The notes beneath the pieces were generated by a model that saw only the letters and a program-made list of their open reading frames with translations, searched no databases and was not told the origin of the DNA. Shown piece after piece: positions 1-63,200 of a stretch of 63,200 nt of DNA. Origin of the DNA: Candidatus Mediterraneibacter intestinigallinarum (GTDB taxonomy: Bacteria; Bacillota; Clostridia; Lachnospirales; Lachnospiraceae); contig DWXI01000173.1 in NCBI GenBank assembly GCA_019119265.1, forward strand, positions 1 to 63,200, in the 5' to 3' direction. Within the stretch, counting starts at the first letter, position 1; every line of letters starts with the position of its first letter. The position numbers and the translations under genes are program-made.

Positions 1-96
1 AAACTTTAAAAAATGTTTAACTAATATCCTCTGTTTATTTATGATCATCGTTTATGATAGACAACAGCGATCATAAGAAACAGGGGATATTTGATT

Positions 97-648
97 ATGG
101 AATTTTTAAAAGCAGTTATATTCGGTATCGTAGAAGGAATTACGGAGTGGCTGCCCGTAAGCAGTACAGGGCATATGATCATTCTGGACGAGTTTGTAAG
201 ACTTAGGGGCCCGGATTCTTTTATAAACGTATTACTTGTGGTGATCCAGCTCGGCGCGATCCTTGCCGTGGTCATGCTGTTCTGGAACAGGCTCTTTCCG
301 TTTCAGTTCCGTGACAGAGAGAAACCCGTGATCGAGAAAGAAAAGATGATCCTGTGGGGGAAGATCCTGCTGGCGTGTATTCCTGCCGCTGTCATCGGTG
401 TGTTGTTTGACAGTACTTTTGAAGCCCTTTTCTATCACGCTGTGCCGGTGGCTATAGCGCTGATCGTATTCGGAGTGGCTTTTATCCTTAGCGAGAGGTG
501 GAAAAAAGGAAAAACGGATAAGATTACATCAGTAGATCAGCTTACGGTATCTGCGGTACTTATTATCGGTGTCTTTCAGGTGATCGCTGCGATATTTCCG
601 GGAACTTCCAGATCCGGTGCGACCATCGTGGGCGCCCTGCAGGTATAG
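97..648 (+). pseudogene. uppP: Undecaprenyl-diphosphate phosphatase (UppP/BacA), 3'-truncated
   Basis: GIVEGITEWLPVSSTGH and PGTSRSGAT motifs. Stops just after the second motif (~184 aa vs ~270 typical). Confidence 0.85.
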
Positions 649-668
649 GACGGAAGGAGGCATCAGCA

Positions 669-1352
669 GTGGAAAAAATACTTATCATTGAGGACGACGA
701 GCTTATTGCAGATCTTGAGCGTGACTATCTGCTTGCCGAAGGTATGGAGGCAGATGTAGAGACAGACGGGGATCGCGGTATGGAAAGATTCGAGGAGGAC
801 GCATATACCGCCGTTATACTGGATCTTATGCTGCCGGGGAAAAACGGGTTTGAGATCTGCCGCGAGATCAGGAGGCAGTCTGATATTCCGATCCTGCTTG
901 TAACGGCGAGAAAAGAAGATATCGATAAGATCAAGGGGCTGGGGCTCGGGGCAGATGATTACATTGTTAAGCCGTTCAGTCCTGTGGAACTGATGGCAAG
1001 GGTAAAGGCGCATATCAGGATACACCGGACTTTGAAAACAGATCAGAAAGAGAGATGGCTGACGGCAGGAAAACTAAAGATATATCCGGAATCTTATAAA
1101 GTATATCGGGAAGATAAAGAAATCGATCTGACCAGGCGAGAGTTTGAGATACTCGTGCTATTTGCCCGGAATTCGGGAATTGTTTTTACGCGGGAACGTA
1201 TTTTTGACCATATATGGGGCATGGAGGCGGTAGGAGATATGTCTACGGTCACGGTTCACGTTAATAAACTGCGTGAGAAAATAGAAAAAGATTCCTCGGA
1301 ACCGGAGATGATACAGACTGTATGGGGAGTGGGGTATAGGTTTCGCGGATGA
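669..1352 (+). CDS. OmpR-family response regulator (no adjacent kinase)
   Basis: Receiver motifs (IIEDD, LDLMLP, GADDYIVKPF) plus winged-helix tail TVWGVGYRF. GGAGG RBS, GTG start. Confidence 0.92.
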   Translation: MEKILIIEDDELIADLERDYLLAEGMEADVETDGDRGMERFEEDAYTAVILDLMLPGKNGFEICREIRRQSDIPILLVTARKEDIDKIKGLGLGADDYIVKPFSPVELMARVKAHIRIHRTLKTDQKERWLTAGKLKIYPESYKVYREDKEIDLTRREFEILVLFARNSGIVFTRERIFDHIWGMEAVGDMSTVTVHVNKLREKIEKDSSEPEMIQTVWGVGYRFRG

Positions 1353-1471
1353 AGACGAAAGAAGGCTGAGGGTATATTTGGAGGCACTGCCATGAAAAAT
1401 GCAATGCAGCTAAAGGAAGTATATGTTATAGTTTGAAACAACGGCAAAAATCGCTGTAACCCAGTAAATAC

Positions 1472-3126
1472 AAGGGCACTGAAAAACTTCCATTTTTTCT
1501 TAAGTGGAAGTTTTTCTTTTAGATTATTTTCAATTCTTTGTTTAGAAAAATCACAAAAAAAGCCATGGTTTACTCCATAGCCAGCTCCTCTAATCTTACT
1601 ATTCGTTTTATATTTGCTGTAAATGCCGTAAAATACATTTGCAGATGCATAGCAAATAGACCTCTCGAATCTGCTCTGCGCAATCCGTGAGCTTCTTTTA
1701 ATTCTCCATTCTTTTCTTCTATTCTATGCCGGATCTTCATTCGCTCCTTGAAATATTCACTTTCTTCAAATTTAAGTCTTTCAAGGTTTTTCTCGCTTGC
1801 CTGCGTAATACTGTAACTTCGTATTTTTGCCTTTGATTTCCCCACATAGCAATTCTCTTTTTGCGGACATTTCCGGCATTTAACTTTACTAAAGATATAC
1901 CTTAAATAAGTGTTTCCATTTGAAGCCGACCTTTTTTCTATACGTGTAGAAAGTTCTCCAGCAGGACATTGCAACATACCTGCATCTTTATTGAAACAGA
2001 AACCTTCCTTAAGTTCACCATTTGCGGCAGCCGCTACCGCTGTGTTCGTTCGGGCTATCAGCGCTATTTCTTGTCCGCAGGTTTTCAGATTATCATCACT
2101 GACATATGCCATATCGCCTATCACTTCTGCAACTTGTATTCCGTTTTCCTTTGCTTTTTCTATCAATTTTGGTAATTCCTGTCCATCTGGTGCTCCTCCG
2201 TCTGTTACGCTGATCCCCGCAATGAAACGTTCTTCTGTCATCGCAAGATGATTTTTATACCCATAAAATGTACTGGTTGCCGTCTTGTGTCCAAACCGTG
2301 CGTCTTTATCATCTTTGGAGCGGATTTCCTTGAGATGTTCTAGTAGTTTTTTCATCTCCTGCGAGAGTTTCCGTATTTTTTTATTTCCGCAGGTTTCTAT
2401 TCCTTCTTCCAGAGTCTGGAGTAGTTCTTTAGTGTAGGCAATTTCTTCATCCAGTCCTGCTTCCAAAGATGGTTTCTCGGGAAATAGCTCTGATAATTCA
2501 AAAGCTGTTTTATAAATCTCTTTCCGGAGTTGTTTGCTCATATCCCGCAGAATCTGCGTTGGGGATTTTGCCCGAACAGACGCAAGTGTATGAGTAGAAT
2601 CAACGATAATGGTTCCCGATTTGATCAGTTTTTTGTCTAACGCTTGTTGAATAGTTTCTTTCAGCATTTCTTCCAGGATATCTTCTGTAATACGAGTTTT
2701 TCTGAATTTTGTAAGAAGACTGGGATCTATCATTTTTGCTTCCGGTTCCAGATCAAGGAAAAATTTAAATGCCATGTCCGTCTGGGCGCTGCTGATCAGA
2801 GCTTCATCAGAAAGATCATACAGTTTTTTCAGAAAAAGCAGTTTAAACATCATCTCCGGCTCCTTCGCCGGGCGACCGAAATTTTCACAATATTGCTTAC
2901 GAAGCATTGGATTTACAAAGCTGAAATCTATATTTTCTTTTATTCTCCGCAAAAGATGATCTGCAGGAATGATTGCATCGTAAAGCCCCTGATATGGTGA
3001 CAATGATAATTGTAACTGTGAATGATCTTTTAACATGGCAGCCGCTCCTTCCGTATATTTCTATTATAAAGGAAATACTAAAAAAAGCCCAATTCTTTTT
3101 TAGAATCAGACTTTTTCAGTGCCCTT
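1472..3126 (-). mobile_element. IS1182-family insertion sequence
   Basis: 15-bp terminal inverted repeats AAGGGCACTGAAAAA (1472-1486) / TTTTTCAGTGCCCTT (3112-3126), flanked by direct repeat TAAATAC (1465-1471, 3127-3133). Confidence 0.9.
1570..3036 (-). CDS. IS1182-family DDE transposase
   Basis: DUF772-like N-terminus (HLLRRI..DFSF, GRPA.EP), VDSTH, GYKNH, GDMAY, CPAG, R..IE..NGELK..HG. Confidence 0.92.
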   Translation of the reverse strand: MLKDHSQLQLSLSPYQGLYDAIIPADHLLRRIKENIDFSFVNPMLRKQYCENFGRPAKEPEMMFKLLFLKKLYDLSDEALISSAQTDMAFKFFLDLEPEAKMIDPSLLTKFRKTRITEDILEEMLKETIQQALDKKLIKSGTIIVDSTHTLASVRAKSPTQILRDMSKQLRKEIYKTAFELSELFPEKPSLEAGLDEEIAYTKELLQTLEEGIETCGNKKIRKLSQEMKKLLEHLKEIRSKDDKDARFGHKTATSTFYGYKNHLAMTEERFIAGISVTDGGAPDGQELPKLIEKAKENGIQVAEVIGDMAYVSDDNLKTCGQEIALIARTNTAVAAAANGELKEGFCFNKDAGMLQCPAGELSTRIEKRSASNGNTYLRYIFSKVKCRKCPQKENCYVGKSKAKIRSYSITQASEKNLERLKFEESEYFKERMKIRHRIEEKNGELKEAHGLRRADSRGLFAMHLQMYFTAFTANIKRIVRLEELAME

Positions 3127-3181
3127 TAAATACAAGGGATACAGCGATTTTTTTTCGACAACATTCAAAGACAGGATTTTA

Positions 3182-3843
3182 ATGGAAGCAGATATAGAAG
3201 TCAGCACGAAAGAATGATTGAAAAGATGAGTAACGAGCAGCAATTCTCTTGTTTCATCGAAATCCGGAAAAATGGGTTACGGGTGCATATATCAAAATCG
3301 GATATTTTGGCGAGGGATCTGATCTACGTTATCAGGATGAGATTCATGGCTCTCTGTTTATTCAGGCGGATAGAGTTATAGAACTGATATATCTGAAATG
3401 TATGAAAGCAATGATATCTTACGATAATGTTACCAGAATTGAGACTTATCCTCTTCCTAAAGCAGCTGTCAGAGAGGCGGTATATAATGCGATTATCCTT
3501 TCCAATTATGCGGCGTTAGTTCCAATACAGATCCGGATACATGAGGATGCGGTATATATCAGTAATGTATCAGTAATGACTGCGTTTTTCCGGTTGGGTG
3601 GACTGTGGAAAAATAGGGGCGTGGAATAGAAAAAATATGCATTTAGAAGATATTATGGTGAAATTTACGCCTTTAGGACATCAGGACATTTTAAAAGATC
3701 AAAATGTCCTAATAAATGTTCCATTAAATGTCCTAATAAATGATCCATTAGAGAAAGAAGTATTATCAGCAATAGAAGAAAACTCAAAAGGGATTATCGA
3801 GCGTATCGGCAGCCGCAAATAAGGACAATGGATTGTAAAGTAG
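3182..3843 (+). pseudogene. Fragmented ATP-binding transcriptional regulator (AlbA_2/RecG C-terminal-like family)
   Basis: GAYIKIGYF, P..AVREA..NAI motifs. An 11-bp tandem duplication (3557-3578) shifts the frame. NVxx repeats and an HTH tail IERIGSRK*GQW with a premature stop. Confidence 0.7.
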
Positions 3844-3867
3844 AGTTTTACTGAGAGAAGAGAGATG

Positions 3868-3902
3868 AAACAGGTACTTGCTTCCGCTCAAGTACCTGTT
3901 TT
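3868..3902 (+). terminator. Intrinsic terminator
   Basis: AAACAGGTACTTG / CAAGTACCTGTTT stem followed by T residues. Confidence 0.7.
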
Positions 3903-3967
3903 GCTATGCTGAAAAAGTGAATTGAAAGATACTATAAAAATGGAGGAAGCAATTCCGGACATTTTGC

Positions 3968-4075
3968 ATTGATGTGCTCATAAACAATGACGGATACGGT
4001 TACCGTGCTGCAGTGGACGGTACGCAGCCGGGCGATCCGCACAAGGGAGCTCAGACGATTATGAAAATCGTGCAG
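3968..4075 (+). pseudogene. Short-chain dehydrogenase remnant
   Basis: Frame reads IDVLINNDGYGYRAAV (NNAG-like) fused directly to DGTQPGDPHKGAQ (C-terminal QPGDP motif). Confidence 0.55.
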
Positions 4076-4142
4076 GGAGGCGATGTTTTGGTTTCATCTG
4101 CAGGTATTTTAACACAATTCTGTCGGTGAAGATGTATAATAA

Positions 4143-4183
4143 TTTTAACAATTCAGAAACAATAGTCAAACATTCCGGAAACA
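4143..4183 (+). promoter_or_regulatory. 11-bp-phased direct-repeat operator (OmpR-type site)
   Basis: AACA at 4147, 4158, 4169 and 4180. Related motif at 18397 and 24683. Confidence 0.6.
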
Positions 4184-4387
4184 CAATTTCCCTATTGTAT
4201 GTTAAGATAAAATAATATAGGGGCCAAAAGCCCCGATATGATGCCTGCGGATTGTTCGGCGCTGTATACCTCCATGTCTGGACCCCGGTTCGGCCGGCGC
4301 TAAACGCGCGCGTGCCGGCGTGCAGAACTCTGGTATCATACAAGTATCAGACTTGAGCGGGTCTGTGTGGAAAGTGAGGAAGAGAAG

Positions 4388-5059
4388 ATGGTACGTATCC
4401 TTGTAGTCGAGGACGATGAAAAGTTAAACAAAATTGTCTGTACTTATTTAAATGACAGCGGCTTTCAGGCGACAGGGTGTTCAAATGCACGGAACGCCTA
4501 TGACGAAATGTACAGTCAGCTCTACGATCTGATCATTTCGGATATTATGATGCCGGAGATCGACGGATTCGAATTTGCCAGAACAGTGCGCAAAGTAAAC
4601 GAGAGAATCCCGATCCTATTCATGTCTGCGAAGGACGACCTTACGTCGAAGCAGAAAGGGTTCCGTCTCGGAATCGATGATTATATGGTAAAGCCGGTGG
4701 ATCTGGACGAACTGATGCTTCGCGTGAGGGCGCTGCTGCGAAGAGCCAATATTGAGACAGAGCGGAAGATTAAGGCAGGTAATCTGACGCTGGATGCGGA
4801 CGGTATGAGCGCGGAAGTGGACGGCGAGGAGATCAGCCTGACAACACGGGAATTTAATATCATATATAAACTTCTGTCCTATCCGAAGAAGACATTTTCC
4901 AGAGCGCAGCTCATGGATGAGTTCTGGGATGTGGACAGTGATACAAGTCTCCGCGCTGTGGATGTATATATGACAAAACTGAGAAATAAGCTCTCAGGCT
5001 GTGACGGGTTTAAGATCATGACTGTCAGGGGGCTGGGATATAAGGCGGTGCTGCAATGA
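4388..5059 (+). CDS. OmpR-family response regulator (HssR-like)
   Basis: VVEDD, SDIMMP, GIDDYMVKP, TVRGLGYKAV. Confidence 0.93.
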   Translation: MVRILVVEDDEKLNKIVCTYLNDSGFQATGCSNARNAYDEMYSQLYDLIISDIMMPEIDGFEFARTVRKVNERIPILFMSAKDDLTSKQKGFRLGIDDYMVKPVDLDELMLRVRALLRRANIETERKIKAGNLTLDADGMSAEVDGEEISLTTREFNIIYKLLSYPKKTFSRAQLMDEFWDVDSDTSLRAVDVYMTKLRNKLSGCDGFKIMTVRGLGYKAVLQ

Positions 5060-6189
5060 GCGGAAAGAAGACAAGCAGCGGAGGTTTGACTAGGAACGAA
5101 ACCAGGAAAAACAGACAGCCAATGATCAGGAACAGTCTCTTTCCGCTGTCCCTCTTCGGTATTTTCCTGGGGGTGCTTTTTCTCATGTCGGGCCTCCATG
5201 TCGGGCTTGTCGTGCTGATGAACAAGCTGGGATGGAATGAGCTTATCCAGACCATTGTACCGATGATCTACTGGGGATGCGTGGCAGTAGGGCTGACTTT
5301 ATTTACGAGAATGAAGATAAAGAGCACTTACGAAGAGCCGCTCCATAAGCTCGCGGAAGCGACGGAGCAGGTGGCAAACGGAGACTTTTCCGTATACGTT
5401 CCCACCACACACACATCCGACAGGCTGGATTATCTGGACGTGATGATCCTGGATTTCAATAAGATGGTGGAAGAACTGGGAAGCGTGGAGACTTTAAAGA
5501 CAGATTTTGTATCCAACGTCTCTCATGAGATGAAGACGCCTATTGCGATCATCAAGAACTATGCCGAACTTCTCCAGACCGGAAAAGGAACGGAAGAGGA
5601 ACGTATGGAATACGCACGCAGCATTGAAGAAGCGGCGTCACGTCTTTCCGGCCTTATTACCGATATCCTCCGTCTGAATAAACTGGAGCATCAGAGGATC
5701 GATCCGGAGATCGAGACGTTCGATCTTTGTGCACAGCTTGAAGAGTGTATCCTTAACTATGAAGATATGTGGGATGAAAAAGATCTGCAACTGGAAGTTG
5801 ATATGGAAGAAAAGACAGTTGTGGACGCAGACAAAAGTCTCATGGAACTGGTATGGAATAATCTGCTGTCCAATGCTGCCAAGTTTACGGAACCCGGAGG
5901 AAGAGTGACGGTTCGTCAGACTTCTTCCGGCGGATATGCGGTGGTCGAAGTGACAGATACGGGATGCGGTATGAGCGGAGAGAGTATCCGGCATATTTTT
6001 GATAAATTTTATCAGGGAGATACTTCCCATTCGAAAGAAGGAAATGGGCTCGGGCTTGCCCTGGTCAGACGGATCCTTATGCTGATGGACGGCGATATCA
6101 GCGTCGTCAGTGAAGAAGGCAGGGGAAGCATATTTACGGTAAGGATTCCTGTGTCGCCGGAAACAGGAAAGACAGATCGGAGGAACTGA
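5056..6189 (+). CDS. Sensor histidine kinase (HssS-like; TM-HAMP-HisKA-HATPase)
   Basis: H box SHEMKTP, N box NLLSNAAKFT, DTGCG, GNGLGLAL. Overlaps the RR stop codon (ATGA). Confidence 0.93.
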   Translation: MSGKKTSSGGLTRNETRKNRQPMIRNSLFPLSLFGIFLGVLFLMSGLHVGLVVLMNKLGWNELIQTIVPMIYWGCVAVGLTLFTRMKIKSTYEEPLHKLAEATEQVANGDFSVYVPTTHTSDRLDYLDVMILDFNKMVEELGSVETLKTDFVSNVSHEMKTPIAIIKNYAELLQTGKGTEEERMEYARSIEEAASRLSGLITDILRLNKLEHQRIDPEIETFDLCAQLEECILNYEDMWDEKDLQLEVDMEEKTVVDADKSLMELVWNNLLSNAAKFTEPGGRVTVRQTSSGGYAVVEVTDTGCGMSGESIRHIFDKFYQGDTSHSKEGNGLGLALVRRILMLMDGDISVVSEEGRGSIFTVRIPVSPETGKTDRRN

Positions 6190-6193
6190 GCGG

Positions 6194-6763
6194 ATGGAAC
6201 AGGCAAAGAGAAGGAACAGAAATTTTATCGCATATGAATATAAGGAAGTGACTGCGGATATTGCCCAGGCGTCTTTTCTCATGGACGGATATGTAAATTT
6301 CGGATGGGAGATCGATGAAAATGTAATGTCGGACACGACGGAAAGGTATTTGGCGAAGACGGGAACGCATCAGTACAGGAAAACGGTGATCCGCCTGAAG
6401 CGTGACAGGAACATCCTCAATAAAACAGAACTGACCAGACTTCAGCGAAACTTTGAGGCGTGCGTTGTGGAGATCGGGAATCTTGAGAAAGAGAAGACGT
6501 TCCGCCCGTCCATTGCCGCGATAACTGCAGGGATCATCGGAACGGCATTTATGGCGGGATCCACATTTGCGGCGACAGCGCAGCAGCCGCATATTATACT
6601 GTGCATTATCCTTGCGATACCGGGATTCCTCGGATGGGTGGTGCCGTACTTTCTGTATAAAGCAGGTGTCAGACGGCAGACAGAGAAGATCACGCCACTG
6701 ATTGAGGCAAAGTATGATGAAATCTATGAAATATGTGAGAAAGGGAATAAGCTGCTGAATTGA
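6194..6763 (+). CDS. Conserved hypothetical membrane protein (two C-terminal TM helices)
   Basis: Operonic with the TCS. Hydrophobic segments IAAITAGIIGTAFMAG and IILCIILAIPGFLGW. Confidence 0.8.
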   Translation: MEQAKRRNRNFIAYEYKEVTADIAQASFLMDGYVNFGWEIDENVMSDTTERYLAKTGTHQYRKTVIRLKRDRNILNKTELTRLQRNFEACVVEIGNLEKEKTFRPSIAAITAGIIGTAFMAGSTFAATAQQPHIILCIILAIPGFLGWVVPYFLYKAGVRRQTEKITPLIEAKYDEIYEICEKGNKLLN

Positions 6764-6812
6764 AAAGAGTCTGTCGTTCGGAAGCAAGTTTGAAATTATA
6801 GGAAGGGGATAT

Positions 6813-7415
6813 ATGATGAAACTGGATCGGAAAACTGCAGAACTGGAACTGGAAAGAGCGGGGAGATTAAATCCCGGGAAATGGACGGATCATTCCCGTT
6901 ATACCGCGCAGGCGTGTGAGAATATAGCGGCGCGCTGCGATGGTATGTCTCCTGATACGGCATACTGTTACGGTCTGCTGCATGATATCGGGCGGTATGC
7001 CGGGGTGACTTCAGAGAAGCATCTGATCGACGGCTACCGGTTCTGTATGGAGCGGGGATGGGAGAAAGCGGCGCAGATCTGTATCTCCCATGCATTTATG
7101 ATACAGGATATCAGGACGTCGATAGGAACTTTTGATGTGACGGAAGAAGACTATAAGTTTATGGAGCATTTTGTCAAAAATGCGGTTTATGATGATTATG
7201 ACAGGTTAGTGCAGCTATGCGATTCTCTTGCGCTTCCATCCGGTTTCTGCCTTCTGGAGAAGCGCTTTGTGGACGTGGCGCTGCGGTACGGCACACCGCC
7301 GGTTCTGGCAGAGCGCTGGCGCCGGACACTTGAGATCAGGGATATGTTTGAGAAAAAGATAAACGGTTCCATATACAATCTGCTGCCCGGGGTGGAAGAA
7401 AATACATTCAGATGA
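6813..7415 (+). CDS. HD-domain metal-dependent phosphohydrolase
   Basis: DHS...GLLHDIGR...H...LCD metal ligands. Confidence 0.88.
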   Translation: MMKLDRKTAELELERAGRLNPGKWTDHSRYTAQACENIAARCDGMSPDTAYCYGLLHDIGRYAGVTSEKHLIDGYRFCMERGWEKAAQICISHAFMIQDIRTSIGTFDVTEEDYKFMEHFVKNAVYDDYDRLVQLCDSLALPSGFCLLEKRFVDVALRYGTPPVLAERWRRTLEIRDMFEKKINGSIYNLLPGVEENTFR

Positions 7416-7507
7416 ACATGTGACACATCAGAAAATATATACAGGAACAGAGAGAACGGAGCGTCTTGCGAACCTCGGATATGGAAAGCATGAGAAAGGA
7501 AAAGCAT

Positions 7508-8311
7508 ATGAATACAGACATTAAAATAGCAGCGTCGGACATCGACGGAACTTTTGTGCGTTCTGATTACACATACGATGTGCCTCGCTTTAGGAGGATA
7601 CTGGCGTGGATGAAAGAGGCGGGATGCAGTTTTGTCGTGGCAAGCGGCAACCAGTATTATCAGCTCAGGGATCTTTTCCCGGGATATGACGAGGAATTAT
7701 CCTTTGTGGCCGAAAACGGCGCGTTTGTCAAAGATCGGACAGAGATTGTCTTTGCCGCCGACATGCCGAAAGAGATGGTGCGCTTTGTCACTGATCTGTG
7801 TGAGGAATACCCGGAGATACAAAATGTGATGTGCGGCCTGCATAGCGCTTACTGTCAGAGGAAATCAGTAAGCGCAGAGTTTTTCGAACTTACAAAGATA
7901 TACTGTCACCGGCTGGAATGGGCAGATGATTTCAGAAAAGTAGATGATCAGATACTCAAATTTGCAGCTACCGTACCGGAAGAAAAAACATATTATTATT
8001 ACGATATGTTCCGTGAGCGGCTTGAAGGAAGACTGGAGCCGACGACAAGCGGGCACGGGGCGATCGACCTGATCCTGCCGGGATGCCATAAAGCGTCAGG
8101 GCTGAAAAGACTGGCAAAGCGCCGCGGAATATCGCCGGAACAGTGCGCAGCATTCGGTGACGGCGGCAATGATATCGAGATGCTGAAATACTGCGGTCAC
8201 AGCTATGCCATGGCGAACGCTCCGGAGGAGGTAAAGCAGACGGCAAAATGCGTGTGTCCGTCAAATGAAGAAGACGGCGTGCTTGTGACACTTGAGGAAT
8301 TATTTCCGTAA
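7508..8311 (+). CDS. Cof-type HAD-IIB hydrolase
   Basis: DIDGT motif I, VASG, KASGL, AFGDGGNDIEML. Confidence 0.92.
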   Translation: MNTDIKIAASDIDGTFVRSDYTYDVPRFRRILAWMKEAGCSFVVASGNQYYQLRDLFPGYDEELSFVAENGAFVKDRTEIVFAADMPKEMVRFVTDLCEEYPEIQNVMCGLHSAYCQRKSVSAEFFELTKIYCHRLEWADDFRKVDDQILKFAATVPEEKTYYYYDMFRERLEGRLEPTTSGHGAIDLILPGCHKASGLKRLAKRRGISPEQCAAFGDGGNDIEMLKYCGHSYAMANAPEEVKQTAKCVCPSNEEDGVLVTLEELFP

Positions 8312-8436
8312 TATTTATGTCAGTGGCCGATGTTAAGCATATCTTGTGACTGGAAATATCAGGCATTTTCCGAAAAAGCCGTTTATTGTTACAGCAAAAG
8401 AATTTTTAGATATATTAGATCGTAAATAGAATTATT

Positions 8437-8476
8437 CAGGCGGGATTTGTAGCTTTAAAGTTTCAGATCCCGCCTG
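8437..8476. terminator. Hairpin, probable terminator
   Basis: CAGGCGGGAT / ATCCCGCCTG inverted repeat downstream of the HAD gene. Confidence 0.5.
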
Positions 8477-8506
8477 TTTGCACGTTAAGTGATTAAACAT
8501 ATAAAA

Positions 8507-8543
8507 TGTAACTATTGACATTACAACAAAAGAGTGTTATCTT
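8507..8543 (+). promoter_or_regulatory. SigA promoter overlapped by a TGTAA-N9-TTACA Rrf2-type operator
   Basis: TGTAACTATTGACATTACA (8507-8525) contains -35 TTGACA (8515-8520). TATCTT -10 lies at 17-bp spacing (8538-8543). Confidence 0.7.
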
Positions 8544-8611
8544 GAGAGCGGTTGGGATCAACGAAGATATATGCAGGAGCATGGAAGATATCAGGAAAGA
8601 GGCGGAAAAAG

Positions 8612-9493
8612 ATGCGGTTCGGTAAACACGTGGATGAAAAGGATAAAGAAAAAAAGAACAGCGCGGGCGGCAGGCAGGAAGAGAGGCTTGACTATCTGCT
8701 CCGTGAATTTAAGGAAGATTCCGTGCAGTACAGAGACCTGGAAACAGGAGCGGACTATCAGGAGAAGCGGAGACTCCTGCGCTCCCTTATGAATATCCGT
8801 ATGCCGGGAAAAATGAATGAAGAAGTCCTGCGAGTGCAGGATGATTTCCTGACCGAAGAGGCGAAAGAAAAAGGAATCGTGGAACTTGACGATATCCTGA
8901 CGGTGGGAGAGCAGTACGGCAGCAGCCATCCCTATGCGGATAAAATGTCTGTCTGGCAGGGAGATATTACCAGACTCCATGTCGGAGCTATCGTCAACGC
9001 AGCGAACTCGCAGATGCTCGGATGTTTCGTGCCATGTCACGGATGCATCGACAATGCCATCCACAGCGCGGCAGGGATTGAACTGCGTGAGGCGTGCAGC
9101 CATTATATGAACCGGAAGCGGATGCAGTACGGCCGCCGCTATGAGGAACCAACAGGACAGGCTGTTCTGACAGAAGGATACAATCTGCCCGCTGAGTACG
9201 TGATCCATACAGTGGGCCCCATTGTGGGAGGTTATCTGAATCAGGGCCTGAGGGACGATCTGAGGAACTGTTATCAGAATGTACTGAAGTGCTGCGTGGA
9301 GCATAAGATACGTTCTGTAGCGTTTTGCTGCATCAGCACCGGGGAATTTTGTTTCCCGAATGACGAGGCGGCGAAGATTGCGGTGGAGACTGTGACAGAG
9401 TTTCTAAACGAGCATACTGAGGAATTTGACCGGGTGGTTTTCAATGTTTTCAAGGATGTGGATCGGGAACTATATGAAGAAGAGCTGAGTTGA
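8612..9493 (+). CDS. Zinc-type macrodomain protein-ADP-ribose hydrolase (SirTM-associated)
   Basis: WQGDIT, IVNAAN, Zn loop GCFVPCHGCIDNAIH, HTVGP, FCCISTGEF. N-terminal helical extension RLLRSLMNIR. Confidence 0.92.
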   Translation: MRFGKHVDEKDKEKKNSAGGRQEERLDYLLREFKEDSVQYRDLETGADYQEKRRLLRSLMNIRMPGKMNEEVLRVQDDFLTEEAKEKGIVELDDILTVGEQYGSSHPYADKMSVWQGDITRLHVGAIVNAANSQMLGCFVPCHGCIDNAIHSAAGIELREACSHYMNRKRMQYGRRYEEPTGQAVLTEGYNLPAEYVIHTVGPIVGGYLNQGLRDDLRNCYQNVLKCCVEHKIRSVAFCCISTGEFCFPNDEAAKIAVETVTEFLNEHTEEFDRVVFNVFKDVDRELYEEELS

Positions 9494-9525
9494 TTTTCAT
9501 ACAGGCATAAATTTTTCTGTGCATA

Positions 9526-9573
9526 TTGACATGGTAGTAATATATATACATAATATATATAGAATATTACTAC
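9526..9573 (+). promoter_or_regulatory. TA operon promoter with palindromic operator
   Basis: TTGACA 9526-9531, CATAAT 9549-9554. Inverted repeat GTAGTAATAT (9534) / ATATTACTAC (9564). Confidence 0.7.
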
Positions 9574-9597
9574 TGAATAGATGCGGGAGGTTGAGTT

Positions 9598-9864
9598 ATG
9601 AATATACGTCCATCAGCAGCAATCCGTCAGAATTACAACGAGATTGCCGAAATGTGCAGAAAGACTGCAGAGCCGGTTTTCCTGACCAAGAACGGAGAGG
9701 GAGATTTAGTCGTTATGGATATTGAGACTTATAACCGCAGGGAGAAAATGCTGAAGTTACGCGAGGAACTGCTTGCAGTTGAGGAGGACAGAATTGCGGG
9801 AAGAAAAGGCTGTACTCTTGACGAACTGGACGCTTATCTTGATGAAGTGATCTCAGAGGTATAA
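9598..9864 (+). CDS. Type II antitoxin, Phd/YefM family
   Basis: EPVFLTKNGEGDLVVMDIETY signature and acidic C-terminus. Confidence 0.9.
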   Translation: MNIRPSAAIRQNYNEIAEMCRKTAEPVFLTKNGEGDLVVMDIETYNRREKMLKLREELLAVEEDRIAGRKGCTLDELDAYLDEVISEV

Positions 9865-9867
9865 CGT

Positions 9868-10185
9868 ATGGTATCAAACAGCAAGTATAAAGTCATTGTT
9901 TCCGATCGGGCAAAAAGGATGTTGGGAACGCATATCCGCTTTATGGCGCAGGTTGACAAGAAGGCAGCGGAGGCAAAGAAAGAGGAGGTTATGGCGGCGC
10001 TGCGCTCTTTAAGCCAGATGCCGCAGCGTTTTCCGTTCTTTGAGGAACCATATATCACGCCGAACAAATACCATAAAATGTTTATTGAAAAGTGGTATCT
10101 TGTTCTTTATCAAATTCAGGATAATACCGTATATGTAGAGTATATCCTTGACTGCCGCAAGGATTATAACTGGCTTATCAAATAA
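9868..10185 (+). CDS. Type II toxin, RelE/ParE family
   Basis: 105 aa basic protein (YKVIVSDRA, L..MP.RFP, YLVLYQI..VYV..I.D.R) directly after the antitoxin. Confidence 0.88.
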   Translation: MVSNSKYKVIVSDRAKRMLGTHIRFMAQVDKKAAEAKKEEVMAALRSLSQMPQRFPFFEEPYITPNKYHKMFIEKWYLVLYQIQDNTVYVEYILDCRKDYNWLIK

Positions 10186-10224
10186 TGGTAGGAAAAATAA
10201 ATCTCAAAAGGAGATGAGAACATT

Positions 10225-10653
10225 ATGCAGATTTCAAGCAGATTTACAATCGCTCTCCATATGCTGACCTGTATGGAGACATTTAAAGAAGATTATAAGA
10301 TAACAAGCGACTTTCTGGCTTCCAGTATTAATGTAAATCCTGTTATTATCAGACGGATTCTGTCACAGTTAAAAGAGGCAGGCATTATCGAGGTGAAGAG
10401 AGGAACAGGCGGAGCAAAGATCACAAAACCGCTTCAGGATATTACGTTTCTGGACGTATATTACGCGGTAGAATGTATAGAAGAAAATACGTTGTTCCAT
10501 TTTCACGAGAATCCGAATCCGAATTGTCCGGTCGGAAAGAATATACACAATATTCTTGATGACAAGCTGTACCGGGTCCAGGCGGCGATGGAGCGGGAGC
10601 TGAAAGCGATCACACTTGCAGATGTGATGAATGATCTTGGAAAATATATTTGA
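10225..10653 (+). CDS. Rrf2-family repressor, SifR/YwnA-like
   Basis: MQISSRFTIA.H, TSDFLASS..VNPVIIR, RGTGG, HENPNPNCPVG. Lacks the IscR three-Cys Fe-S motif. Confidence 0.92.
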   Translation: MQISSRFTIALHMLTCMETFKEDYKITSDFLASSINVNPVIIRRILSQLKEAGIIEVKRGTGGAKITKPLQDITFLDVYYAVECIEENTLFHFHENPNPNCPVGKNIHNILDDKLYRVQAAMERELKAITLADVMNDLGKYI

Positions 10654-10703
10654 GACAATGAATGAAGATGCGCAGAGATAATCCCGCATCTTCATTTGTT
10701 GTC
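10654..10703. terminator. Long hairpin between convergent rrf2 and hxlR
   Basis: GACAATGAATGAAGATGCG / CGCATCTTCATTTGTTGTC. Confidence 0.6.
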
Positions 10704-11036
10704 TGGATCTGTACACACCCGGTTTTTATATTCTGTTCCCCATTTTTCCATTGCATCCAGTATAGGTTTCATGGACTCTCCCAGAGGCGTCAGGGAATAT
10801 TCCACTCTGGGCGGTACTTCCGGATAGACAGTGCGTGCGACGATCCCGTCAGACTCCAGTGCACGCAGGCTGTCTGCCAGAACTTTCTGGCTGATGCCTT
10901 CCAGATCTTTGCGCAGTTCGTTGAAGCGCCACGGACGCACAAGAAGATTACGCAGGATCAGCAGTTTCCATTTGCTTCCGATCAGCTGTACGGTCGTTGC
11001 TACCGGACATGCCGGCATCTCTTCTTTTGTGAGCAT
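10692..11036 (-). CDS. HxlR/DUF24-family redox-sensing regulator
   Basis: N-terminal CPV, IGSKWK..IL, RFNEL, YPEVPPRVEYSLT. Confidence 0.93.
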   Translation of the reverse strand: MLTKEEMPACPVATTVQLIGSKWKLLILRNLLVRPWRFNELRKDLEGISQKVLADSLRALESDGIVARTVYPEVPPRVEYSLTPLGESMKPILDAMEKWGTEYKNRVCTDPDNK

Positions 11037-11104
11037 CTGATCACCTCCGTTTTCATACAGTCAATTCCCTGAGCTATTATAACACATAATCATATTGAAG
11101 GTAT

Positions 11105-11172
11105 GGTTACCTTTTTGTAACCAGGTAATAAAAAAGTGCGTACTTCTTTTATGTAACGATGGGAGTTACAAT
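11105..11172. promoter_or_regulatory. Divergent control region with HxlR-type and Rrf2-type operators
   Basis: Palindromes GGTTAC-N6-GTAACC (11105-11122) and AAGTGCGTACTT (11134-11145). TGTAA-CGATGGGAG-TTACA (11152-11170) overlaps TACAAT. Confidence 0.65.
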
Positions 11173-11225
11173 AAAACTGCAAACGAAAAAGGCGTTTGAC
11201 AATAAGAAAAACGGAGGTAAACACT

Positions 11226-11366
11226 ATGTCACTTTCAAATCTTTTCGGATGGAACAAAAAGGCGGAGACTCAGCCTGCAGCGGCATGCGGAACAGCCTGC
11301 GGAGCCGGAGACAAGCCGGAGGAGAAGCCTGCAGCATGCGGAACAGCCTGCAGAGCCGGTTTATGA
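11226..11366 (+). CDS. acgA: ACGX-repeat RiPP precursor peptide, 46 aa: MSLSNLFGWNKKAETQPAAACGTACGAGDKPEEKPAACGTACRAGL
   Basis: Translated by hand. GGAGGT RBS upstream, ACG[T/A] motifs, immediately upstream of the rSAM/SPASM gene. Confidence 0.9.
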   Translation: MSLSNLFGWNKKAETQPAAACGTACGAGDKPEEKPAACGTACRAGL

Positions 11367-11394
11367 TAGATGAAAGAAAGGCGAGGGTGATATC

Positions 11395-12429
11395 ATGAAA
11401 CAGTATTTTTCTTTTCAGTGGCACATTACGGATGAGTGTGACCAGCGGTGCAAGCACTGCTATATCTTTTCAGAGGACAACTGCAAAAAGCTGGATTCCA
11501 TGACGTGGGAACAGATGCAGAAAACATTTGACAATTGTCTTGATTTTTGCAGGACATATGACAGACTGCCGTATTTTTATATTACGGGAGGAGATCCGAT
11601 CCTCCATCCGGACTTCTGGAGGCTTCTGGAACTTCTGAAAAGTCATGATATCCCGTTTACCATTCTGGGCAATCCATTCCATCTAAACGATGAAGTTTGT
11701 CAGAAGCTGAAAGTGTATGGCTGCGAGAAGTACCAGCTTTCTCTGGACGGCATGAGAAAGACTCACGACTGGTTCCGGAAGCCCGGCAGTTTCGATATCA
11801 CTCTAGAGAAGATCAAGTGTATCAGAAAGGCGGGTATCCGCGCCGTGATCATGACGACAGTATCCGGCACAAACATCGACGAGGTCCCGGATATCATAGA
11901 TGCTGTCGTAGAACATAAGGCGGACGTGTTTGCATTTGCAAGATACTGCCCGACCAGTGAGGAGAAGGACGTGGGTATCGAGCCGATGCGCTACCGGCAG
12001 CTGTTCGCGGACTGTGACCGGAAGTTTAAGGAATATGAGGCGGCAGGATGTGAGACATATTTTAACAAAAAAGATCATCTCTGGACGCTGTATGAATACG
12101 AAACAGGAGAATTTAGGATTCCGCAGAACGCGGAAGAAGGCATGATCTACGGAGGGTGTAACTGCGGGAACTGTCATCTCACCATTCTCCCCACAGGAGA
12201 TATCTATGCCTGTCGGAGAGTACAGAACAGCAAAGCCGGAAATGTATTTACTGACCGGATTGCGGACGTATGGCTCGGACGGATGGAGCAGTACCGCGAT
12301 TATAAGAAGTTTGAGAAATGTGCGAAATGCGAGCTGCTCGCATGGTGCAGGGGATGCCCTGCCGTGGCAAGCGGAAAAGACGGCGATTTTTATGCGGCGG
12401 ATCCACAGTGTTGGAAGGAGGTTGGATAA
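11395..12429 (+). CDS. acgM: Radical SAM/SPASM peptide maturase, ACGX system
   Basis: CDQRCKHC, TGGDP. SPASM cysteines GGCNCGNC...ACRR and CAKCELLAWCRGCPA...C. Confidence 0.9.
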   Translation: MKQYFSFQWHITDECDQRCKHCYIFSEDNCKKLDSMTWEQMQKTFDNCLDFCRTYDRLPYFYITGGDPILHPDFWRLLELLKSHDIPFTILGNPFHLNDEVCQKLKVYGCEKYQLSLDGMRKTHDWFRKPGSFDITLEKIKCIRKAGIRAVIMTTVSGTNIDEVPDIIDAVVEHKADVFAFARYCPTSEEKDVGIEPMRYRQLFADCDRKFKEYEAAGCETYFNKKDHLWTLYEYETGEFRIPQNAEEGMIYGGCNCGNCHLTILPTGDIYACRRVQNSKAGNVFTDRIADVWLGRMEQYRDYKKFEKCAKCELLAWCRGCPAVASGKDGDFYAADPQCWKEVG

Positions 12430-12439
12430 GATGGGAGGC

Positions 12440-12820
12440 GTGAATCAGACAGCAAGATCAGACCATGCGGCAGCAACGGGAGGAAGAGAACCCGTGACAG
12501 TCATGGATGCAATCATGCACCGCCGTGCAATCCGGCGATACGATCCAAGGCAGATCGAGGAGCCGGAGCTGCAGCAGATCCTTGAGGCAGGCATGTACGC
12601 TCCCAGCGCAGGCGGGCGTCAGGGTGTGATCTTTGCAGTATGTCAGGACAGAGAAGTCAATGAAAGGCTTGGGAAAATCAAGCGTGCAAACTCGAATTGG
12701 AGGATGGCGTCAGGAAATAACTATAATGCAGTCATGCAGCTTCTGCTCGGATATCCGAGGGAGACGGACAGACATCCTTCGCCGAAACCGCGCAAAGAGG
12801 GGCGTATCATACGGGTGTAA
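12440..12820 (+). pseudogene. Nitroreductase-family protein with probable internal deletion
   Basis: RRAIRRY and AGMYAPSAGGRQ join directly to C-terminal LLLGYP..PKPRK. The central A.ENMMLAA/G.GSC segment is absent. Start codon uncertain. Confidence 0.7.
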
Positions 12821-12878
12821 GAAAATGTAATATTGAGTGCAAAGATCAAGAAATCATTCAGATAAAGGAGAGAAACAG

Positions 12879-13499
12879 ATGGATGCAAAGACCTGTTTAC
12901 AGAAATTACAGTATGTCGGCGTGCTTGCTTTTGCCACTGTGGATGCAGACGGAGCGCCTCAGGTGCGCAATATCAGCGCCATTCATTACGAGCCGGACGC
13001 CATTTATTTCTTTACGGCAAGAGGGAAGGACTTCTGCCGTGAGCTGTTGGCCGACGGACGGGTGCAGATACTTGGATACACAAGGTATAAAGAGATGATC
13101 CGCCTGTCCGCAAAGGCGGAGCCGGTTCCGGATGAGGCACAGCAGAAATGGATCAGAACTATATTTGAGGAACAGCCTTATCTCTCAAATGTATATCCGG
13201 GAGATACAAGAGAGATTGGCATTGTATTTGTGATCAGGGATGCACGGATCGAATATTTTAATCTGGGTGTGCGCCCGATCTTCAGAGAGAGCTATTCAGT
13301 GGGAAGCGGACATGTTACAATGCAAGGGTATCAGATTACGGATGCGTGCATCGGCTGTGGAACCTGCGCAGAGCACTGCCCACAGGCATGTATCGAGCCG
13401 GGAGAACCGTTCAGGATTCATCAGGAGCACTGCCTTCACTGCGGGAACTGCTTTGAACACTGTCCGGTGTCCGCCATAAAGAAAAGAGGAGAAGAATAA
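12879..13499 (+). CDS. Pyridoxamine 5'-phosphate oxidase-like flavin domain fused to a 2x[4Fe-4S] ferredoxin
   Basis: FATVD..G.PQVR, YFFTARGK. CIGCGTCAEHCP and CLHCGNCFEHCP. Confidence 0.88.
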   Translation: MDAKTCLQKLQYVGVLAFATVDADGAPQVRNISAIHYEPDAIYFFTARGKDFCRELLADGRVQILGYTRYKEMIRLSAKAEPVPDEAQQKWIRTIFEEQPYLSNVYPGDTREIGIVFVIRDARIEYFNLGVRPIFRESYSVGSGHVTMQGYQITDACIGCGTCAEHCPQACIEPGEPFRIHQEHCLHCGNCFEHCPVSAIKKRGEE

Positions 13500-14425
13500 T
13501 GTTGGCACAGAGATTGTTCCGGAGAAACGAGGAGACTTACAACGAGAAGATACAGAGACTGGGGAATGTCCTTGAGGAGGCGGACGTTGTGATCATCGGC
13601 GCGGGAGCAGGACTTTCCACGTCGGCAGGTTTTGTATATGACGGGGAACGCTTCCAGAAATATTTCGGTGATTTTAAAGAAAAATACGGATTCCGGGATA
13701 TGTACTCCGGCGGATTTTATCCATACGATACACTGGAAGAACACTGGGCGTACTGGAGCCGCTATATCTGGATCAACCGTTATGCGGATGCCCCGAAACC
13801 GGTATATGACGAATTGTTTGCACTTGTAAAGGATAAAGATTATTTCGTCCTGACGACCAATGTAGACCACTGTTTCCAGAAAGCGGGATTTGATAAGGAA
13901 AGGCTGTTCTACACGCAGGGAGATTACGGGCTGTTCCAGTGCAGTGTACCTTGCCATAAGGAAACTTATGACAATGCAGAGATTATCCGTAAAATGATTG
14001 AGGCACAAGGCTATGTGATCGCTGAAAACGGTGAGATAAATTTACCGGAAGGGATTGTGCCTAAAATGGAGGTTCCCTCTGAATTGGTTCCCCACTGTCC
14101 GAAGTGCGGAAAACCTATGAGTATGAATCTCCGGGCTGATGATACTTTTGTGGAGGATGGAGGCTGGCACAAGGCAGCACAGCGATATTCTGATTTTCTC
14201 CGCAGACATCAAAACATGAGAGTGCTGTTTTTAGAAGCAGCCGTTGGCTTCAATACGCCAACGATAGTCAAGTATAGCTTCTGGCGGATGGTATACGAGT
14301 GGGAAGATGCGTTGTATGCCTGTTTGAATTACGGAGAGGCTTTTGCCCCTGATGAAATAAAAAAGAAGTCAATTTGTATCAATGGAGATATAGGAGCGAT
14401 TCTTAATCAACTCCAACCCACATAA
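13499..14425 (+). CDS. Class M sirtuin (SirTM-like NAD-dependent ADP-ribosyltransferase)
   Basis: GAGAGLS, YFVLTTNVD, FYTQGDY (Gln at the usual catalytic His position), Zn ligands QCSVPC/CPKC, NTPTIVKYSFW. Translationally coupled (TAATG). Confidence 0.9.
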   Translation: MLAQRLFRRNEETYNEKIQRLGNVLEEADVVIIGAGAGLSTSAGFVYDGERFQKYFGDFKEKYGFRDMYSGGFYPYDTLEEHWAYWSRYIWINRYADAPKPVYDELFALVKDKDYFVLTTNVDHCFQKAGFDKERLFYTQGDYGLFQCSVPCHKETYDNAEIIRKMIEAQGYVIAENGEINLPEGIVPKMEVPSELVPHCPKCGKPMSMNLRADDTFVEDGGWHKAAQRYSDFLRRHQNMRVLFLEAAVGFNTPTIVKYSFWRMVYEWEDALYACLNYGEAFAPDEIKKKSICINGDIGAILNQLQPT

Positions 14426-14451
14426 ATATCACTGGCGTAATGCTGGAAGCC

Positions 14452-14490
14452 AAAGAGCGTTTCATCTGATCTGATGGGCGCTCTTTTTTT
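14452..14490 (+). terminator. Intrinsic terminator
   Basis: AAAGAGCG...CGCTCTTT stem plus T run. Confidence 0.7.
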
Positions 14491-14602
14491 ACGTCCATTT
14501 TCAGAAGGAGGAAATTCACATGGAACTTAACGAAGAAGAAAAAAGGCAGTTGTTTCAGGTTGACGGCGACTGCCAGGCCAAAGCGCCGGCTAAACAAAAA
14601 TG

Positions 14603-14683
14603 ACAATTTAGTTTAGACAGATGCGCCATTGACATCTTGTAAGGCTCTGGCTATAATAAAGTCACAATTTGGTTTAGACGGAT
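14603..14683 (+). promoter_or_regulatory. Consensus SigA promoter bracketed by 20-bp direct repeats
   Basis: TTGACA 14629, TATAAT 14652 (17-bp spacing). ACAATTT(A/G)GTTTAGAC(A/G)GAT at 14603 and 14664. Confidence 0.7.
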
Positions 14684-14729
14684 ATTCTGAATAAAATTGA
14701 CTATACTATAACCGAAGGGAGAGATTGTC

Positions 14730-16004
14730 ATGACATATATCAAACGAGCTGTGGAAGAGACGATTGCACGGGTGTCCAAAATGTTTCCGGTGCTGCTGGT
14801 AACTGGTCCAAGGCAGGTAGGGAAAACGACCTTATTGCAAAGAATGGCAGAGGCACAGCAAAGCGAAGGCATAGAGCGCAAATATGTTACTCTGGATGAT
14901 CCTGACGTCAGATACCTGGCAAAACACGATCCTGCCCTGTTTTTACAGAGGTATTCCCCACCGGTACTGATTGATGAAATCCAGTATGCAACAGAGCTGC
15001 TGCCCTATATCAAAATGAGCGTTGACCGTTCTAAGAAAAAAGGTGATTTCTGGATCACAGGCTCGCAGGTGTTCCGTCTTATGAAAAATGTCAGCGAAAG
15101 TTTGGCCGGACGGGTCGGAATCGTGAACCTGCTGGGATTATCCGATGCGGAGATCTACCAGGAACCGAGCGAGCCTTTTCAAACGGAAGCCGGATATTTG
15201 ATGGAGCGTTTGTCCGTAAAAAGAAAAAGAGATTTGAATGAGATCTACCGCAGGATATTCAAAGGTTCCATGCCGGAACTCTATGCAGACGAAAATGTGG
15301 ATTGGGAGACTTACTACCGCTCCTATGTTGATACCTATCTGCAAAGGGATATTCGGGATCTGGCACAGGTTGCGGATGAAATGCAGTTTTACAATTTTAT
15401 GACGATTGTTGCTGCACAGACCTCAAAACCTGTTGTCTATGAGGAACTGGCGAGTGCCGCAGGCGTTTCAGCTCCAACGGCAAAGAAATGGCTCTCTATT
15501 TTGGTGTCGTCTCATATCATTGCGCTTGTACAGCCTTATCATAACAATGCACTCAAACGGGTTGTAAAGATGCCATTGATCCATTTCCTGGACACCGGTT
15601 TGGCAGCGTACCTCTTAAAATGGGGCAATCCCGAAGCACTGGAAAGAGGCGCCATGTCTGGGGCGTTTTTTGAGAGCTATGTTTTTTCAGAGATTTATAA
15701 GAGTTATCTGAACGCAGGAAAAGAGCCGCCCATTTTCTATTACCGGGATAAAGACCAGAAAGAAATAGACCTGTTGCTTTATCAGAATGGTGTGCTTTCT
15801 CCGATAGAGATCAAAAAATCGGCGTCACCGGGCAAGACCGCCATTAAAAACTTCAAGGTATTGGAACCCGTTACCAGGGAATCAGTTTTCGGAGGTTCAG
15901 AGCCTTTGAAGGTCGAGATTGGAACCGGGAGCGTGGTCTGTATGGCAAACGATCTGTTGCCTGTGGACGACAAGAACTGGTACGTACCAGTTTGGCTCAT
16001 TTAA
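14730..16004 (+). CDS. AAA+ ATPase (AAA_14 + DUF4143)
   Basis: Walker A GPRQVGKT, Walker B LIDEIQ, TGSQ, DTGL, C-terminal EIDL...IEIK. Confidence 0.9.
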   Translation: MTYIKRAVEETIARVSKMFPVLLVTGPRQVGKTTLLQRMAEAQQSEGIERKYVTLDDPDVRYLAKHDPALFLQRYSPPVLIDEIQYATELLPYIKMSVDRSKKKGDFWITGSQVFRLMKNVSESLAGRVGIVNLLGLSDAEIYQEPSEPFQTEAGYLMERLSVKRKRDLNEIYRRIFKGSMPELYADENVDWETYYRSYVDTYLQRDIRDLAQVADEMQFYNFMTIVAAQTSKPVVYEELASAAGVSAPTAKKWLSILVSSHIIALVQPYHNNALKRVVKMPLIHFLDTGLAAYLLKWGNPEALERGAMSGAFFESYVFSEIYKSYLNAGKEPPIFYYRDKDQKEIDLLLYQNGVLSPIEIKKSASPGKTAIKNFKVLEPVTRESVFGGSEPLKVEIGTGSVVCMANDLLPVDDKNWYVPVWLI

Positions 16005-16027
16005 TCAGTATTTTGCAGAATGAACGA

Positions 16028-16123
16028 GGACTGAACACCCCAGGTATCATCAAGTATCCGTTCTGGCAGGTGACATACCGGAATCCGGAGGCAACATATG
16101 CGTGCATCAATTACGGGGATGCC
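16028..16123 (+). pseudogene. C-terminal fragment of a second class M sirtuin
   Basis: GLNTPGIIKYPFWQVTYRNPEATYACINYGDA aligns with GFNTPTIVKYSFWRMVYEWEDALYACLNYGEA of 13499..14425. Confidence 0.8.
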
Positions 16124-16225
16124 ATTATGATTTTCTGCTTGACCCGGAGTGTCTTGAAAAATAAAGAAGTAAGCCAAAAGGCCGAAAAAATAATTGCCAG
16201 ATTACCGAAAAAGGAGCGTAAAAAT

Positions 16226-17101
16226 ATGCATGACATCTGGAATCCGTGGCACGGCTGCAGGAAGTGCTCGGAGGGCTGTGAAAACTGTTATATGTATTTT
16301 CTTGACCGGATGCGGGAGCAGGACGGAAGCCGGATCTACCGGACGAAGAACGGCTTCCGCTATCCGCTGTCTAAGGATCGGCAGGGGAAGTACAAAGTAA
16401 AGAGCGGAGAGATGATCCGGGTCTGCATGACTTCGGATTTTTTCCTTGAAGAGGCGGATGAATGGCGGGATGATGCGTGGTCTGTCATGCGGGAGAGGAA
16501 GGATGTCAAGTTCTTCCTATTGACGAAGCGGCCTGAGCGCGTCTCTTCCTGTCTGCCCTATGACTGGGGAGATGGATGGGAGAATGTCTTTTTTAATGTG
16601 ACCTGCGAGAACCAGAGGCGGGCGGACGAGAGAATCCCGATCCTGTTTGAGCTGCCTTTTAAGCACAAGGGAATTATGACCGCCCCTTTGATCGGTCCGG
16701 TAGATATTGAAAAATATCTGGCGGCAGGGCAGATCGAACAGGTGATATGCGGCGGGGAAAACTATGATGGTTCCCGTCTCTGCCGCTATGAGTGGGTGAA
16801 GCTTTTAAGTGACCAGTGCAGAAAATATGGCGTTACTTTTAACTTTATCGAGACAGGCACCTGTTTCGCGGTCGGGGAAAAGGTATACCGTATTCCGGAT
16901 AAGCGGACACAGTCGCAGCAGGCATTCCGGTCCGGGCTGAATTATAAAGGGAAAGAGATCCGTTTCCACCTGACGGATGAATGGGGATATGACATTCCGG
17001 AGGGAGAACTCTATGTTCCCCATTATCATTCGGTCACATGTGTGGAATGTTCCAACCGTCTGACGTGCAACGGATGCTCAGACTGTGGAAAGTGTTCCTA
17101 G
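16226..17101 (+). CDS. DUF5131 (phage Gp37/Gp68-like) protein with Cys-rich C-terminus
   Basis: WNPWHGCRKCSEGCENCY, SDFF, LLTKRPER, VICGGE. AAGGAG RBS before the ATG at 16226. Confidence 0.85.
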   Translation: MHDIWNPWHGCRKCSEGCENCYMYFLDRMREQDGSRIYRTKNGFRYPLSKDRQGKYKVKSGEMIRVCMTSDFFLEEADEWRDDAWSVMRERKDVKFFLLTKRPERVSSCLPYDWGDGWENVFFNVTCENQRRADERIPILFELPFKHKGIMTAPLIGPVDIEKYLAAGQIEQVICGGENYDGSRLCRYEWVKLLSDQCRKYGVTFNFIETGTCFAVGEKVYRIPDKRTQSQQAFRSGLNYKGKEIRFHLTDEWGYDIPEGELYVPHYHSVTCVECSNRLTCNGCSDCGKCS

Positions 17102-17195
17102 TGCATTAGCCGCAGTAAGCACGTTAGTGCGCCTTTGCAAGCAGTACGGAGCAAGCTGCAGCGATTACAGTTATATAAGTTATTACGAGGGAAGG

Positions 17196-18005
17196 ATGGC
17201 TATGCAGTCAAGATCTAAAATGTTAAAAAAAGCTTTCACCACGGCATTCCCCTATACGATACCGATATTTGCCGGATTCTGGTTTCTGGGTATTACATAT
17301 GGGATATACATGAATGTGTCAGGATTCAGTTTCTGGTATCCGATGCTCATGAGTGTGACGATATTTGCCGGCTCGATCGAATTTGTGACCGTGAATATGC
17401 TCCTTGGGGCGTTTAATCCGCTGCAGGCGTTTGTCATGACGCTGATGATCAATGCGAGACACCTGTTCTACGGGATTTCCATGCTGGACAAGTTCCGGGG
17501 AGTGGGCAGGAAGAAGTTTTATCTTATATTCGGCATGTGTGATGAGACGTTTTCTATCAATTATACGGCGGATATTCCGGAAGATGTGGACCGCGGATGG
17601 TTCATGTTCTTTGTGACTCTGCTGAATCATTTTTACTGGTTCTCAGGGGCAACGCTTGGCGGTATCTTCGGATCGCTGATCAACTTTAATACAGAAGGTC
17701 TTGAGTTTGTCATGACGGCGATGTTCGTTGTGATCTTTCTGGAGCAGTGGCTTAAGGAAAAAGACCACACGAGTTCTCTCATTGGACTGGGGATTTCGAT
17801 CCTCTGCCTGATAGCATTCGGAGCGGACAACTTTATTATCCCGGCAATGCTGGCAATCCTCGGAGTGCTGACGCTTATGCGGCACCCGCTTGAGAATACC
17901 GGGACCGGAGAGAACGAGGTGCAGGAGGATGCGAGCGAAAGTAAAAAGACAGAAAGAGCCTCAATTGGGACGGGCAATATAGAGAAGGGAGGAGAAGTAC
18001 AATGA
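17196..18005 (+). CDS. azlC: AzlC-family branched-chain amino acid exporter
   Basis: [33 protein letters not shown]. Confidence 0.9.
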
Positions 18006-18328
18006 CGCTGACACAACAGATCATCACAGTTGCAATGGTTGTCCTGGGAACGGCGGTCACCCGTTTCCTCCCATTCCTTATCTTCCCGGCAGGAAAGCCG
18101 ACGCCGAAATATGTGCAGTATCTGGGAAAGGTGCTTCCGGCGGCAGTATTCGGACTGCTCGTCGTTTACAGCCTGAAAGACGTGAGTATCCTTACCGGCA
18201 GCCATGGAATACCGGAACTGATCTCGATTGTTCTGGTTATCGTGCTCCATGTGTGGAAACGGCAGATGCTTCTGTCTATTGCCGGAGGAACCGTGTGCTA
18301 CATGCTGTTAGTACAGCTCGTTTTCTGA
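18002..18328 (+). CDS. azlD: AzlD-family exporter subunit
   Basis: [25 protein letters not shown]. Overlaps the azlC stop. Confidence 0.9.
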
Positions 18329-18396
18329 AAATGTGAATTGCGAGCGCAGCGCGGAACATTCCGGAGGTATCACAGCAGAGATTTTGACCGGTATAA

Positions 18397-18436
18397 TTTT
18401 AATCATTTAGAAACAAAACAAAAACATTTTGGAAAT
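18397..18436 (+). promoter_or_regulatory. Second copy of the TTTTAA-N6-AGAAAC-N7-AAAC operator
   Basis: Aligns with 4143 and 24683. Confidence 0.55.
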
Positions 18437-18501
18437 AATGAACAGCTATTGTGAAATCAGATGTGCATTTTGGTGTGGAACTTCATTCGAGGAGGAAGAC
18501 T

Positions 18502-19422
18502 ATGCGCGGATTTCACATTCCGATATGGCGGAAGATGACGGCTAAAATAAAAAAAGTAAAAATGCCTGACCTGAGCCTGCGGGTAAAGATAATGCTGTAC
18601 ATTGCCGCCCTCGCCTGTGCCGTGCTGTCAATAGTCAGTATCACATGCGGGGGCATTTTCCCGCCGGCAGCAGAGTATGCGGTATATACTGCAGCCGGAG
18701 TTACTCTGTTCCTGTCCTGTTTTTATTTGGCGGGGAGCCTGGTACTGCTGAAGCAGAAGATCATGGGGCTGGCACGTTCGAATACACTGACCGCACGGCT
18801 CACGGACGATATAGAATACAGATCGGTTCTGTCAGCCGTGTGCGGAGTCTGTATGAATATAGTGTTTGCCCTGTTCAATGGTATCGCCGGATGGATGAGC
18901 CGGTCCGCGTGGTTTGGCACGTTGTCCGCGTATTATCTGATCCTCGGGATGATGCGTGCCTATTGGATATTTCACAACCGGAACAAAGTAAGAAACCGGG
19001 AAAACCAAAGGAGCAGCCGTGTCCCGGAGAGAAATATATGGCGCTGTTACGGCGTCCTGTTCCTCTTTCTGGCAGTCGTCCTCTGCGGGGCGGTCATCCT
19101 GCTTGTGAATCTGGAGGGCGGTAAGACGTACCCGGGGTGGACAATCTACGCGGCAGCAGGCTATTCGTTTACGAAGATCATATTGGCAGCAGTTCATGTC
19201 ATCCGGGCGAGGAAGAAGAAAGAACAGTCGTGGATCATGATCAGGGATATCGGACTGGTCGATGCTTCGGTGTCAATCCTGACACTGCAGACAGCGATGT
19301 TTGCGGCATTTTCCGCAGATGACAGGAAGCTGACAGTTATGATGAACGGAATTACGGGAGCAACGGTAAGTCTTCTGATACTGGTGTTTGGTATCATCTA
19401 TCTCCTGAACCGGTACATCTAG
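18502..19422 (+). CDS. Hypothetical multi-pass membrane protein
   Basis: GGAGG RBS, about 8 hydrophobic segments, SAWFGTLSAYYLIL..MR motif. Confidence 0.8.
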   Translation: MRGFHIPIWRKMTAKIKKVKMPDLSLRVKIMLYIAALACAVLSIVSITCGGIFPPAAEYAVYTAAGVTLFLSCFYLAGSLVLLKQKIMGLARSNTLTARLTDDIEYRSVLSAVCGVCMNIVFALFNGIAGWMSRSAWFGTLSAYYLILGMMRAYWIFHNRNKVRNRENQRSSRVPERNIWRCYGVLFLFLAVVLCGAVILLVNLEGGKTYPGWTIYAAAGYSFTKIILAAVHVIRARKKKEQSWIMIRDIGLVDASVSILTLQTAMFAAFSADDRKLTVMMNGITGATVSLLILVFGIIYLLNRYI

Positions 19423-19674
19423 ATTTCCTTGCTAAGCGAGATCGTAGATGCGTCTACTCTGCCGGTATTCAATTCTGACCGTGCAATGAAAGAGAAGTAT
19501 TACGGAATATAGCCTGTTTTAATAATCCTTGATTTCTGCCGGAGCTATGATATTATTTTTTATGGTGCCGTAATATCATTTAAACTGATATCCTTTAGAC
19601 GTAATGTCAATATAATCGTATAAGGCAGGGAATAATGGGGATATGGTTTGAAAAAACAACAAGGGGTGACGCGA

Positions 19675-20322
19675 ATGTTTCAAACGGTATTATTTGTCTG
19701 TGTGGGTTATTTATCCGGAAGTGTATTATATGCTTTGATTTTTGCCGGAATATTAAAAAAGGGAGATATCCTTGCGCAAAGCAGTGACCATAATCCCGGA
19801 ACGGCAAACGCCTTTATGTACGGCGGATTTTGGTGCGGTTTATTTACACTGCTGTTTGATCTGCTTAAAGGTTTTATCCCGGTATATCTGTTTATGCATT
19901 ACGGAAATGCAGCGAAAGCTGCCCCGTTTATGGCAGCTCTTGTTATAGCAGCTCCAGTGATCGGGCACGCTTTCCCGGTATTTTACGGATTCCGCGGAGG
20001 AAAAGGGATTGCTGTCACATTCGGATGCCTTGCAGGACTTATTCCTGCGCTGGAGGCATTTTGGGTTCTGGTGTTCTTTTTTATCGGTTTTTCAACTGTA
20101 CTGCAGATTTCACCTCATTTCTACCGAACGATTTTTTCTTATGTGTTTTCTTTCGTGATTATGTTCAGGGAGATTAGAAATCCGGCTGCAGTCTGGGGAT
20201 TTTTCCTTATTACTGCTGTTGTATTAGTACGTATGTTTATCAGTAAAGAAGAACGGAAATGTCTGGAGGTGAAACTGCTTGGATGCTCTCATACTCTCAT
20301 GTGGAACAGGCGGCGGACATAA
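19675..20322 (+). CDS. plsY: Glycerol-3-phosphate acyltransferase, PlsY family
   Basis: GYLSGS, NPGTAN, DLLKG, GHAFPVF.GFRGGKGIAV. Confidence 0.88.
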   Translation: MFQTVLFVCVGYLSGSVLYALIFAGILKKGDILAQSSDHNPGTANAFMYGGFWCGLFTLLFDLLKGFIPVYLFMHYGNAAKAAPFMAALVIAAPVIGHAFPVFYGFRGGKGIAVTFGCLAGLIPALEAFWVLVFFFIGFSTVLQISPHFYRTIFSYVFSFVIMFREIRNPAAVWGFFLITAVVLVRMFISKEERKCLEVKLLGCSHTLMWNRRRT

Positions 20323-21439
20323 TTCTGCTGCATCGGCAATCTCTGAAGAACTTACGCGCCGAGGCCATCGGGCGACAGTGCTTAATCCTTACGAGCTGCG
20401 CAGCAAAAAAATGGCAGAAAAAATCAATAATTTTTATATAAAGCCGGTACAAAAAGCACCGACTGTATTTGGGGCGGTTTACAATGCGGGCCAGTTATAC
20501 AGACGTCTGCCTGTTCGCTCTCCTGTGTATTTTGCCAATTACGGTATGATATCTCCCATGGAGGAGTACCTGAGCCGGAATCACTTTGACATTATCATTA
20601 CGACTCATCTGTTCCCGGCCGAAATTTTGACCTGCATGAAGCGAAAAGGAATCCACATTCCTAAAACTGTTTTCATTGCTACGGACTATACCTGTATCCC
20701 GTTTACAGAGGAAACGGAGTGCGACGCTTACATTATTCCATCCGATAAGCTGAAAGAGACGTTTGCAGACTGCGGACTGCCCGATGAAAAGCTGTATCCG
20801 CTGGGCATACCGGTGCACAGACGCTTTTCTCAAAAAGAGTCCGGACAGGCGGCCTGTAAGCGCCTGGGGCTTGCCCCGGATAAAAGATATATTCTGGCAG
20901 CCGGCGGCAGTATGGGCGGAGGCAGTATAAAAAGATTAATCTATACACTTGCAGACGAAGCTGCCATGCGTAAGGATACGGAACTGATCGTAATATGCGG
21001 CTCTAACAAACGGATGTATGATGAATTGAAAAAACAGGATCTCTCCGGTGTTACAGTCGTAGGGTTTACATTAGATATGGCAGAGTATATGAAAGCAGCG
21101 GATCTGTTTGTTACAAAACCCGGCGGTCTGTCCTCCACAGAAGCAGCGGTGTGCGGAATCCCGTTGATACATGTCGCACCTATTCCGGGGTGTGAAACGT
21201 ATAACGCCAGATTCTTCAGCGATTATGGAATGAGTCGGTATTGTCATACATCAGACGATGAATTAGCAGATGCACTGAAAATATTGGACAGTGAAGCAGA
21301 GCGTGATGCAATGATAAGAAATCAGCGAAAGATGATACGTTCCGATGCGGCCGGACGGATAAGCGATCTTGCGGAAAGGATGACCTTATCCTCACAGGAA
21401 GCTTCTGTCATGAATGTAGAAATTTGCCTTTCAGAGTAA
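20279..21439 (+). CDS. MGDG synthase / UgtP-like GT28 glycosyltransferase
   Basis: GTGGGHNSA, TTHLFP, TDY, GGSMG, TKPGGLSSTEA, PIPGCE..N. Confidence 0.9.
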   Translation: MDALILSCGTGGGHNSAASAISEELTRRGHRATVLNPYELRSKKMAEKINNFYIKPVQKAPTVFGAVYNAGQLYRRLPVRSPVYFANYGMISPMEEYLSRNHFDIIITTHLFPAEILTCMKRKGIHIPKTVFIATDYTCIPFTEETECDAYIIPSDKLKETFADCGLPDEKLYPLGIPVHRRFSQKESGQAACKRLGLAPDKRYILAAGGSMGGGSIKRLIYTLADEAAMRKDTELIVICGSNKRMYDELKKQDLSGVTVVGFTLDMAEYMKAADLFVTKPGGLSSTEAAVCGIPLIHVAPIPGCETYNARFFSDYGMSRYCHTSDDELADALKILDSEAERDAMIRNQRKMIRSDAAGRISDLAERMTLSSQEASVMNVEICLSE

Positions 21440-21443
21440 TCGG

Positions 21444-21847
21444 AAGGCAATTACTAAAACCATCGTCCGTCTGATCAATGAGATTGGTTTTGCCAATATA
21501 TCTATGTCCAAAATTGCAAAAGCCGCCGGCATATCTGCGGTAACCTGCTTAACTATATGCAGGAATATACGGATGAATTTTTATTCATAGAACAGGCGTG
21601 CAATTCTCCTATGGCAACGGATGAAATGCTGGAGACGCTTGAACAATATAACAAAGACACGGTAAGGATTTTTCAGAGAGGGATAGAGGAAGGAATCTTG
21701 AAACCGGCCTCACCCGCTCTTCTTATCAGCTTTTGTTACTATCCGATCCAGCAGATTTTCAAAGAATGGCGGAAAGACAGATCCATGCTTCCTGATGTGG
21801 ATTTTGATATGGTCTTTCAGATGTGCTGGGATGCAGTCAAACGATAA
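21444..21847 (+). pseudogene. TetR-family regulator remnant
   Basis: HTH fragment INEIGFANISMSKIAKAAGISA with no start codon, out of frame with the C-terminal domain (21557..21847). Confidence 0.7.
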
Positions 21848-21965
21848 AAGAGGCACCTGCCTGGTGCTTTCTTTTTTACAATATAAATTAAATGAATATT
21901 CGATTAAAACCGCATGGTGAAAAAAGAAGTAATACGTATTCAGAAAGGGAAAGGAGTAATAAGAA

Positions 21966-22725
21966 ATGAGATATGCATGGCGCACGGTGTGAATTACTAT
22001 GACACTGCTTACATTTATCATGGGGGAAGATCAGATATTTCGGATTTTCATTTCACGGAACGCCCGGCTGCCTGAGAAAGCTTCTGGAAAAAAACGACTG
22101 GGATTTTGTACAGATACAGCTGAATTATTATGACTGGTATCAGGGAACGGCAAGACAGCAGTATGAAATATTAAGAGAACATGATATTCCTGTTATGGTA
22201 ATGGAGCCCGTTCATGGAGGCATGTTAGCTGTTCTTCCGGAAGACTGCAGGCAGCTTCTGCCGGACAAGAATATCTCACCGGCCGGGTGGGCGCTCCGGT
22301 TTGTAATGAATCTCCTAGGTGTATCGGTTACTCTCAGCGGTATGTCTGAGACAGAGCAGGCGGAGGAAAATACAGCAGCGGCAGATTCAGAGCATAGTCT
22401 GACCCGGAAAGAACTTTCACGGCTGGAGAGGATCAGTGAGATACTTCACAAAAAAATAGCGGTTCCATGTACCGGATGCCGCTACTGCTGCGACAACTGT
22501 CCGCAAGGCCTGGATATTCCTTTTTTACTGTCGGCATATAATGATTATCGGGATGAAGCTGCTGCATTGGGCGATAAAAATCTGGCAGTCTGGCGGCTGG
22601 TCCGCCTAAAAGCGTTAGCAAAAGAAAAACAGCCTTCTGCCTGTATCGGGTGCGGCAGTTGTACGGCACATTGTCCGCAGGGGCTTGATATCCCTTCCTA
22701 TATGCGGGAAATGTCAGCGGTATGA
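21966..22725 (+). pseudogene. Aldo/keto reductase with 4Fe-4S C-terminus, deleted
   Basis: GVNYYDTAYIYHGG joined to GFSFHG, then DFVQIQLNY, VMEPVHGG, CTGCRYC and CIGCGSC..HCPQ. Large internal segments are missing. Confidence 0.8.
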
Positions 22726-22853
22726 TGGAGAATGTGGACGAGGAGACAAAAGAGGAAAAAAGCTAAAAGAGCGATGTGCAGTCTGATAAAAATTCAAACT
22801 GCGCATCGTTTCCGGGAAATGCAGATTTTTTGGCACATTTGAATGTACAATAC

Positions 22854-23693
22854 CTATACGAGCGACATAAACCACTCAACAGTCGCCGGGTCATAGTGGG
22901 AGAAGAACAGGCTGTTTCCTGTATCCAGAGACTCGATCTCTTTTATCTCCTCATCGGTCAGGGAGAAGTCAAAAATATTAAAGTTTTCTTCCATGCGGTT
23001 CTTGTGTGTGGATTTCGGGATCAGCACTACATCACTCTGAAGAAGGAAACGGAGTGCTGTCTGAGCTACGGATTTGCCGTATTTTTCACCAATTTTTTTC
23101 AGCACCGGATTATTGAAATAATCGTTCTTGCCTTCTGCAAAAGGTCCCCATGACATAATCTGGGTTCCGTTCTTTTTCATGTATTCTTTTGCGGTCTTCT
23201 GCTGCTGGAATACATGGGTTTCAACCTGATTTACAGCCGGTTTGATCCTGGAAAAATGGAAGATATCCAGATACCGGTCCGGATAGAAGTTGGAAACACC
23301 GATAGCTCGTACCTTGCCCTCATCGTAAGCCTCTTCCATTGCGCGGTAAGTTCCGTAGTAATCGCCGAAAGGCTGATGGATCAGGAGCAGATCGATATAG
23401 TCTGTCTGCAGCTTCTTCAGAGATTCTTCAATAGAAGCTTTCGCCTTTTCATATCCAGCGTTTGTGATCCATACTTTTGTCGTGATGAAAAATTCTTCTC
23501 TCGGTAGTCCGCATTTTTTCAGGGCGTTTCCGACTCCTTCTTCGTTGCCGTACGCCTGGGCGGTATCAATGCTTCTGTAGCCTGTCTCGATCGCTTCAAG
23601 CACGCAGCGTTCTGTCTCTTCCGGCGGCGTCTGATATACTCCGTATCCTAATTTCGGCATTTTGACGCCATTGTTTAATGTAACATAATCCAT
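22854..23693 (-). CDS. Aldo/keto reductase (2,5-DKG reductase-like)
   Basis: LNNGVKMPKLGYG, IDTAQAYGNE, IGVSNF, IPKST..RM.EN. Confidence 0.93.
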   Translation of the reverse strand: MDYVTLNNGVKMPKLGYGVYQTPPEETERCVLEAIETGYRSIDTAQAYGNEEGVGNALKKCGLPREEFFITTKVWITNAGYEKAKASIEESLKKLQTDYIDLLLIHQPFGDYYGTYRAMEEAYDEGKVRAIGVSNFYPDRYLDIFHFSRIKPAVNQVETHVFQQQKTAKEYMKKNGTQIMSWGPFAEGKNDYFNNPVLKKIGEKYGKSVAQTALRFLLQSDVVLIPKSTHKNRMEENFNIFDFSLTDEEIKEIESLDTGNSLFFSHYDPATVEWFMSLV

Positions 23694-23762
23694 GATAAAT
23701 ACCTCCTGTCTGTTTTCATTTATAAGTTTACAGCCGGAACAGAAAAAAGTACAATAAGAATA

Positions 23763-23780
23763 CAGGAATCCAGATTCCTG
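23763..23780. promoter_or_regulatory. Palindromic LysR-type operator
   Basis: CAGGAATC-CA-GATTCCTG between the divergent AKR and lysR genes. Confidence 0.55.
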
Positions 23781-23808
23781 AAAATGAATAGTGAAAGGAA
23801 AGAAGAAA

Positions 23809-24666
23809 ATGTTGAATCTGCTAGAGATGGAGCAGCTTGCTGCATTCGCAGAATACGGAACACTATCGAAAGCTGCTGAAAAACTGAATGTTTCACAGCC
23901 TACGATCACAAGGACAATGCAGCATCTTGAGGAGGAGTTCGGGGTATCATTATTTGAACGAAGCAAGAATCACATTACGTTGAATGAAACAGGAAGGCGG
24001 GCCGTCAGTTATGCAGTACAACTTTTGAAAGATGCGGAGAAAGCAGTAGAAGATGTCCAGGCGTTCGAACGGAGCCTGCATACGATCACGGTCAGCTCCT
24101 GCGCGCCTGCGCCGCTATGGAGGCTGCTCCCCGCACTGTCGGATGCATTTCCGGATATGACACTATCATCCTCTATTAAAAGTAATGCATCGGTACTGGA
24201 AGATGTGAAATCCGGCCGCTGCCTTCTGGCGGTGCTGCCGGATATACCGGAAGAGGGGAGCATTCCGGAAACGTACCGCAGCCGGCCTTTTATGAAAGAA
24301 AATCTGGCGGTGTGCGTGCCCCCTGACCATATGTTTGCCGGGTATAAAGAGGTGTCTTTTGAAGTGCTAAACGGATATAATTTCCTGCTGGGCACAAGGC
24401 TCGGGTTCTGGGACGACATGTGCCGGGAAAAAATGCCGGCCTCAAGGTTTCTGGTACAGACGGATCAGTTTACAATGCAGGAACTGATCAGGGAATCTTC
24501 CCTTCCCTGTTTTGTGACAGACGTTGCCGAATATGACGAAAAAATTTACGGGAACAGGATTGTCATACCCATCTCAGACCAGGAGGCTAAGATAACATTT
24601 CATATAGTATATGACGGAACAGATAAAAAATATGCCCCGGCATTTGCACAACTTTTTGACTCCTGA
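23809..24666 (+). CDS. LysR-family regulator
   Basis: GTLSKAAEKLNVSQPTITR..LEEEFGV.LFER. Confidence 0.92.
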   Translation: MLNLLEMEQLAAFAEYGTLSKAAEKLNVSQPTITRTMQHLEEEFGVSLFERSKNHITLNETGRRAVSYAVQLLKDAEKAVEDVQAFERSLHTITVSSCAPAPLWRLLPALSDAFPDMTLSSSIKSNASVLEDVKSGRCLLAVLPDIPEEGSIPETYRSRPFMKENLAVCVPPDHMFAGYKEVSFEVLNGYNFLLGTRLGFWDDMCREKMPASRFLVQTDQFTMQELIRESSLPCFVTDVAEYDEKIYGNRIVIPISDQEAKITFHIVYDGTDKKYAPAFAQLFDS

Positions 24667-24682
24667 CCATGGCAGATGCCGC

Positions 24683-24711
24683 TTTTAATATTTCAGAAAC
24701 GAAACGGAAAC
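24683..24711 (+). promoter_or_regulatory. Third copy of the TTTTAA-N6-AGAAAC-N7-AAAC operator
   Basis: Aligns with 4143 and 18397. Confidence 0.55.
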
Positions 24712-24790
24712 GCATTGTCAATAAAACCGGGCTATCTTTATATCGTCGAACGGAAATAAAGACCATATAAAGAAAGAAGGAGCAAGGTAA

Positions 24791-25057
24791 ATGGCAAAAT
24801 CAAAGCTTGTAAAAGCAAATCAGAAAATCGTCGATGCAGTGGTCGGCGGATACAAGAAAATTGAGAGAGGAGTGGTCGGCGGATATAAAAAGCTTGAAAA
24901 TGGCGCGGTAGACGGATTTACAAAAATTTCCGATTCCTTTGTAGACCAGTTCCTGACAAAAGACGGAGAGAGTGTTGAGGAAGCAAAAGCGAGACTGGAA
25001 GCAGAGCAGCAAGAAAGAGAAGTAAAGAAAATGACAAAGGCGGAGGGAATGAAATAA
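24791..25057 (+). CDS. Hypothetical protein with 11-aa VVGGYKKIE repeats
   Basis: AGGAG RBS and internal amphipathic repeats. Confidence 0.8.
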   Translation: MAKSKLVKANQKIVDAVVGGYKKIERGVVGGYKKLENGAVDGFTKISDSFVDQFLTKDGESVEEAKARLEAEQQEREVKKMTKAEGMK

Positions 25058-25425
25058 TGAAGAAGAGTACATTTGTTGCAATGATCTTAGGAACAATAGG
25101 CGGGATATTATTTGCACTTGGTATGTGCATGGCACTGATTTCGGAGTGGAATGCATTCCGCCAGGGAGTTGTCATGGGAACGATCGGAGGGATCGTGCTT
25201 CTTATCATGGTAATTGTCTGGCGTAAAATGGAAAATAAGAATCCGATCCGGATATCCGGAAAGACGATCGGAACTGTTCTTCTTGGAATCATAGGAGCGC
25301 TTCTCTTTGGCGTGGGCATGTGCCTGACTATGGTGTGGAGCAATATGATCATCGGAATTGTGATTGGCATCGTGGGAATTGTTGTACTGCTGTGCCTGAT
25401 CCCGCTGACAAAAGGATTGAAATAA
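25057..25425 (+). CDS. Hypothetical 4-TM membrane protein (internal duplication)
   Basis: Two LG.IG..LF..GMC...W halves. Coupled by TAATG. Confidence 0.82.
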   Translation: MKKSTFVAMILGTIGGILFALGMCMALISEWNAFRQGVVMGTIGGIVLLIMVIVWRKMENKNPIRISGKTIGTVLLGIIGALLFGVGMCLTMVWSNMIIGIVIGIVGIVVLLCLIPLTKGLK

Positions 25426-25436
25426 TACGGATAGTG

Positions 25437-25477
25437 ATTGGGGACGTAGTAAAATTGCATTTTACTACGTCCCCAAT
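25437..25477. repeat. REP-like palindrome, copy 1
   Basis: GGGACGTAGTAAAA-N5-TTTTACTACGTCCC between convergent genes. Confidence 0.85.
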
Positions 25478-25478
25478 A

Positions 25479-26510
25479 TTAACATTGCTCAGCTATTGTA
25501 TACAGCAGTTTCTCTGTATCCTCCCAGCCAAGGCACGGATCAGTGATAGATTTTCCGTATACATGGTCAGTTCCGATCTGCTGGCATCCTTCCACCAGGT
25601 AGCTCTCGATCATGACGCCTTTGACAAGTTTCCGGATATCCTCATCGATCCGGCGGCTGTGCAGGATCTCTTTTACGATGCGGATCTGCTGCTTATATTT
25701 CTTGCCGGAGTTGGAATGATTAGCGTCAATGAGGACGGCCGGGTTTTCCAGATTCCTTTCCTCGTATTTTTCGAGAAGAAGCTGGATATCTTCATAGTGG
25801 TAGTTGGGAATTGTATTTCCATGTTTGTTTACGGCCCCTCTGAGGATCGTGTGGGTGAGAGGATTGCCTTCTGTCCGTACTTCCCAGCCTCTGGAAATAA
25901 AATCATGTCCTCCCTGTGCTGCAACGACAGAGTTGAGCATGACAGAGAAGTCCCCGCTGGTGGGATTCTTCATGCCGACAGGGATATCCAGTCCGCTGAC
26001 CATCAGGCGGTGCTCCTGATTTTCCACGGAGCGGGCTCCGATGGCTACATAGGAGAGAATATCGGAGAGATAGTGCCAGTTGTCCGGGTAGAGCATCTCA
26101 TCAGCGGCAGTAAGTCCGGTTTCTGAGATGGAACGGATATGCATATGACGGATCGCAAGGATTCCTGCAAGTATATCCGGTTTTGCTTCAGGGTCCGGCT
26201 GATGGAGCATCCCTTTGTATCCCTCTCCTGTAGTACGAGGTTTATTCGTATAGATCCGGGGCACAAGCACAAGGCGGTCAGCAACCTTTTCCTGCACCTT
26301 TGCCAGACGGTTCGTATATTCGCATACGGAGTCTTCATTGTCGGCCGAACAGGGCCCCACGATCACGAGAAACTTATCGGATTCTCCTGTGATCACATCA
26401 CGGATAAGTCTGTCGCGACCGGCTTTTATTTTTTTCATTTCTTCGGACATAGGCTCCAGTGCTTTGACCTCGTCCGGAGAAGGCAGTTGTCTGATAAATG
26501 TAAAACTCAT
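25479..26510 (-). CDS. 3-deoxy-7-phosphoheptulonate (DAHP) synthase, class I
   Basis: VGPCS, KPRT, IGARS.E.QEHR, VGMKN, ILRG, DANHSNS, SITDPC. Confidence 0.95.
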   Translation of the reverse strand: MSFTFIRQLPSPDEVKALEPMSEEMKKIKAGRDRLIRDVITGESDKFLVIVGPCSADNEDSVCEYTNRLAKVQEKVADRLVLVPRIYTNKPRTTGEGYKGMLHQPDPEAKPDILAGILAIRHMHIRSISETGLTAADEMLYPDNWHYLSDILSYVAIGARSVENQEHRLMVSGLDIPVGMKNPTSGDFSVMLNSVVAAQGGHDFISRGWEVRTEGNPLTHTILRGAVNKHGNTIPNYHYEDIQLLLEKYEERNLENPAVLIDANHSNSGKKYKQQIRIVKEILHSRRIDEDIRKLVKGVMIESYLVEGCQQIGTDHVYGKSITDPCLGWEDTEKLLYTIAEQC

Positions 26511-26571
26511 TGTATTTTCCCTCTGTGATTCTTATTTTAGTTCGTCGGCGGATTGGCTGATCCCACCGGAT

Positions 26572-26667
26572 GTAACAGTTCAGCCGCTCAATTCATCTGA
26601 ATGCCAGTCGACGGATTCTTATGCGAGCATAAATCCGTCGACTGGCATCAGATGGCTGAACTGTTAC
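26572..26667. repeat. MITE-like hairpin element, copy 1
   Basis: Terminal IR GTAACAGTTCAGCC / GGCTGAACTGTTAC with a long internal stem. Confidence 0.75.
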
Positions 26668-26756
26668 TAACGGACAAATTATAATACAGAGAAGGAAAAT
26701 TGTCGAGACTTAGAGACAAAAAACAGTAATCATTATCTCATACAGACTTTTGCGCT

Positions 26757-27002
26757 TTAATACTGAGGCCCCATTATCCGGACGGCGGCAGAGCCTGCGG
26801 GAGTGCTGCTGCTGTCCTTATTTACGCTGATAAAGCCGCTCAGGAAGAGTATCGAAGTGAAAGTAAGCACAGCTACGATTACGAACAGGCATATGTATAA
26901 GATACGGACACGATTTGGCTTTCTGTTTTCTTTTTCTTTCTGTGTGACATTTTCGGAATCAGGAGTCTCAGGCAGATCGGACTGATAGATATAATTGCTC
27001 AC
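26757..27002 (-). CDS. Small single-TM hypothetical protein
   Basis: AAAGGAGGAG RBS before a GTG start, one hydrophobic helix. Confidence 0.6.
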   Translation of the reverse strand: MSNYIYQSDLPETPDSENVTQKEKENRKPNRVRILYICLFVIVAVLTFTSILFLSGFISVNKDSSSTPAGSAAVRIMGPQY

Positions 27003-27055
27003 GCTAAACTCCTCCTTTCTACTGCTTTTCATATGTAACAATATAGAAGAGGAGT

Positions 27056-27093
27056 GTGAAGCAATTCTAGTAAAAACGTGAATATGGTGTGAA
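27056..27093 (-). promoter_or_regulatory. TTCAC direct repeats (OmpR/HssR-type site)
   Basis: GTGAA at 27056, 27078 and 27089 (22- and 11-bp spacing). Confidence 0.45.
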
Positions 27094-27236
27094 CTTAGAG
27101 TTAGTGATTTCTGCTTGACAGACGGCAGACTGCGTTATATTGTACAATATATATGATGTTGGGAACAAAAGCGAGGATGCTTGACCTTAGGGAAAAGTGT
27201 CCTCGCTTTTGCTTTGCGGCAAAGGAGGAGACGCAG

Positions 27237-28694
27237 ATGAAAAGGCAGAAAAGACTGATCATACTGTCAGGCGTACTTGTTGTGTGCGTCGCCGGGACAG
27301 TCGTTGTATCCCGGATTGATTTTGAGGAGAAGATGACAGGCACGGAGACGACGATCGTGGACGTAGACAGTGCGGATATCACAAAATTGTTCTGGAACTA
27401 TGAGGATGAGGTGAGCTTTACCCGCGAGGATGGCGAGTGGAAATATGAATCAGACGACAAAATGGCTGTGGATCAGGATCTGCTCGATGAGATTGCTGAG
27501 AATCTCTCGGATATCACTTCAGACAAGATGGTGGAAGAGGTGCAGAGCCTGGGAGTTTACGGACTGAGCGACCCACAGTATAACATCACAGTAGAGACAG
27601 AAGACGAGACGTATGAGATCGCGGTCGGAGACGAGACATTTTCAGACGGGGAAGTATATATATCCATCGGAGACGATTATGTGTACTTGACGGATGCCGG
27701 ATTGATCGATGATATCTCCTATTCACTTCTTGACTGTGTACAGAAAGAAGAGATACCGGAGATGGAGAGCATATCTTCCGTATCTGTAAATAATGAGGAT
27801 ACACTGGATATTGTTTATGCAGAAGACAGCGGATACTGCTACAGTGACGCATACACCTATTATCTGAAGGACGGAGAAAACTATCAGAATCTTGATAATG
27901 AGAATACAGAGACAATGTTTACCACACTGTCGGAATTCGTATGGGAGGAATGTGTGGATTACTATGCAGAAGATTCGGAACTGAGCTCATATGGGCTGGA
28001 CGAACCCGATGCAGAGGTGTCCATCGTCTACACTCCGGCGGAGGATGAAGAGGATTCGGAGATCGCAGACAGTGAAGAATCATCAGAGGAGACGACGGAC
28101 GATTCAACAGACAGTGGCGAGCAGACATTTGCGTACCAGGTTGGAACAGCGGACGATGCTTATTACGCAAAATTAAAAGACTCAAATATCGTATACAGTA
28201 TCAGCGAGGATGTCTACAATGCCGCGGTGGATGCCTCATATGACGAGTTGAAACCGGACGAGGTGGTTCTCCTTGACTGGGATACAGTGGACAGTGTCGA
28301 GATTGAACTGGACGGAAATGTGTATACAGTTGATATCGAGAGTAACGAAGATGATGGGTATACTTATTCGTTTGGCGATTCAGAAATCGAGTTCAAGGAT
28401 GTTCTGGATCAGTTGTCAGATATCACAATACCAGAGGAAAGCACTGAAGATGACGAGACTTCTGTACCGGAGGAGGAACCGGCGTTAAGTAATAATAAGA
28501 CAGAGCTGTCGCTTACGTTCCACCGGAATACAGAGGAATATTCTACGGTAGAGGTCGTCTTCTACCAATATAACGGTTCTTACTGTATCGCAGCGCTTAA
28601 TGGTGATGAATTGAACTATGTGGATCGGTCGGCGGTAGTCGATCTGAAAGAGGCAGTAAACTCGGTGATTCTTGACAGTACATCCGGGGAGTGA
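27237..28694 (+). CDS. DUF4340-like extracytoplasmic protein, very acidic
   Basis: N-terminal membrane anchor and two repeated YGL..P...I.VG modules. Confidence 0.8.
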   Translation: MKRQKRLIILSGVLVVCVAGTVVVSRIDFEEKMTGTETTIVDVDSADITKLFWNYEDEVSFTREDGEWKYESDDKMAVDQDLLDEIAENLSDITSDKMVEEVQSLGVYGLSDPQYNITVETEDETYEIAVGDETFSDGEVYISIGDDYVYLTDAGLIDDISYSLLDCVQKEEIPEMESISSVSVNNEDTLDIVYAEDSGYCYSDAYTYYLKDGENYQNLDNENTETMFTTLSEFVWEECVDYYAEDSELSSYGLDEPDAEVSIVYTPAEDEEDSEIADSEESSEETTDDSTDSGEQTFAYQVGTADDAYYAKLKDSNIVYSISEDVYNAAVDASYDELKPDEVVLLDWDTVDSVEIELDGNVYTVDIESNEDDGYTYSFGDSEIEFKDVLDQLSDITIPEESTEDDETSVPEEEPALSNNKTELSLTFHRNTEEYSTVEVVFYQYNGSYCIAALNGDELNYVDRSAVVDLKEAVNSVILDSTSGE

Positions 28695-29398
28695 GACGGA
28701 TAATGAAAGCACTTTCGATCATAAACGGAGTTGTAGATGAACAGGTACATGGCGACATAGAGAGGTATGCCCAGCTTCTGGGCTTCCTCTCGTATGAGCC
28801 TGAGGGGGCTCTGGACGGAGCGGGTCGCTCCTCCCGGATTGCGCTTGCCTGTGCAGATACGGCAGGACTTGAAACATATAAGAGCAGAGTCAGTGAAATG
28901 CACAGAGCGGGATGTCCGGTCATTCTGATCCCGACCGCAGACAGTGAAGAGAATCCCGGCAGTTACAGAAAATACAGAGAATATATTACAGCACATGCGG
29001 GATTCAGGCTTACATTGAGTGAATTCCGGGAGATGCTCCGACGATATGTAAGCGGAGAACTGCTTGCGGAGAGGACACTCTGCTTTGGAACCTCTTTCAC
29101 TGTGGACAGGAAGCAGAGGACGGTTATGAAACAGGGCAGGCAGATCGATCTCAGCCTGTTCGAGTTCAATATTCTGGTCTTTTTGCTGGATCATATAGGA
29201 ACAGCTGTGACCAGGGAAGAGATGCTTCTCGTGCTTCCTGAAAGAAAGCGGGGAAGCACCAGAAATATCGATACGCATATAAAGCATATCAGGAGGCTGC
29301 TTGATATGAGAGATGTGATCGTATGTGTCAGGTCGGTCGGATACCGGGTGGACGAAGAGGGGTTCCTCAGGAAGATATGCGGATCGGCGGATCGGTAG
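28691..29398 (+). CDS. Winged-helix (OmpR C-terminal) regulator with atypical N-terminus
   Basis: LSLFEFNIL, TRNIDTHIKHIRR, VRSVGYR. No DD/D/K receiver motifs. Confidence 0.75.
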   Translation: MRRIMKALSIINGVVDEQVHGDIERYAQLLGFLSYEPEGALDGAGRSSRIALACADTAGLETYKSRVSEMHRAGCPVILIPTADSEENPGSYRKYREYITAHAGFRLTLSEFREMLRRYVSGELLAERTLCFGTSFTVDRKQRTVMKQGRQIDLSLFEFNILVFLLDHIGTAVTREEMLLVLPERKRGSTRNIDTHIKHIRRLLDMRDVIVCVRSVGYRVDEEGFLRKICGSADR

Positions 29399-29409
29399 TA
29401 TTCACTGCA

Positions 29410-30495
29410 TCATAGCGGTATGGCATCTGTTCCGCGACAAGGCAGGATAACAGTGAAAGCGCTCCCCTTTCCGGGAACGCTCTCGACATGGATCGTTCCC
29501 CGGTGAAGTTCTATGATTTTTTTCACGAGGGAAAGGCCAAGCCCGCATCCTTCCGTGGAGTGCGAGACGTCTCCCTGATAAAATCTGTCGAATATTTTCC
29601 CCTGCATTTCCATATCCATTCCAATGCCTTCATCGCTGACCTGAAATATAAACCTGTCCGGATAACGGGCTGTATGCAGAGAAATCCTGCCTGCATGAGG
29701 AGAAAATTTGACCGCGTTATCAATCAGATTTACCCAGACATGTTTTAAAAGGGCAGGGTTTCCTGTTATGAGGCTGTCTTCCATCTTAATGTCAAAACAG
29801 ATATCTTTCTTTTCCCACTTTTGCTGCAGAATAAGGATCGAGCCTCGTATCTGTTCTGCTACATTATACTGTTCTGTATCCGTGAGTACAGTCAGGCTGT
29901 CGATTTTTGAAAGATCAAGGATACGGGAGGAGAGATCCGCCAGACGCTGACATTCGGATATAATGATATCGAGATATTCATCCCGATCTTTGTCTTTCAG
30001 TTTTCCTTTTTTTATCAGCCTGGCAAAACCCTGCACGGACATGATCGGCGTGCGGAATTCATGGGAAAAATTGTTGATAAAATCTGATCGGAGCATCTCG
30101 ATCCCGGCGAGTTCGTCAGTCATCTGGTTAAAGCTTTCGGCAAGTTCCCGGAATTCTTTCGGATGCTTTATGTGTATTTTTACATTAAAGTTGCCGGCTG
30201 CGACTGCGAGGATGGCGTTGATCAGACGGCTCACCGGACGGAGTGGAAAATGACTGAGTACGAGTGTGAGTATCACGCCGATGAATATACTCAGAATGCC
30301 GCTCTGTAGGAGAAAGGGGAAAAGCGGAGTGCCGCCGGGGCGGGCTGTAATGAAACCGGAGGTTACGCAGAAGACAATGATTCCGTTACTGATGATCATA
30401 GTCAGGAGAAGGAGAATGAAAACAAGTCCGGTGCTGATAAGGACGATGGGTATATTTGTCTTTGCACTTCTGCTGATCTTTTCTATGCGTTTCAT
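29410..30495 (-). CDS. Sensor histidine kinase (HssS-like)
   Basis: HAMP, SHEFRTP, NLIDNAVKFS, DEGIG, GCGLGLS. Confidence 0.93.
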   Translation of the reverse strand: MKRIEKISRSAKTNIPIVLISTGLVFILLLLTMIISNGIIVFCVTSGFITARPGGTPLFPFLLQSGILSIFIGVILTLVLSHFPLRPVSRLINAILAVAAGNFNVKIHIKHPKEFRELAESFNQMTDELAGIEMLRSDFINNFSHEFRTPIMSVQGFARLIKKGKLKDKDRDEYLDIIISECQRLADLSSRILDLSKIDSLTVLTDTEQYNVAEQIRGSILILQQKWEKKDICFDIKMEDSLITGNPALLKHVWVNLIDNAVKFSPHAGRISLHTARYPDRFIFQVSDEGIGMDMEMQGKIFDRFYQGDVSHSTEGCGLGLSLVKKIIELHRGTIHVESVPGKGSAFTVILPCRGTDAIPL

Positions 30496-31175
30496 ATATT
30501 TTCACCCCTTACCTGAGCTTTATACCCGAGTCCGCGGATTGTTATAATATCGAAATCAGGATTCCCCTTCAGATGGTTCCGCAGCCTGTTAATATGGACG
30601 CTGACTGTAGATTCCATCGATTCACTTGCCGGTCCCCAGATATCTTCCAGAAGCTGGATGCGGGTGAAGATCTTGTTGGGATATGCGAGGAGTTTGTACA
30701 GGAGCAGGAACTCTTTCAGAGAAAGTGTAAATACATCGCCGCCGCGGCTGACGGTCATTGTATCATAGTCAAGCGTGGTAGAGCCGACCGTGAGCCTGTG
30801 ATCGGAAGCAATACGGGCGCGCCTTAAGAGCGCTTTTATCCGCAGGAGCAGTTCTTCTTCATCCACAGGTTTGGTCATATAGTCGTCGGTGCCGGCGAGA
30901 AATCCGTGCTTGATGTTGTCAGGGAGCTGTTTTGCAGACAGCATCAGGATGGGAAGATCGAAGCGGCAGTCGCGCAAAAGTGATGTGAATTCATATCCGT
31001 CCATGCCGGGCATCATAATATCCAGCAGCAGAAGATCGATCTTCTGTTCTTTCAGCATGAGAAGAGCGTCGCCCGCGGACGAAGAGGTGAAAGGCTCATA
31101 ACCTGCGGCAGATAATACGGCGCTGAGGTACCGCCGTGTGTTCTTATCATCGTCTACGATCAGAATCTGAAACAT
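30492..31175 (-). CDS. OmpR-family response regulator (HssR-like)
   Basis: IVDDD, LDIMMP, GTDDYMTKP, TIRGLGYKA. Confidence 0.92.
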   Translation of the reverse strand: MFQILIVDDDKNTRRYLSAVLSAAGYEPFTSSSAGDALLMLKEQKIDLLLLDIMMPGMDGYEFTSLLRDCRFDLPILMLSAKQLPDNIKHGFLAGTDDYMTKPVDEEELLLRIKALLRRARIASDHRLTVGSTTLDYDTMTVSRGGDVFTLSLKEFLLLYKLLAYPNKIFTRIQLLEDIWGPASESMESTVSVHINRLRNHLKGNPDFDIITIRGLGYKAQVRGENI

Positions 31176-31271
31176 ATTTATTCTTTTGGAAATATATTTG
31201 AGGGCTTTTGGCCGACAGCATTTTGTATTGCAATACCGGAAGTATAGCAGAAAATCGTGACAGAATTTCTC

Positions 31272-31327
31272 TTGACAATCTCCTTTCGGAGGCATACAAT
31301 ATAACAGTGATATATAACACTGTTATA
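31272..31327 (+). promoter_or_regulatory. SigA promoter and TetR-type palindromic operator
   Basis: TTGACA 31272, TACAAT 31295. TATAACAGTG...CACTGTTATA at 31300-31327. Confidence 0.75.
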
Positions 31328-31341
31328 AGGAGGCGCATACA

Positions 31342-31956
31342 ATAGACGGGAATCTGACAACTTTAGAACGCATCCATCAGGCGGCAAAAGCAGAGTTTTT
31401 AGAAAAAGGTTATAAAGACGCTTCTCTGCGGAACATTGTCAGATCGGCAGGCATGACCACCGGAGCATTTTACGGGTATTACAAAAGCAAAGAAGAATTG
31501 TTTGAAGCGCTGGCAGGCAGACATTACGAATACATCCTGAACCGTTTTAAGGACGCGCAGAAGGAGTTTGCTGATCTGCCGCCGCACCGGCAGCCGGAGG
31601 TCATGAGCGAAATATCGGGGCTTTGTATGTATGATATACTTCACTATGCCTATGATCATCTGGAGGAATGCAAACTTATCCTCTGCTGTTCGGAAGGAAC
31701 GAAGTTTTCCGGGCTTATCGACGAAATGGTGGAGATAGAAGCGGAGGGAACTCACGCTTATCAGAATGTGTTACGGGAGCTTGGCCGTCCTTCCCCGAAG
31801 ATCGATCCTGCCCTGGAACACATTCTGATCACAGGTATGTTTCATACGTTCTTTGAACTGGTCATTCATGAAATGCCGTTGCCTGACGCAGAAAATTATG
31901 TAAAAGAGATGCGCGCTTTTTATACGGCCGGATGGATGAAAATTATGGGGCAGTAA
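31342..31956 (+). CDS. TetR/AcrR-family regulator (ATA at the expected start)
   Basis: AGGAGG RBS, then in-frame ATA and helix 1/HTH (AAKAEFLEKGY..ASLRNIV..AGMTTGAFYGYY.SKEELF). Confidence 0.8.
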   Translation: MDGNLTTLERIHQAAKAEFLEKGYKDASLRNIVRSAGMTTGAFYGYYKSKEELFEALAGRHYEYILNRFKDAQKEFADLPPHRQPEVMSEISGLCMYDILHYAYDHLEECKLILCCSEGTKFSGLIDEMVEIEAEGTHAYQNVLRELGRPSPKIDPALEHILITGMFHTFFELVIHEMPLPDAENYVKEMRAFYTAGWMKIMGQ

Positions 31957-31977
31957 GCCCCCTGATTTTTGCCTTAC

Positions 31978-31995
31978 GGTTAGTTATATCTAACT
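31978..31995 (+). promoter_or_regulatory. Possible DtxR/IdeR-like metal box
   Basis: GGTTAGTTATATCTAACT near-palindrome before the ABC pair. Confidence 0.4.
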
Positions 31996-32064
31996 AAAGG
32001 GATATAAGACGAACACATCTGCGTTCTCTGTATCATAAATCAAATAAAAAAGGAGGAAGTTTCT

Positions 32065-33834
32065 TTGAAAAAACAATCCAATCTGTCACGCCTGCTCAAA
32101 ATTGCGGGCAGCCACAAATACCTGATCTATGCTTCGTGGGTGCTTTCGGCAGTCAGCGCCTTCATTGCCCTGGTACCCTTCTATTACATCTGGAAGGTGA
32201 TCCGGGATGTGCTGGAGGCTGCGCCGGATTTCGGACGGGCACAAGATCTGCCCCGTAACGGCTGGATGGCGGTTCTGTTTTCGGTCATAGCGGTACTGAT
32301 CTATATTGCCGGACTGATGTGTTCCCATAAAGGGGCGTTTCGTGTCGCCACCAATCTGCGGCTGCAGACGATGGAACATATCGTAAAACTGCCGCTGGGG
32401 TTCGCAGAGAGCTTCGGAAGCGGCAGACTCCGCAAAATTGTCAATGAGTCCAGCGCCGCCACCGAAACCTATCTGGCTCATCAGCTCCCCGACCGCGCCA
32501 ATGCGATCGCGACACCCTGCGGACTTCTGATACTGCTGCTGGTGTTCGACTGGAGGCTTGGTCTCTTAAGCCTTGTACCGGTAGCGCTGGGATTCCTGAT
32601 CATGATGGCAATGACCGGGCAGCGGATGCAGGAAAAAATGAAAGAGTACCAGGACGCGCTGGACGACATGTCCAACGAGGCAGTGGAATATGTCCGGGGC
32701 ATTCCGGTAGTCAAAACCTTTGGACAGACGATATTCTCTTTTAAAAAATTCAAAGACTCGATCGACCGCTATAAAGTATGGGTCATCGCCTACACGAAAC
32801 AGCTTCGGGCGCCTATGATGTTCTATACGGCGGCTATTAACAGTGTTTTCGCGACATTGATCGCAGGAGGGCTGATATTTACCCGAAACGGCGTAACGAC
32901 AGAATTCCTCCTGGACATGATTTTCTACATCATCATTACGCCGATTATCTCGGTCACGCTGACACGCATTATGTTTCAAAGTGAAAATGCGATGATCGTA
33001 AACGATGCTTTGCAGAGAATTGACAGTGTTTTGAATCTGAAACCGCTGGAAGAAGCGGAACATCCCGGACATCCGAAAGACGCTTCGGTGGAACTGCAGA
33101 ATATCCGCTTCAGTTATGACGGGGAAACAGAGGTATTGAAAGACATTTCTCTTACCATTCCCCAGGGGCAGACTGTAGCTTTTGTCGGGCCGTCCGGCGG
33201 CGGAAAGACGACTCTGGCCAACCTGATCCCGCGCTTCTTTGATCCGAAGAGCGGAAGCGTCAGTATCGGCGGAGTCAATGTAAAAGATATCCCCAAAGAG
33301 GAACTTATGAATACAGTTTCCTTTGTGTTCCAAAACAGCCGGCTTATCAAAGCCTCTGTTCTGGAAAATGTCCGCATGGGAAAACCGGACGCAACCCGGG
33401 ATGAGGTACTTGACGCACTCCATAATGCCCAGTGCGACGACATTCTTGAAAAGCTGCCGCGTGGTGTGGACACCGTGATCGGCACCAAAGGAGTTTACCT
33501 GTCCGGAGGTGAACAGCAACGGATCGCGATTGCCCGCGTTATGCTGAAAAACGCGCCGGTCATTATTTTAGACGAAGCCACCGCATTTGCTGATCCGGAC
33601 AATGAGACAAGAGTACAGGCCGCTTTTTCGAAGCTCGCCGAAGGAAAAACAGTCATTATGATCGCCCACCGGCTTTCTACTGTAGCGGGCGCAGATCGGA
33701 TCTATGTTATCTGCGACGGGCAGATTGCCGAGAGCGGCACCAGCCGGAAACTGATGGAGCAAGGCGGGATTTTCAGCCGGATGTGGCAGAATTATCAGAC
33801 ATCTGTTCAATGGAAAGTTGTAAAGGAGGTATAA
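32065..33834 (+). CDS. ABC transporter fused TMD+NBD (IrtA/YbtP-like)
   Basis: GPSGGGKT, LSGGEQQR, LDEATAFADP.NE. Confidence 0.93.
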   Translation: MKKQSNLSRLLKIAGSHKYLIYASWVLSAVSAFIALVPFYYIWKVIRDVLEAAPDFGRAQDLPRNGWMAVLFSVIAVLIYIAGLMCSHKGAFRVATNLRLQTMEHIVKLPLGFAESFGSGRLRKIVNESSAATETYLAHQLPDRANAIATPCGLLILLLVFDWRLGLLSLVPVALGFLIMMAMTGQRMQEKMKEYQDALDDMSNEAVEYVRGIPVVKTFGQTIFSFKKFKDSIDRYKVWVIAYTKQLRAPMMFYTAAINSVFATLIAGGLIFTRNGVTTEFLLDMIFYIIITPIISVTLTRIMFQSENAMIVNDALQRIDSVLNLKPLEEAEHPGHPKDASVELQNIRFSYDGETEVLKDISLTIPQGQTVAFVGPSGGGKTTLANLIPRFFDPKSGSVSIGGVNVKDIPKEELMNTVSFVFQNSRLIKASVLENVRMGKPDATRDEVLDALHNAQCDDILEKLPRGVDTVIGTKGVYLSGGEQQRIAIARVMLKNAPVIILDEATAFADPDNETRVQAAFSKLAEGKTVIMIAHRLSTVAGADRIYVICDGQIAESGTSRKLMEQGGIFSRMWQNYQTSVQWKVVKEV

Positions 33835-33837
33835 AAA

Positions 33838-35571
33838 ATGATAAAACGCCTGCAAAAACGCTATGCGCTCTCGGAACAGGGCGCAAAGGACCTTGTGAAA
33901 GGCTGCCTGGCCTGCGTCCTTCAAAATCTCTCATTTATGTTTCCGGTCGGACTGCTCTATCTTCTGGTGAACGATCTGTTAAATGGCGGAGCTGCTGCTG
34001 AAAAAACAGCATTTTACGCCATCGGCTGCGCAGTGTGTATCGGGCTGATCCTGCTTACCACGTATCTCCAGTATAACGCTACATATTTTGCCACGTATAC
34101 GGAAAGCGGCGTGCGGCGGATCACGCTGGCGGAACGGCTGAGGAAAATCCCTCTGTCATTTTTCGGTAAAAAAGATCTGGCCGATCTTACCAGTACGATC
34201 ATGGCGGACTGCACATTCCTGGAACAGAGTTTTTCCCATTTTATTCCTGAACTTGCGGGATCTATTATCTCTACGGTTCTTATTTCCGTCAGCCTGCTTA
34301 TTTTTGACTGGCGCATGGCGCTGGCGGTACTGTGGGTAATGCCGGTGGCTTTTGCCATTGTGGGCTTTTCTGCGAGGATTCAGGAAAATCTTAACCAGAA
34401 AGCAATGAACGTCAAAATGGAATGCGCTGATGGAATCCAGGAGTGTATTGAAACTGTGCGGGATTTAAAAGCCAACAATGCAGAACAGGAATACCTGAAA
34501 GGCCTGGAAAAGAAAATACGCGCGGTGGAACACCGCTCGATCCTCAATGAATTCGGACTGGCAGCTTTCGTGGTTTCCGCGTCGCTGGTACTGAAGCTGG
34601 GAATCGCTACGGTCGCGCTTGCCGGCTCTATACTGCTGATCGGGGGCAGCCTGGATGTGATAACGTTCTTTCTGTTTTTGCTTGTCGTATCAAGATTATA
34701 CGATCCGCTGCAGGGAGCGTTGCAAAATCTGGCGGCGGTGATCAGCACGCGAACTAATATTGCACGCATGAATGAGATTCTCGATCATCCTATACAGCAG
34801 GGGGAAACCCGTCTTACAAACAAAGGCTGCGATATTGTTTTTGACCATGTGGATTTCGCCTACAATACCGGAGAAGCGGTTTTGAAAGATGTCTCCTTTA
34901 CCGCAAAGCAGGGGGAGGTCACAGCCTTGGTGGGACCGTCCGGAGGCGGCAAAACGACGGTTTCCAGACTGGCGGCGAGATTCTGGGATGTAAGCAGAGG
35001 AAAGATTACCGTAGGAGGCATGGATATTTCCCGGACAGATCCGGAAGCGCTCTTGTCCTTGTTTTCGATTGTATTTCAGGATGTCACTCTGTTTGATAAT
35101 ACGATTCTGGAAAATATCCGGATTGGGAACAAGACTGCCACTGACGAGCAGGTGATCGCTGCGGCGAGACTTGCCAATGTGGATGAATTCGCAGAAAAGT
35201 TGCCGGATGGGTGGAATACTGACATCGGCGAAAACGGCTGCGAACTTTCCGGCGGGGAACGGCAGCGCATTTCCATTGCCCGTGCTTTTCTGAAAAACGC
35301 CCCGATCATTCTTTTAGACGAGGCTACTGCATCGCTGGATGTAGAAAATGAGACGCTGATCCAGACAGCGCTTTCCCGCCTGATCGCCGATAAGACCGTA
35401 CTGGTGATCGCCCACCGGATGCGAACTGTGGCCGGAGCGGATAAGATTGTAGTGCTCGCAGGCGGTGCCGTGGCGGAAGAAGGATCGCCAAAGGAACTGA
35501 TGGAGAAGGACGGTATCTATGCCCGTATGGTGGAACTACAGACGAAAAGTCAGAACTGGAAACTGAAATAA
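33838..35571 (+). CDS. ABC transporter fused TMD+NBD (IrtB/YbtQ-like)
   Basis: GPSGGGKT, LSGGERQR, LDEATASLDVENE. Confidence 0.93.
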   Translation: MIKRLQKRYALSEQGAKDLVKGCLACVLQNLSFMFPVGLLYLLVNDLLNGGAAAEKTAFYAIGCAVCIGLILLTTYLQYNATYFATYTESGVRRITLAERLRKIPLSFFGKKDLADLTSTIMADCTFLEQSFSHFIPELAGSIISTVLISVSLLIFDWRMALAVLWVMPVAFAIVGFSARIQENLNQKAMNVKMECADGIQECIETVRDLKANNAEQEYLKGLEKKIRAVEHRSILNEFGLAAFVVSASLVLKLGIATVALAGSILLIGGSLDVITFFLFLLVVSRLYDPLQGALQNLAAVISTRTNIARMNEILDHPIQQGETRLTNKGCDIVFDHVDFAYNTGEAVLKDVSFTAKQGEVTALVGPSGGGKTTVSRLAARFWDVSRGKITVGGMDISRTDPEALLSLFSIVFQDVTLFDNTILENIRIGNKTATDEQVIAAARLANVDEFAEKLPDGWNTDIGENGCELSGGERQRISIARAFLKNAPIILLDEATASLDVENETLIQTALSRLIADKTVLVIAHRMRTVAGADKIVVLAGGAVAEEGSPKELMEKDGIYARMVELQTKSQNWKLK

Positions 35572-35834
35572 AGGAAAGTCTCTGGCTGCCCTGCCGTATT
35601 TTTGGCTTATTTTCTCCTGAAAACAGAAAAGTATGGTATAATGATTGCGCCAAGCGCGATCTGAAGCGATTACATCGCTTCACCCTGCTGCGCAGGGATT
35701 ATACCGGCAACCCACGGCTTGAAAAGTAAATGGCGCTAAAGCGCCGCTTCCTTTTCTGCGCACGTGGTATAATATTTTCATTTGCTGCCGGCGCCGGCAG
35801 AAGAATTATAAAAAGCAGATCCAGGAGGAAATAC

Positions 35835-37688
35835 ATGGACTTTCATACTTTATTCAGATCGCGGTGCCTGATCACGGACGGAGCGATGGGAACATACTAC
35901 AGTGAGAAATACGGAAAGGAATCAGCTTCGCCCGAGAATGACAATCTGACGGCCCCGCAGAAGATCAAAGAAATCCACAGGGAATATATTGAGGCCGGAG
36001 CTGATATCCTGAGGACGAACAGCTTCGCCTCAAATATCCGGACTCTGTGCACAGGCGTTACCGGGAGAATGACAAGGGAAGAACAGCTGCGGACTGTCTA
36101 TGAAAATGTCGCGGCATCCTGCCGGATCGCACAGTCAGCGGCAGAACAGGAACAGAGCCGTGCAAAAGAAGAAGGACGGGAAATAAAGGAAATCTATATT
36201 GCCGGCGATATCGGGCCTGTGCCGGAAAAACGCGGAGCTGAAGAACAGGACGGGGATCTGATCGAAGAATATAAGACCATAGCAAAGGCACATCTGGACG
36301 CCGGGCTGAAACTGATCTGGTTTGAGACGTTTTCAGATTTTGAGCGGATCCTTCCGGTGGCCAAATGGATCAGATCTGTCAGCGATGCTTTTATCATGGC
36401 AAGCTTTTCCGTCAATGTGTTCGGGTATACGCAGACAGGAATGGGAATACGGGAGCTGCTCAAAACGGCGAAAGAAAGTGACCTGATCGACGGGATCGGA
36501 TTTAACTGCGGCATTGGGCCTTCCCATCTGGGAAAACTGCTGAAGCGGCAGGATCTGGGGAATCTGATCGTTGCAGCGGTGCCCAATGCCGGATATGCGG
36601 ACCGGATTGAGAACCGGATGGTATACAGGGATAACTCCGATTATTTCAGCAAGGCGATGGAGGAGATTGCCGGCCAGGGAGTCAACATCATAGGAGGCTG
36701 CTGCGGAACAAATCCGGGATACATCCGTAAACTTTCGCAGGAAGCGGGGAACAGGCCGCTTGCCAGAAGGCTTTCGGACCGACCCGAACAGCGGGCAGAG
36801 TCAGAGATACGTTATGACAATAATCCATTTATACGGAAGCTGTATTCCGGAGAAAAAGCAGTGATCGCCGAGCTGGATCCGCCCTTTGACGGAAATGATA
36901 GAAAGATGGCGGATGCTGCGGCCGTCCTTAAGCGGGCAGGCGTAGAGATGATCACATTTTCCGACTCCCCAATGGGGAAGATGCGAGCATCAGCGGCAAT
37001 GTCTGCGGTTAAGATCGCAAATCAGCTCCAGGTTGAGACAATGCCGCATATTGCATGCCGCGACAGAAATACGATCGGGATCGGTTCGGAAATACTGGGA
37101 GCCTATATGAACGGGATCCGCAATTTTCTGATCGTGACAGGAGATCCGGTGCCTTCGGGCGACAGGGGCAGCATCACATCTGTGTACGACTATCATTCTG
37201 TTACTCTGATGAATTACGTGCGGCAGCTGAACCGTGAGTACTTCGCCGAGGATCCCATTGCCTATGGCGGAGCGTTGAATTACGGAAGAAAGAATATCGA
37301 TGCTGAGATCAGAAGAATGCAGAAAAAGTGTGAGGCCGGAGCATCATTTTTCCTGACCCAGCCGATCTATTCCGATGAAGATATTGAGAGGATCCGCTAC
37401 ATAAAGAGCAGGATAGACACGAAGATTATCTGCGGGATCATGCCGCTTGTCAGCTACCGTAATGCTCTGTTTATGAAGAATGAAATTACCGGGATCAATG
37501 TTCCAGATGAGATCATTGCACAGTATGACAAGAACATGAGCAGGGAAGAGGCTCAGGCGGTGGGAGTGCGCATTGCGATAGAGACTGCAGGCAGACTCGG
37601 CGAGACCGCCGACGGCTACTACTTTATGGTACCGTTTAACAGGGCTGCCATGATTGCGGAAATTATGGACAGACTTTCTCTCCATTGA
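35835..37688 (+). CDS. yitJ: Bifunctional homocysteine S-methyltransferase / methylenetetrahydrofolate reductase (YitJ-like)
   Basis: DGAMGT, GFNC, IGGCCGT. MTHFR half ELDPP, PHIACRDRN, TGDP, FLTQP. Confidence 0.9.
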   Translation: MDFHTLFRSRCLITDGAMGTYYSEKYGKESASPENDNLTAPQKIKEIHREYIEAGADILRTNSFASNIRTLCTGVTGRMTREEQLRTVYENVAASCRIAQSAAEQEQSRAKEEGREIKEIYIAGDIGPVPEKRGAEEQDGDLIEEYKTIAKAHLDAGLKLIWFETFSDFERILPVAKWIRSVSDAFIMASFSVNVFGYTQTGMGIRELLKTAKESDLIDGIGFNCGIGPSHLGKLLKRQDLGNLIVAAVPNAGYADRIENRMVYRDNSDYFSKAMEEIAGQGVNIIGGCCGTNPGYIRKLSQEAGNRPLARRLSDRPEQRAESEIRYDNNPFIRKLYSGEKAVIAELDPPFDGNDRKMADAAAVLKRAGVEMITFSDSPMGKMRASAAMSAVKIANQLQVETMPHIACRDRNTIGIGSEILGAYMNGIRNFLIVTGDPVPSGDRGSITSVYDYHSVTLMNYVRQLNREYFAEDPIAYGGALNYGRKNIDAEIRRMQKKCEAGASFFLTQPIYSDEDIERIRYIKSRIDTKIICGIMPLVSYRNALFMKNEITGINVPDEIIAQYDKNMSREEAQAVGVRIAIETAGRLGETADGYYFMVPFNRAAMIAEIMDRLSLH

Positions 37689-37708
37689 GGAGTGGAGAAA
37701 AAACCAGG

Positions 37709-38593
37709 CTAATGCGTGCCAGTTCCGTATTTTTTGCAGAGCTCTATAAAGGCTTTCATATTATTCGTCAGATATTTGCTTTTATGGTAAATGATATTCA
37801 GATTTCGGGTTAGAGGCCGGTCAAAGGGAATCGTTTTGACTGTGTGATCTTCAATATCTTTTTTTACAAGCAAAAAGGGAAGTACGGCTGCCCCAAGTCC
37901 GGCGGCCACTCCCTGGACGATACTCTGAGTACTGGAACTCTCCCACAGAGGACGGATGCTGATATGCTGGAATGCAAAACAGGCATCCAAGATCTCACGT
38001 CCGGCACTTCCCTTTTCACGCATCAGAAGAGGGTATTCTGCAAGCTGTTCAAGCGTGATGTTCCGATATTTTGTAAGCGGGTGGTCAACGGAAACTATGC
38101 AGCACAGAAAATCTTCCATAAACGGCACAGAGACGATATCCGGATGATTCGGCTGGGTCTCTATGAGCCCGATGTCTGTTTCATTGTTGATGATTTGCTG
38201 TTCGATTGCAGCAGAATGTCTGATGCTTACTTCTGTCCGCAGATCAGGATACAAATTCTGATAACTTTTTAAGAGAACAGGAAGAATATGAGTTCCAATA
38301 GTAATGCTCGCGCCAATACGGACTGTTCCGAGAAAGTCCCAGTTACGAATCTTTTTCTCCATTTCATCAAATATAGAAACAATGTGCAGTGCATATCCAT
38401 AAAATTCCTTCCCGCTTTCTGTGGGAGAGATGTGGCGGCCGATTCGTTCGAACAGCCGTATCCCATAATAATTTTCCAATTCCCTGATTGCAAAGCTGAC
38501 AGAGGGCTGGGCAAGATGCAGTTCCTCTGCGGCTCGCGTTATATTGCTGTGTCTGTATACAGATACGAAGATCCTCATATGGCGAAGCGTCAT
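37709..38593 (-). CDS. LysR-family regulator (CysL-like)
   Basis: ITRAAEELHLAQPSVS, REKGSAGR. Divergent from the chromate transporter genes. Confidence 0.93.
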   Translation of the reverse strand: MTLRHMRIFVSVYRHSNITRAAEELHLAQPSVSFAIRELENYYGIRLFERIGRHISPTESGKEFYGYALHIVSIFDEMEKKIRNWDFLGTVRIGASITIGTHILPVLLKSYQNLYPDLRTEVSIRHSAAIEQQIINNETDIGLIETQPNHPDIVSVPFMEDFLCCIVSVDHPLTKYRNITLEQLAEYPLLMREKGSAGREILDACFAFQHISIRPLWESSSTQSIVQGVAAGLGAAVLPFLLVKKDIEDHTVKTIPFDRPLTRNLNIIYHKSKYLTNNMKAFIELCKKYGTGTH

Positions 38594-38700
38594 AAATAAA
38601 TGTCCTCCATATATAAGAAAAATATTATATATATAATAGAATAATAGTATTTTAATTATAAATCAAGGATAAATATACTTGAAGCAAAGGAGGAAGGAAA

Positions 38701-39270
38701 ATGGAAACTAAGAAAAGGATATTATTATGGAAGATTTTTATTTCAACACTTTACCTGAGCACGTTTACTTTTGGCGGAGGCTATGTGATAGTCACGCTGA
38801 TGAAGAAAAAATTTGTGGATGAATATCATTGGATCGAAGAAGATGAAATGCTGGACCTGATTGCGATCGCGCAGTCATCTCCCGGAGCTATTGCAGTAAA
38901 CGGGGCTATTGTAGTCGGCTATAAACTGGCAGGATTAACAGGTACGCTGACGGCTATCATAGCGACGATCATACCGCCATTTGCAATCATATCGTTGATA
39001 TCACTTTTTTACAATGCGTTTCAGAACAATTGTTTCGTAAGTCTGATGCTGGAGGGTATGCAGGCGGGAGTAGGCGCAGTTATCGCGGCGGTGGTCTTTG
39101 AGATGGCCGGCGGTATTGTCCATGGAAAAAATCCCGTATCCGTTATAATTATGGTGCTGGCCTTTGCCGCTACCTGCTTTTTTGAAATAAATGTGATTTA
39201 TGTGATTCTGATATGCGCAGCAATCGGAGTTGTCAGGACAGTTATAGAGCAGAGGAGGGAGAAACAATGA
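38701..39270 (+). CDS. Short-chain chromate transporter subunit
   Basis: TFGGGY, AQSSPGAIAVN. Confidence 0.92.
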   Translation: METKKRILLWKIFISTLYLSTFTFGGGYVIVTLMKKKFVDEYHWIEEDEMLDLIAIAQSSPGAIAVNGAIVVGYKLAGLTGTLTAIIATIIPPFAIISLISLFYNAFQNNCFVSLMLEGMQAGVGAVIAAVVFEMAGGIVHGKNPVSVIIMVLAFAATCFFEINVIYVILICAAIGVVRTVIEQRREKQ

Positions 39271-39830
39271 TATATCTGAAATTGTTTTTGAGTTTCCTTC
39301 AGATCGGGCTCTTCAGCTTCGGGGGAGGATATGCGGCTATGCCTCTGATTCAGGGGCAGGTTGTTGCGGAACACGGCTGGCTGAGCATGAAGGAGTTCAC
39401 GGATCTGATTACAATTTCACAGATGACTCCGGGTCCGATCGCTATCAACTCCGCTACTTTTGTAGGAATCAAGATTGCAGGGATACCGGGGGCGGCGGTA
39501 GCTACGCTGGGATGTATCCTGCCTTCCTGTGTCATTGTGACGCTATTGGCCCGTTTGTATTTGAAATATCGTAATATGACAATGCTGCAGGGAATTTTGA
39601 ATTCTCTCAGACCGGCGGTCGTAGCGATGATCGCTTCGGCAGGAATTTCCATTTTGATTACTGCATTCTGGGGAAATGAAGCGGCAGTTATTTTATCAAA
39701 GACAAATTGGATAATGGTGTTTATATTTGCAGGAAGTCTTGTCATGATCCAAAAATACAGGATGAATCCTATCGGTGTTATGGTCCTGGCAGGAGTGGTC
39801 AATACGGTTGTATCCGTGATCGGAGGGTGA
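39267..39830 (+). CDS. Short-chain chromate transporter subunit
   Basis: SFGGGY, SQMTPGPIAINSATFVG, LRPAVV. Confidence 0.92.
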   Translation: MIYLKLFLSFLQIGLFSFGGGYAAMPLIQGQVVAEHGWLSMKEFTDLITISQMTPGPIAINSATFVGIKIAGIPGAAVATLGCILPSCVIVTLLARLYLKYRNMTMLQGILNSLRPAVVAMIASAGISILITAFWGNEAAVILSKTNWIMVFIFAGSLVMIQKYRMNPIGVMVLAGVVNTVVSVIGG

Positions 39831-39835
39831 GAAAG

Positions 39836-40330
39836 ATGAGGTTTGTTGTCAGGTACAGAATAAATCATTACGATATTTACAATGAAAATAAAAAGATGGT
39901 CAGCATGATACAAATGAAAGTGATTTTCGCAAACTGTCTGGATGTATATGATGAAGCCGGAAACAGACGGTATCGGGTCATGCGCGACTGCGGCAAAATT
40001 GTGATAAAGACTGCGAAAGGAGAAAAGATTTGCTGTACGCTCAAATATCCTGTCGATGAGTCAGGGCGCATTATACAGAAGGGGTATGCCCGGCCTCCCA
40101 TGGCGGAAAAAGCCGTTGCAAACACACAATTGGGAGAACTGGTTCTATGTCAGACAAAAAGAAGAGATTTTTTTATTTACCTGAACAACAGAAAAGTCGG
40201 AGAATTGCTTGATATGCTGTCAATATCAAAAAAGATTTTACTCTCGGACGAAATCCCGGAGGCGTTCTGCGGATTGCTCTTCGCTGTCGGATATCTGACC
40301 CTTCATGACGACGATGTCGGGATTGTATGA
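39836..40330 (+). CDS. Hypothetical protein
   Basis: GGAGG RBS, operonic with the chromate genes, AT-rich. Confidence 0.65.
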   Translation: MRFVVRYRINHYDIYNENKKMVSMIQMKVIFANCLDVYDEAGNRRYRVMRDCGKIVIKTAKGEKICCTLKYPVDESGRIIQKGYARPPMAEKAVANTQLGELVLCQTKRRDFFIYLNNRKVGELLDMLSISKKILLSDEIPEAFCGLLFAVGYLTLHDDDVGIV

Positions 40331-40521
40331 AAATCTGATTGTACTTTCCTGATCAAAGGTGAAGTTGTTGATGATTATAGACAGGATGCAAAAATAGTAA
40401 AAAACTATGCAGTGGGGGCATGACAATGCATTCAAACAAAGCATTAGACTTTTTTCCATCCCGGACCTAATATTATCTTAGGCAAAAATCCCAGTATTTT
40501 ACCGGAATGGAGGAATTATCA

Positions 40522-40944
40522 ATGGATACAGAAAAAATGAAACAGGACTTAGGCGGCGGAAACGTATTTGAGGTTGGCGAGCCGAATACAGCGTTTGCGC
40601 AGTATTTTACCGGACAGAGCTATCTGAAAATGCTCACAACAGAAAGAGTCGGAGTCGGCAATGTGACATTTGAGCCGGGTTGCCGTAACAACTGGCACAT
40701 CCATCACAAAGGCGGTCAGATCCTCCTTGTAACAGGCGGACGCGGCTATTACCAGGAGTGGGGTAAAGAGGCTCAGGAGCTGAAAGCCGGAGACGTTGTA
40801 AATATCCCGCCGGAAGTAAAGCACTGGCATGGCGCAGCGCCGGATTCCTGGTTCCAGCATCTTGCCATTGAGGTGCCGGCTGAGGGCGCGTCCAATGAAT
40901 GGCTTGAGGCAATTTCCGATGAAGAATATGGAAAATTAAAATAG
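40522..40944 (+). CDS. Cupin-domain protein
   Basis: FEPGCRNNWHIH, VKHWHGA. Confidence 0.92.
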   Translation: MDTEKMKQDLGGGNVFEVGEPNTAFAQYFTGQSYLKMLTTERVGVGNVTFEPGCRNNWHIHHKGGQILLVTGGRGYYQEWGKEAQELKAGDVVNIPPEVKHWHGAAPDSWFQHLAIEVPAEGASNEWLEAISDEEYGKLK

Positions 40945-40969
40945 CATGCTATGAAAGGGAGTAATAATC

Positions 40970-41719
40970 ATGACAGAAGCAGCAGAAAAATATTTTAACA
41001 GATTTTATCCGGACGGCGAATTTAAACTTGCATCTACAGATCCGGAATTTGCAGAGTTTTTTGCAAACTTTTCATGCGACGAGGTGGTAAATCAGGATGA
41101 CCTTGACGACCGTACAAGAATGATGGCAATTCTGGCTGCATTACTTGGATGTCAGGGAATTGACGAATTCAGGGAGGTGCTTCCGGGAGCCCTGAACCTC
41201 GGGGTGACACCGGTAGAGGTAAAAGAGATTGTCTATCAGGCATGTGCTTATCTCGGGATCGGGAGAGTGCGCCCATTCTTTGACGCGGTCAATGAAGTCC
41301 TGACGAAAAAAGGCGTCGCACTGCCGCTGGAAGGCCAGGCAACTACAACAATAGAGGATCGTGTGGAAAAAGGCGAGCAGGCTCAGGTGGATATTTTCGG
41401 AGACGGCATGAAAGGATTTGCTACATCCGGACCTGAGGAGAGCCGCCACATCAACCGATGGCTGTCCGGCAACTGTTTTGGCGATTATTATACCCGCAAG
41501 GGCCTGGATTACGGACAGAGAGAAATGATCACGTTCTGCTTCCTTGCAGCACAGGGCGGATGCGAACCACAGCTTACTTCCCACGCGGCAGGCAATATGA
41601 AAGCAGGAAACGATAAGGCATTTCTGATCAAGATTATTTCACAGTGCCTGCCTTATATCGGTTATCCGAGGAGCCTAAATGCACTCAGATGTGTGAATGA
41701 GGCGGCAGCTCAGTTATAA
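40970..41719 (+). CDS. Carboxymuconolactone decarboxylase family (tandem domains)
   Basis: LDDRTR, EIVYQA.AYLG, FGDYYTR.GL, PYIGYPR.LNA. Confidence 0.92.
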   Translation: MTEAAEKYFNRFYPDGEFKLASTDPEFAEFFANFSCDEVVNQDDLDDRTRMMAILAALLGCQGIDEFREVLPGALNLGVTPVEVKEIVYQACAYLGIGRVRPFFDAVNEVLTKKGVALPLEGQATTTIEDRVEKGEQAQVDIFGDGMKGFATSGPEESRHINRWLSGNCFGDYYTRKGLDYGQREMITFCFLAAQGGCEPQLTSHAAGNMKAGNDKAFLIKIISQCLPYIGYPRSLNALRCVNEAAAQL

Positions 41720-41733
41720 CAGCATACAGATAG

Positions 41734-41788
41734 AAAACACCTTCTACACAGAAAATCGTGATCTTCTGTAAACAGAAGGTGTTTTTTT
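41734..41788 (+). terminator. Intrinsic terminator
   Basis: AAAACACCTTCT / AGAAGGTGTTTT plus T run. Confidence 0.7.
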
Positions 41789-41936
41789 CGTTATATATGT
41801 GTAAAGAATGAGTTTTTCTTAGGATTTCTCACTGGATATTGAATGTGTGATGATGTTATAATAACTTTAACGGTTCACTTGATTAAAGAACTGTGTAGTT
41901 TTATAAAAGCAAGGAGTCATCCGGAAAGGAAGTATT

Positions 41937-43358
41937 ATGAGAAAGACAAAGATCATCTGTACACTCGGACCTGCCACTGACAGGGATGGGATTCTTGAAG
42001 CGCTCATCAGAGAGGGCATGAATGTGGCGCGTTTTAATTTTTCACACGGCACCCACGAAGAACAGAAGGTGCGTCTGGAAAAGCTGAAAACACTGCGCAA
42101 ACAGTTTGACAAGCCTATTGCGGCGCTTCTCGATACGAAAGGACCGGAAGTGCGCATCGGATGTTTCAAGGATAAGAAGATCACACTGGAAGAAGGTCAG
42201 GAGTTTACTCTTGTAAATGATGAAGTTGACGGAACGCAGGAGCAGGTTACGATCAGCTACAAAGATCTCTATAAGGACGTGAAGCCTGGTGATTCTATCC
42301 TGATCGACGACGGACTGGTCGGTATGGAAGTCGTAAATATCGTGGACAAGGATATTGTCTGTATCGTAAAGAACGGCGGAGACATTTCGGATCACAAGGG
42401 AGTCAATGTGCCGGGCGTGGAACTGAAGATGCCGTTTATCAGTCCGAAAGACAGGGATGATCTTATGTTTGGAATACAGGAAGATTTTGATTTTGTGGCC
42501 GCTTCATTTACAAGAACGGCCAGGGATATCCGGGAGATGAGACAACTTCTCAATGATAACGGCGGTCAGAATATCCATATTATTGCCAAAATAGAAAACC
42601 AGCAGGGGGTAGACAATATTGATGCGATTATAGAGGAAGCAGATGGCATTATGATCGCCAGAGGCGACATGGGAGTGGAAATTCCGCTTGAACATGTGCC
42701 GATTATTCAGCAGAGAATCATTGAGAAAGTCTATGAGGCCGGAAAGGTCGTTATTACTGCTACGCAGATGCTGGACTCTATGATGATTCATCCACGTCCG
42801 ACCCGTGCGGAGACGACGGATGTGGCAAATGCAATTGCTCAGGGAACAAGTGCGATTATGTTGTCCGGAGAAACCGCAGCCGGTAAATATCCGGTAGAAG
42901 CTTTGAAGATGATGGTGAAGATAGCGGTTCATATGGAACGCAATATTGATTATAACAGAATTTTCCGCAGAAGAGAACGAAGTGAAGATCCGGATATCAC
43001 CAATGCAATTTCCCATGCAACATGTATGACCGCTATCGATCTGAAAGCAAATGCGATCCTTGCGGTCAGCAAGACGGGAAATACAGCGAGGATGATTTCC
43101 AAGTATCGTCCGGAATGTCTGATCGCAGGATGTTCCAGTTCAGAAAAAGTATGCAGACAGTTGAATCTGTCCTGGGGCATCCTGCCTCTGCAGATCAGAG
43201 AAGAGTACAGCTCGGAAATCCTCTGCCTGCGTGCCATCGAAGCAGCACAGGCACACGGTATCGTGGAAGAGGGAGACAAGATCGTATTTACGGGCGGAAT
43301 TCCGCTTGGTATCCCGGGCCGGACAAATCTGATCCGCGTGTGCATTGTAGGAGAATAA
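41937..43358 (+). CDS. pyk: Pyruvate kinase
   Basis: TKIICTLGPA, ARFNFSHG, DTKGPE, IIAKIEN, ARGDMGVE, ATQMLDSM, MLSGETA. Confidence 0.97.
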   Translation: MRKTKIICTLGPATDRDGILEALIREGMNVARFNFSHGTHEEQKVRLEKLKTLRKQFDKPIAALLDTKGPEVRIGCFKDKKITLEEGQEFTLVNDEVDGTQEQVTISYKDLYKDVKPGDSILIDDGLVGMEVVNIVDKDIVCIVKNGGDISDHKGVNVPGVELKMPFISPKDRDDLMFGIQEDFDFVAASFTRTARDIREMRQLLNDNGGQNIHIIAKIENQQGVDNIDAIIEEADGIMIARGDMGVEIPLEHVPIIQQRIIEKVYEAGKVVITATQMLDSMMIHPRPTRAETTDVANAIAQGTSAIMLSGETAAGKYPVEALKMMVKIAVHMERNIDYNRIFRRRERSEDPDITNAISHATCMTAIDLKANAILAVSKTGNTARMISKYRPECLIAGCSSSEKVCRQLNLSWGILPLQIREEYSSEILCLRAIEAAQAHGIVEEGDKIVFTGGIPLGIPGRTNLIRVCIVGE

Positions 43359-43407
43359 AAATCCGATATCATTTTTTTGTGTCAGCAGCAATCAGCTGCG
43401 CCAGTAT

Positions 43408-43680
43408 CTATACAAGTGACATCCCGATGATAGCCACAGCGCCGACGGCGTACATCAAGGTGATCACAAGGCAGATCTTCATTAAATTATTTTTCACACC
43501 TGCTGTCGTATATGACAGCAGGGTGAAGATACCGCTGAAGATCATAAACGCTGCATAACTGTATACGATGATTTCAGCTGCGGGGGATTCCAGCGCCCAG
43601 TCAAATGTGCGCAGAGGCAGGATCGTCCAAGGAATAAAGATCATAAGTGTGCTGACAGCGGTTAATATTTTCTCTTTCAT
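43408..43680 (-). CDS. Small 3-TM hypothetical protein
   Basis: AAGGAG RBS, last gene of the ABC operon. Confidence 0.75.
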   Translation of the reverse strand: MKEKILTAVSTLMIFIPWTILPLRTFDWALESPAAEIIVYSYAAFMIFSGIFTLLSYTTAGVKNNLMKICLVITLMYAVGAVAIIGMSLV

Positions 43681-43687
43681 AATTCTA

Positions 43688-44458
43688 TTATCTCCTTTCA
43701 GCCCGCCCGAAATACAGGCAGGAAATCAGTAAACAGATCAGTGAGATGAGGGCGGCAACGGGAATCCATGGGATTAGATCCAGCGAGCTCTTCCCGATGT
43801 TTTCCGCCACTTCCCCGTACTCTGACATGATAAGATAGAACGGGTATCCCATTGGATAGAGGAACCATACCTCCGTATTGTTGATGAGTACGCTCGACAC
43901 GATCGAGACAAGTCCCACGCCCACGGAAAATATGGGGGTGGATATGCACACGGCGATCAGCCAGAACACAGTCAGCATAGGAAGAGAAGCAAGATACAGC
44001 TTTCCGGCAAAAGGAAGTACATAGCCCGGGGCAAGGATGAAGCTGTAGTCATTCAGCGCTCCCGCGGCGGCTGCGGCGATATAATATCCGGCAGTCATAA
44101 ACAGGATAAATGCTGCTGCGGTCACTGCCAGGACAATGAATTTGGCAAAACACAAAAGAGGCGTACTGACCGGCAGGGCGAGCATTTTGAGGATGCCGTG
44201 ATTAGTTCGTTCTGTCTGGACGAGAATAACGGTGGTGACGACCATGACTGCAGGATAGATAAACCACGTCATCCCCATAAATCCCTGGATGAAGAAGCTG
44301 TTTTCCGGCGAGATACCTATATCATTCATATCGAAATTCAGATCCGCGTTCAGAATGTTCGGTAACCACAGGATGACCGTGGCAGCGATCAGGATCAGCA
44401 GGATCTTTGAACGCTTTATCTTTTTAAATTCAACTAATGCTAATGTAAAAATATTCAT
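43688..44458 (-). CDS. ABC-2 permease (lantibiotic immunity LanE/G-like)
   Basis: EFKKIKRS, TER.N.G..K.LALP, about 6 TM helices. Confidence 0.85.
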   Translation of the reverse strand: MNIFTLALVEFKKIKRSKILLILIAATVILWLPNILNADLNFDMNDIGISPENSFFIQGFMGMTWFIYPAVMVVTTVILVQTERTNHGILKMLALPVSTPLLCFAKFIVLAVTAAAFILFMTAGYYIAAAAAGALNDYSFILAPGYVLPFAGKLYLASLPMLTVFWLIAVCISTPIFSVGVGLVSIVSSVLINNTEVWFLYPMGYPFYLIMSEYGEVAENIGKSSLDLIPWIPVAALISLICLLISCLYFGRAERR

Positions 44459-45177
44459 GCAAACAACCTCCTGACTTTTAAGTAAATAAACTCTGCGGCA
44501 CATGCGATGCCAGTCTCGCACACGGCGGCAATACAGTAATGGATCACCCGCGTTGTCTCCATGCCCGGTAATATCTGAAATGGCAGGACGTACGGGAACA
44601 AAGAGAAAATAAAATTATCCGTGGGGAGCATGGTCGCCGTAAAGATACATAATACTCCGATTCCGAGCGTGGTCCACATGTTCCGGCATGCCGATGAGAT
44701 TACGAGAGCAATTATGGCTGCCGGAAGCGTGAGGAGCAGTGTAAATCCGAGAGTCTGCAGCATTTCGATAAGTTCTTCTTTTCCGGCGTCCAGCCAGTGC
44801 CATCCGCAGAAACACAGAGAAGCAGCCTCGAAGAGGAACATCACAAGCACAAACGGAAGGAGAATCCCGCATTTTCCGGTAAAAAGTCCTGACTCCCGGA
44901 CAGGGAGAGACTGCATCTTCTGAAGCCCGTTATCCGCATATTCAATGTGGTACAGAATGCAGGCTCCGGCTGTGACGAGCAGGAGATTCAGCATGGAGAT
45001 CAATTGCAGATTGGCGTCCGTGAGGACTGCGGCAGGCGAACCCGCCATAGAGGTAAAGGTATCCGGACGTGCGGCTGTATTAATGACCGGCAGTGCCGCC
45101 GCTATGATGCTGCCTGCGATAAATGCAGCCGTCAGACCGGTCCGTCTGATCTTCTTACATTCTAATCGGAAACTCAT
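44455..45177 (-). CDS. ABC-2 permease (lantibiotic immunity LanE/G-like)
   Basis: ECKKIRRT, EYADNG.QK..SLP. Confidence 0.85.
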   Translation of the reverse strand: MSFRLECKKIRRTGLTAAFIAGSIIAAALPVINTAARPDTFTSMAGSPAAVLTDANLQLISMLNLLLVTAGACILYHIEYADNGLQKMQSLPVRESGLFTGKCGILLPFVLVMFLFEAASLCFCGWHWLDAGKEELIEMLQTLGFTLLLTLPAAIIALVISSACRNMWTTLGIGVLCIFTATMLPTDNFIFSLFPYVLPFQILPGMETTRVIHYCIAAVCETGIACAAEFIYLKVRRLFA

Positions 45178-45929
45178 TTCGCACCACCCCGCCTTATATT
45201 GTCTTCCTCGATCAGCGCGAGGAACATATCCTCCAGATTATCGTCGGGATAACCCTCAAAAGCTGCTTTTTCTTTCAACTCTTCCAGCGTTCCCTCAAAG
45301 AGCAGATGTCCGTGGTTTAATACGCCGATGTGGTCTGCCATCAGCTCGATCTCCGAGAGAAGATGTGAAGAGACGAACACCGTACAGTCAAATTTGTCCG
45401 GCAGGGAGCGGATCAGCGTACGGATCTCATGGATGCCCACCGGATCCAATCCATTTGTAGGTTCGTCGAGGATCAGGATAGGCGGCCTGCCGAGAAGGGC
45501 TCCCGCAAGTCCGAGCCGCTGCTTCATGCCCAGAGAATATTTACGGGCAAGGCGTTTCTTATAAGGGGTGAGATCTACGAGCTCCAATGCGTCGTCCACA
45601 GTGGATTTCGGCAGTTTTAAGATCCGGCGGATAATGTCAAGATTTTCCTCTCCGGTAAGGTTCCCGTAGAAAGCGGGAGCCTCGATAAAAGAACCGATCT
45701 CCCGCAGGATTTTCACGCGGTTGTGGGGATAGCTCATTTTGTCGATGACAAATGCGCCGCTGCTCGGGCGAGTGAGCCCGAGGAACATTTTCATGGTCGT
45801 TGACTTCCCTGCGCCGTTCGGTCCGACGAAGCCGTACACAGATCCTTTCGGAACGTGCAGGTTCAGGTTTGAGACTGCGGTAAAGTCATTGTAGGATTTG
45901 GTCAGGTTTCTTGTCTGGATTATATTCAT
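45174..45929 (-). CDS. ABC ATP-binding protein (LanF/BcrA-like)
   Basis: GPNGAGKST, E-loop IEAP, YSLGMKQRLG, LDEPTNGLDP. Confidence 0.93.
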   Translation of the reverse strand: MNIIQTRNLTKSYNDFTAVSNLNLHVPKGSVYGFVGPNGAGKSTTMKMFLGLTRPSSGAFVIDKMSYPHNRVKILREIGSFIEAPAFYGNLTGEENLDIIRRILKLPKSTVDDALELVDLTPYKKRLARKYSLGMKQRLGLAGALLGRPPILILDEPTNGLDPVGIHEIRTLIRSLPDKFDCTVFVSSHLLSEIELMADHIGVLNHGHLLFEGTLEELKEKAAFEGYPDDNLEDMFLALIEEDNIRRGGAK

Positions 45930-45977
45930 ATCACACATCTCCTTTTGATTTTCTGTATCTTTATCATAAACGGCGAA

Positions 45978-46018
45978 CCTTACATCTATCTTCTCCCTGC
46001 CTTACATTTACCTTACAT
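45978..46018 (-). promoter_or_regulatory. Response-regulator binding repeats
   Basis: CCTTACAT at 45978, 46000 and 46011 (22- and 11-bp spacing). Confidence 0.7.
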
Positions 46019-46155
46019 TTGCTGCACAGGATACAAAATGCGAGACCGCTGTGCTACAATATCTCTGGCAGCGGATCTGTGCCGCGGCCTGAAAACGGCG
46101 AGATCCTGTACAGGGAAATACTGATGCTGGGATGCTTTGCCGGAAAAGGAGGAAA

Positions 46156-46866
46156 ATGTCTATGCTATCAGATTATATAAAGAGGAAGCGGATCCTGCTC
46201 GTGGACGATGAGCCGGAGCTGCTGGATATGGTCGTATCTATATTAAAAGAAGACGGGTATGAGGACATCCGGACTGCACAGAGTGTGGCAGAAGCGTTGA
46301 AGGCGGCGGATGAATTTGAACCTGAGATGGCTGTTCTCGATGTAATGCTCCCGGACGGTGACGGCTTCGGCCTGATGGAAAAGTTGAAAGAAAAGGGCGA
46401 TTATCCTGTACTTTTCCTGACTGCACGGGGAGAAGACGAGGACAAATTCAGAGGCTTCGGCCTGGGTGCGGACGACTATATGGTAAAGCCATTCCTGCCA
46501 AAGGAGCTGCTCTTCCGCATCGCAGCGATCCTACGCAGGAGCTATAAAGATGAAGATCCACTTGTGAAATTGAGCGGCTGCGAGATCGACCTGGAACGGG
46601 CGGAAGTGATAAAAGGGGGAGAACGCATTCCTCTCACCGCGAAGGAATATGAACTTCTCTCAGCGCTGTACCGTAATGCAGGGCGTATTGTGACGATTGA
46701 TACTCTCTGCGAGGCAGCATGGGGAGACAACCCGTACGGATATGAGAATTCTCTCATGGCGCATATCCGGCGCATCCGGGAGAAAATAGAGGAAAATCCA
46801 TCGAAGCCGGTCTCACTGGTGACAGTCAAGGGGCTGGGATATAAGTTGATGGTAGAAAGGAAATGA
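46156..46866 (+). CDS. OmpR-family response regulator
   Basis: LVDDE, LDVMLP, GADDYMVKPF, TVKGLGYKL. Confidence 0.93.
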   Translation: MSMLSDYIKRKRILLVDDEPELLDMVVSILKEDGYEDIRTAQSVAEALKAADEFEPEMAVLDVMLPDGDGFGLMEKLKEKGDYPVLFLTARGEDEDKFRGFGLGADDYMVKPFLPKELLFRIAAILRRSYKDEDPLVKLSGCEIDLERAEVIKGGERIPLTAKEYELLSALYRNAGRIVTIDTLCEAAWGDNPYGYENSLMAHIRRIREKIEENPSKPVSLVTVKGLGYKLMVERK

Positions 46867-46872
46867 CAGACA

Positions 46873-48294
46873 ATGAAAAGCATTCCTAAATTGATCCGGA
46901 GATTTGTCCTGATCCTGCTTCTGAGTATTTTTCTCTTTCTGGCGCTCAATATCGGTTTCCTTATCTCCTATACGGTTGGACACTCTACGAACGGAAGACC
47001 ATGGACAACCGCACAGGATGCGGCGGAAGCTATGGCAGCGACAGAAGAAGGATATACTCTGCCGGAGGAGATGCAGGCAGAGCTTGAAAGCGAAAATATC
47101 TGGGCAGTCTATATAGATAACACCACGTTAAAGGCGCTGTGGCACTCGGATAATCTGCCGGATACAGTGCCGCTCGAATATACTGCATCGGAGATTGCGT
47201 CGCTCACCCGGGGATATATTGACGACTGCCCCACATTTACCGGAACAGGAGAAGAAGGGCTGATGATTCTGGGATATCCGCAGAAGAGCTACTGGAAACA
47301 TATGTACGCGAGCTGGGATTTCCAGATGATCGAGAGCGCTCCGAGGATACTGCTTACGGTTTTTGCGGCAAATATTGTGCTTGTGCTTTTAATCTATATC
47401 GGGGTGAATTCCGGACTGCTGCGCTCGGTGCGTCCGATCGTGGAGGGCATCCGGAAGCTGCCGGAAGGCGAAACGGTCAGATTAAAAGAAAAAGGAATAC
47501 TCTCAGAGCTGGCATTTCATTTGAATAAGACTTCGGAAATGCTTCAGTCGCAGAAATATCAGCTCAGAAAGAAAGACGCCGCCCGGGCCAACTGGATCGC
47601 CGGTGTATCCCATGATATCCGCACGCCTCTGTCCATGGTCATGGGGTATGCGGCGCAGCTCGAGGATTCCGGATATCTGCGGGAAGAGGACCGAAAGAAA
47701 GCTTCCGCGATCGTCCGCCAGAGCCGCAGGATGAAGAACCTCATCAATGACCTGAACTTGGCATCAAAGATGGAATACAATATGCAGCCTATTGTCAGGG
47801 AAGAAATCAATGCAGTTGCCCTTGTCCGGCAGGTGGCAGTGGATTTCATAAATATGGACGTGGACGGAAGATATCCCATAGAGTGGGAGACGGACGAGGA
47901 ACTTGCCGTCTGCCGGATCTGTGCAGATAAAGAACTCATAAAGCGGGCGGTTTCGAATTTGATCCAGAACAGTATGAACCATAATGAGGACGGATGTACT
48001 GTTTATGTAGCAGTGGAGGAAATAAAAGGATACTGTGTGATCTCAGTGGAGGATAACGGGGCAGGCGCTTCTGAAGAAGAAATTGAAAGATTGAACCATG
48101 CGCCGCACTATATGGTGTGCGATACAAATACAAGGGAGCAGCGCCACGGGCTGGGGCTTTTGATCGTAAAGCAGATCGCAGAGTCACATGGAGGAAAGGC
48201 GGAGATTGGAAAAAGCGGACATGGGGGATTCGGAGTGAAGATTGTGCTGCCGCTTGCTGCGGGAAGCAGAGCGTGTAGACAAATAGAATATTGA
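46873..48294 (+). CDS. Sensor histidine kinase
   Basis: Two TM helices, SHDIRTPL, NLIQNS..H, DNGAG, HGLGL. Confidence 0.93.
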   Translation: MKSIPKLIRRFVLILLLSIFLFLALNIGFLISYTVGHSTNGRPWTTAQDAAEAMAATEEGYTLPEEMQAELESENIWAVYIDNTTLKALWHSDNLPDTVPLEYTASEIASLTRGYIDDCPTFTGTGEEGLMILGYPQKSYWKHMYASWDFQMIESAPRILLTVFAANIVLVLLIYIGVNSGLLRSVRPIVEGIRKLPEGETVRLKEKGILSELAFHLNKTSEMLQSQKYQLRKKDAARANWIAGVSHDIRTPLSMVMGYAAQLEDSGYLREEDRKKASAIVRQSRRMKNLINDLNLASKMEYNMQPIVREEINAVALVRQVAVDFINMDVDGRYPIEWETDEELAVCRICADKELIKRAVSNLIQNSMNHNEDGCTVYVAVEEIKGYCVISVEDNGAGASEEEIERLNHAPHYMVCDTNTREQRHGLGLLIVKQIAESHGGKAEIGKSGHGGFGVKIVLPLAAGSRACRQIEY

Positions 48295-48577
48295 AAATTA
48301 GAATAGATATTTATATTCAATGGTGGTATCATAAAATAGAAAGATATCTGCAAAGAACGAATGATGCTTATGGCATTGTCACAGTTTTACGTGTGTTACA
48401 AGATGGAATGGATTGGCAGAATATTATTAAACGGTTTTTTAGTAAACATTTGTGATTAGAATTGTAGTTAAAAAGAAAGACTGAAACAAGCAGTGATATT
48501 CTATACAAGAGAGTAACACTGCTTGTTTAATTAATAATTTTCTGCTTTCAAGTTTTAGATAAAAGGAGCCTTATATT

Positions 48578-49522
48578 ATGGACAACCTGATTTTCAGCCT
48601 GAATGCTACAGTTCCCATCTTTCTTCTGATGGTACTGGGATTCATATTAAACAAACTCGGTCTGATCGATGATGTTTTTGCATCAAAGATGAACAAATTC
48701 GTGTTCCTCGTTCCACTGCCGGTCCTGTTGTTTGAGGATCTCTCGACAGTGGATTTCTCTCAGGTATGGAACCTGAAATTTGTCCTGTTCTGTTTTGCTG
48801 TTACGCTGATATCTATTATTATTGCGGCTTTGGCGTCCTTCTTATGGAGAGATAAGAGTATACAGGGAGAATTTATTCAGGCGTCGTACCGCAGCAGCGC
48901 CGCACTCCTGGGTATTGCGTTTATCCAGAATATATACGGGAATGCAGGGATGGCTCCTCTTATGATAATCGGCAGCGTGCCTCTGTATAATGTCATGGCG
49001 GTTGTTGTGCTTTCATTTTTTAAGCCGGAGAGAAAGAAGCTGGATAAAGAAGTGTGGATAACGACTCTCAAAGGAATTGTTACAAATCCGATTATCCTCG
49101 GTATCGTGGCAGGGCTTGTATGGTCGGCCATGAGGCTTCCTATGCCATCTATCCTGGAGAAGACGGTGTCGGATATAGGGGCGACGGCTACTCCGCTTGG
49201 ACTGATGGCTATGGGCGCAAGTTTTGATCTGAAGAAAGCGTTTGGAAAGGCCAAGCCCGCGGTAACTGCGTCTGTTATGAAGCTGGTACTTTTTGCGGCC
49301 TTGTTTCTTCCTCTCGCTGTGTGGATGGGATTCCGAAAAGAAGAACTGGTGGCAATCCTTGTTATGCTTAGTTCGGCGACGACAGTAAGCTGCTATGTAA
49401 TGGCGAGGAATATGGGCCATGAAGGAGTGTTGACTTCAAGTGTGGTCATGTTGACGACACTTTTCAGTGCGTTTACATTGACGGGCTGGCTGTACATACT
49501 GCGGAGTATGGGAATGGTTTAA
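48578..49522 (+). CDS. AEC-family (auxin efflux carrier) transporter
   Basis: P.FLLM.LG, NKFVF.V.LP.LLF, NPIILG, TPLGL..MG. Confidence 0.9.
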   Translation: MDNLIFSLNATVPIFLLMVLGFILNKLGLIDDVFASKMNKFVFLVPLPVLLFEDLSTVDFSQVWNLKFVLFCFAVTLISIIIAALASFLWRDKSIQGEFIQASYRSSAALLGIAFIQNIYGNAGMAPLMIIGSVPLYNVMAVVVLSFFKPERKKLDKEVWITTLKGIVTNPIILGIVAGLVWSAMRLPMPSILEKTVSDIGATATPLGLMAMGASFDLKKAFGKAKPAVTASVMKLVLFAALFLPLAVWMGFRKEELVAILVMLSSATTVSCYVMARNMGHEGVLTSSVVMLTTLFSAFTLTGWLYILRSMGMV

Positions 49523-49578
49523 AAATGGAAACGGGGACGTAGTAAAACCGGGTTTTACTACGTCCCATTTCCATTTTT
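49521..49578. repeat. REP-like palindrome, copy 2 (extended stem)
   Basis: Core GGGACGTAGTAAAA/TTTTACTACGTCCC with AAAAATGGAAA/TTTCCATTTTT flanks, between convergent genes. Confidence 0.85.
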
Positions 49579-49580
49579 GG

Positions 49581-50201
49581 TTAATGTTTAGATATATACT
49601 CCCATGCTTCGGGATCGAACTCTCTATCCTTATAATAATATTTCTTATCCTCTTCCGTGATCTGTCGGATCACCCTGCACGGATTCCCTACAGCCACAAC
49701 CCAGTCGGGAATATCTTTTGTCACCACGCTCCCCGCGCCGATTACTGTATTGCTTCCAATGTGTACGCCCGGCATGATGACGGTGTTGCCACCGATCCAG
49801 ACATTATCACCGATAGTTACGCTGATGCCATACTCATACATGGAGTTGCGGGAAACAGGATGGAGAGGATGTCCTGCCGTATAGATGGATACATTTGGAG
49901 CCATCTGGCAATTGTCGCCGATCTTTACCTTCGCCACATCGATGATCGTGCAGTTATAGTTTGCAAAGAAGTTTTTCCCTACTTCGATATGGGAGCCGTA
50001 ATCACAATAGAATGGTGGATTGACGAAGGCGCCGTCTGATTTCCCAAGGAGCTCTTTAACGATTCTCCCAATCTCGTCAAAATCAGAGCGGTCCACTGTG
50101 TTCAGGCGCTGCAGAACCCTGCGGCATACTTTCTGTTCCTCCATTACGGACTCGTCGGAGATATAAGCCATCTCCCGGTCTCTTCTTTCAATATTATCCA
50201 T
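49581..50201 (-). CDS. Maltose/galactoside O-acetyltransferase
   Basis: PPFYCDYG, hexapeptide repeats IGDNVWIGG, IGAGSVVTKDIP, GNPCRV. Confidence 0.93.
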   Translation of the reverse strand: MDNIERRDREMAYISDESVMEEQKVCRRVLQRLNTVDRSDFDEIGRIVKELLGKSDGAFVNPPFYCDYGSHIEVGKNFFANYNCTIIDVAKVKIGDNCQMAPNVSIYTAGHPLHPVSRNSMYEYGISVTIGDNVWIGGNTVIMPGVHIGSNTVIGAGSVVTKDIPDWVVAVGNPCRVIRQITEEDKKYYYKDREFDPEAWEYISKH

Positions 50202-50216
50202 TTTTTCCTCCTTTTT

Positions 50217-50263
50217 GGATATGGGGACGTAGTAAAATCGAGTTTTACTACGTCCCCATATCC
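50217..50263. repeat. REP-like palindrome, copy 3
   Basis: GGATATGGGGACGTAGTAAAA / TTTTACTACGTCCCCATATCC. Confidence 0.85.
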
Positions 50264-50271
50264 GTTTTCGG

Positions 50272-52296
50272 TTATTTTAATACACGGCAATTCTTCTTCA
50301 TATCATAATCTTTATGTATTCCGTCATCGTCATAAAGCACATATTCGGCACCTTTATAACCAATCAATCGGATTGTTTCCATATTGATGTCATCTACGTA
50401 TTCTGCCGCATCAGCTATCGGAACGCATTTGCCGGAGCGAATGAACAGCGGCACCTCGTTGAGAGCGATGTCCACGTAGTGGACGCCTTTTCCTAGAACC
50501 TCTTCGGAGATGCTTCCGTCGGGCAGAAATTTTATGAATTTCATCTCTTCAGGCAGGTATACGTATCTGCCCTCTCCATTCTGCTCGTACACAGGCGCGA
50601 TCATGATCTCATTGCCAAGCATGAGCTGGTCTTCGATTCGGCGAGCCATCTTGTCGTCCGGGTATACGAAAGCCAGCGGTTTAAAATACATATCATCCGT
50701 TAAGGCTGCTTTCATGTACTCACTGTACAGATAGGGCAGCAGACGGTACCTGACGCCGACTACATGACGGAAGTCCTCCATATTTTCAAACTGATAGCAC
50801 TCCTGTTCCCGTGTGCCCAGAGCGGTGTGATTCCTCATAAGAGGCGTGAATACGCCCAGTGCGAGGAAGCGGAGCAGCAGGTCTCTTGTCGTGTCAGCGC
50901 CGAAGCCCCCAAGATCAGCTCCCGTATAGAGGAATCCGCACATATTAAGCGACGGCATCATTTTCAGATTGAGCAGGATATGTGACCACCAGGATTTGTT
51001 GTCTCCTGTCCAGATGCCGCCGTAGCGATGCATTCCGACATAAGAAGAACGGGAGAACATCAGGAAACGCCTGTCGGGATCGATGCGCTCAAACGCCTCT
51101 CCTGCGGCTCTTGTTATGTTGAATCCGAACAGGTTGTGTACTTTGTCGTGACGTACCATCTGTCCGTTTACGTTATGATAGAATCTTTTATAATCATCCT
51201 GACTGTTAGCGAGACTTCCCAGTTTGTCGCCGAGCTGCCATACACCGATGTCTTCTTTGGCTTCCCTGTCTTTTTCACTCCCATCCCAGTTGCTCGTTCC
51301 GGTCTCAGCGAATTTCCGCGCCATATCTTTTGCTTCTTCAAGCCCTTCTTTTGAGTAGAAGATAGCAGGTTCGTTCATATCGTTCCAGAAACCTTCGATG
51401 CCTTGATCCGTGAGAAAACGATACTTATCTCCGAACCATTTCCGTGCCTCGGGATTCAGAACATCCGGAAAATGAGTATCTCCAGGCCAGACTGCCGCTA
51501 CAAAATCGCTTCCGTCTTCTCTCTGGCAGAAGTAGCGGTTTTTTACGCCTTCTTCGTAGACGCTATATCCGTCCTCAATCTTTACGCCCGCGTCAATGAT
51601 CGGGATCAGACGGATGTGACGGTCTTTCATTTCCCGGACAAATGCAGGAAAATCCTTGAAATCATCGTTTACGGTAAAGTCTTTGTAGGAATCCATGTAA
51701 TCAATGTCCATATAGATCATATCCAGCGGAATGTGATTCTCGCGGTAGCCCTGCGCAACCTTTTCGAAATCTTCCTTTGTCTTGTATCCCCAGCGGCTCT
51801 GCCCGAAGCCAAATGCGAATTTGGGCGGGATATAGCTCTGCCCGATCATGGTGCGGAACTGTTTTACGATATCATAAGGAGTATCCCCGTCGATGACGTA
51901 CAGCGTAAGGTCCGCGTTTTCGCAGGCAACATTCAGTGTGTCCATGCGTGTATAGCCGATGTCAAATGTGATCTTGGACGGATAGTCAAAGAACAGTCCG
52001 AAGCTTTTCTCTCCGGCGATGATAATAAAATTGTGGGCGCCGTACAGGGAACGCTTATCTTCCGTGTGGTTCGGGTCATCGGAGCAGTCGCTGATATAGC
52101 AGTAGCCACGTTTGTTGATGCCGCGGTTTGCCTCGCCCAGACCGTAGACGATATCATCGTCATCCATGATATAAGTAAAAGAAAAGCCGTCCTGTGTGTC
52201 GATGACGCCGTATGCAGGCGCGCTGTCCGCCTGCGCGATGTCGGCCATGACAGCTTCTGTCTCAAAAGGTGTTCCGTAAATGTGTTTGCGAATCAT
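50272..52296 (-). CDS. GH31 alpha-glucosidase
   Basis: YGLGE, QSRWGY, DIDYM, nucleophile WNDMNEP, WTGDN, GADLGGF. Confidence 0.94.
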   Translation of the reverse strand: MIRKHIYGTPFETEAVMADIAQADSAPAYGVIDTQDGFSFTYIMDDDDIVYGLGEANRGINKRGYCYISDCSDDPNHTEDKRSLYGAHNFIIIAGEKSFGLFFDYPSKITFDIGYTRMDTLNVACENADLTLYVIDGDTPYDIVKQFRTMIGQSYIPPKFAFGFGQSRWGYKTKEDFEKVAQGYRENHIPLDMIYMDIDYMDSYKDFTVNDDFKDFPAFVREMKDRHIRLIPIIDAGVKIEDGYSVYEEGVKNRYFCQREDGSDFVAAVWPGDTHFPDVLNPEARKWFGDKYRFLTDQGIEGFWNDMNEPAIFYSKEGLEEAKDMARKFAETGTSNWDGSEKDREAKEDIGVWQLGDKLGSLANSQDDYKRFYHNVNGQMVRHDKVHNLFGFNITRAAGEAFERIDPDRRFLMFSRSSYVGMHRYGGIWTGDNKSWWSHILLNLKMMPSLNMCGFLYTGADLGGFGADTTRDLLLRFLALGVFTPLMRNHTALGTREQECYQFENMEDFRHVVGVRYRLLPYLYSEYMKAALTDDMYFKPLAFVYPDDKMARRIEDQLMLGNEIMIAPVYEQNGEGRYVYLPEEMKFIKFLPDGSISEEVLGKGVHYVDIALNEVPLFIRSGKCVPIADAAEYVDDINMETIRLIGYKGAEYVLYDDDGIHKDYDMKKNCRVLK

Positions 52297-52313
52297 GTCA
52301 TTTCCTCCTTTTC

Positions 52314-52472
52314 GTAACAGTTCAGCCCGCGCCATTCGCAAAACCGCATGCGTGCTACTGCGGATGCCGCCGCTGTTTTGCTCATATACCGGCGCTCAGC
52401 TCATCTGATTATCAGGAACCGGATTCTTATGCAAGCTTCCGTCTCCTGGTAATCAGATGGCTGAACTGTTAT
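52314..52472. repeat. MITE-like hairpin element, copy 2
   Basis: GTAACAGTTCAGCC ... GGCTGAACTGTTA. Shares CATCTGA..CGGATTCTTATGC..TCAGATG with 26572. Confidence 0.75.
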
Positions 52473-52677
52473 TATAAATCTGCATTATTTATATTGTATT
52501 ATAATGCTTTGGACGGGATAAGACTTGCAGTATTCTGCAAAGTTATAACATAAAACTGCTTTTTCGACTATCATTCGGCAACCGCGTCGACTGGTGTTCA
52601 ACTGATATCGACTGAGGTCAACTGTCGTGGCGTATTGACGTACTCTCTTACGTATACTTAAATCTATTTAACTGAAT

Positions 52678-54157
52678 GTGCTCCAGGAATATCCGCGCCC
52701 GTTGCTGAAGCACGGCAGTTATATCAATCTGAACGGATACTGGAACTATGCATTTACAAAAGAATTTAAAAAGCCGGAACAATATGACGGGCAGATCCTT
52801 GTTCCCTTTTCTCCGGAGACTGTGCTCTCCGGCGTATCCCGGCAGCTGAAGCCGGACGAGTATCTCTGATACCGGCGCACATTTAAGCTTGAAAGATGGA
52901 GCGAACGAAAGGCAGGCAGACGTCAGATCCTGCATTTCGGGGCAGTGGATCAGGCGTGTGTCGTATATGTAAACGGGCAGAGGGCTGCGAGACATACGGG
53001 AGGATACCTGCCGTTCGAGGCGGACATTACCGCACTGGTCCGTGATGGCGAGAATGAACTGACCCTTGCGGTAAAAGACTTAAGTGACACTTCCTACCAT
53101 GCCAGAGGCAAACAGCGCCTGGAACGGGGCGGAATGTTCTATACAGCCCAGAGCGGTATCTGGCAGACTGTATGGATGGAAGAAGTGCCGGAGACTTATA
53201 TCGCGAACATTGAGGCCGAGGCTGATCTTGAGAAGAGTGGTGTCAGGATACGTGTATTGGCGGCGGAAAATCCTGGGAGCAGAGTCTGCGCAAATGGGCA
53301 GGCGGTGCACACAGGAACTCCATCAGATGAAGAAGGGGAAGAAAGCAGCCAGACTGGACACCCGATAACGATACAGATCCAGCATCCGGAACTCTATACA
53401 GACAATGCTTCCCCGAAATCGAAAAATCAACCGAACAATCAGCAGATGTGCAGCGTGTCCGGTATTACAGGCGATTGCATCGAAATCCCGGTTCCGGATA
53501 TCAGGCTATGGACATGCGAGACTCCGTATCTTTACTTCCTTACAGTGACTATGGGAGAAGACCGGGCGGAAAGCTATTTCGCTATGAGAAAATTCTCGAT
53601 CGAGGAGGATGAAGATGGAATTCCACGTATCTGTCTGAGCGGGAAAGCGCAGTTCCAGAACGGCGTCCTTGATCAGGGGTACTGGCACTGCGACCGGCTT
53701 GGGCTGGTGGTCTGGCAGGACATGGTAAACGGAGGAGAAGCCTACAGGTACTGGTTTGTGACTTATCTGGCTACGGTGATGTCCTGGCGCGGCATTACGA
53801 TAAAAGATAACCACCCCTGGCTGCTAGCCAGGAGAGACAAGGCAGGAAGAGCTTACCCGGATCGCAGGGAAAGTTTTCAAACTGAAAGTGCGACCTGAGA
53901 AAGAGCGCGCCGCCGTACTCTCAGAGATCGGCGGGCATACTTACAGGGAACCGGGGCACAGCGCCTGTGAAGAACTGTATGGTTATGGCACCTGCAAGGA
54001 TAAGGAAGTCCTTGGAAAAGCGTACCGGGAACTGATGGACAAAGTGCGGGCGCTTATCCCACAAGGACTCTGCGCCAGTGTGTATACCCAGTGGGCGGAC
54101 ATTGAAGAAGAAATCAACGGGGTATATACGTGGGATCGGGAAGTGCGGAAGATCTAG
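52678..54157 (+). pseudogene. GH2 glycoside hydrolase pseudogene
   Basis: EYPRP, NLNG.W, LHFGAVDQ, SGIWQTVW, LDQGYW, SE.GG, YTQ..D.E.E.NG. In-frame TGA at 52867, internal deletions and a frameshift. Confidence 0.88.
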
Positions 54158-54615
54158 CTCGCCAGTGTCCAGATCCAGTAGATAAATCCTAATGCCCAGC
54201 TTGTGAAAATGCCATACAGGATTACGGGACCGGCGATGGTGAAGATCTTGCAGCCGATTCCGAATACCTGCCCTTCCTTCTTATATTCAATAGCAGGGGC
54301 GGCTACAGAGTTGGCGAATCCGGTGATAGGAACGAGTGCTCCCGCGCCGCCCCATTTTGCCAGGCGGGGATAGATGCCTGTTCCGGTGAGAAGCACACTG
54401 ATCAGAACAAGCATCATGGAAGTCCAGCTGCTGCATTCATCGGTGCTCAGTGAACGGAATTCGCAGTAATGATAGATGATCTGCCCAAGTGTGCAGATCG
54501 CACCTCCAAGCAGAAACGCCTTGAGCATATTCAGCCATACATTGTGCCTGGGCGTTTTTTCATTGACATATTTCTCATATTCTTTTTCTTTCTTTAATTT
54601 CTGTATCTTATCCAT
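54154..54615 (-). CDS. spoVAC: Stage V sporulation protein AC
   Basis: KAFL.GG.IC..GQ, GAGALVPITGFANS, E.KKEG.V.GIG.KIF.IAGPVI. Confidence 0.92.
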   Translation of the reverse strand: MDKIQKLKKEKEYEKYVNEKTPRHNVWLNMLKAFLLGGAICTLGQIIYHYCEFRSLSTDECSSWTSMMLVLISVLLTGTGIYPRLAKWGGAGALVPITGFANSVAAPAIEYKKEGQVFGIGCKIFTIAGPVILYGIFTSWALGFIYWIWTLAS

Positions 54616-54670
54616 GGGAATATCTCCTTTACTTCCGGTTTTGCCCGGTGGTTTTATATCTTGTATCACT

Positions 54671-54732
54671 TAGTATTCGGATTTCTCTCCCTGAATATAC
54701 ATTGCATATTTTTCACAGCAGTGCAGATAATA
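54671..54732. promoter_or_regulatory. Back-to-back forespore (SigG/SigF-like) promoters
   Basis: Minus strand GTATA...AATACTA (54700-54671). Plus strand GCATA...GATAATA (54704-54732). Confidence 0.5.
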
Positions 54733-54771
54733 TTGGTATCTCAAGAAAATCACAGAAATGAGGATATCAGC

Positions 54772-55872
54772 ATGAACCGGATAATAAAAGGAAAACAGAG
54801 CCTGCTTTTTGAAAATGCACCTTATATCGTGAGTGCAGCATCTGTGACAGGCAGCAAAGAGGCGGAAGGACCGTTGGGAAAACTCTTTGATATGACAAAT
54901 GAGGACGACCTGTTCGGCGCACAGACATGGGAAGAGGCGGAGAGTACCATGCAGAAAGAAGCCTGCGTGCTTGCTCTTGGAAAAGCACATGTGAAAGCAG
55001 ACGAGATCCGCTATCTTTTCGGCGGAGATCTGTTGCGGCAGGGAATCGCTACATCCATGGGCGTAGAGGCGCTGCAGATTCCCATGTTCGGGCTATATGG
55101 GGCGTGTTCCACCTCAGGCGAGGCGCTGGCCCTTGCGGGAATGAGTGCGGCAGCAGGATACGGAAAATATATGCTGGCGGTCACATCCAGCCATTTTGGG
55201 AGCGCGGAGAAAGAGTTTCGTTTCCCTCTCGGATATGCAAATCAGCGTCCATTGTCCGCTCACTGGACGGTGACTGGAAGCGGAGCATTTCTTGTACGTG
55301 CAGCAGAACCGGACAGTGATTCGAAAAACGGTCAAAGCAGATGTGAAAAAACAGCACTTCCGTCGGAAGACGACATCAGTACCGCTCATATCTCCCATGT
55401 ACGCATCGCAGGAGTTACGATCGGAAAGATTGTTGATTACGGCTTGAAAGATTCTCAGAACATGGGAGCCTGTATGGCGCCTGCTGCTATGGATACGATT
55501 GTGCAGAACTTCGAAGATACAGGGAGAAACGAGCAGGACTACGACCGTATTATTACGGGAGATCTCGGGTATGTGGGCCAGTCTATTCTGTTCGATCTGG
55601 TCAGAGGAAAAGGATATGATATAAGGAAGATACATCTTGACTGCGGAATGACCATATTTGACAGGGAGACCCAGGATACACATGCAGGAGGAAGCGGGTG
55701 CGGATGCGCTGCTGTTACCCTCGCCTCTTTCATTCTCCCTAAGATTGAGAACGGGGAGTGGAAACGGGTCCTTTTCGTTCCTACAGGAGCTTTGATGTCT
55801 ACGGTGAGTTTCAACGAAGGCGCCAGTGTGCCGGGAATTGCACATGGAATTATACTGGAACATTGGACCTGA
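54772..55872 (+). CDS. spoVAD: Stage V sporulation protein AD
   Basis: KE.EGPLG, GGDLL.Q, GLYGACST, SSHF.SAE..FRFP, NMGA.MAPAA, GGSGCGC. Confidence 0.95.
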   Translation: MNRIIKGKQSLLFENAPYIVSAASVTGSKEAEGPLGKLFDMTNEDDLFGAQTWEEAESTMQKEACVLALGKAHVKADEIRYLFGGDLLRQGIATSMGVEALQIPMFGLYGACSTSGEALALAGMSAAAGYGKYMLAVTSSHFGSAEKEFRFPLGYANQRPLSAHWTVTGSGAFLVRAAEPDSDSKNGQSRCEKTALPSEDDISTAHISHVRIAGVTIGKIVDYGLKDSQNMGACMAPAAMDTIVQNFEDTGRNEQDYDRIITGDLGYVGQSILFDLVRGKGYDIRKIHLDCGMTIFDRETQDTHAGGSGCGCAAVTLASFILPKIENGEWKRVLFVPTGALMSTVSFNEGASVPGIAHGIILEHWT

Positions 55873-55914
55873 TAACGAGAAAAATATCGGAATCGGTGAA
55901 AGGAGAGAAATACG

Positions 55915-56271
55915 ATGGAATATATTACTGCATTTGTGATAGGAGGCCTGATCTGTGCTGTTGTACAGATTCTTCTGGACCGTACAAAACTGATGCCGGG
56001 AAGGGTCATGGTTCTTCTTGTATGTACAGGAGCTCTGCTGGGATTCTGCGGCATTTATAAGCCTTTTCAGGAGTTTGCCGGATCCGGTGCAAGCGTTCCT
56101 CTGCTCGGATTTGGAAATACGCTGTGGCAGGGAGTGAAAGAGGCCGTGGATGAAAACGGGTTTATCGGTATCTTTATGGGCGGCTTCAAAGCCAGTGCAG
56201 TCGGGATTTCCGCAGCGCTGATCTTCGGATATATTGCATCTTTTATTTTTGATCCGAAAATGAAGAAGTAA
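55915..56271 (+). CDS. spoVAE: Stage V sporulation protein AE (SpoVAEb-type)
   Basis: AFVIGGLIC...Q.LLD.TKL, FAG.GASVPL.GFGN.L. Confidence 0.92.
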   Translation: MEYITAFVIGGLICAVVQILLDRTKLMPGRVMVLLVCTGALLGFCGIYKPFQEFAGSGASVPLLGFGNTLWQGVKEAVDENGFIGIFMGGFKASAVGISAALIFGYIASFIFDPKMKK

Positions 56272-56373
56272 ATCCAGCGCGTTGTTGCAGATTAAGAGTA
56301 TATTGACAGGTTTTGTTTACTGATGATATGATAATCCACGTATTGTTACCACAGCAAAGGAGGATTATGCGAG

Positions 56374-58212
56374 ATGTGTGGAATCGTTGGATATGTAGGA
56401 GAGGAACAGGCGGCGCCTATTTTATTAGAAGGATTATCAAAACTGGAGTACAGAGGATATGACTCTGCCGGAATTGCAGTTCGGAACGAGCTGTCAGGGG
56501 ATATTTCAGTTGTAAAGGCAAAGGGGCGTCTGAATATTCTGGCGGAAAAGACAGACAACGGAAGGAGTGTACGCGGAACCTGCGGTATCGGTCATACACG
56601 CTGGGCAACCCACGGCGAGCCGTCGGAGAATAATGCCCACCCTCATTGCACAGATGATAAATCTGTTGTCCTTGTACACAACGGAATTATAGAGAATTAT
56701 CAGGAATTAAAAGACAAACTTGTTAAATCGGGATATACGTTTTATTCTCAGACAGATACGGAAATTGCGGTGAAACTGATTGATTATTATTATAAAAAGA
56801 CAGGAACACCACTGGAAGCGCTTACCAGGAGCATGCTCCGTATCAGAGGATCCTACGCATTCGGCGTAATGTTCCATGACTATCCGGGCAGACTTTTTGC
56901 AGCAAGAAAGGACAGCCCGCTTATCATAGGCCAGAATGAGGCGGGAAGTCTGATGGCGTCAGATGTACCGGCGATTCTCGATAAGACAAGAAATGTGTAC
57001 TATATTGATAATCTTGAGATTGCAGAACTGACCAACGATGAAGTACATTTCTATAATATAGACCGGGAAGAGATCCAAAAGGAAATGGTGGAGATCAAAT
57101 GGGATGCGGAATCTGCTGAGAAAGGCGGCTATGAGCATTTCATGCTGAAAGAGATCCATGAACAGCCGAAAGCGGTACAGGATATGATCGGCGCCTATGT
57201 AAAAGACGGAGCTGTGGATTTCTCGGAAGTGGGGATTACAGACGATGATATGAAAAATCTGGAGCGTGTCTATATCGTTGCCTGCGGTTCTGCATATCAT
57301 GTAGGCATGGCAGGCAAATATGTACTGGAAGATCTGGCAGGAATCCCGGTGGAGGTAGATCTTGCATCAGAATTTCGTTATCGCAACCCGATCATTGTGC
57401 CGAACTCCCTGGTGATCATCGTGTCTCAGTCCGGAGAAACGGCGGACAGTCTCGCCGCTTTGCGCCTTGTAAAAGATCGCGGAGTTCCGGTGATGGGGAT
57501 CGTTAATGTAGTCGGATCAAGTATTGCGCGTGAAAGCGACTATATCCTGTATACTTATGCAGGACCCGAGATATCCGTGGCAACGACAAAAGCATACAGT
57601 ACGCAGTTGATCGCCATGTATCTGATCGCAATCCAGACTGCAAAGGTAAAAGGTAAAATTGATGATGAACGTTATGTCGGACTGCTGACAGAGATGGAGA
57701 CTCTGCCGTCTAAAATCCAGAAAACTCTGGACGATAAGGAAAGGATCCAGTGGTTCGCAAGTAAGTATGCAAATGCGAAAGATATTTTCTTCATCGGCAG
57801 AGGGCTTGATTATGCTATCAGCCTGGAGGGAAGTTTGAAAATGAAGGAAATCAGCTATATCCATTCCGAAGCATATGCGGCAGGTGAACTGAAACACGGA
57901 CCGATCAGCCTTGTGGAAAAAGGAATCCTTGTAGTCGGCGTCCTGACTCAGAGCGATCTGTTTGAAAAGACGCTGAGCAATATGGTAGAGGTTAAGAGTC
58001 GTGGCGCTTATCTGATGGGCCTTACTACTTATGGTAACTACAATATAGAAGATACGGCTGATTTTTCGGTATATGTGCCGAAGTCTGAGCCGTATTTCAT
58101 GACAAGTCTTGCTATAGTTCCGCTCCAACTTATGGGATACTATGTGAGCGTGGCGAAGGGCCTGGATGTGGATAAGCCGAGGAATCTGGCGAAATCAGTG
58201 ACAGTAGAATAG
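56374..58212 (+). CDS. glmS: Glutamine--fructose-6-phosphate transaminase
   Basis: MCGIVG, LEYRGYDSAG, GHTRWATHG, SQSGETAD, C-terminal PRNLAKSVTVE. Confidence 0.98.
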   Translation: MCGIVGYVGEEQAAPILLEGLSKLEYRGYDSAGIAVRNELSGDISVVKAKGRLNILAEKTDNGRSVRGTCGIGHTRWATHGEPSENNAHPHCTDDKSVVLVHNGIIENYQELKDKLVKSGYTFYSQTDTEIAVKLIDYYYKKTGTPLEALTRSMLRIRGSYAFGVMFHDYPGRLFAARKDSPLIIGQNEAGSLMASDVPAILDKTRNVYYIDNLEIAELTNDEVHFYNIDREEIQKEMVEIKWDAESAEKGGYEHFMLKEIHEQPKAVQDMIGAYVKDGAVDFSEVGITDDDMKNLERVYIVACGSAYHVGMAGKYVLEDLAGIPVEVDLASEFRYRNPIIVPNSLVIIVSQSGETADSLAALRLVKDRGVPVMGIVNVVGSSIARESDYILYTYAGPEISVATTKAYSTQLIAMYLIAIQTAKVKGKIDDERYVGLLTEMETLPSKIQKTLDDKERIQWFASKYANAKDIFFIGRGLDYAISLEGSLKMKEISYIHSEAYAAGELKHGPISLVEKGILVVGVLTQSDLFEKTLSNMVEVKSRGAYLMGLTTYGNYNIEDTADFSVYVPKSEPYFMTSLAIVPLQLMGYYVSVAKGLDVDKPRNLAKSVTVE

Positions 58213-58216
58213 AGTA

Positions 58217-58233
58217 TTTACAAACATTTAACA
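58217..58233 (+). promoter_or_regulatory. Pho-box-like direct repeat
   Basis: TTTACA-N5-TTAACA. Confidence 0.45.
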
Positions 58234-58345
58234 CAATCCTCCGGGCCGGTTCCTTTTTCATCTGATATAATGATTCTGCATTGATGTCAGAGAAAAAAAG
58301 GAGTGGATTCTGTAGATTATATACAGAAATTTAAAGTGAAATATT

Positions 58346-59236
58346 ATGAAAAACAATATCATGACACAGATTGAATCCGGCTATGCAAATCTGAGGAAAT
58401 CCGAAAAACAGGCTGCCGATTACATATTGGACCATATGGATCAGGCACAGGATCTGCCTCTGGACCGCCTTGCAAAAGCAGCGGGAGTGAGTCAGCCTAC
58501 AGTACTCAGAATGCTGAAAGCCCTTGGATATAAGGGGTATAAGGATTTTCGCTATCATCTGGTTGCGGAGCTGGCCAAGTCAGGAGGAAAAGAAAAAGCA
58601 GACGAACAGCCCCAGCCTATGTATGGCTATACGCTGAACAGGAAAGACAGCCTGAATGAAATACCGGTCAATATTACAATGACCACAGAGCGTATGCTTG
58701 AAGAGACGCTAAAGAATTTTCCGGGGAAGACATATCAGAAAGTCATAGAAGCCCTGAAGAATGCCAGGATGATTGATATTTACGGTGTAGAGAATTCAGA
58801 AGTCACAGCGGTGGATCTTCTGACCAAGCTGCTGTATTTGGGGCTTCCGTGCAGACATTTTACCGACTGTTATCTGCAGCAGATCGCCGCCGGACGCCTG
58901 ACGGATCAGGATGTGGCTGTGGGCATTTCCTATTCCGGGGAATCGAAGGATACGGTGGACGCCATGAGAGCGGCGAAGCGTTCCGGAGCATGTACGATCG
59001 CGATCACGAATTTCAAGGATTCTACGATCGGTAAATATGCGGATATCCTGATCTGTACCAGCCAGGATCAGCATTTCTACGGCAATGCGATCTTCTCCAG
59101 GTCTACACAGATCCTGATCGTGGACATGATCTATATGGGCTTGATCTCATCGGATTATGTACACTATGTGGAACAATTAAATAAATGCGAAAAGGTCGTG
59201 CGTGACAAAGCATATGAACATTACCGGAAGCGGTGA
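58346..59236 (+). CDS. MurR/RpiR-family regulator
   Basis: SEKQAADYIL, VSQPTVLR..K.LGY.GY.DF, SIS domain ISYSGES. Confidence 0.93.
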   Translation: MKNNIMTQIESGYANLRKSEKQAADYILDHMDQAQDLPLDRLAKAAGVSQPTVLRMLKALGYKGYKDFRYHLVAELAKSGGKEKADEQPQPMYGYTLNRKDSLNEIPVNITMTTERMLEETLKNFPGKTYQKVIEALKNARMIDIYGVENSEVTAVDLLTKLLYLGLPCRHFTDCYLQQIAAGRLTDQDVAVGISYSGESKDTVDAMRAAKRSGACTIAITNFKDSTIGKYADILICTSQDQHFYGNAIFSRSTQILIVDMIYMGLISSDYVHYVEQLNKCEKVVRDKAYEHYRKR

Positions 59237-59301
59237 ACAGTCCGGGAACGTCATCGGCAAAGCCGCATGAATGGTAGAAAACCTACATCTTAAAGTATGT
59301 T

Positions 59302-59349
59302 AAGCCTCTGTAAAGTTTACAATTTCTTTACAGAGGCTTGATTTTTTCT
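59302..59349 (+). terminator. Hairpin plus T run, containing a Pho-box-like repeat
   Basis: AAGCCTCTGTAAAG / CTTTACAGAGGCTT. TTTACA-N5-TTTACA at 59316-59332. Confidence 0.55.
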
Positions 59350-59466
59350 TGATAGAAATTCCGGAAACAACACGGGTATAATCTTACGTGCAGGCTGCCG
59401 GACGGAATCCGGAACCTGCAAAACGAAGCTTTGCTGATATATAGTGAAGAAGAGGAGTTAAGTATT

Positions 59467-60237
59467 ATGCTTGAGTTGAAAAATGTAAAAAAGAGTTATG
59501 ACGGCACGCCGGTACTCACCGACATCAGCCTGAATATCGAGGATGGTGAGATTGTTTCTATATTAGGACCATCCGGATGCGGCAAGACAACGCTTCTGAA
59601 CCTGATCCTCGGTATCGTGGATTCGGACGGCGGCCAGATCATCTACAATGGCCAGGACATCACGAATGTTCCTATGGAAAAGAGAGGATTCAACATTGTG
59701 TTCCAGGATTACGCCCTGTTCCCGAACCTGAATGTATACCAGAACATTACATACGGGCTGCGGAATAACCCGGAAATCTCTTCCAGAGAGGAAGTAGAAG
59801 ACCTCATCCGCCTGCTTGGACTTGAAGAGCATTTAAATAAGAGGATCGGACAGCTCTCCGGCGGACAGAAACAGAGAGTCGCGCTTGCGCGGACAATGGT
59901 GATGAAGCCGAAGATCCTTCTTCTCGACGAGCCTTTAAGTGCTCTGGACGGCGTGATCAAAGAGTCCATCAAGGACAGGATCAAGACGATCGCAAGAGAA
60001 TATAACCTTACAACGATCATCGTAACACATGATCCGGAGGAGGCGCTGACGCTTTCCAACCGCGTGATGATCATCAATGAAGGGCAGATCGCCCAGTTCG
60101 GCCGCCCGGAAGAAATCATCAGCAGACCGGAGAACGGATTCGTGAAGAAATTCATCCTGAATCAGCTGGAGATCAAGAAGAACAATATCTTCACCCTGTT
60201 TGCAGGTCAGCTTGCACAACAGGCACAGGTCGGCTGA
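59467..60237 (+). CDS. ABC importer ATP-binding subunit (PotA/FbpC/PhnT-like)
   Basis: GPSGCGKT, VFQDYALFP, LSGGQKQRVALAR, LDEPLSALD. Confidence 0.93.
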   Translation: MLELKNVKKSYDGTPVLTDISLNIEDGEIVSILGPSGCGKTTLLNLILGIVDSDGGQIIYNGQDITNVPMEKRGFNIVFQDYALFPNLNVYQNITYGLRNNPEISSREEVEDLIRLLGLEEHLNKRIGQLSGGQKQRVALARTMVMKPKILLLDEPLSALDGVIKESIKDRIKTIAREYNLTTIIVTHDPEEALTLSNRVMIINEGQIAQFGRPEEIISRPENGFVKKFILNQLEIKKNNIFTLFAGQLAQQAQVG

Positions 60238-60250
60238 AGAGGTGAGCGTT

Positions 60251-61921
60251 ATGAGAAAGAACAGAGAGATTAAAGCTATTTTTGCGGTGATGGCAGTGTT
60301 TTTCGCAGGATTTCTGGCAGTGCCCATGATCAGTGTCCTGGTAAAATCCTTCACCGGAAACGGAGAAACAGCATCGCTTTCCCACTACGTCGAGGTGCTG
60401 ACCGGAAGAGGCTTCCTGCGCGCTTTAGGGAACAGCTTTGCAATCTCCATATGCAGTGCGCTTCTCGCGACTGTCCTGGCCTTTATCCTGGCATACACGA
60501 TCCACTATACAAATGTGGGAAAAAGATATAAATGGCTGATCAGTAAGGCGGCGATCCTTCCTATGCTGCTCCCGACGATCACTTATGGATTTGCGATCAT
60601 TTATTCCTTTGGAAAGCAGGGACTGCTGACACAGCTCTTCGGAAGACAGCTCTTTGATATCTACGGATTCAACGGCCTTCTTCTGGGCTATGTAGTGTAT
60701 ACGCTCCCGATCGCATTTACCCTGATCAACAATGCCATGGGGTATATCGATAAGAGATTTATGATCGTGTCAAGGCTTATGGGGGATTCCCCGCTGCAGA
60801 CTTTCCGCATGACGATCGTGATCCCGCTTCTGGGAACCCTGGCAACGTCATTTATCCAGACTTTCTTCCTGTGCTTTACAGATTTCGGTATACCGGCGTC
60901 TGTAGGAGGACAGTATGAGGTTGTGGCGAGCGTGCTTTACGAAGAAATGCTCGGAAGTATCCCGAACTTTGGCAACGGTGCTGTCGTGGCGCTTGTCATG
61001 ATCATTCCGTCGGTAGTAAGTATCACGGTACTCCATATCCTGGAGAAATATAACGTGCGCTACAACAAGATCTCACCGATCGAGCTGAAGAAAGGCGTGA
61101 AGAGAGATATAGTATTTGCAGTATTGAGCGGCGCGGTCCTGATCTGTGCACTGAGTATGTTCATTGTTATGTTCGTGACTCCGTTCATCGAGGAGTGGCC
61201 TTACCGGATGAACTTTACACTGGAGCACGTACAGGCAGTGTTCGAAGACAGACAGCTCTACGGTGTATATGTAAACTCCGTGATCGTAGCCCTGATCACT
61301 GCGCTGGCAGGTACACTGATCGCCTATGGCGGTGCGCTGGTGACGGCCAGAAGTACAGTGAGTGGGAAATTGAAGAAGGTGATCGACAGTATCGCTCTGG
61401 TGACGAACACGATCCCCGGCATGGTCATCGGTCTTGCCTACCTGTTCGTGTTCACAGGAACACCGCTTCAGAATACCTTCCCTATCATCATCATTTGTAA
61501 CGTCGTCCACTATTTCTCGACGCCGTATTTGATGATGAAGAACTCTCTGTCCAAGATGAATGCATCGTGGGAGACGACAGCAATGCTGATGGGAGACAAC
61601 TGGATGAAGACGATCGCAAGAGTTGTGACCCCGAACGCCCTTTCCACACTGCTGGAGGTATTCAGTTACTACTTTGTAAATGCAATGGTCACAGTCAGCG
61701 CCGTTATCTTTATCGCAGGTGCAAGGACTATGGTCATCACGACTAAGATACAGGAACTTCAGTATTTTAATGAATTTAATGAAATCTTCGTGCTGTCGCT
61801 TCTGATCCTGTTCACAAATCTGATCGCAAGGGCAGTGTTCCGCAGACTGGCGAAGATGAGCGAGAGCAGACAGAAGACAGCAAAGATATACCGTTTTGCT
61901 GAAAAAAAGAAGGCTGCATAA
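60251..61921 (+). CDS. ABC importer permease (duplicated domain, FbpB/phosphonate-type)
   Basis: Two permease halves, PMLLPTITYG, FTDFGIPASVGG. Confidence 0.9.
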   Translation: MRKNREIKAIFAVMAVFFAGFLAVPMISVLVKSFTGNGETASLSHYVEVLTGRGFLRALGNSFAISICSALLATVLAFILAYTIHYTNVGKRYKWLISKAAILPMLLPTITYGFAIIYSFGKQGLLTQLFGRQLFDIYGFNGLLLGYVVYTLPIAFTLINNAMGYIDKRFMIVSRLMGDSPLQTFRMTIVIPLLGTLATSFIQTFFLCFTDFGIPASVGGQYEVVASVLYEEMLGSIPNFGNGAVVALVMIIPSVVSITVLHILEKYNVRYNKISPIELKKGVKRDIVFAVLSGAVLICALSMFIVMFVTPFIEEWPYRMNFTLEHVQAVFEDRQLYGVYVNSVIVALITALAGTLIAYGGALVTARSTVSGKLKKVIDSIALVTNTIPGMVIGLAYLFVFTGTPLQNTFPIIIICNVVHYFSTPYLMMKNSLSKMNASWETTAMLMGDNWMKTIARVVTPNALSTLLEVFSYYFVNAMVTVSAVIFIAGARTMVITTKIQELQYFNEFNEIFVLSLLILFTNLIARAVFRRLAKMSESRQKTAKIYRFAEKKKAA

Positions 61922-61990
61922 ACAGCATGGCATACAGCCTTCGACATCAGAAATAGAAAATATCATGAGTTTATAAGGAGAATTGTAATT

Positions 61991-63004
61991 ATGAAAAAGA
62001 TGATTTTTAAGAGAGCAGCATCACTTACACTTGCAGCGGCAGTGGCTGTGACAGGCATGGGACTTACAGGATGTGACACAGGTTCTTCAGGAGATCAGAT
62101 TATCATTTATTCTAATGCGGATGAGGAAGCTATCACGGCGATGGAAAACGCGCTTGACAACAATGGCTACGAGGGGCAGTACATGTTCCAGACATTCGGA
62201 ACTTCTGAGCTTGGCGGAAAGCTTCTGGCTGAGGGTACAGACATCGAGGCGGACATGGTGACTATGAGTACTTTCTATGTAGAGAGTGCGCAGGATCAGA
62301 ACTCTATGTTCCAGGATCTGACATTTGATGTAGATACGATCGATGAATTTGAGCCGTACTGTGCACCGATCACATCCCAGGAGGGTACGATTATTATCAA
62401 CACAGAAATGATGGAAGAAAATAACCTTCCGATGCCGGCATCCTTAAAGGATCTGGCTGATCCGGTATACAAAGGATACCTTTCTGTGACAGATATTTCG
62501 GCGTCTTCCACTGCATGGCTCCTTATCCAGGCGCTCGTATCCGCATACGGTGAGGATGGAGCACAGGAAGTGCTCACAGGCATCTATGAAAATGTAGGAG
62601 ATCACCTTGAGGATTCCGGTTCTGCACCGCTGAAGAAAGTACGCGCAGGAGAAGTGGCTATCGGATTCGGCCTTCGTCAGCAGGCGGTTGCAGATAAAGC
62701 AGACGGACTCCCGATCGACTACATTGATCCGGAGGAAGGAAACTTCAGTCTGACAGAGTCTGTTGCGATCGTAGACAAGGGCGACAACACAAATCCGCTG
62801 GCAATGGAAATGGCACAGTGCATTATCGAGAACGGGCGAGAAGAGCTGCAGTCCTACTATCCGAACGCACTGTATAACGGAGAGACTACAGATGCGGAAA
62901 ATAAATCAGCAAATCCGCAGGTGTTCCCGGAAAAACTGACAGTTGACCTTCTGGAGCAGCACCAGGCGATTTCCGAGGCGGCAAAAGAGGCGGCCGGACT
63001 GTAA
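61991..63004 (+). CDS. ABC importer substrate-binding lipoprotein
   Basis: Lipobox LTGC, GTSELGGKL.AEG, SL.DL.DP.YKG, SGS.P...VRAGE. Confidence 0.9.
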   Translation: MKKMIFKRAASLTLAAAVAVTGMGLTGCDTGSSGDQIIIYSNADEEAITAMENALDNNGYEGQYMFQTFGTSELGGKLLAEGTDIEADMVTMSTFYVESAQDQNSMFQDLTFDVDTIDEFEPYCAPITSQEGTIIINTEMMEENNLPMPASLKDLADPVYKGYLSVTDISASSTAWLLIQALVSAYGEDGAQEVLTGIYENVGDHLEDSGSAPLKKVRAGEVAIGFGLRQQAVADKADGLPIDYIDPEEGNFSLTESVAIVDKGDNTNPLAMEMAQCIIENGREELQSYYPNALYNGETTDAENKSANPQVFPEKLTVDLLEQHQAISEAAKEAAGL

Positions 63005-63024
63005 ATTGTGAAAAACTGTGAATC

Positions 63025-63057
63025 GGGACGTAGTAAAATCTGATTTTACTACGTCCC
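63025..63057. repeat. REP-like palindrome, copy 4
   Basis: GGGACGTAGTAAAATC-T-GATTTTACTACGTCCC after the SBP gene. Confidence 0.85.
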
Positions 63058-63200
63058 CAATCAACAATCAAAGTCTGCAAATAAAAAGTCAAGCAGAAAT
63101 TAATGAACTTTGAAAATTTTATACAGGTTGAAAAAAGAGTATCACAACAAGACCACCGAAGTGCGCTGGTCTGAAGCAAAGTATGGTATTAAAATCAGCT

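Follow-up and report, generated by a model that had tools for sequence, protein, structure and literature searches.

An ACGX radical SAM operon linked to a class M sirtuin in a Lachnospiraceae genome: gene content, mosaic origin and predicted chemistry

Closest described systems

In Staphylococcus and Streptococcus the extended SirTM operon is composed of GcvH-L, LplA2, SirTM, Zn-Macro, OYE and LLM (PMC4518038, PMC12440151); outside it, the targets of SirTM/Zn-Macro pairs are stated to be unknown (PMC11490716). The locus analysed here was found in a window of 63,200 nt (the whole stretch of contig DWXI01000173.1 under study, Candidatus Mediterraneibacter intestinigallinarum). It resembles the extended operon in its class M sirtuin, Zn-macrodomain, flavin oxidoreductases and redox-stress context, and in a small sulfur-bearing protein accompanied by its modifying enzyme; it differs in that a peptide, a radical SAM enzyme (rSAM), a nitroreductase, a PNPOx-ferredoxin and an HxlR regulator replace GcvH-L/LplA, and in that the macrodomain of ACGX loci is often missing or displaced. 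With lone SirTM/Zn-Macro pairs it shares a writer and an eraser without GcvH-L, but here these stand among the further genes of a longer, regulated operon; HxlR/Rrf2 and flavoproteins were also seen beside many pairs described as lone.

For the ACGX system (NCBIfam TIGR04340, rSAM_ACGX, and TIGR04341, target_ACGX; PF27855 is the ACGX entry in the precomputed domains) both cut-offs were passed by adjacent genes; the family names, however, say nothing of HxlR, oxidoreductases or SirTM, and the window allele is truncated. No product or function of these families was described in the literature searched; one conserved operon joins two puzzles, the ACGX product and the SirTM/Zn-Macro targets outside the GcvH-L operon (PMC11490716).

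The nearest characterised rSAM family is the thio(seleno)oxazole maturase SbtM (TIGR04082), which, like the thiooxazole metallophores, e.g. bufferins (PMC11002830, PMC11626156), is comparable in Cys-directed chemistry, predicted in our case; the window enzyme scores half the SbtM cut-off (174.8 vs 350), so that the likeness is claimed for mode of action and not for membership, and it lacks the N-terminal ~195 residues of that family's model. Bufferins have a signal peptide, whereas ACGX peptides have none. The PapB/freyrasin ranthipeptides (NF047865) have repeated Cys-x3-Asp motifs in common with ACGX peptides, but the rSAM score is low and short of the cut-off (66.5 of 340), and Cys-x3-Cys motifs alternate. 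Bacillus subtilis HypR-HypO (MarR/DUF24 regulator and nitroreductase; PMC3351151) is paralleled by a DUF24/HxlR protein with N-terminal Cys beside nitroreductase-type genes; HypR differs in its operator sequence and controls no peptide or ADP-ribosylation genes.

Genes of the locus and origin of this copy

8612..9493, + strand: Zn-dependent macrodomain (eraser); NF003163, 305.7 bits (cut-off 272); PDB 8RSI (best) and 5KIV; part of the resident macro-rrf2-SirTM module.
9598..10185, + strand: Phd antitoxin/ParE-family toxin pair; PF02604 and PF05016 above cut-off; inserted between macro and rrf2.
10225..10653, + strand: Rrf2 regulator of the resident module; PF02082.
10692..11036, − strand: regulator of the HxlR/DUF24 family with an N-terminal Cys-Pro, transcribed away from the ACGX operon; PF01638, 115.9 bits.
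11109..11150, + strand: operator-like motif, conserved, in the hxlR-peptide intergenic region.
11226..11366, + strand: truncated allele (46 aa) of the ACGX precursor peptide; TIGR04341, 51.2 bits (cut-off 28).
11395..12429, + strand: ACGX radical SAM/SPASM maturase, intact, without RRE domain; TIGR04340 over residues 3-343, 621.5 bits (cut-off 400).
12431..12820, + strand: nitroreductase with in-frame internal deletion; PF00881, N-part only.
12879..13499, + strand: PNPOx-like flavin-binding domain fused to 2x[4Fe-4S] ferredoxin; PF01243 and PF00037 above cut-off.
13499..14425, + strand: SirTM class M sirtuin (writer), mosaic gene; best PDB match 5A3A, E 1.7e-62; QG and catalytic Asn invariant.
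14730..16004, + strand: AAA_14/DUF4143 gene inserted behind SirTM.
16004..16126, + strand: leftover 3' part of the resident SirTM gene, directly adjoining DUF5131; tblastn 46% to SirTM residues 242-282.

A preliminary description of this DNA had placed a same-strand run of peptide, rSAM, nitroreductase remnant and PNPOx-ferredoxin between macrodomain and sirtuin. The gene identities stood, as did the TAATG overlap of the PNPOx-ferredoxin and sirtuin genes (13497-13501); the nitroreductase aligned to residues 4-78 and 157-195 of a 195-aa homologue, ~78 central residues being gone. A single same-strand run from macro to sirtuin was not borne out: phd/parE, rrf2 and the opposite-strand hxlR lie between macro and peptide, and separate promoter-like sites were located at 8515 and 9526. 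The reported absence of GcvH-L and lipoate ligase from the window extends to the whole genome (88.5% complete), which gave no match to GCV_H or LplA, and the locus is not an extended operon; the two biotin/lipoyl domains of the genome carry the biotin-type EAMK motif.

The macrodomain has the Cx4HxC loop, NAAN, Dx3H and N-terminal helical extension of Zn-Macro proteins (translation and 8RSI alignment). The sirtuin has QG for the catalytic HG, the catalytic Asn and the zinc ribbon of class M (N121, Q140, G141 and C148/C152/C200/C203 invariant in 36 sequences); ADP-ribosyltransferase activity is predicted.

The macro gene shares 85% identity with its syntenic counterpart in congeners L199 and L200, its assignment to the resident module being backed by the tree also, and rrf2 is 86% identical to the gene following macro in the congeners. 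The phd/parE pair is absent from the corresponding place in L199, L200, L201 and L212, the AAA_14/DUF4143 gene from that in L199 and L200. Nucleotide identity of SirTM to that of a congener is 92-94% over 13599-13898 and 44-74% elsewhere; in the remnant at 16004..16126, 88 nt match the 3' end of that congener gene at 90% identity. Since congeners have macro-rrf2-SirTM at the same site without ACGX, the ACGX cassette was probably recombined in; in this lineage, synteny suggests, it would have entered the resident locus by recombination within SirTM, giving rise to the apparent macro/sirtuin bracket. The macro derives from the resident module and not from the ACGX cassette, and its position is particular to this lineage: macro and sirTM, one gene apart in congeners, are here separated by 4 kb that include an opposite-strand gene, and do not form an adjacent pair in one operon. 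The window's copy of the ACGX operon is a damaged mosaic and a poor model copy.

Another reading is that ACGX and SirTM/macro cassettes pile up in shared, shuffled islands and are carried along jointly with no common function. The recombinant bracket of the window with its TA and AAA insertions, the decay of several parts and the relatedness (non-independence) of the loci would fit it; it is considered quite improbable, as the link recurs over families, deep rSAM branches and gene orders, the spacing is tight and the operator-like motif is shared.

The peptide and its predicted modification

The peptide gene lies 28 nt upstream of the rSAM gene. A 161-nt deletion near 11349 (alignment with the near-identical L261) has removed the conserved canonical end, leaving four Cys (median, six) and one Cys-x3-Asp; an identical peptide end was present in four other runs. 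The truncation had not been noticed in the preliminary description. Among ACGX peptides, Cys is followed by Gly in 526/527 cases, counted in favour of thiooxazoles; Cys+4 is Asp in 265 and Cys in 232 of the 527. No hydrophobic leader and no Sec codon were found on ACGX peptides, and no ABC ATPase motif ≤4.5 kb downstream in 80 ACGX loci; the operon product is likely cytoplasmic.

The SAM and SPASM cysteines are invariant in 91 rSAM sequences, and the family that ranks next after ACGX is SbtM, both for the enzyme of the window and for 44/47 full-length relatives. The rSAM is predicted to oxidise the peptide cysteines, most likely to thiooxazoles; by analogy with SbtM, each Ala-Cys-Gly unit would be converted with loss of 4 Da, likely yielding a redox or metal sink.

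The other product weighed is a ranthipeptide with PapB-like Cys-to-Asp beta-thioether rings (−2 Da) at Cys-Gly-x-x-Asp, a matter independent of the SirTM substrate. The best PDB match of the rSAM is a ranthipeptide-type entry, 5WGG, which we take to be CteB; the match is weak, however (E 3e-12). PapB crosslinks CX3D (PMC10739248), and the Cys+4 distribution, the PapB motif Cys-Gly-x-x-Asp/Glu at the end of 77/86 peptides (counted against thiooxazoles) and a terminal Cys-Gly-Ala-Gly-Asp in 62/86 point the same way. Thioether rings are nevertheless regarded as possible but the less probable outcome: PapB scores far below SbtM, for about half of the cysteines no acidic partner is available, and Asp is missing from sister peptides (at Cys+4 in 1/61 cases among the candidate peptides beside sister enzymes).

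Linkage, regulation and candidate targets of SirTM

It had been proposed that the peptide stands in for the lipoyl carrier as substrate of the writer/eraser pair, with ACGX loci enriched for SirTM/macro neighbours and anti-correlated with GcvH. The enrichment was found (SirTM at 47/80 and macro at 36/80 loci; SirTM in 21/24 rSAM genomes vs 63/176 others), and so was a genome without GcvH; the anti-correlation was not (GcvH in 4/24 rSAM genomes vs 28/176 others). Among 200 genomes of this gut family, 24 have the ACGX operon and 84 SirTM; 63 of these 84 are without rSAM and 51 have neither rSAM nor GcvH, so that the peptide cannot be a general replacement of GcvH-L.

Within 7 kb of the ACGX rSAM, SirTM was present at 80/124 loci (about two thirds) and an oxidoreductase at 122/124 (nitroreductase, quinone-reductase-type dehydrogenase, PNPOx-ferredoxin, ferredoxin-nitroreductase and flavin reductase being counted). 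Five SirTM-ACGX gene orders occur, among them one led by SirTM (L222) and one in which it is divergently oriented (L177, L184); SirTM at 8/15 loci with 50-65% rSAM identity, in several orders, shows the link to be kept in deep branches. The link exceeds chance across genomes, and it is old. The PNPOx-ferredoxin, suggested earlier as electron donor to the rSAM, possibly serves so; the fusion is absent from 29/70 ACGX loci.

An hxlR gene stands beside 68/80 ACGX loci (103/124 in the larger set), with Cys-Pro within the first 30 residues in 81/95 homologues; HxlR domain and N-terminal Cys place the window protein in the HxlR/DUF24 thiol-sensing class, sensing being predicted. The motif at 11109..11150, a putative operator, is the single high-scoring site of the genome and is common to ACGX-free hxlR-SirTM operons (10/16 vs 0/17 shuffles). 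Of 58 SirTM loci without ACGX, 27 have HxlR or Rrf2 and 22 have PNPOx-like genes.

Our preference, held with modest confidence, is for a conserved gut-anaerobe operon of defence against thiol/oxidant stress, with a thiooxazole-type peptide and a co-regulated SirTM whose main target is other than the peptide; that SirTM is a co-regulated partner is likely. Observed directly are gene content, order, conservation, the shared operator-like motif and the fusions. The HxlR N-terminal Cys would sense thiol-reactive stress and switch the operon on, as HypR does for the nitroreductase HypO; the modified peptide, kept in the cytoplasm, would act as a sulfur-bearing redox or metal sink held reduced by NAD(P)H flavoenzymes; and SirTM/Zn-macro would, under the same stress, add ADP-ribose to and remove it from a target that genomes without ACGX possess as well. 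Counted in favour were the oxidoreductase, hxlR and SirTM neighbour counts, ACGX-free SirTM operons, the shared motif, flavin-reductase::ACGX fusions, SirTM polyphyly (the ACGX-linked SirTMs do not form a single clade, the tree showing 14 label changes, at least 6 of them forced), the SbtM score, the lack of exporter and leader, and congener synteny. Counted against were the SbtM score far below cut-off, SirTM::ACGX fusions, Cys+4 Asp, the macro often missing (SirTM-only 12 vs macro-only 1 among 70 loci) and the 31/58 ACGX-free SirTM loci in which HxlR or Rrf2 was not seen.

Operon sharing of peptide and rSAM with SirTM, plus a fusion in one lineage, makes the peptide a candidate SirTM target. 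As direct SirTM/Zn-macrodomain substrate in place of lipoyl-GcvH-L, the rSAM-modified peptide would carry ADP-ribose on Asp/Glu of Gly-Asp-Lys units (or on sulfur), shielding modified cysteines from oxidation. Consistent with this are the SirTM neighbours at ACGX loci in five gene orders against 0/7 at sister-family loci, Cys-x3-Asp/Glu in 85/86 peptides, the genome without GcvH and LplA, the layout, which like that of the extended operon combines a sulfur carrier and its modifying enzyme with flavoenzymes, a writer and an eraser (PMC4518038, PMC12440151), and SirTM::ACGX in-frame fusions (ENA, JGI and Logan assemblies; 10 distinct full-length sequences, two clusters 83-86% apart). The fusion linker, however, is similar to intergenic DNA of L222, where the genes are unfused, and the peptide's own Met is retained, so that stop-codon loss is likely; an unrelated upstream gene is fused in like manner. 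Most SirTMs of family and genus, moreover, are without the ACGX system (four of the five closest in the genus, 80-84%, come from genomes without an ACGX rSAM match), 44/124 ACGX loci have no SirTM within 7 kb, and no SirTM or macro alignment column tracks ACGX adjacency in independent pairs (low power). The parts also decay separately: rSAM is broken and SirTM intact in L170, SirTM is stopped at codon 147 and the peptide intact in L261, and the peptide is truncated and SirTM intact in the window. We consider a direct substrate role unlikely. A direct partnership accounts for the fusions and deep-branch persistence no less well than stress defence does.

More doubtful still is a further type of extended SirTM operon, with an rSAM-made poly-thiooxazole peptide where lipoyl-GcvH-L would otherwise stand. 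Such a peptide would be a redox cofactor of RiPP type in the cytoplasm; flavoenzymes would recharge it, SirTM/Zn-macrodomain would add and remove an ADP-ribose cap, and the natural SirTM:: and flavin-reductase::peptide fusions would wire the parts together. Should the peptide prove to be ADP-ribosylated, it would be a RiPP under reversible writer/eraser control; otherwise the operon would remain a pointer to a stress-protective RiPP of the cytoplasm and imply another target for most SirTMs. Fusion proteins P0161, P0163, P0152 and P0166 are ready-made single-polypeptide candidate substrates; flavin-reductase::ACGX fusions were found in L179, L188, P0152, P0153, P0166, P0185 and P0187.

Gene content and state of the window copy

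Gene content: Every gene named in the preliminary description was present, family cut-offs being passed wherever such a cut-off exists, and each part of the operon is a known family.

8612–9493, Zn-macrodomain (macro)
10225–10653, rrf2
10692–11036 (−), hxlR
11226–11366, ACGX Cys-repeat precursor peptide
11395–12429, radical SAM maturase (rSAM)
12431–12820, nitroreductase
12879–13499, PNPOx-ferredoxin
13499–14425, class M sirtuin (SirTM)

The sirtuin was aligned to 5A3A (S. pyogenes-type SirTM structure), QG motif included, and the macrodomain to 8RSI, Cx4HxC loop included. The TAATG overlap of PNPOx-ferredoxin and SirTM was confirmed (13497–13501); its role as a special coupling signal was rejected, because macro usually fills this slot (gene order in 95 loci: 48 with macro-SirTM, 28 with SirTM but no macro, 16 with SirTM ahead of macro, 2 opposite-strand, 1 upstream) and PNPOx genes directly abutting SirTM were found repeatedly. 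The same-strand run described from macro to sirtuin is broken: a Phd/ParE pair, the Rrf2 gene and the opposite-strand hxlR separate macro from the peptide. This toxin-antitoxin pair (9598–10185; own promoter-like site, 9526–9554) interrupts the macro-rrf2 operon resident here; at locus L021 a comparable pair lies upstream of hxlR. Sequencing runs with window DNA were mostly chicken gut metagenomes, and the closest named loci were from Lachnospiraceae. Contigs of RNA run X14 covered macro, rSAM, nitroreductase-PNPOx and SirTM; strand, level and a single transcript are not readable from contigs.

Origin: At the corresponding chromosomal site, G202 (99% complete) and G203 (90%), two congeners with no match to the ACGX rSAM, carry macro (85%), rrf2 (86%), SirTM, DUF5131 and azlC; in the window these flanks also enclose the toxin-antitoxin pair, the hxlR-ACGX-rSAM-nitroreductase-PNPOx/ferredoxin block and an AAA gene. 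The window SirTM gene is mosaic (92–94% identity to the congener's gene over 13599–13898, 44–74% in the rest), and what is left of a second SirTM gene, a 3' remnant 90% identical to the end of the congener's, was found at 16004–16126. We infer that recombination within SirTM brought in the ACGX cassette. The remnant continues in-frame into the beginning of the DUF5131 ORF; C-terminal SirTM remnants of a similar kind stand behind AAA-type or other inserts at L071, L113, L116, L139 and L169. DUF5131 and azlC/azlD-like genes (16190–18328) mark an insertion hotspot, preceded by other cassettes in congener loci L199, L202 and L203. On the macro tree the window gene fell in a 21-row clade with 7 of 40 ACGX-linked macros, 33 being in the other clade, with the proviso that the near neighbour L184, labelled unlinked, divergently adjoins an ACGX cassette.

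Decay: Compared with the near-identical locus L261, the window peptide gene lacks 161 nt, so that one repeat and the intergenic region are gone, along with the conserved Cys-Gly-Ala-Gly-Asp-Lys end. Assembly error was ruled out as the cause of the odd peptide end, the same end being found in four runs from other studies; runs X4, X5 and X9 carry one extra 51-nt repeat. The middle part of the nitroreductase is absent as well, and these two losses mark the window copy as partly decayed. In L261 (3279 onward) the peptide is intact, and SirTM is stopped at codon 147 and has a 164-nt deletion, also present in an X14 contig.

Distribution of the ACGX-SirTM linkage

Genome loci: The predicted enrichment of SirTM and macro beside ACGX was borne out: of 239 genome loci, the 80 best had SirTM within 10 kb in 47 cases, macro in 36, hxlR in 68 and PNPOx-ferredoxin in 46. 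In 200 family genomes drawn evenly (rSAM in 24, SirTM in 84), SirTM occurred in 21 of the 24 rSAM genomes vs 63 of the 176 others, rSAM and SirTM being at most about 5 kb apart in 15/24. A phylum sample (5/400) was too sparse.

Pooled loci: Metagenome loci (best 80 of 585 matches; 7 of 64 parts scanned) were pooled with the genome loci, at least 4 kb downstream being required and the duplicate L172 dropped. In this set, whose loci are kin and partly redundant and would therefore give exaggerated p-values, SirTM was present in 57/91 loci at rSAM identity of at least 75%, 15/18 at 66–74%, 8/15 at 50–65% and 0/7 sister-family loci (<50%). The ACGX-SirTM link across genomes is real. A steadier companion than SirTM is an oxidoreductase, beside 122 of 124 ACGX rSAM loci. 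Distance correlation with rSAM (84 loci) was no higher for SirTM (rho 0.58) than for hxlR (0.56) or PNPOx (0.58), which shows joint travel, not specific co-evolution. No SirTM or macro residue tracked ACGX adjacency significantly, though power was low, with 7 and 11 independent pairs.

Novelty: SirTM lone pairs, an extended operon and fusions are catalogued, and other targets said to be unknown, in PMC11490716. Among the papers searched, mainly from outside subscription journals, none dealing with the ACGX system or its joint with SirTM was found. The ACGX-SirTM operon, which the window shows in a damaged mosaic copy, is a new form of extended SirTM operon and, as a gene system, real.

Chemistry of the peptide

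Precursors: The 86 precursors contain 527 Cys, 517 of them with Ala before and 526 with Gly after; position +4 is Asp in 265 and Cys in 232. Cys-x3-Asp is the motif of PapB (PMC10739248), and its frequency speaks for a thioether product, a reading that we hold to be possible but doubtful, since SbtM outscores PapB as the nearest characterised family of the window rSAM (174.8 vs 66.5 bits), and Asp stands at +4 in only 1 of 61 cases in eight Cys-rich ORFs that neighbour sister enzymes and are assumed to encode their substrates. For 44 of 47 near-full-length relatives, hand-picked from among 150 listed, SbtM was the runner-up to ACGX. SbtM is reported to take four hydrogens off Cys to give thiooxazole (PMC11002830), thiooxazole groups of bufferins bind copper (PMC11626156), and those of another RiPP arise at Lys-Cys-Gly sites (PMC12538549). 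Thiooxazole is given about an even chance of being the ACGX rSAM product.

Sister rSAM families (33–48% identity) with Cys/Gly/Ser-rich small ORFs were met at L221, L224, L230, L243, L244, L247, L269 and L292; a leader motif of deep ACGX precursors recurs in some of these ORFs, and no NCBIfam family scored above cut-off for the candidate peptides. Proteins P0012, P0013, P0017, P0020, P0058 and P0071 have ACGX-like rSAM domains with 270–470 extra N-terminal residues; P0071 has two rSAM domains, one PapB-like. No in-frame TGA (selenocysteine recoding) was found at Cys positions among the peptides listed. The modified peptide likely remains intracellular, because no ABC ATPase motif was found within 4.5 kb downstream (0/80 loci) and the leader is non-hydrophobic (both crude tests).

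Target of the sirtuin and natural fusions

Proposed mechanism: In the favoured reading, thiol-reactive stress would activate HxlR, by analogy with HypR-HypO (PMC3351151); HxlR would drive the peptide, rSAM and flavoenzymes, plus SirTM and macro where present; the modified peptide, carrying sulfur, would form a redox or metal sink held reduced by the flavoenzymes, and SirTM would cap a target common to ACGX-free relatives. That this target is shared with such relatives is rated slightly better than even.

SirTM without ACGX: Of 60 SirTM places in the 200-genome draw that were not beside a called rSAM (weak paralogues, about 40% identity or less, excluded), two held ACGX remnants; among the 58 ACGX-free ones, HxlR or Rrf2 was nearby in 27 and a PNPOx-like gene in 22. 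An operator-like motif, derived from ACGX promoters (94/125 within 3 mismatches there, a circular count), precedes 11 of 17 hxlR-SirTM operons without intact rSAM (shuffles, 0/17), or 10/16 once the decayed ACGX locus L170 is left out. GcvH was found in 32/200 family genomes; the expected ACGX/GcvH anti-correlation was not seen (4/24 genomes with rSAM, 28/176 without), and 51 of 84 SirTM genomes have neither rSAM nor GcvH, two of these carrying rSAM pieces. The reported lack of GcvH and lipoate ligase extends to the window's genome (no match; 88.5% complete), and a GcvH elsewhere in it was rejected as the SirTM substrate on the same result. Within the genus, SirTM occurs in 56 and rSAM in 9 of 73 genomes; of the five closest SirTMs, four belong to genomes in which rSAM had no match. 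ACGX-labelled entries cluster on the SirTM tree, yet the label changes 14 times. The ACGX-free loci, shared motif, GcvH-free genomes and label changes together argue that SirTM requires a target present also without ACGX, and that common regulation can suffice for the link.

Many family and genus genomes also have distant SirTM-like genes (33–40% identity), two or three in tandem, which form a separate sirtuin group:

G039:C22:132770-135638, tandem array
G153:C1:10659-13241, tandem array
G052:C66:38907-40584, tandem array
G277:C60:12176-14716, tandem array

Fusions: The preliminary description suggested that the peptide itself could be ADP-ribosylated by SirTM in the manner of lipoyl-GcvH-L, where ADP-ribose protects lipoate from oxidation (PMC12440151 and PMC4518038). 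The existence of SirTM::ACGX fusions, the age of the linkage and conserved acidic residues in the peptide agree with this; the fact that parts decay on their own (L170, L261, window), together with the many ACGX-free SirTMs, makes it less likely than not, and SirTM and peptide are only a candidate writer-substrate pair. A search for longer ACGX-repeat proteins gave 12 matches, two of them (P0161, P0163) a full class M sirtuin in-frame with a complete precursor; the clusters of these two comprise 10 distinct full-length fusions (P0161, P0163, P0171, P0174, P0175, P0177, P0180, P0182–P0184; 6–8 Cys-Gly units; three assembly sources; 83–99.5% identical), unnamed in every source. Stop codon loss is their likely origin, because the intergenic DNA of L222, a locus of unfused hxlR / SirTM-ACGX-rSAM order, resembles the fusion linker. 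Flavin reductase::ACGX precursors directly before rSAM were found at L179 and L188 and in P0152, P0153, P0166, P0185 and P0187, with the leader kept in P0152, P0153 and P0166 as in the two loci:

L188:3248-3967, flavin reductase::ACGX, leader included, no SirTM nearby
L179:9417-10166 (−), flavin reductase::ACGX, leader included, no SirTM nearby

The fusions suggest that the peptide may act as a tethered tail of redox-stress enzymes; read-through tolerance would be an equally good account, because two different upstream genes are fused. L179 and L188 have an additional radical SAM gene downstream.
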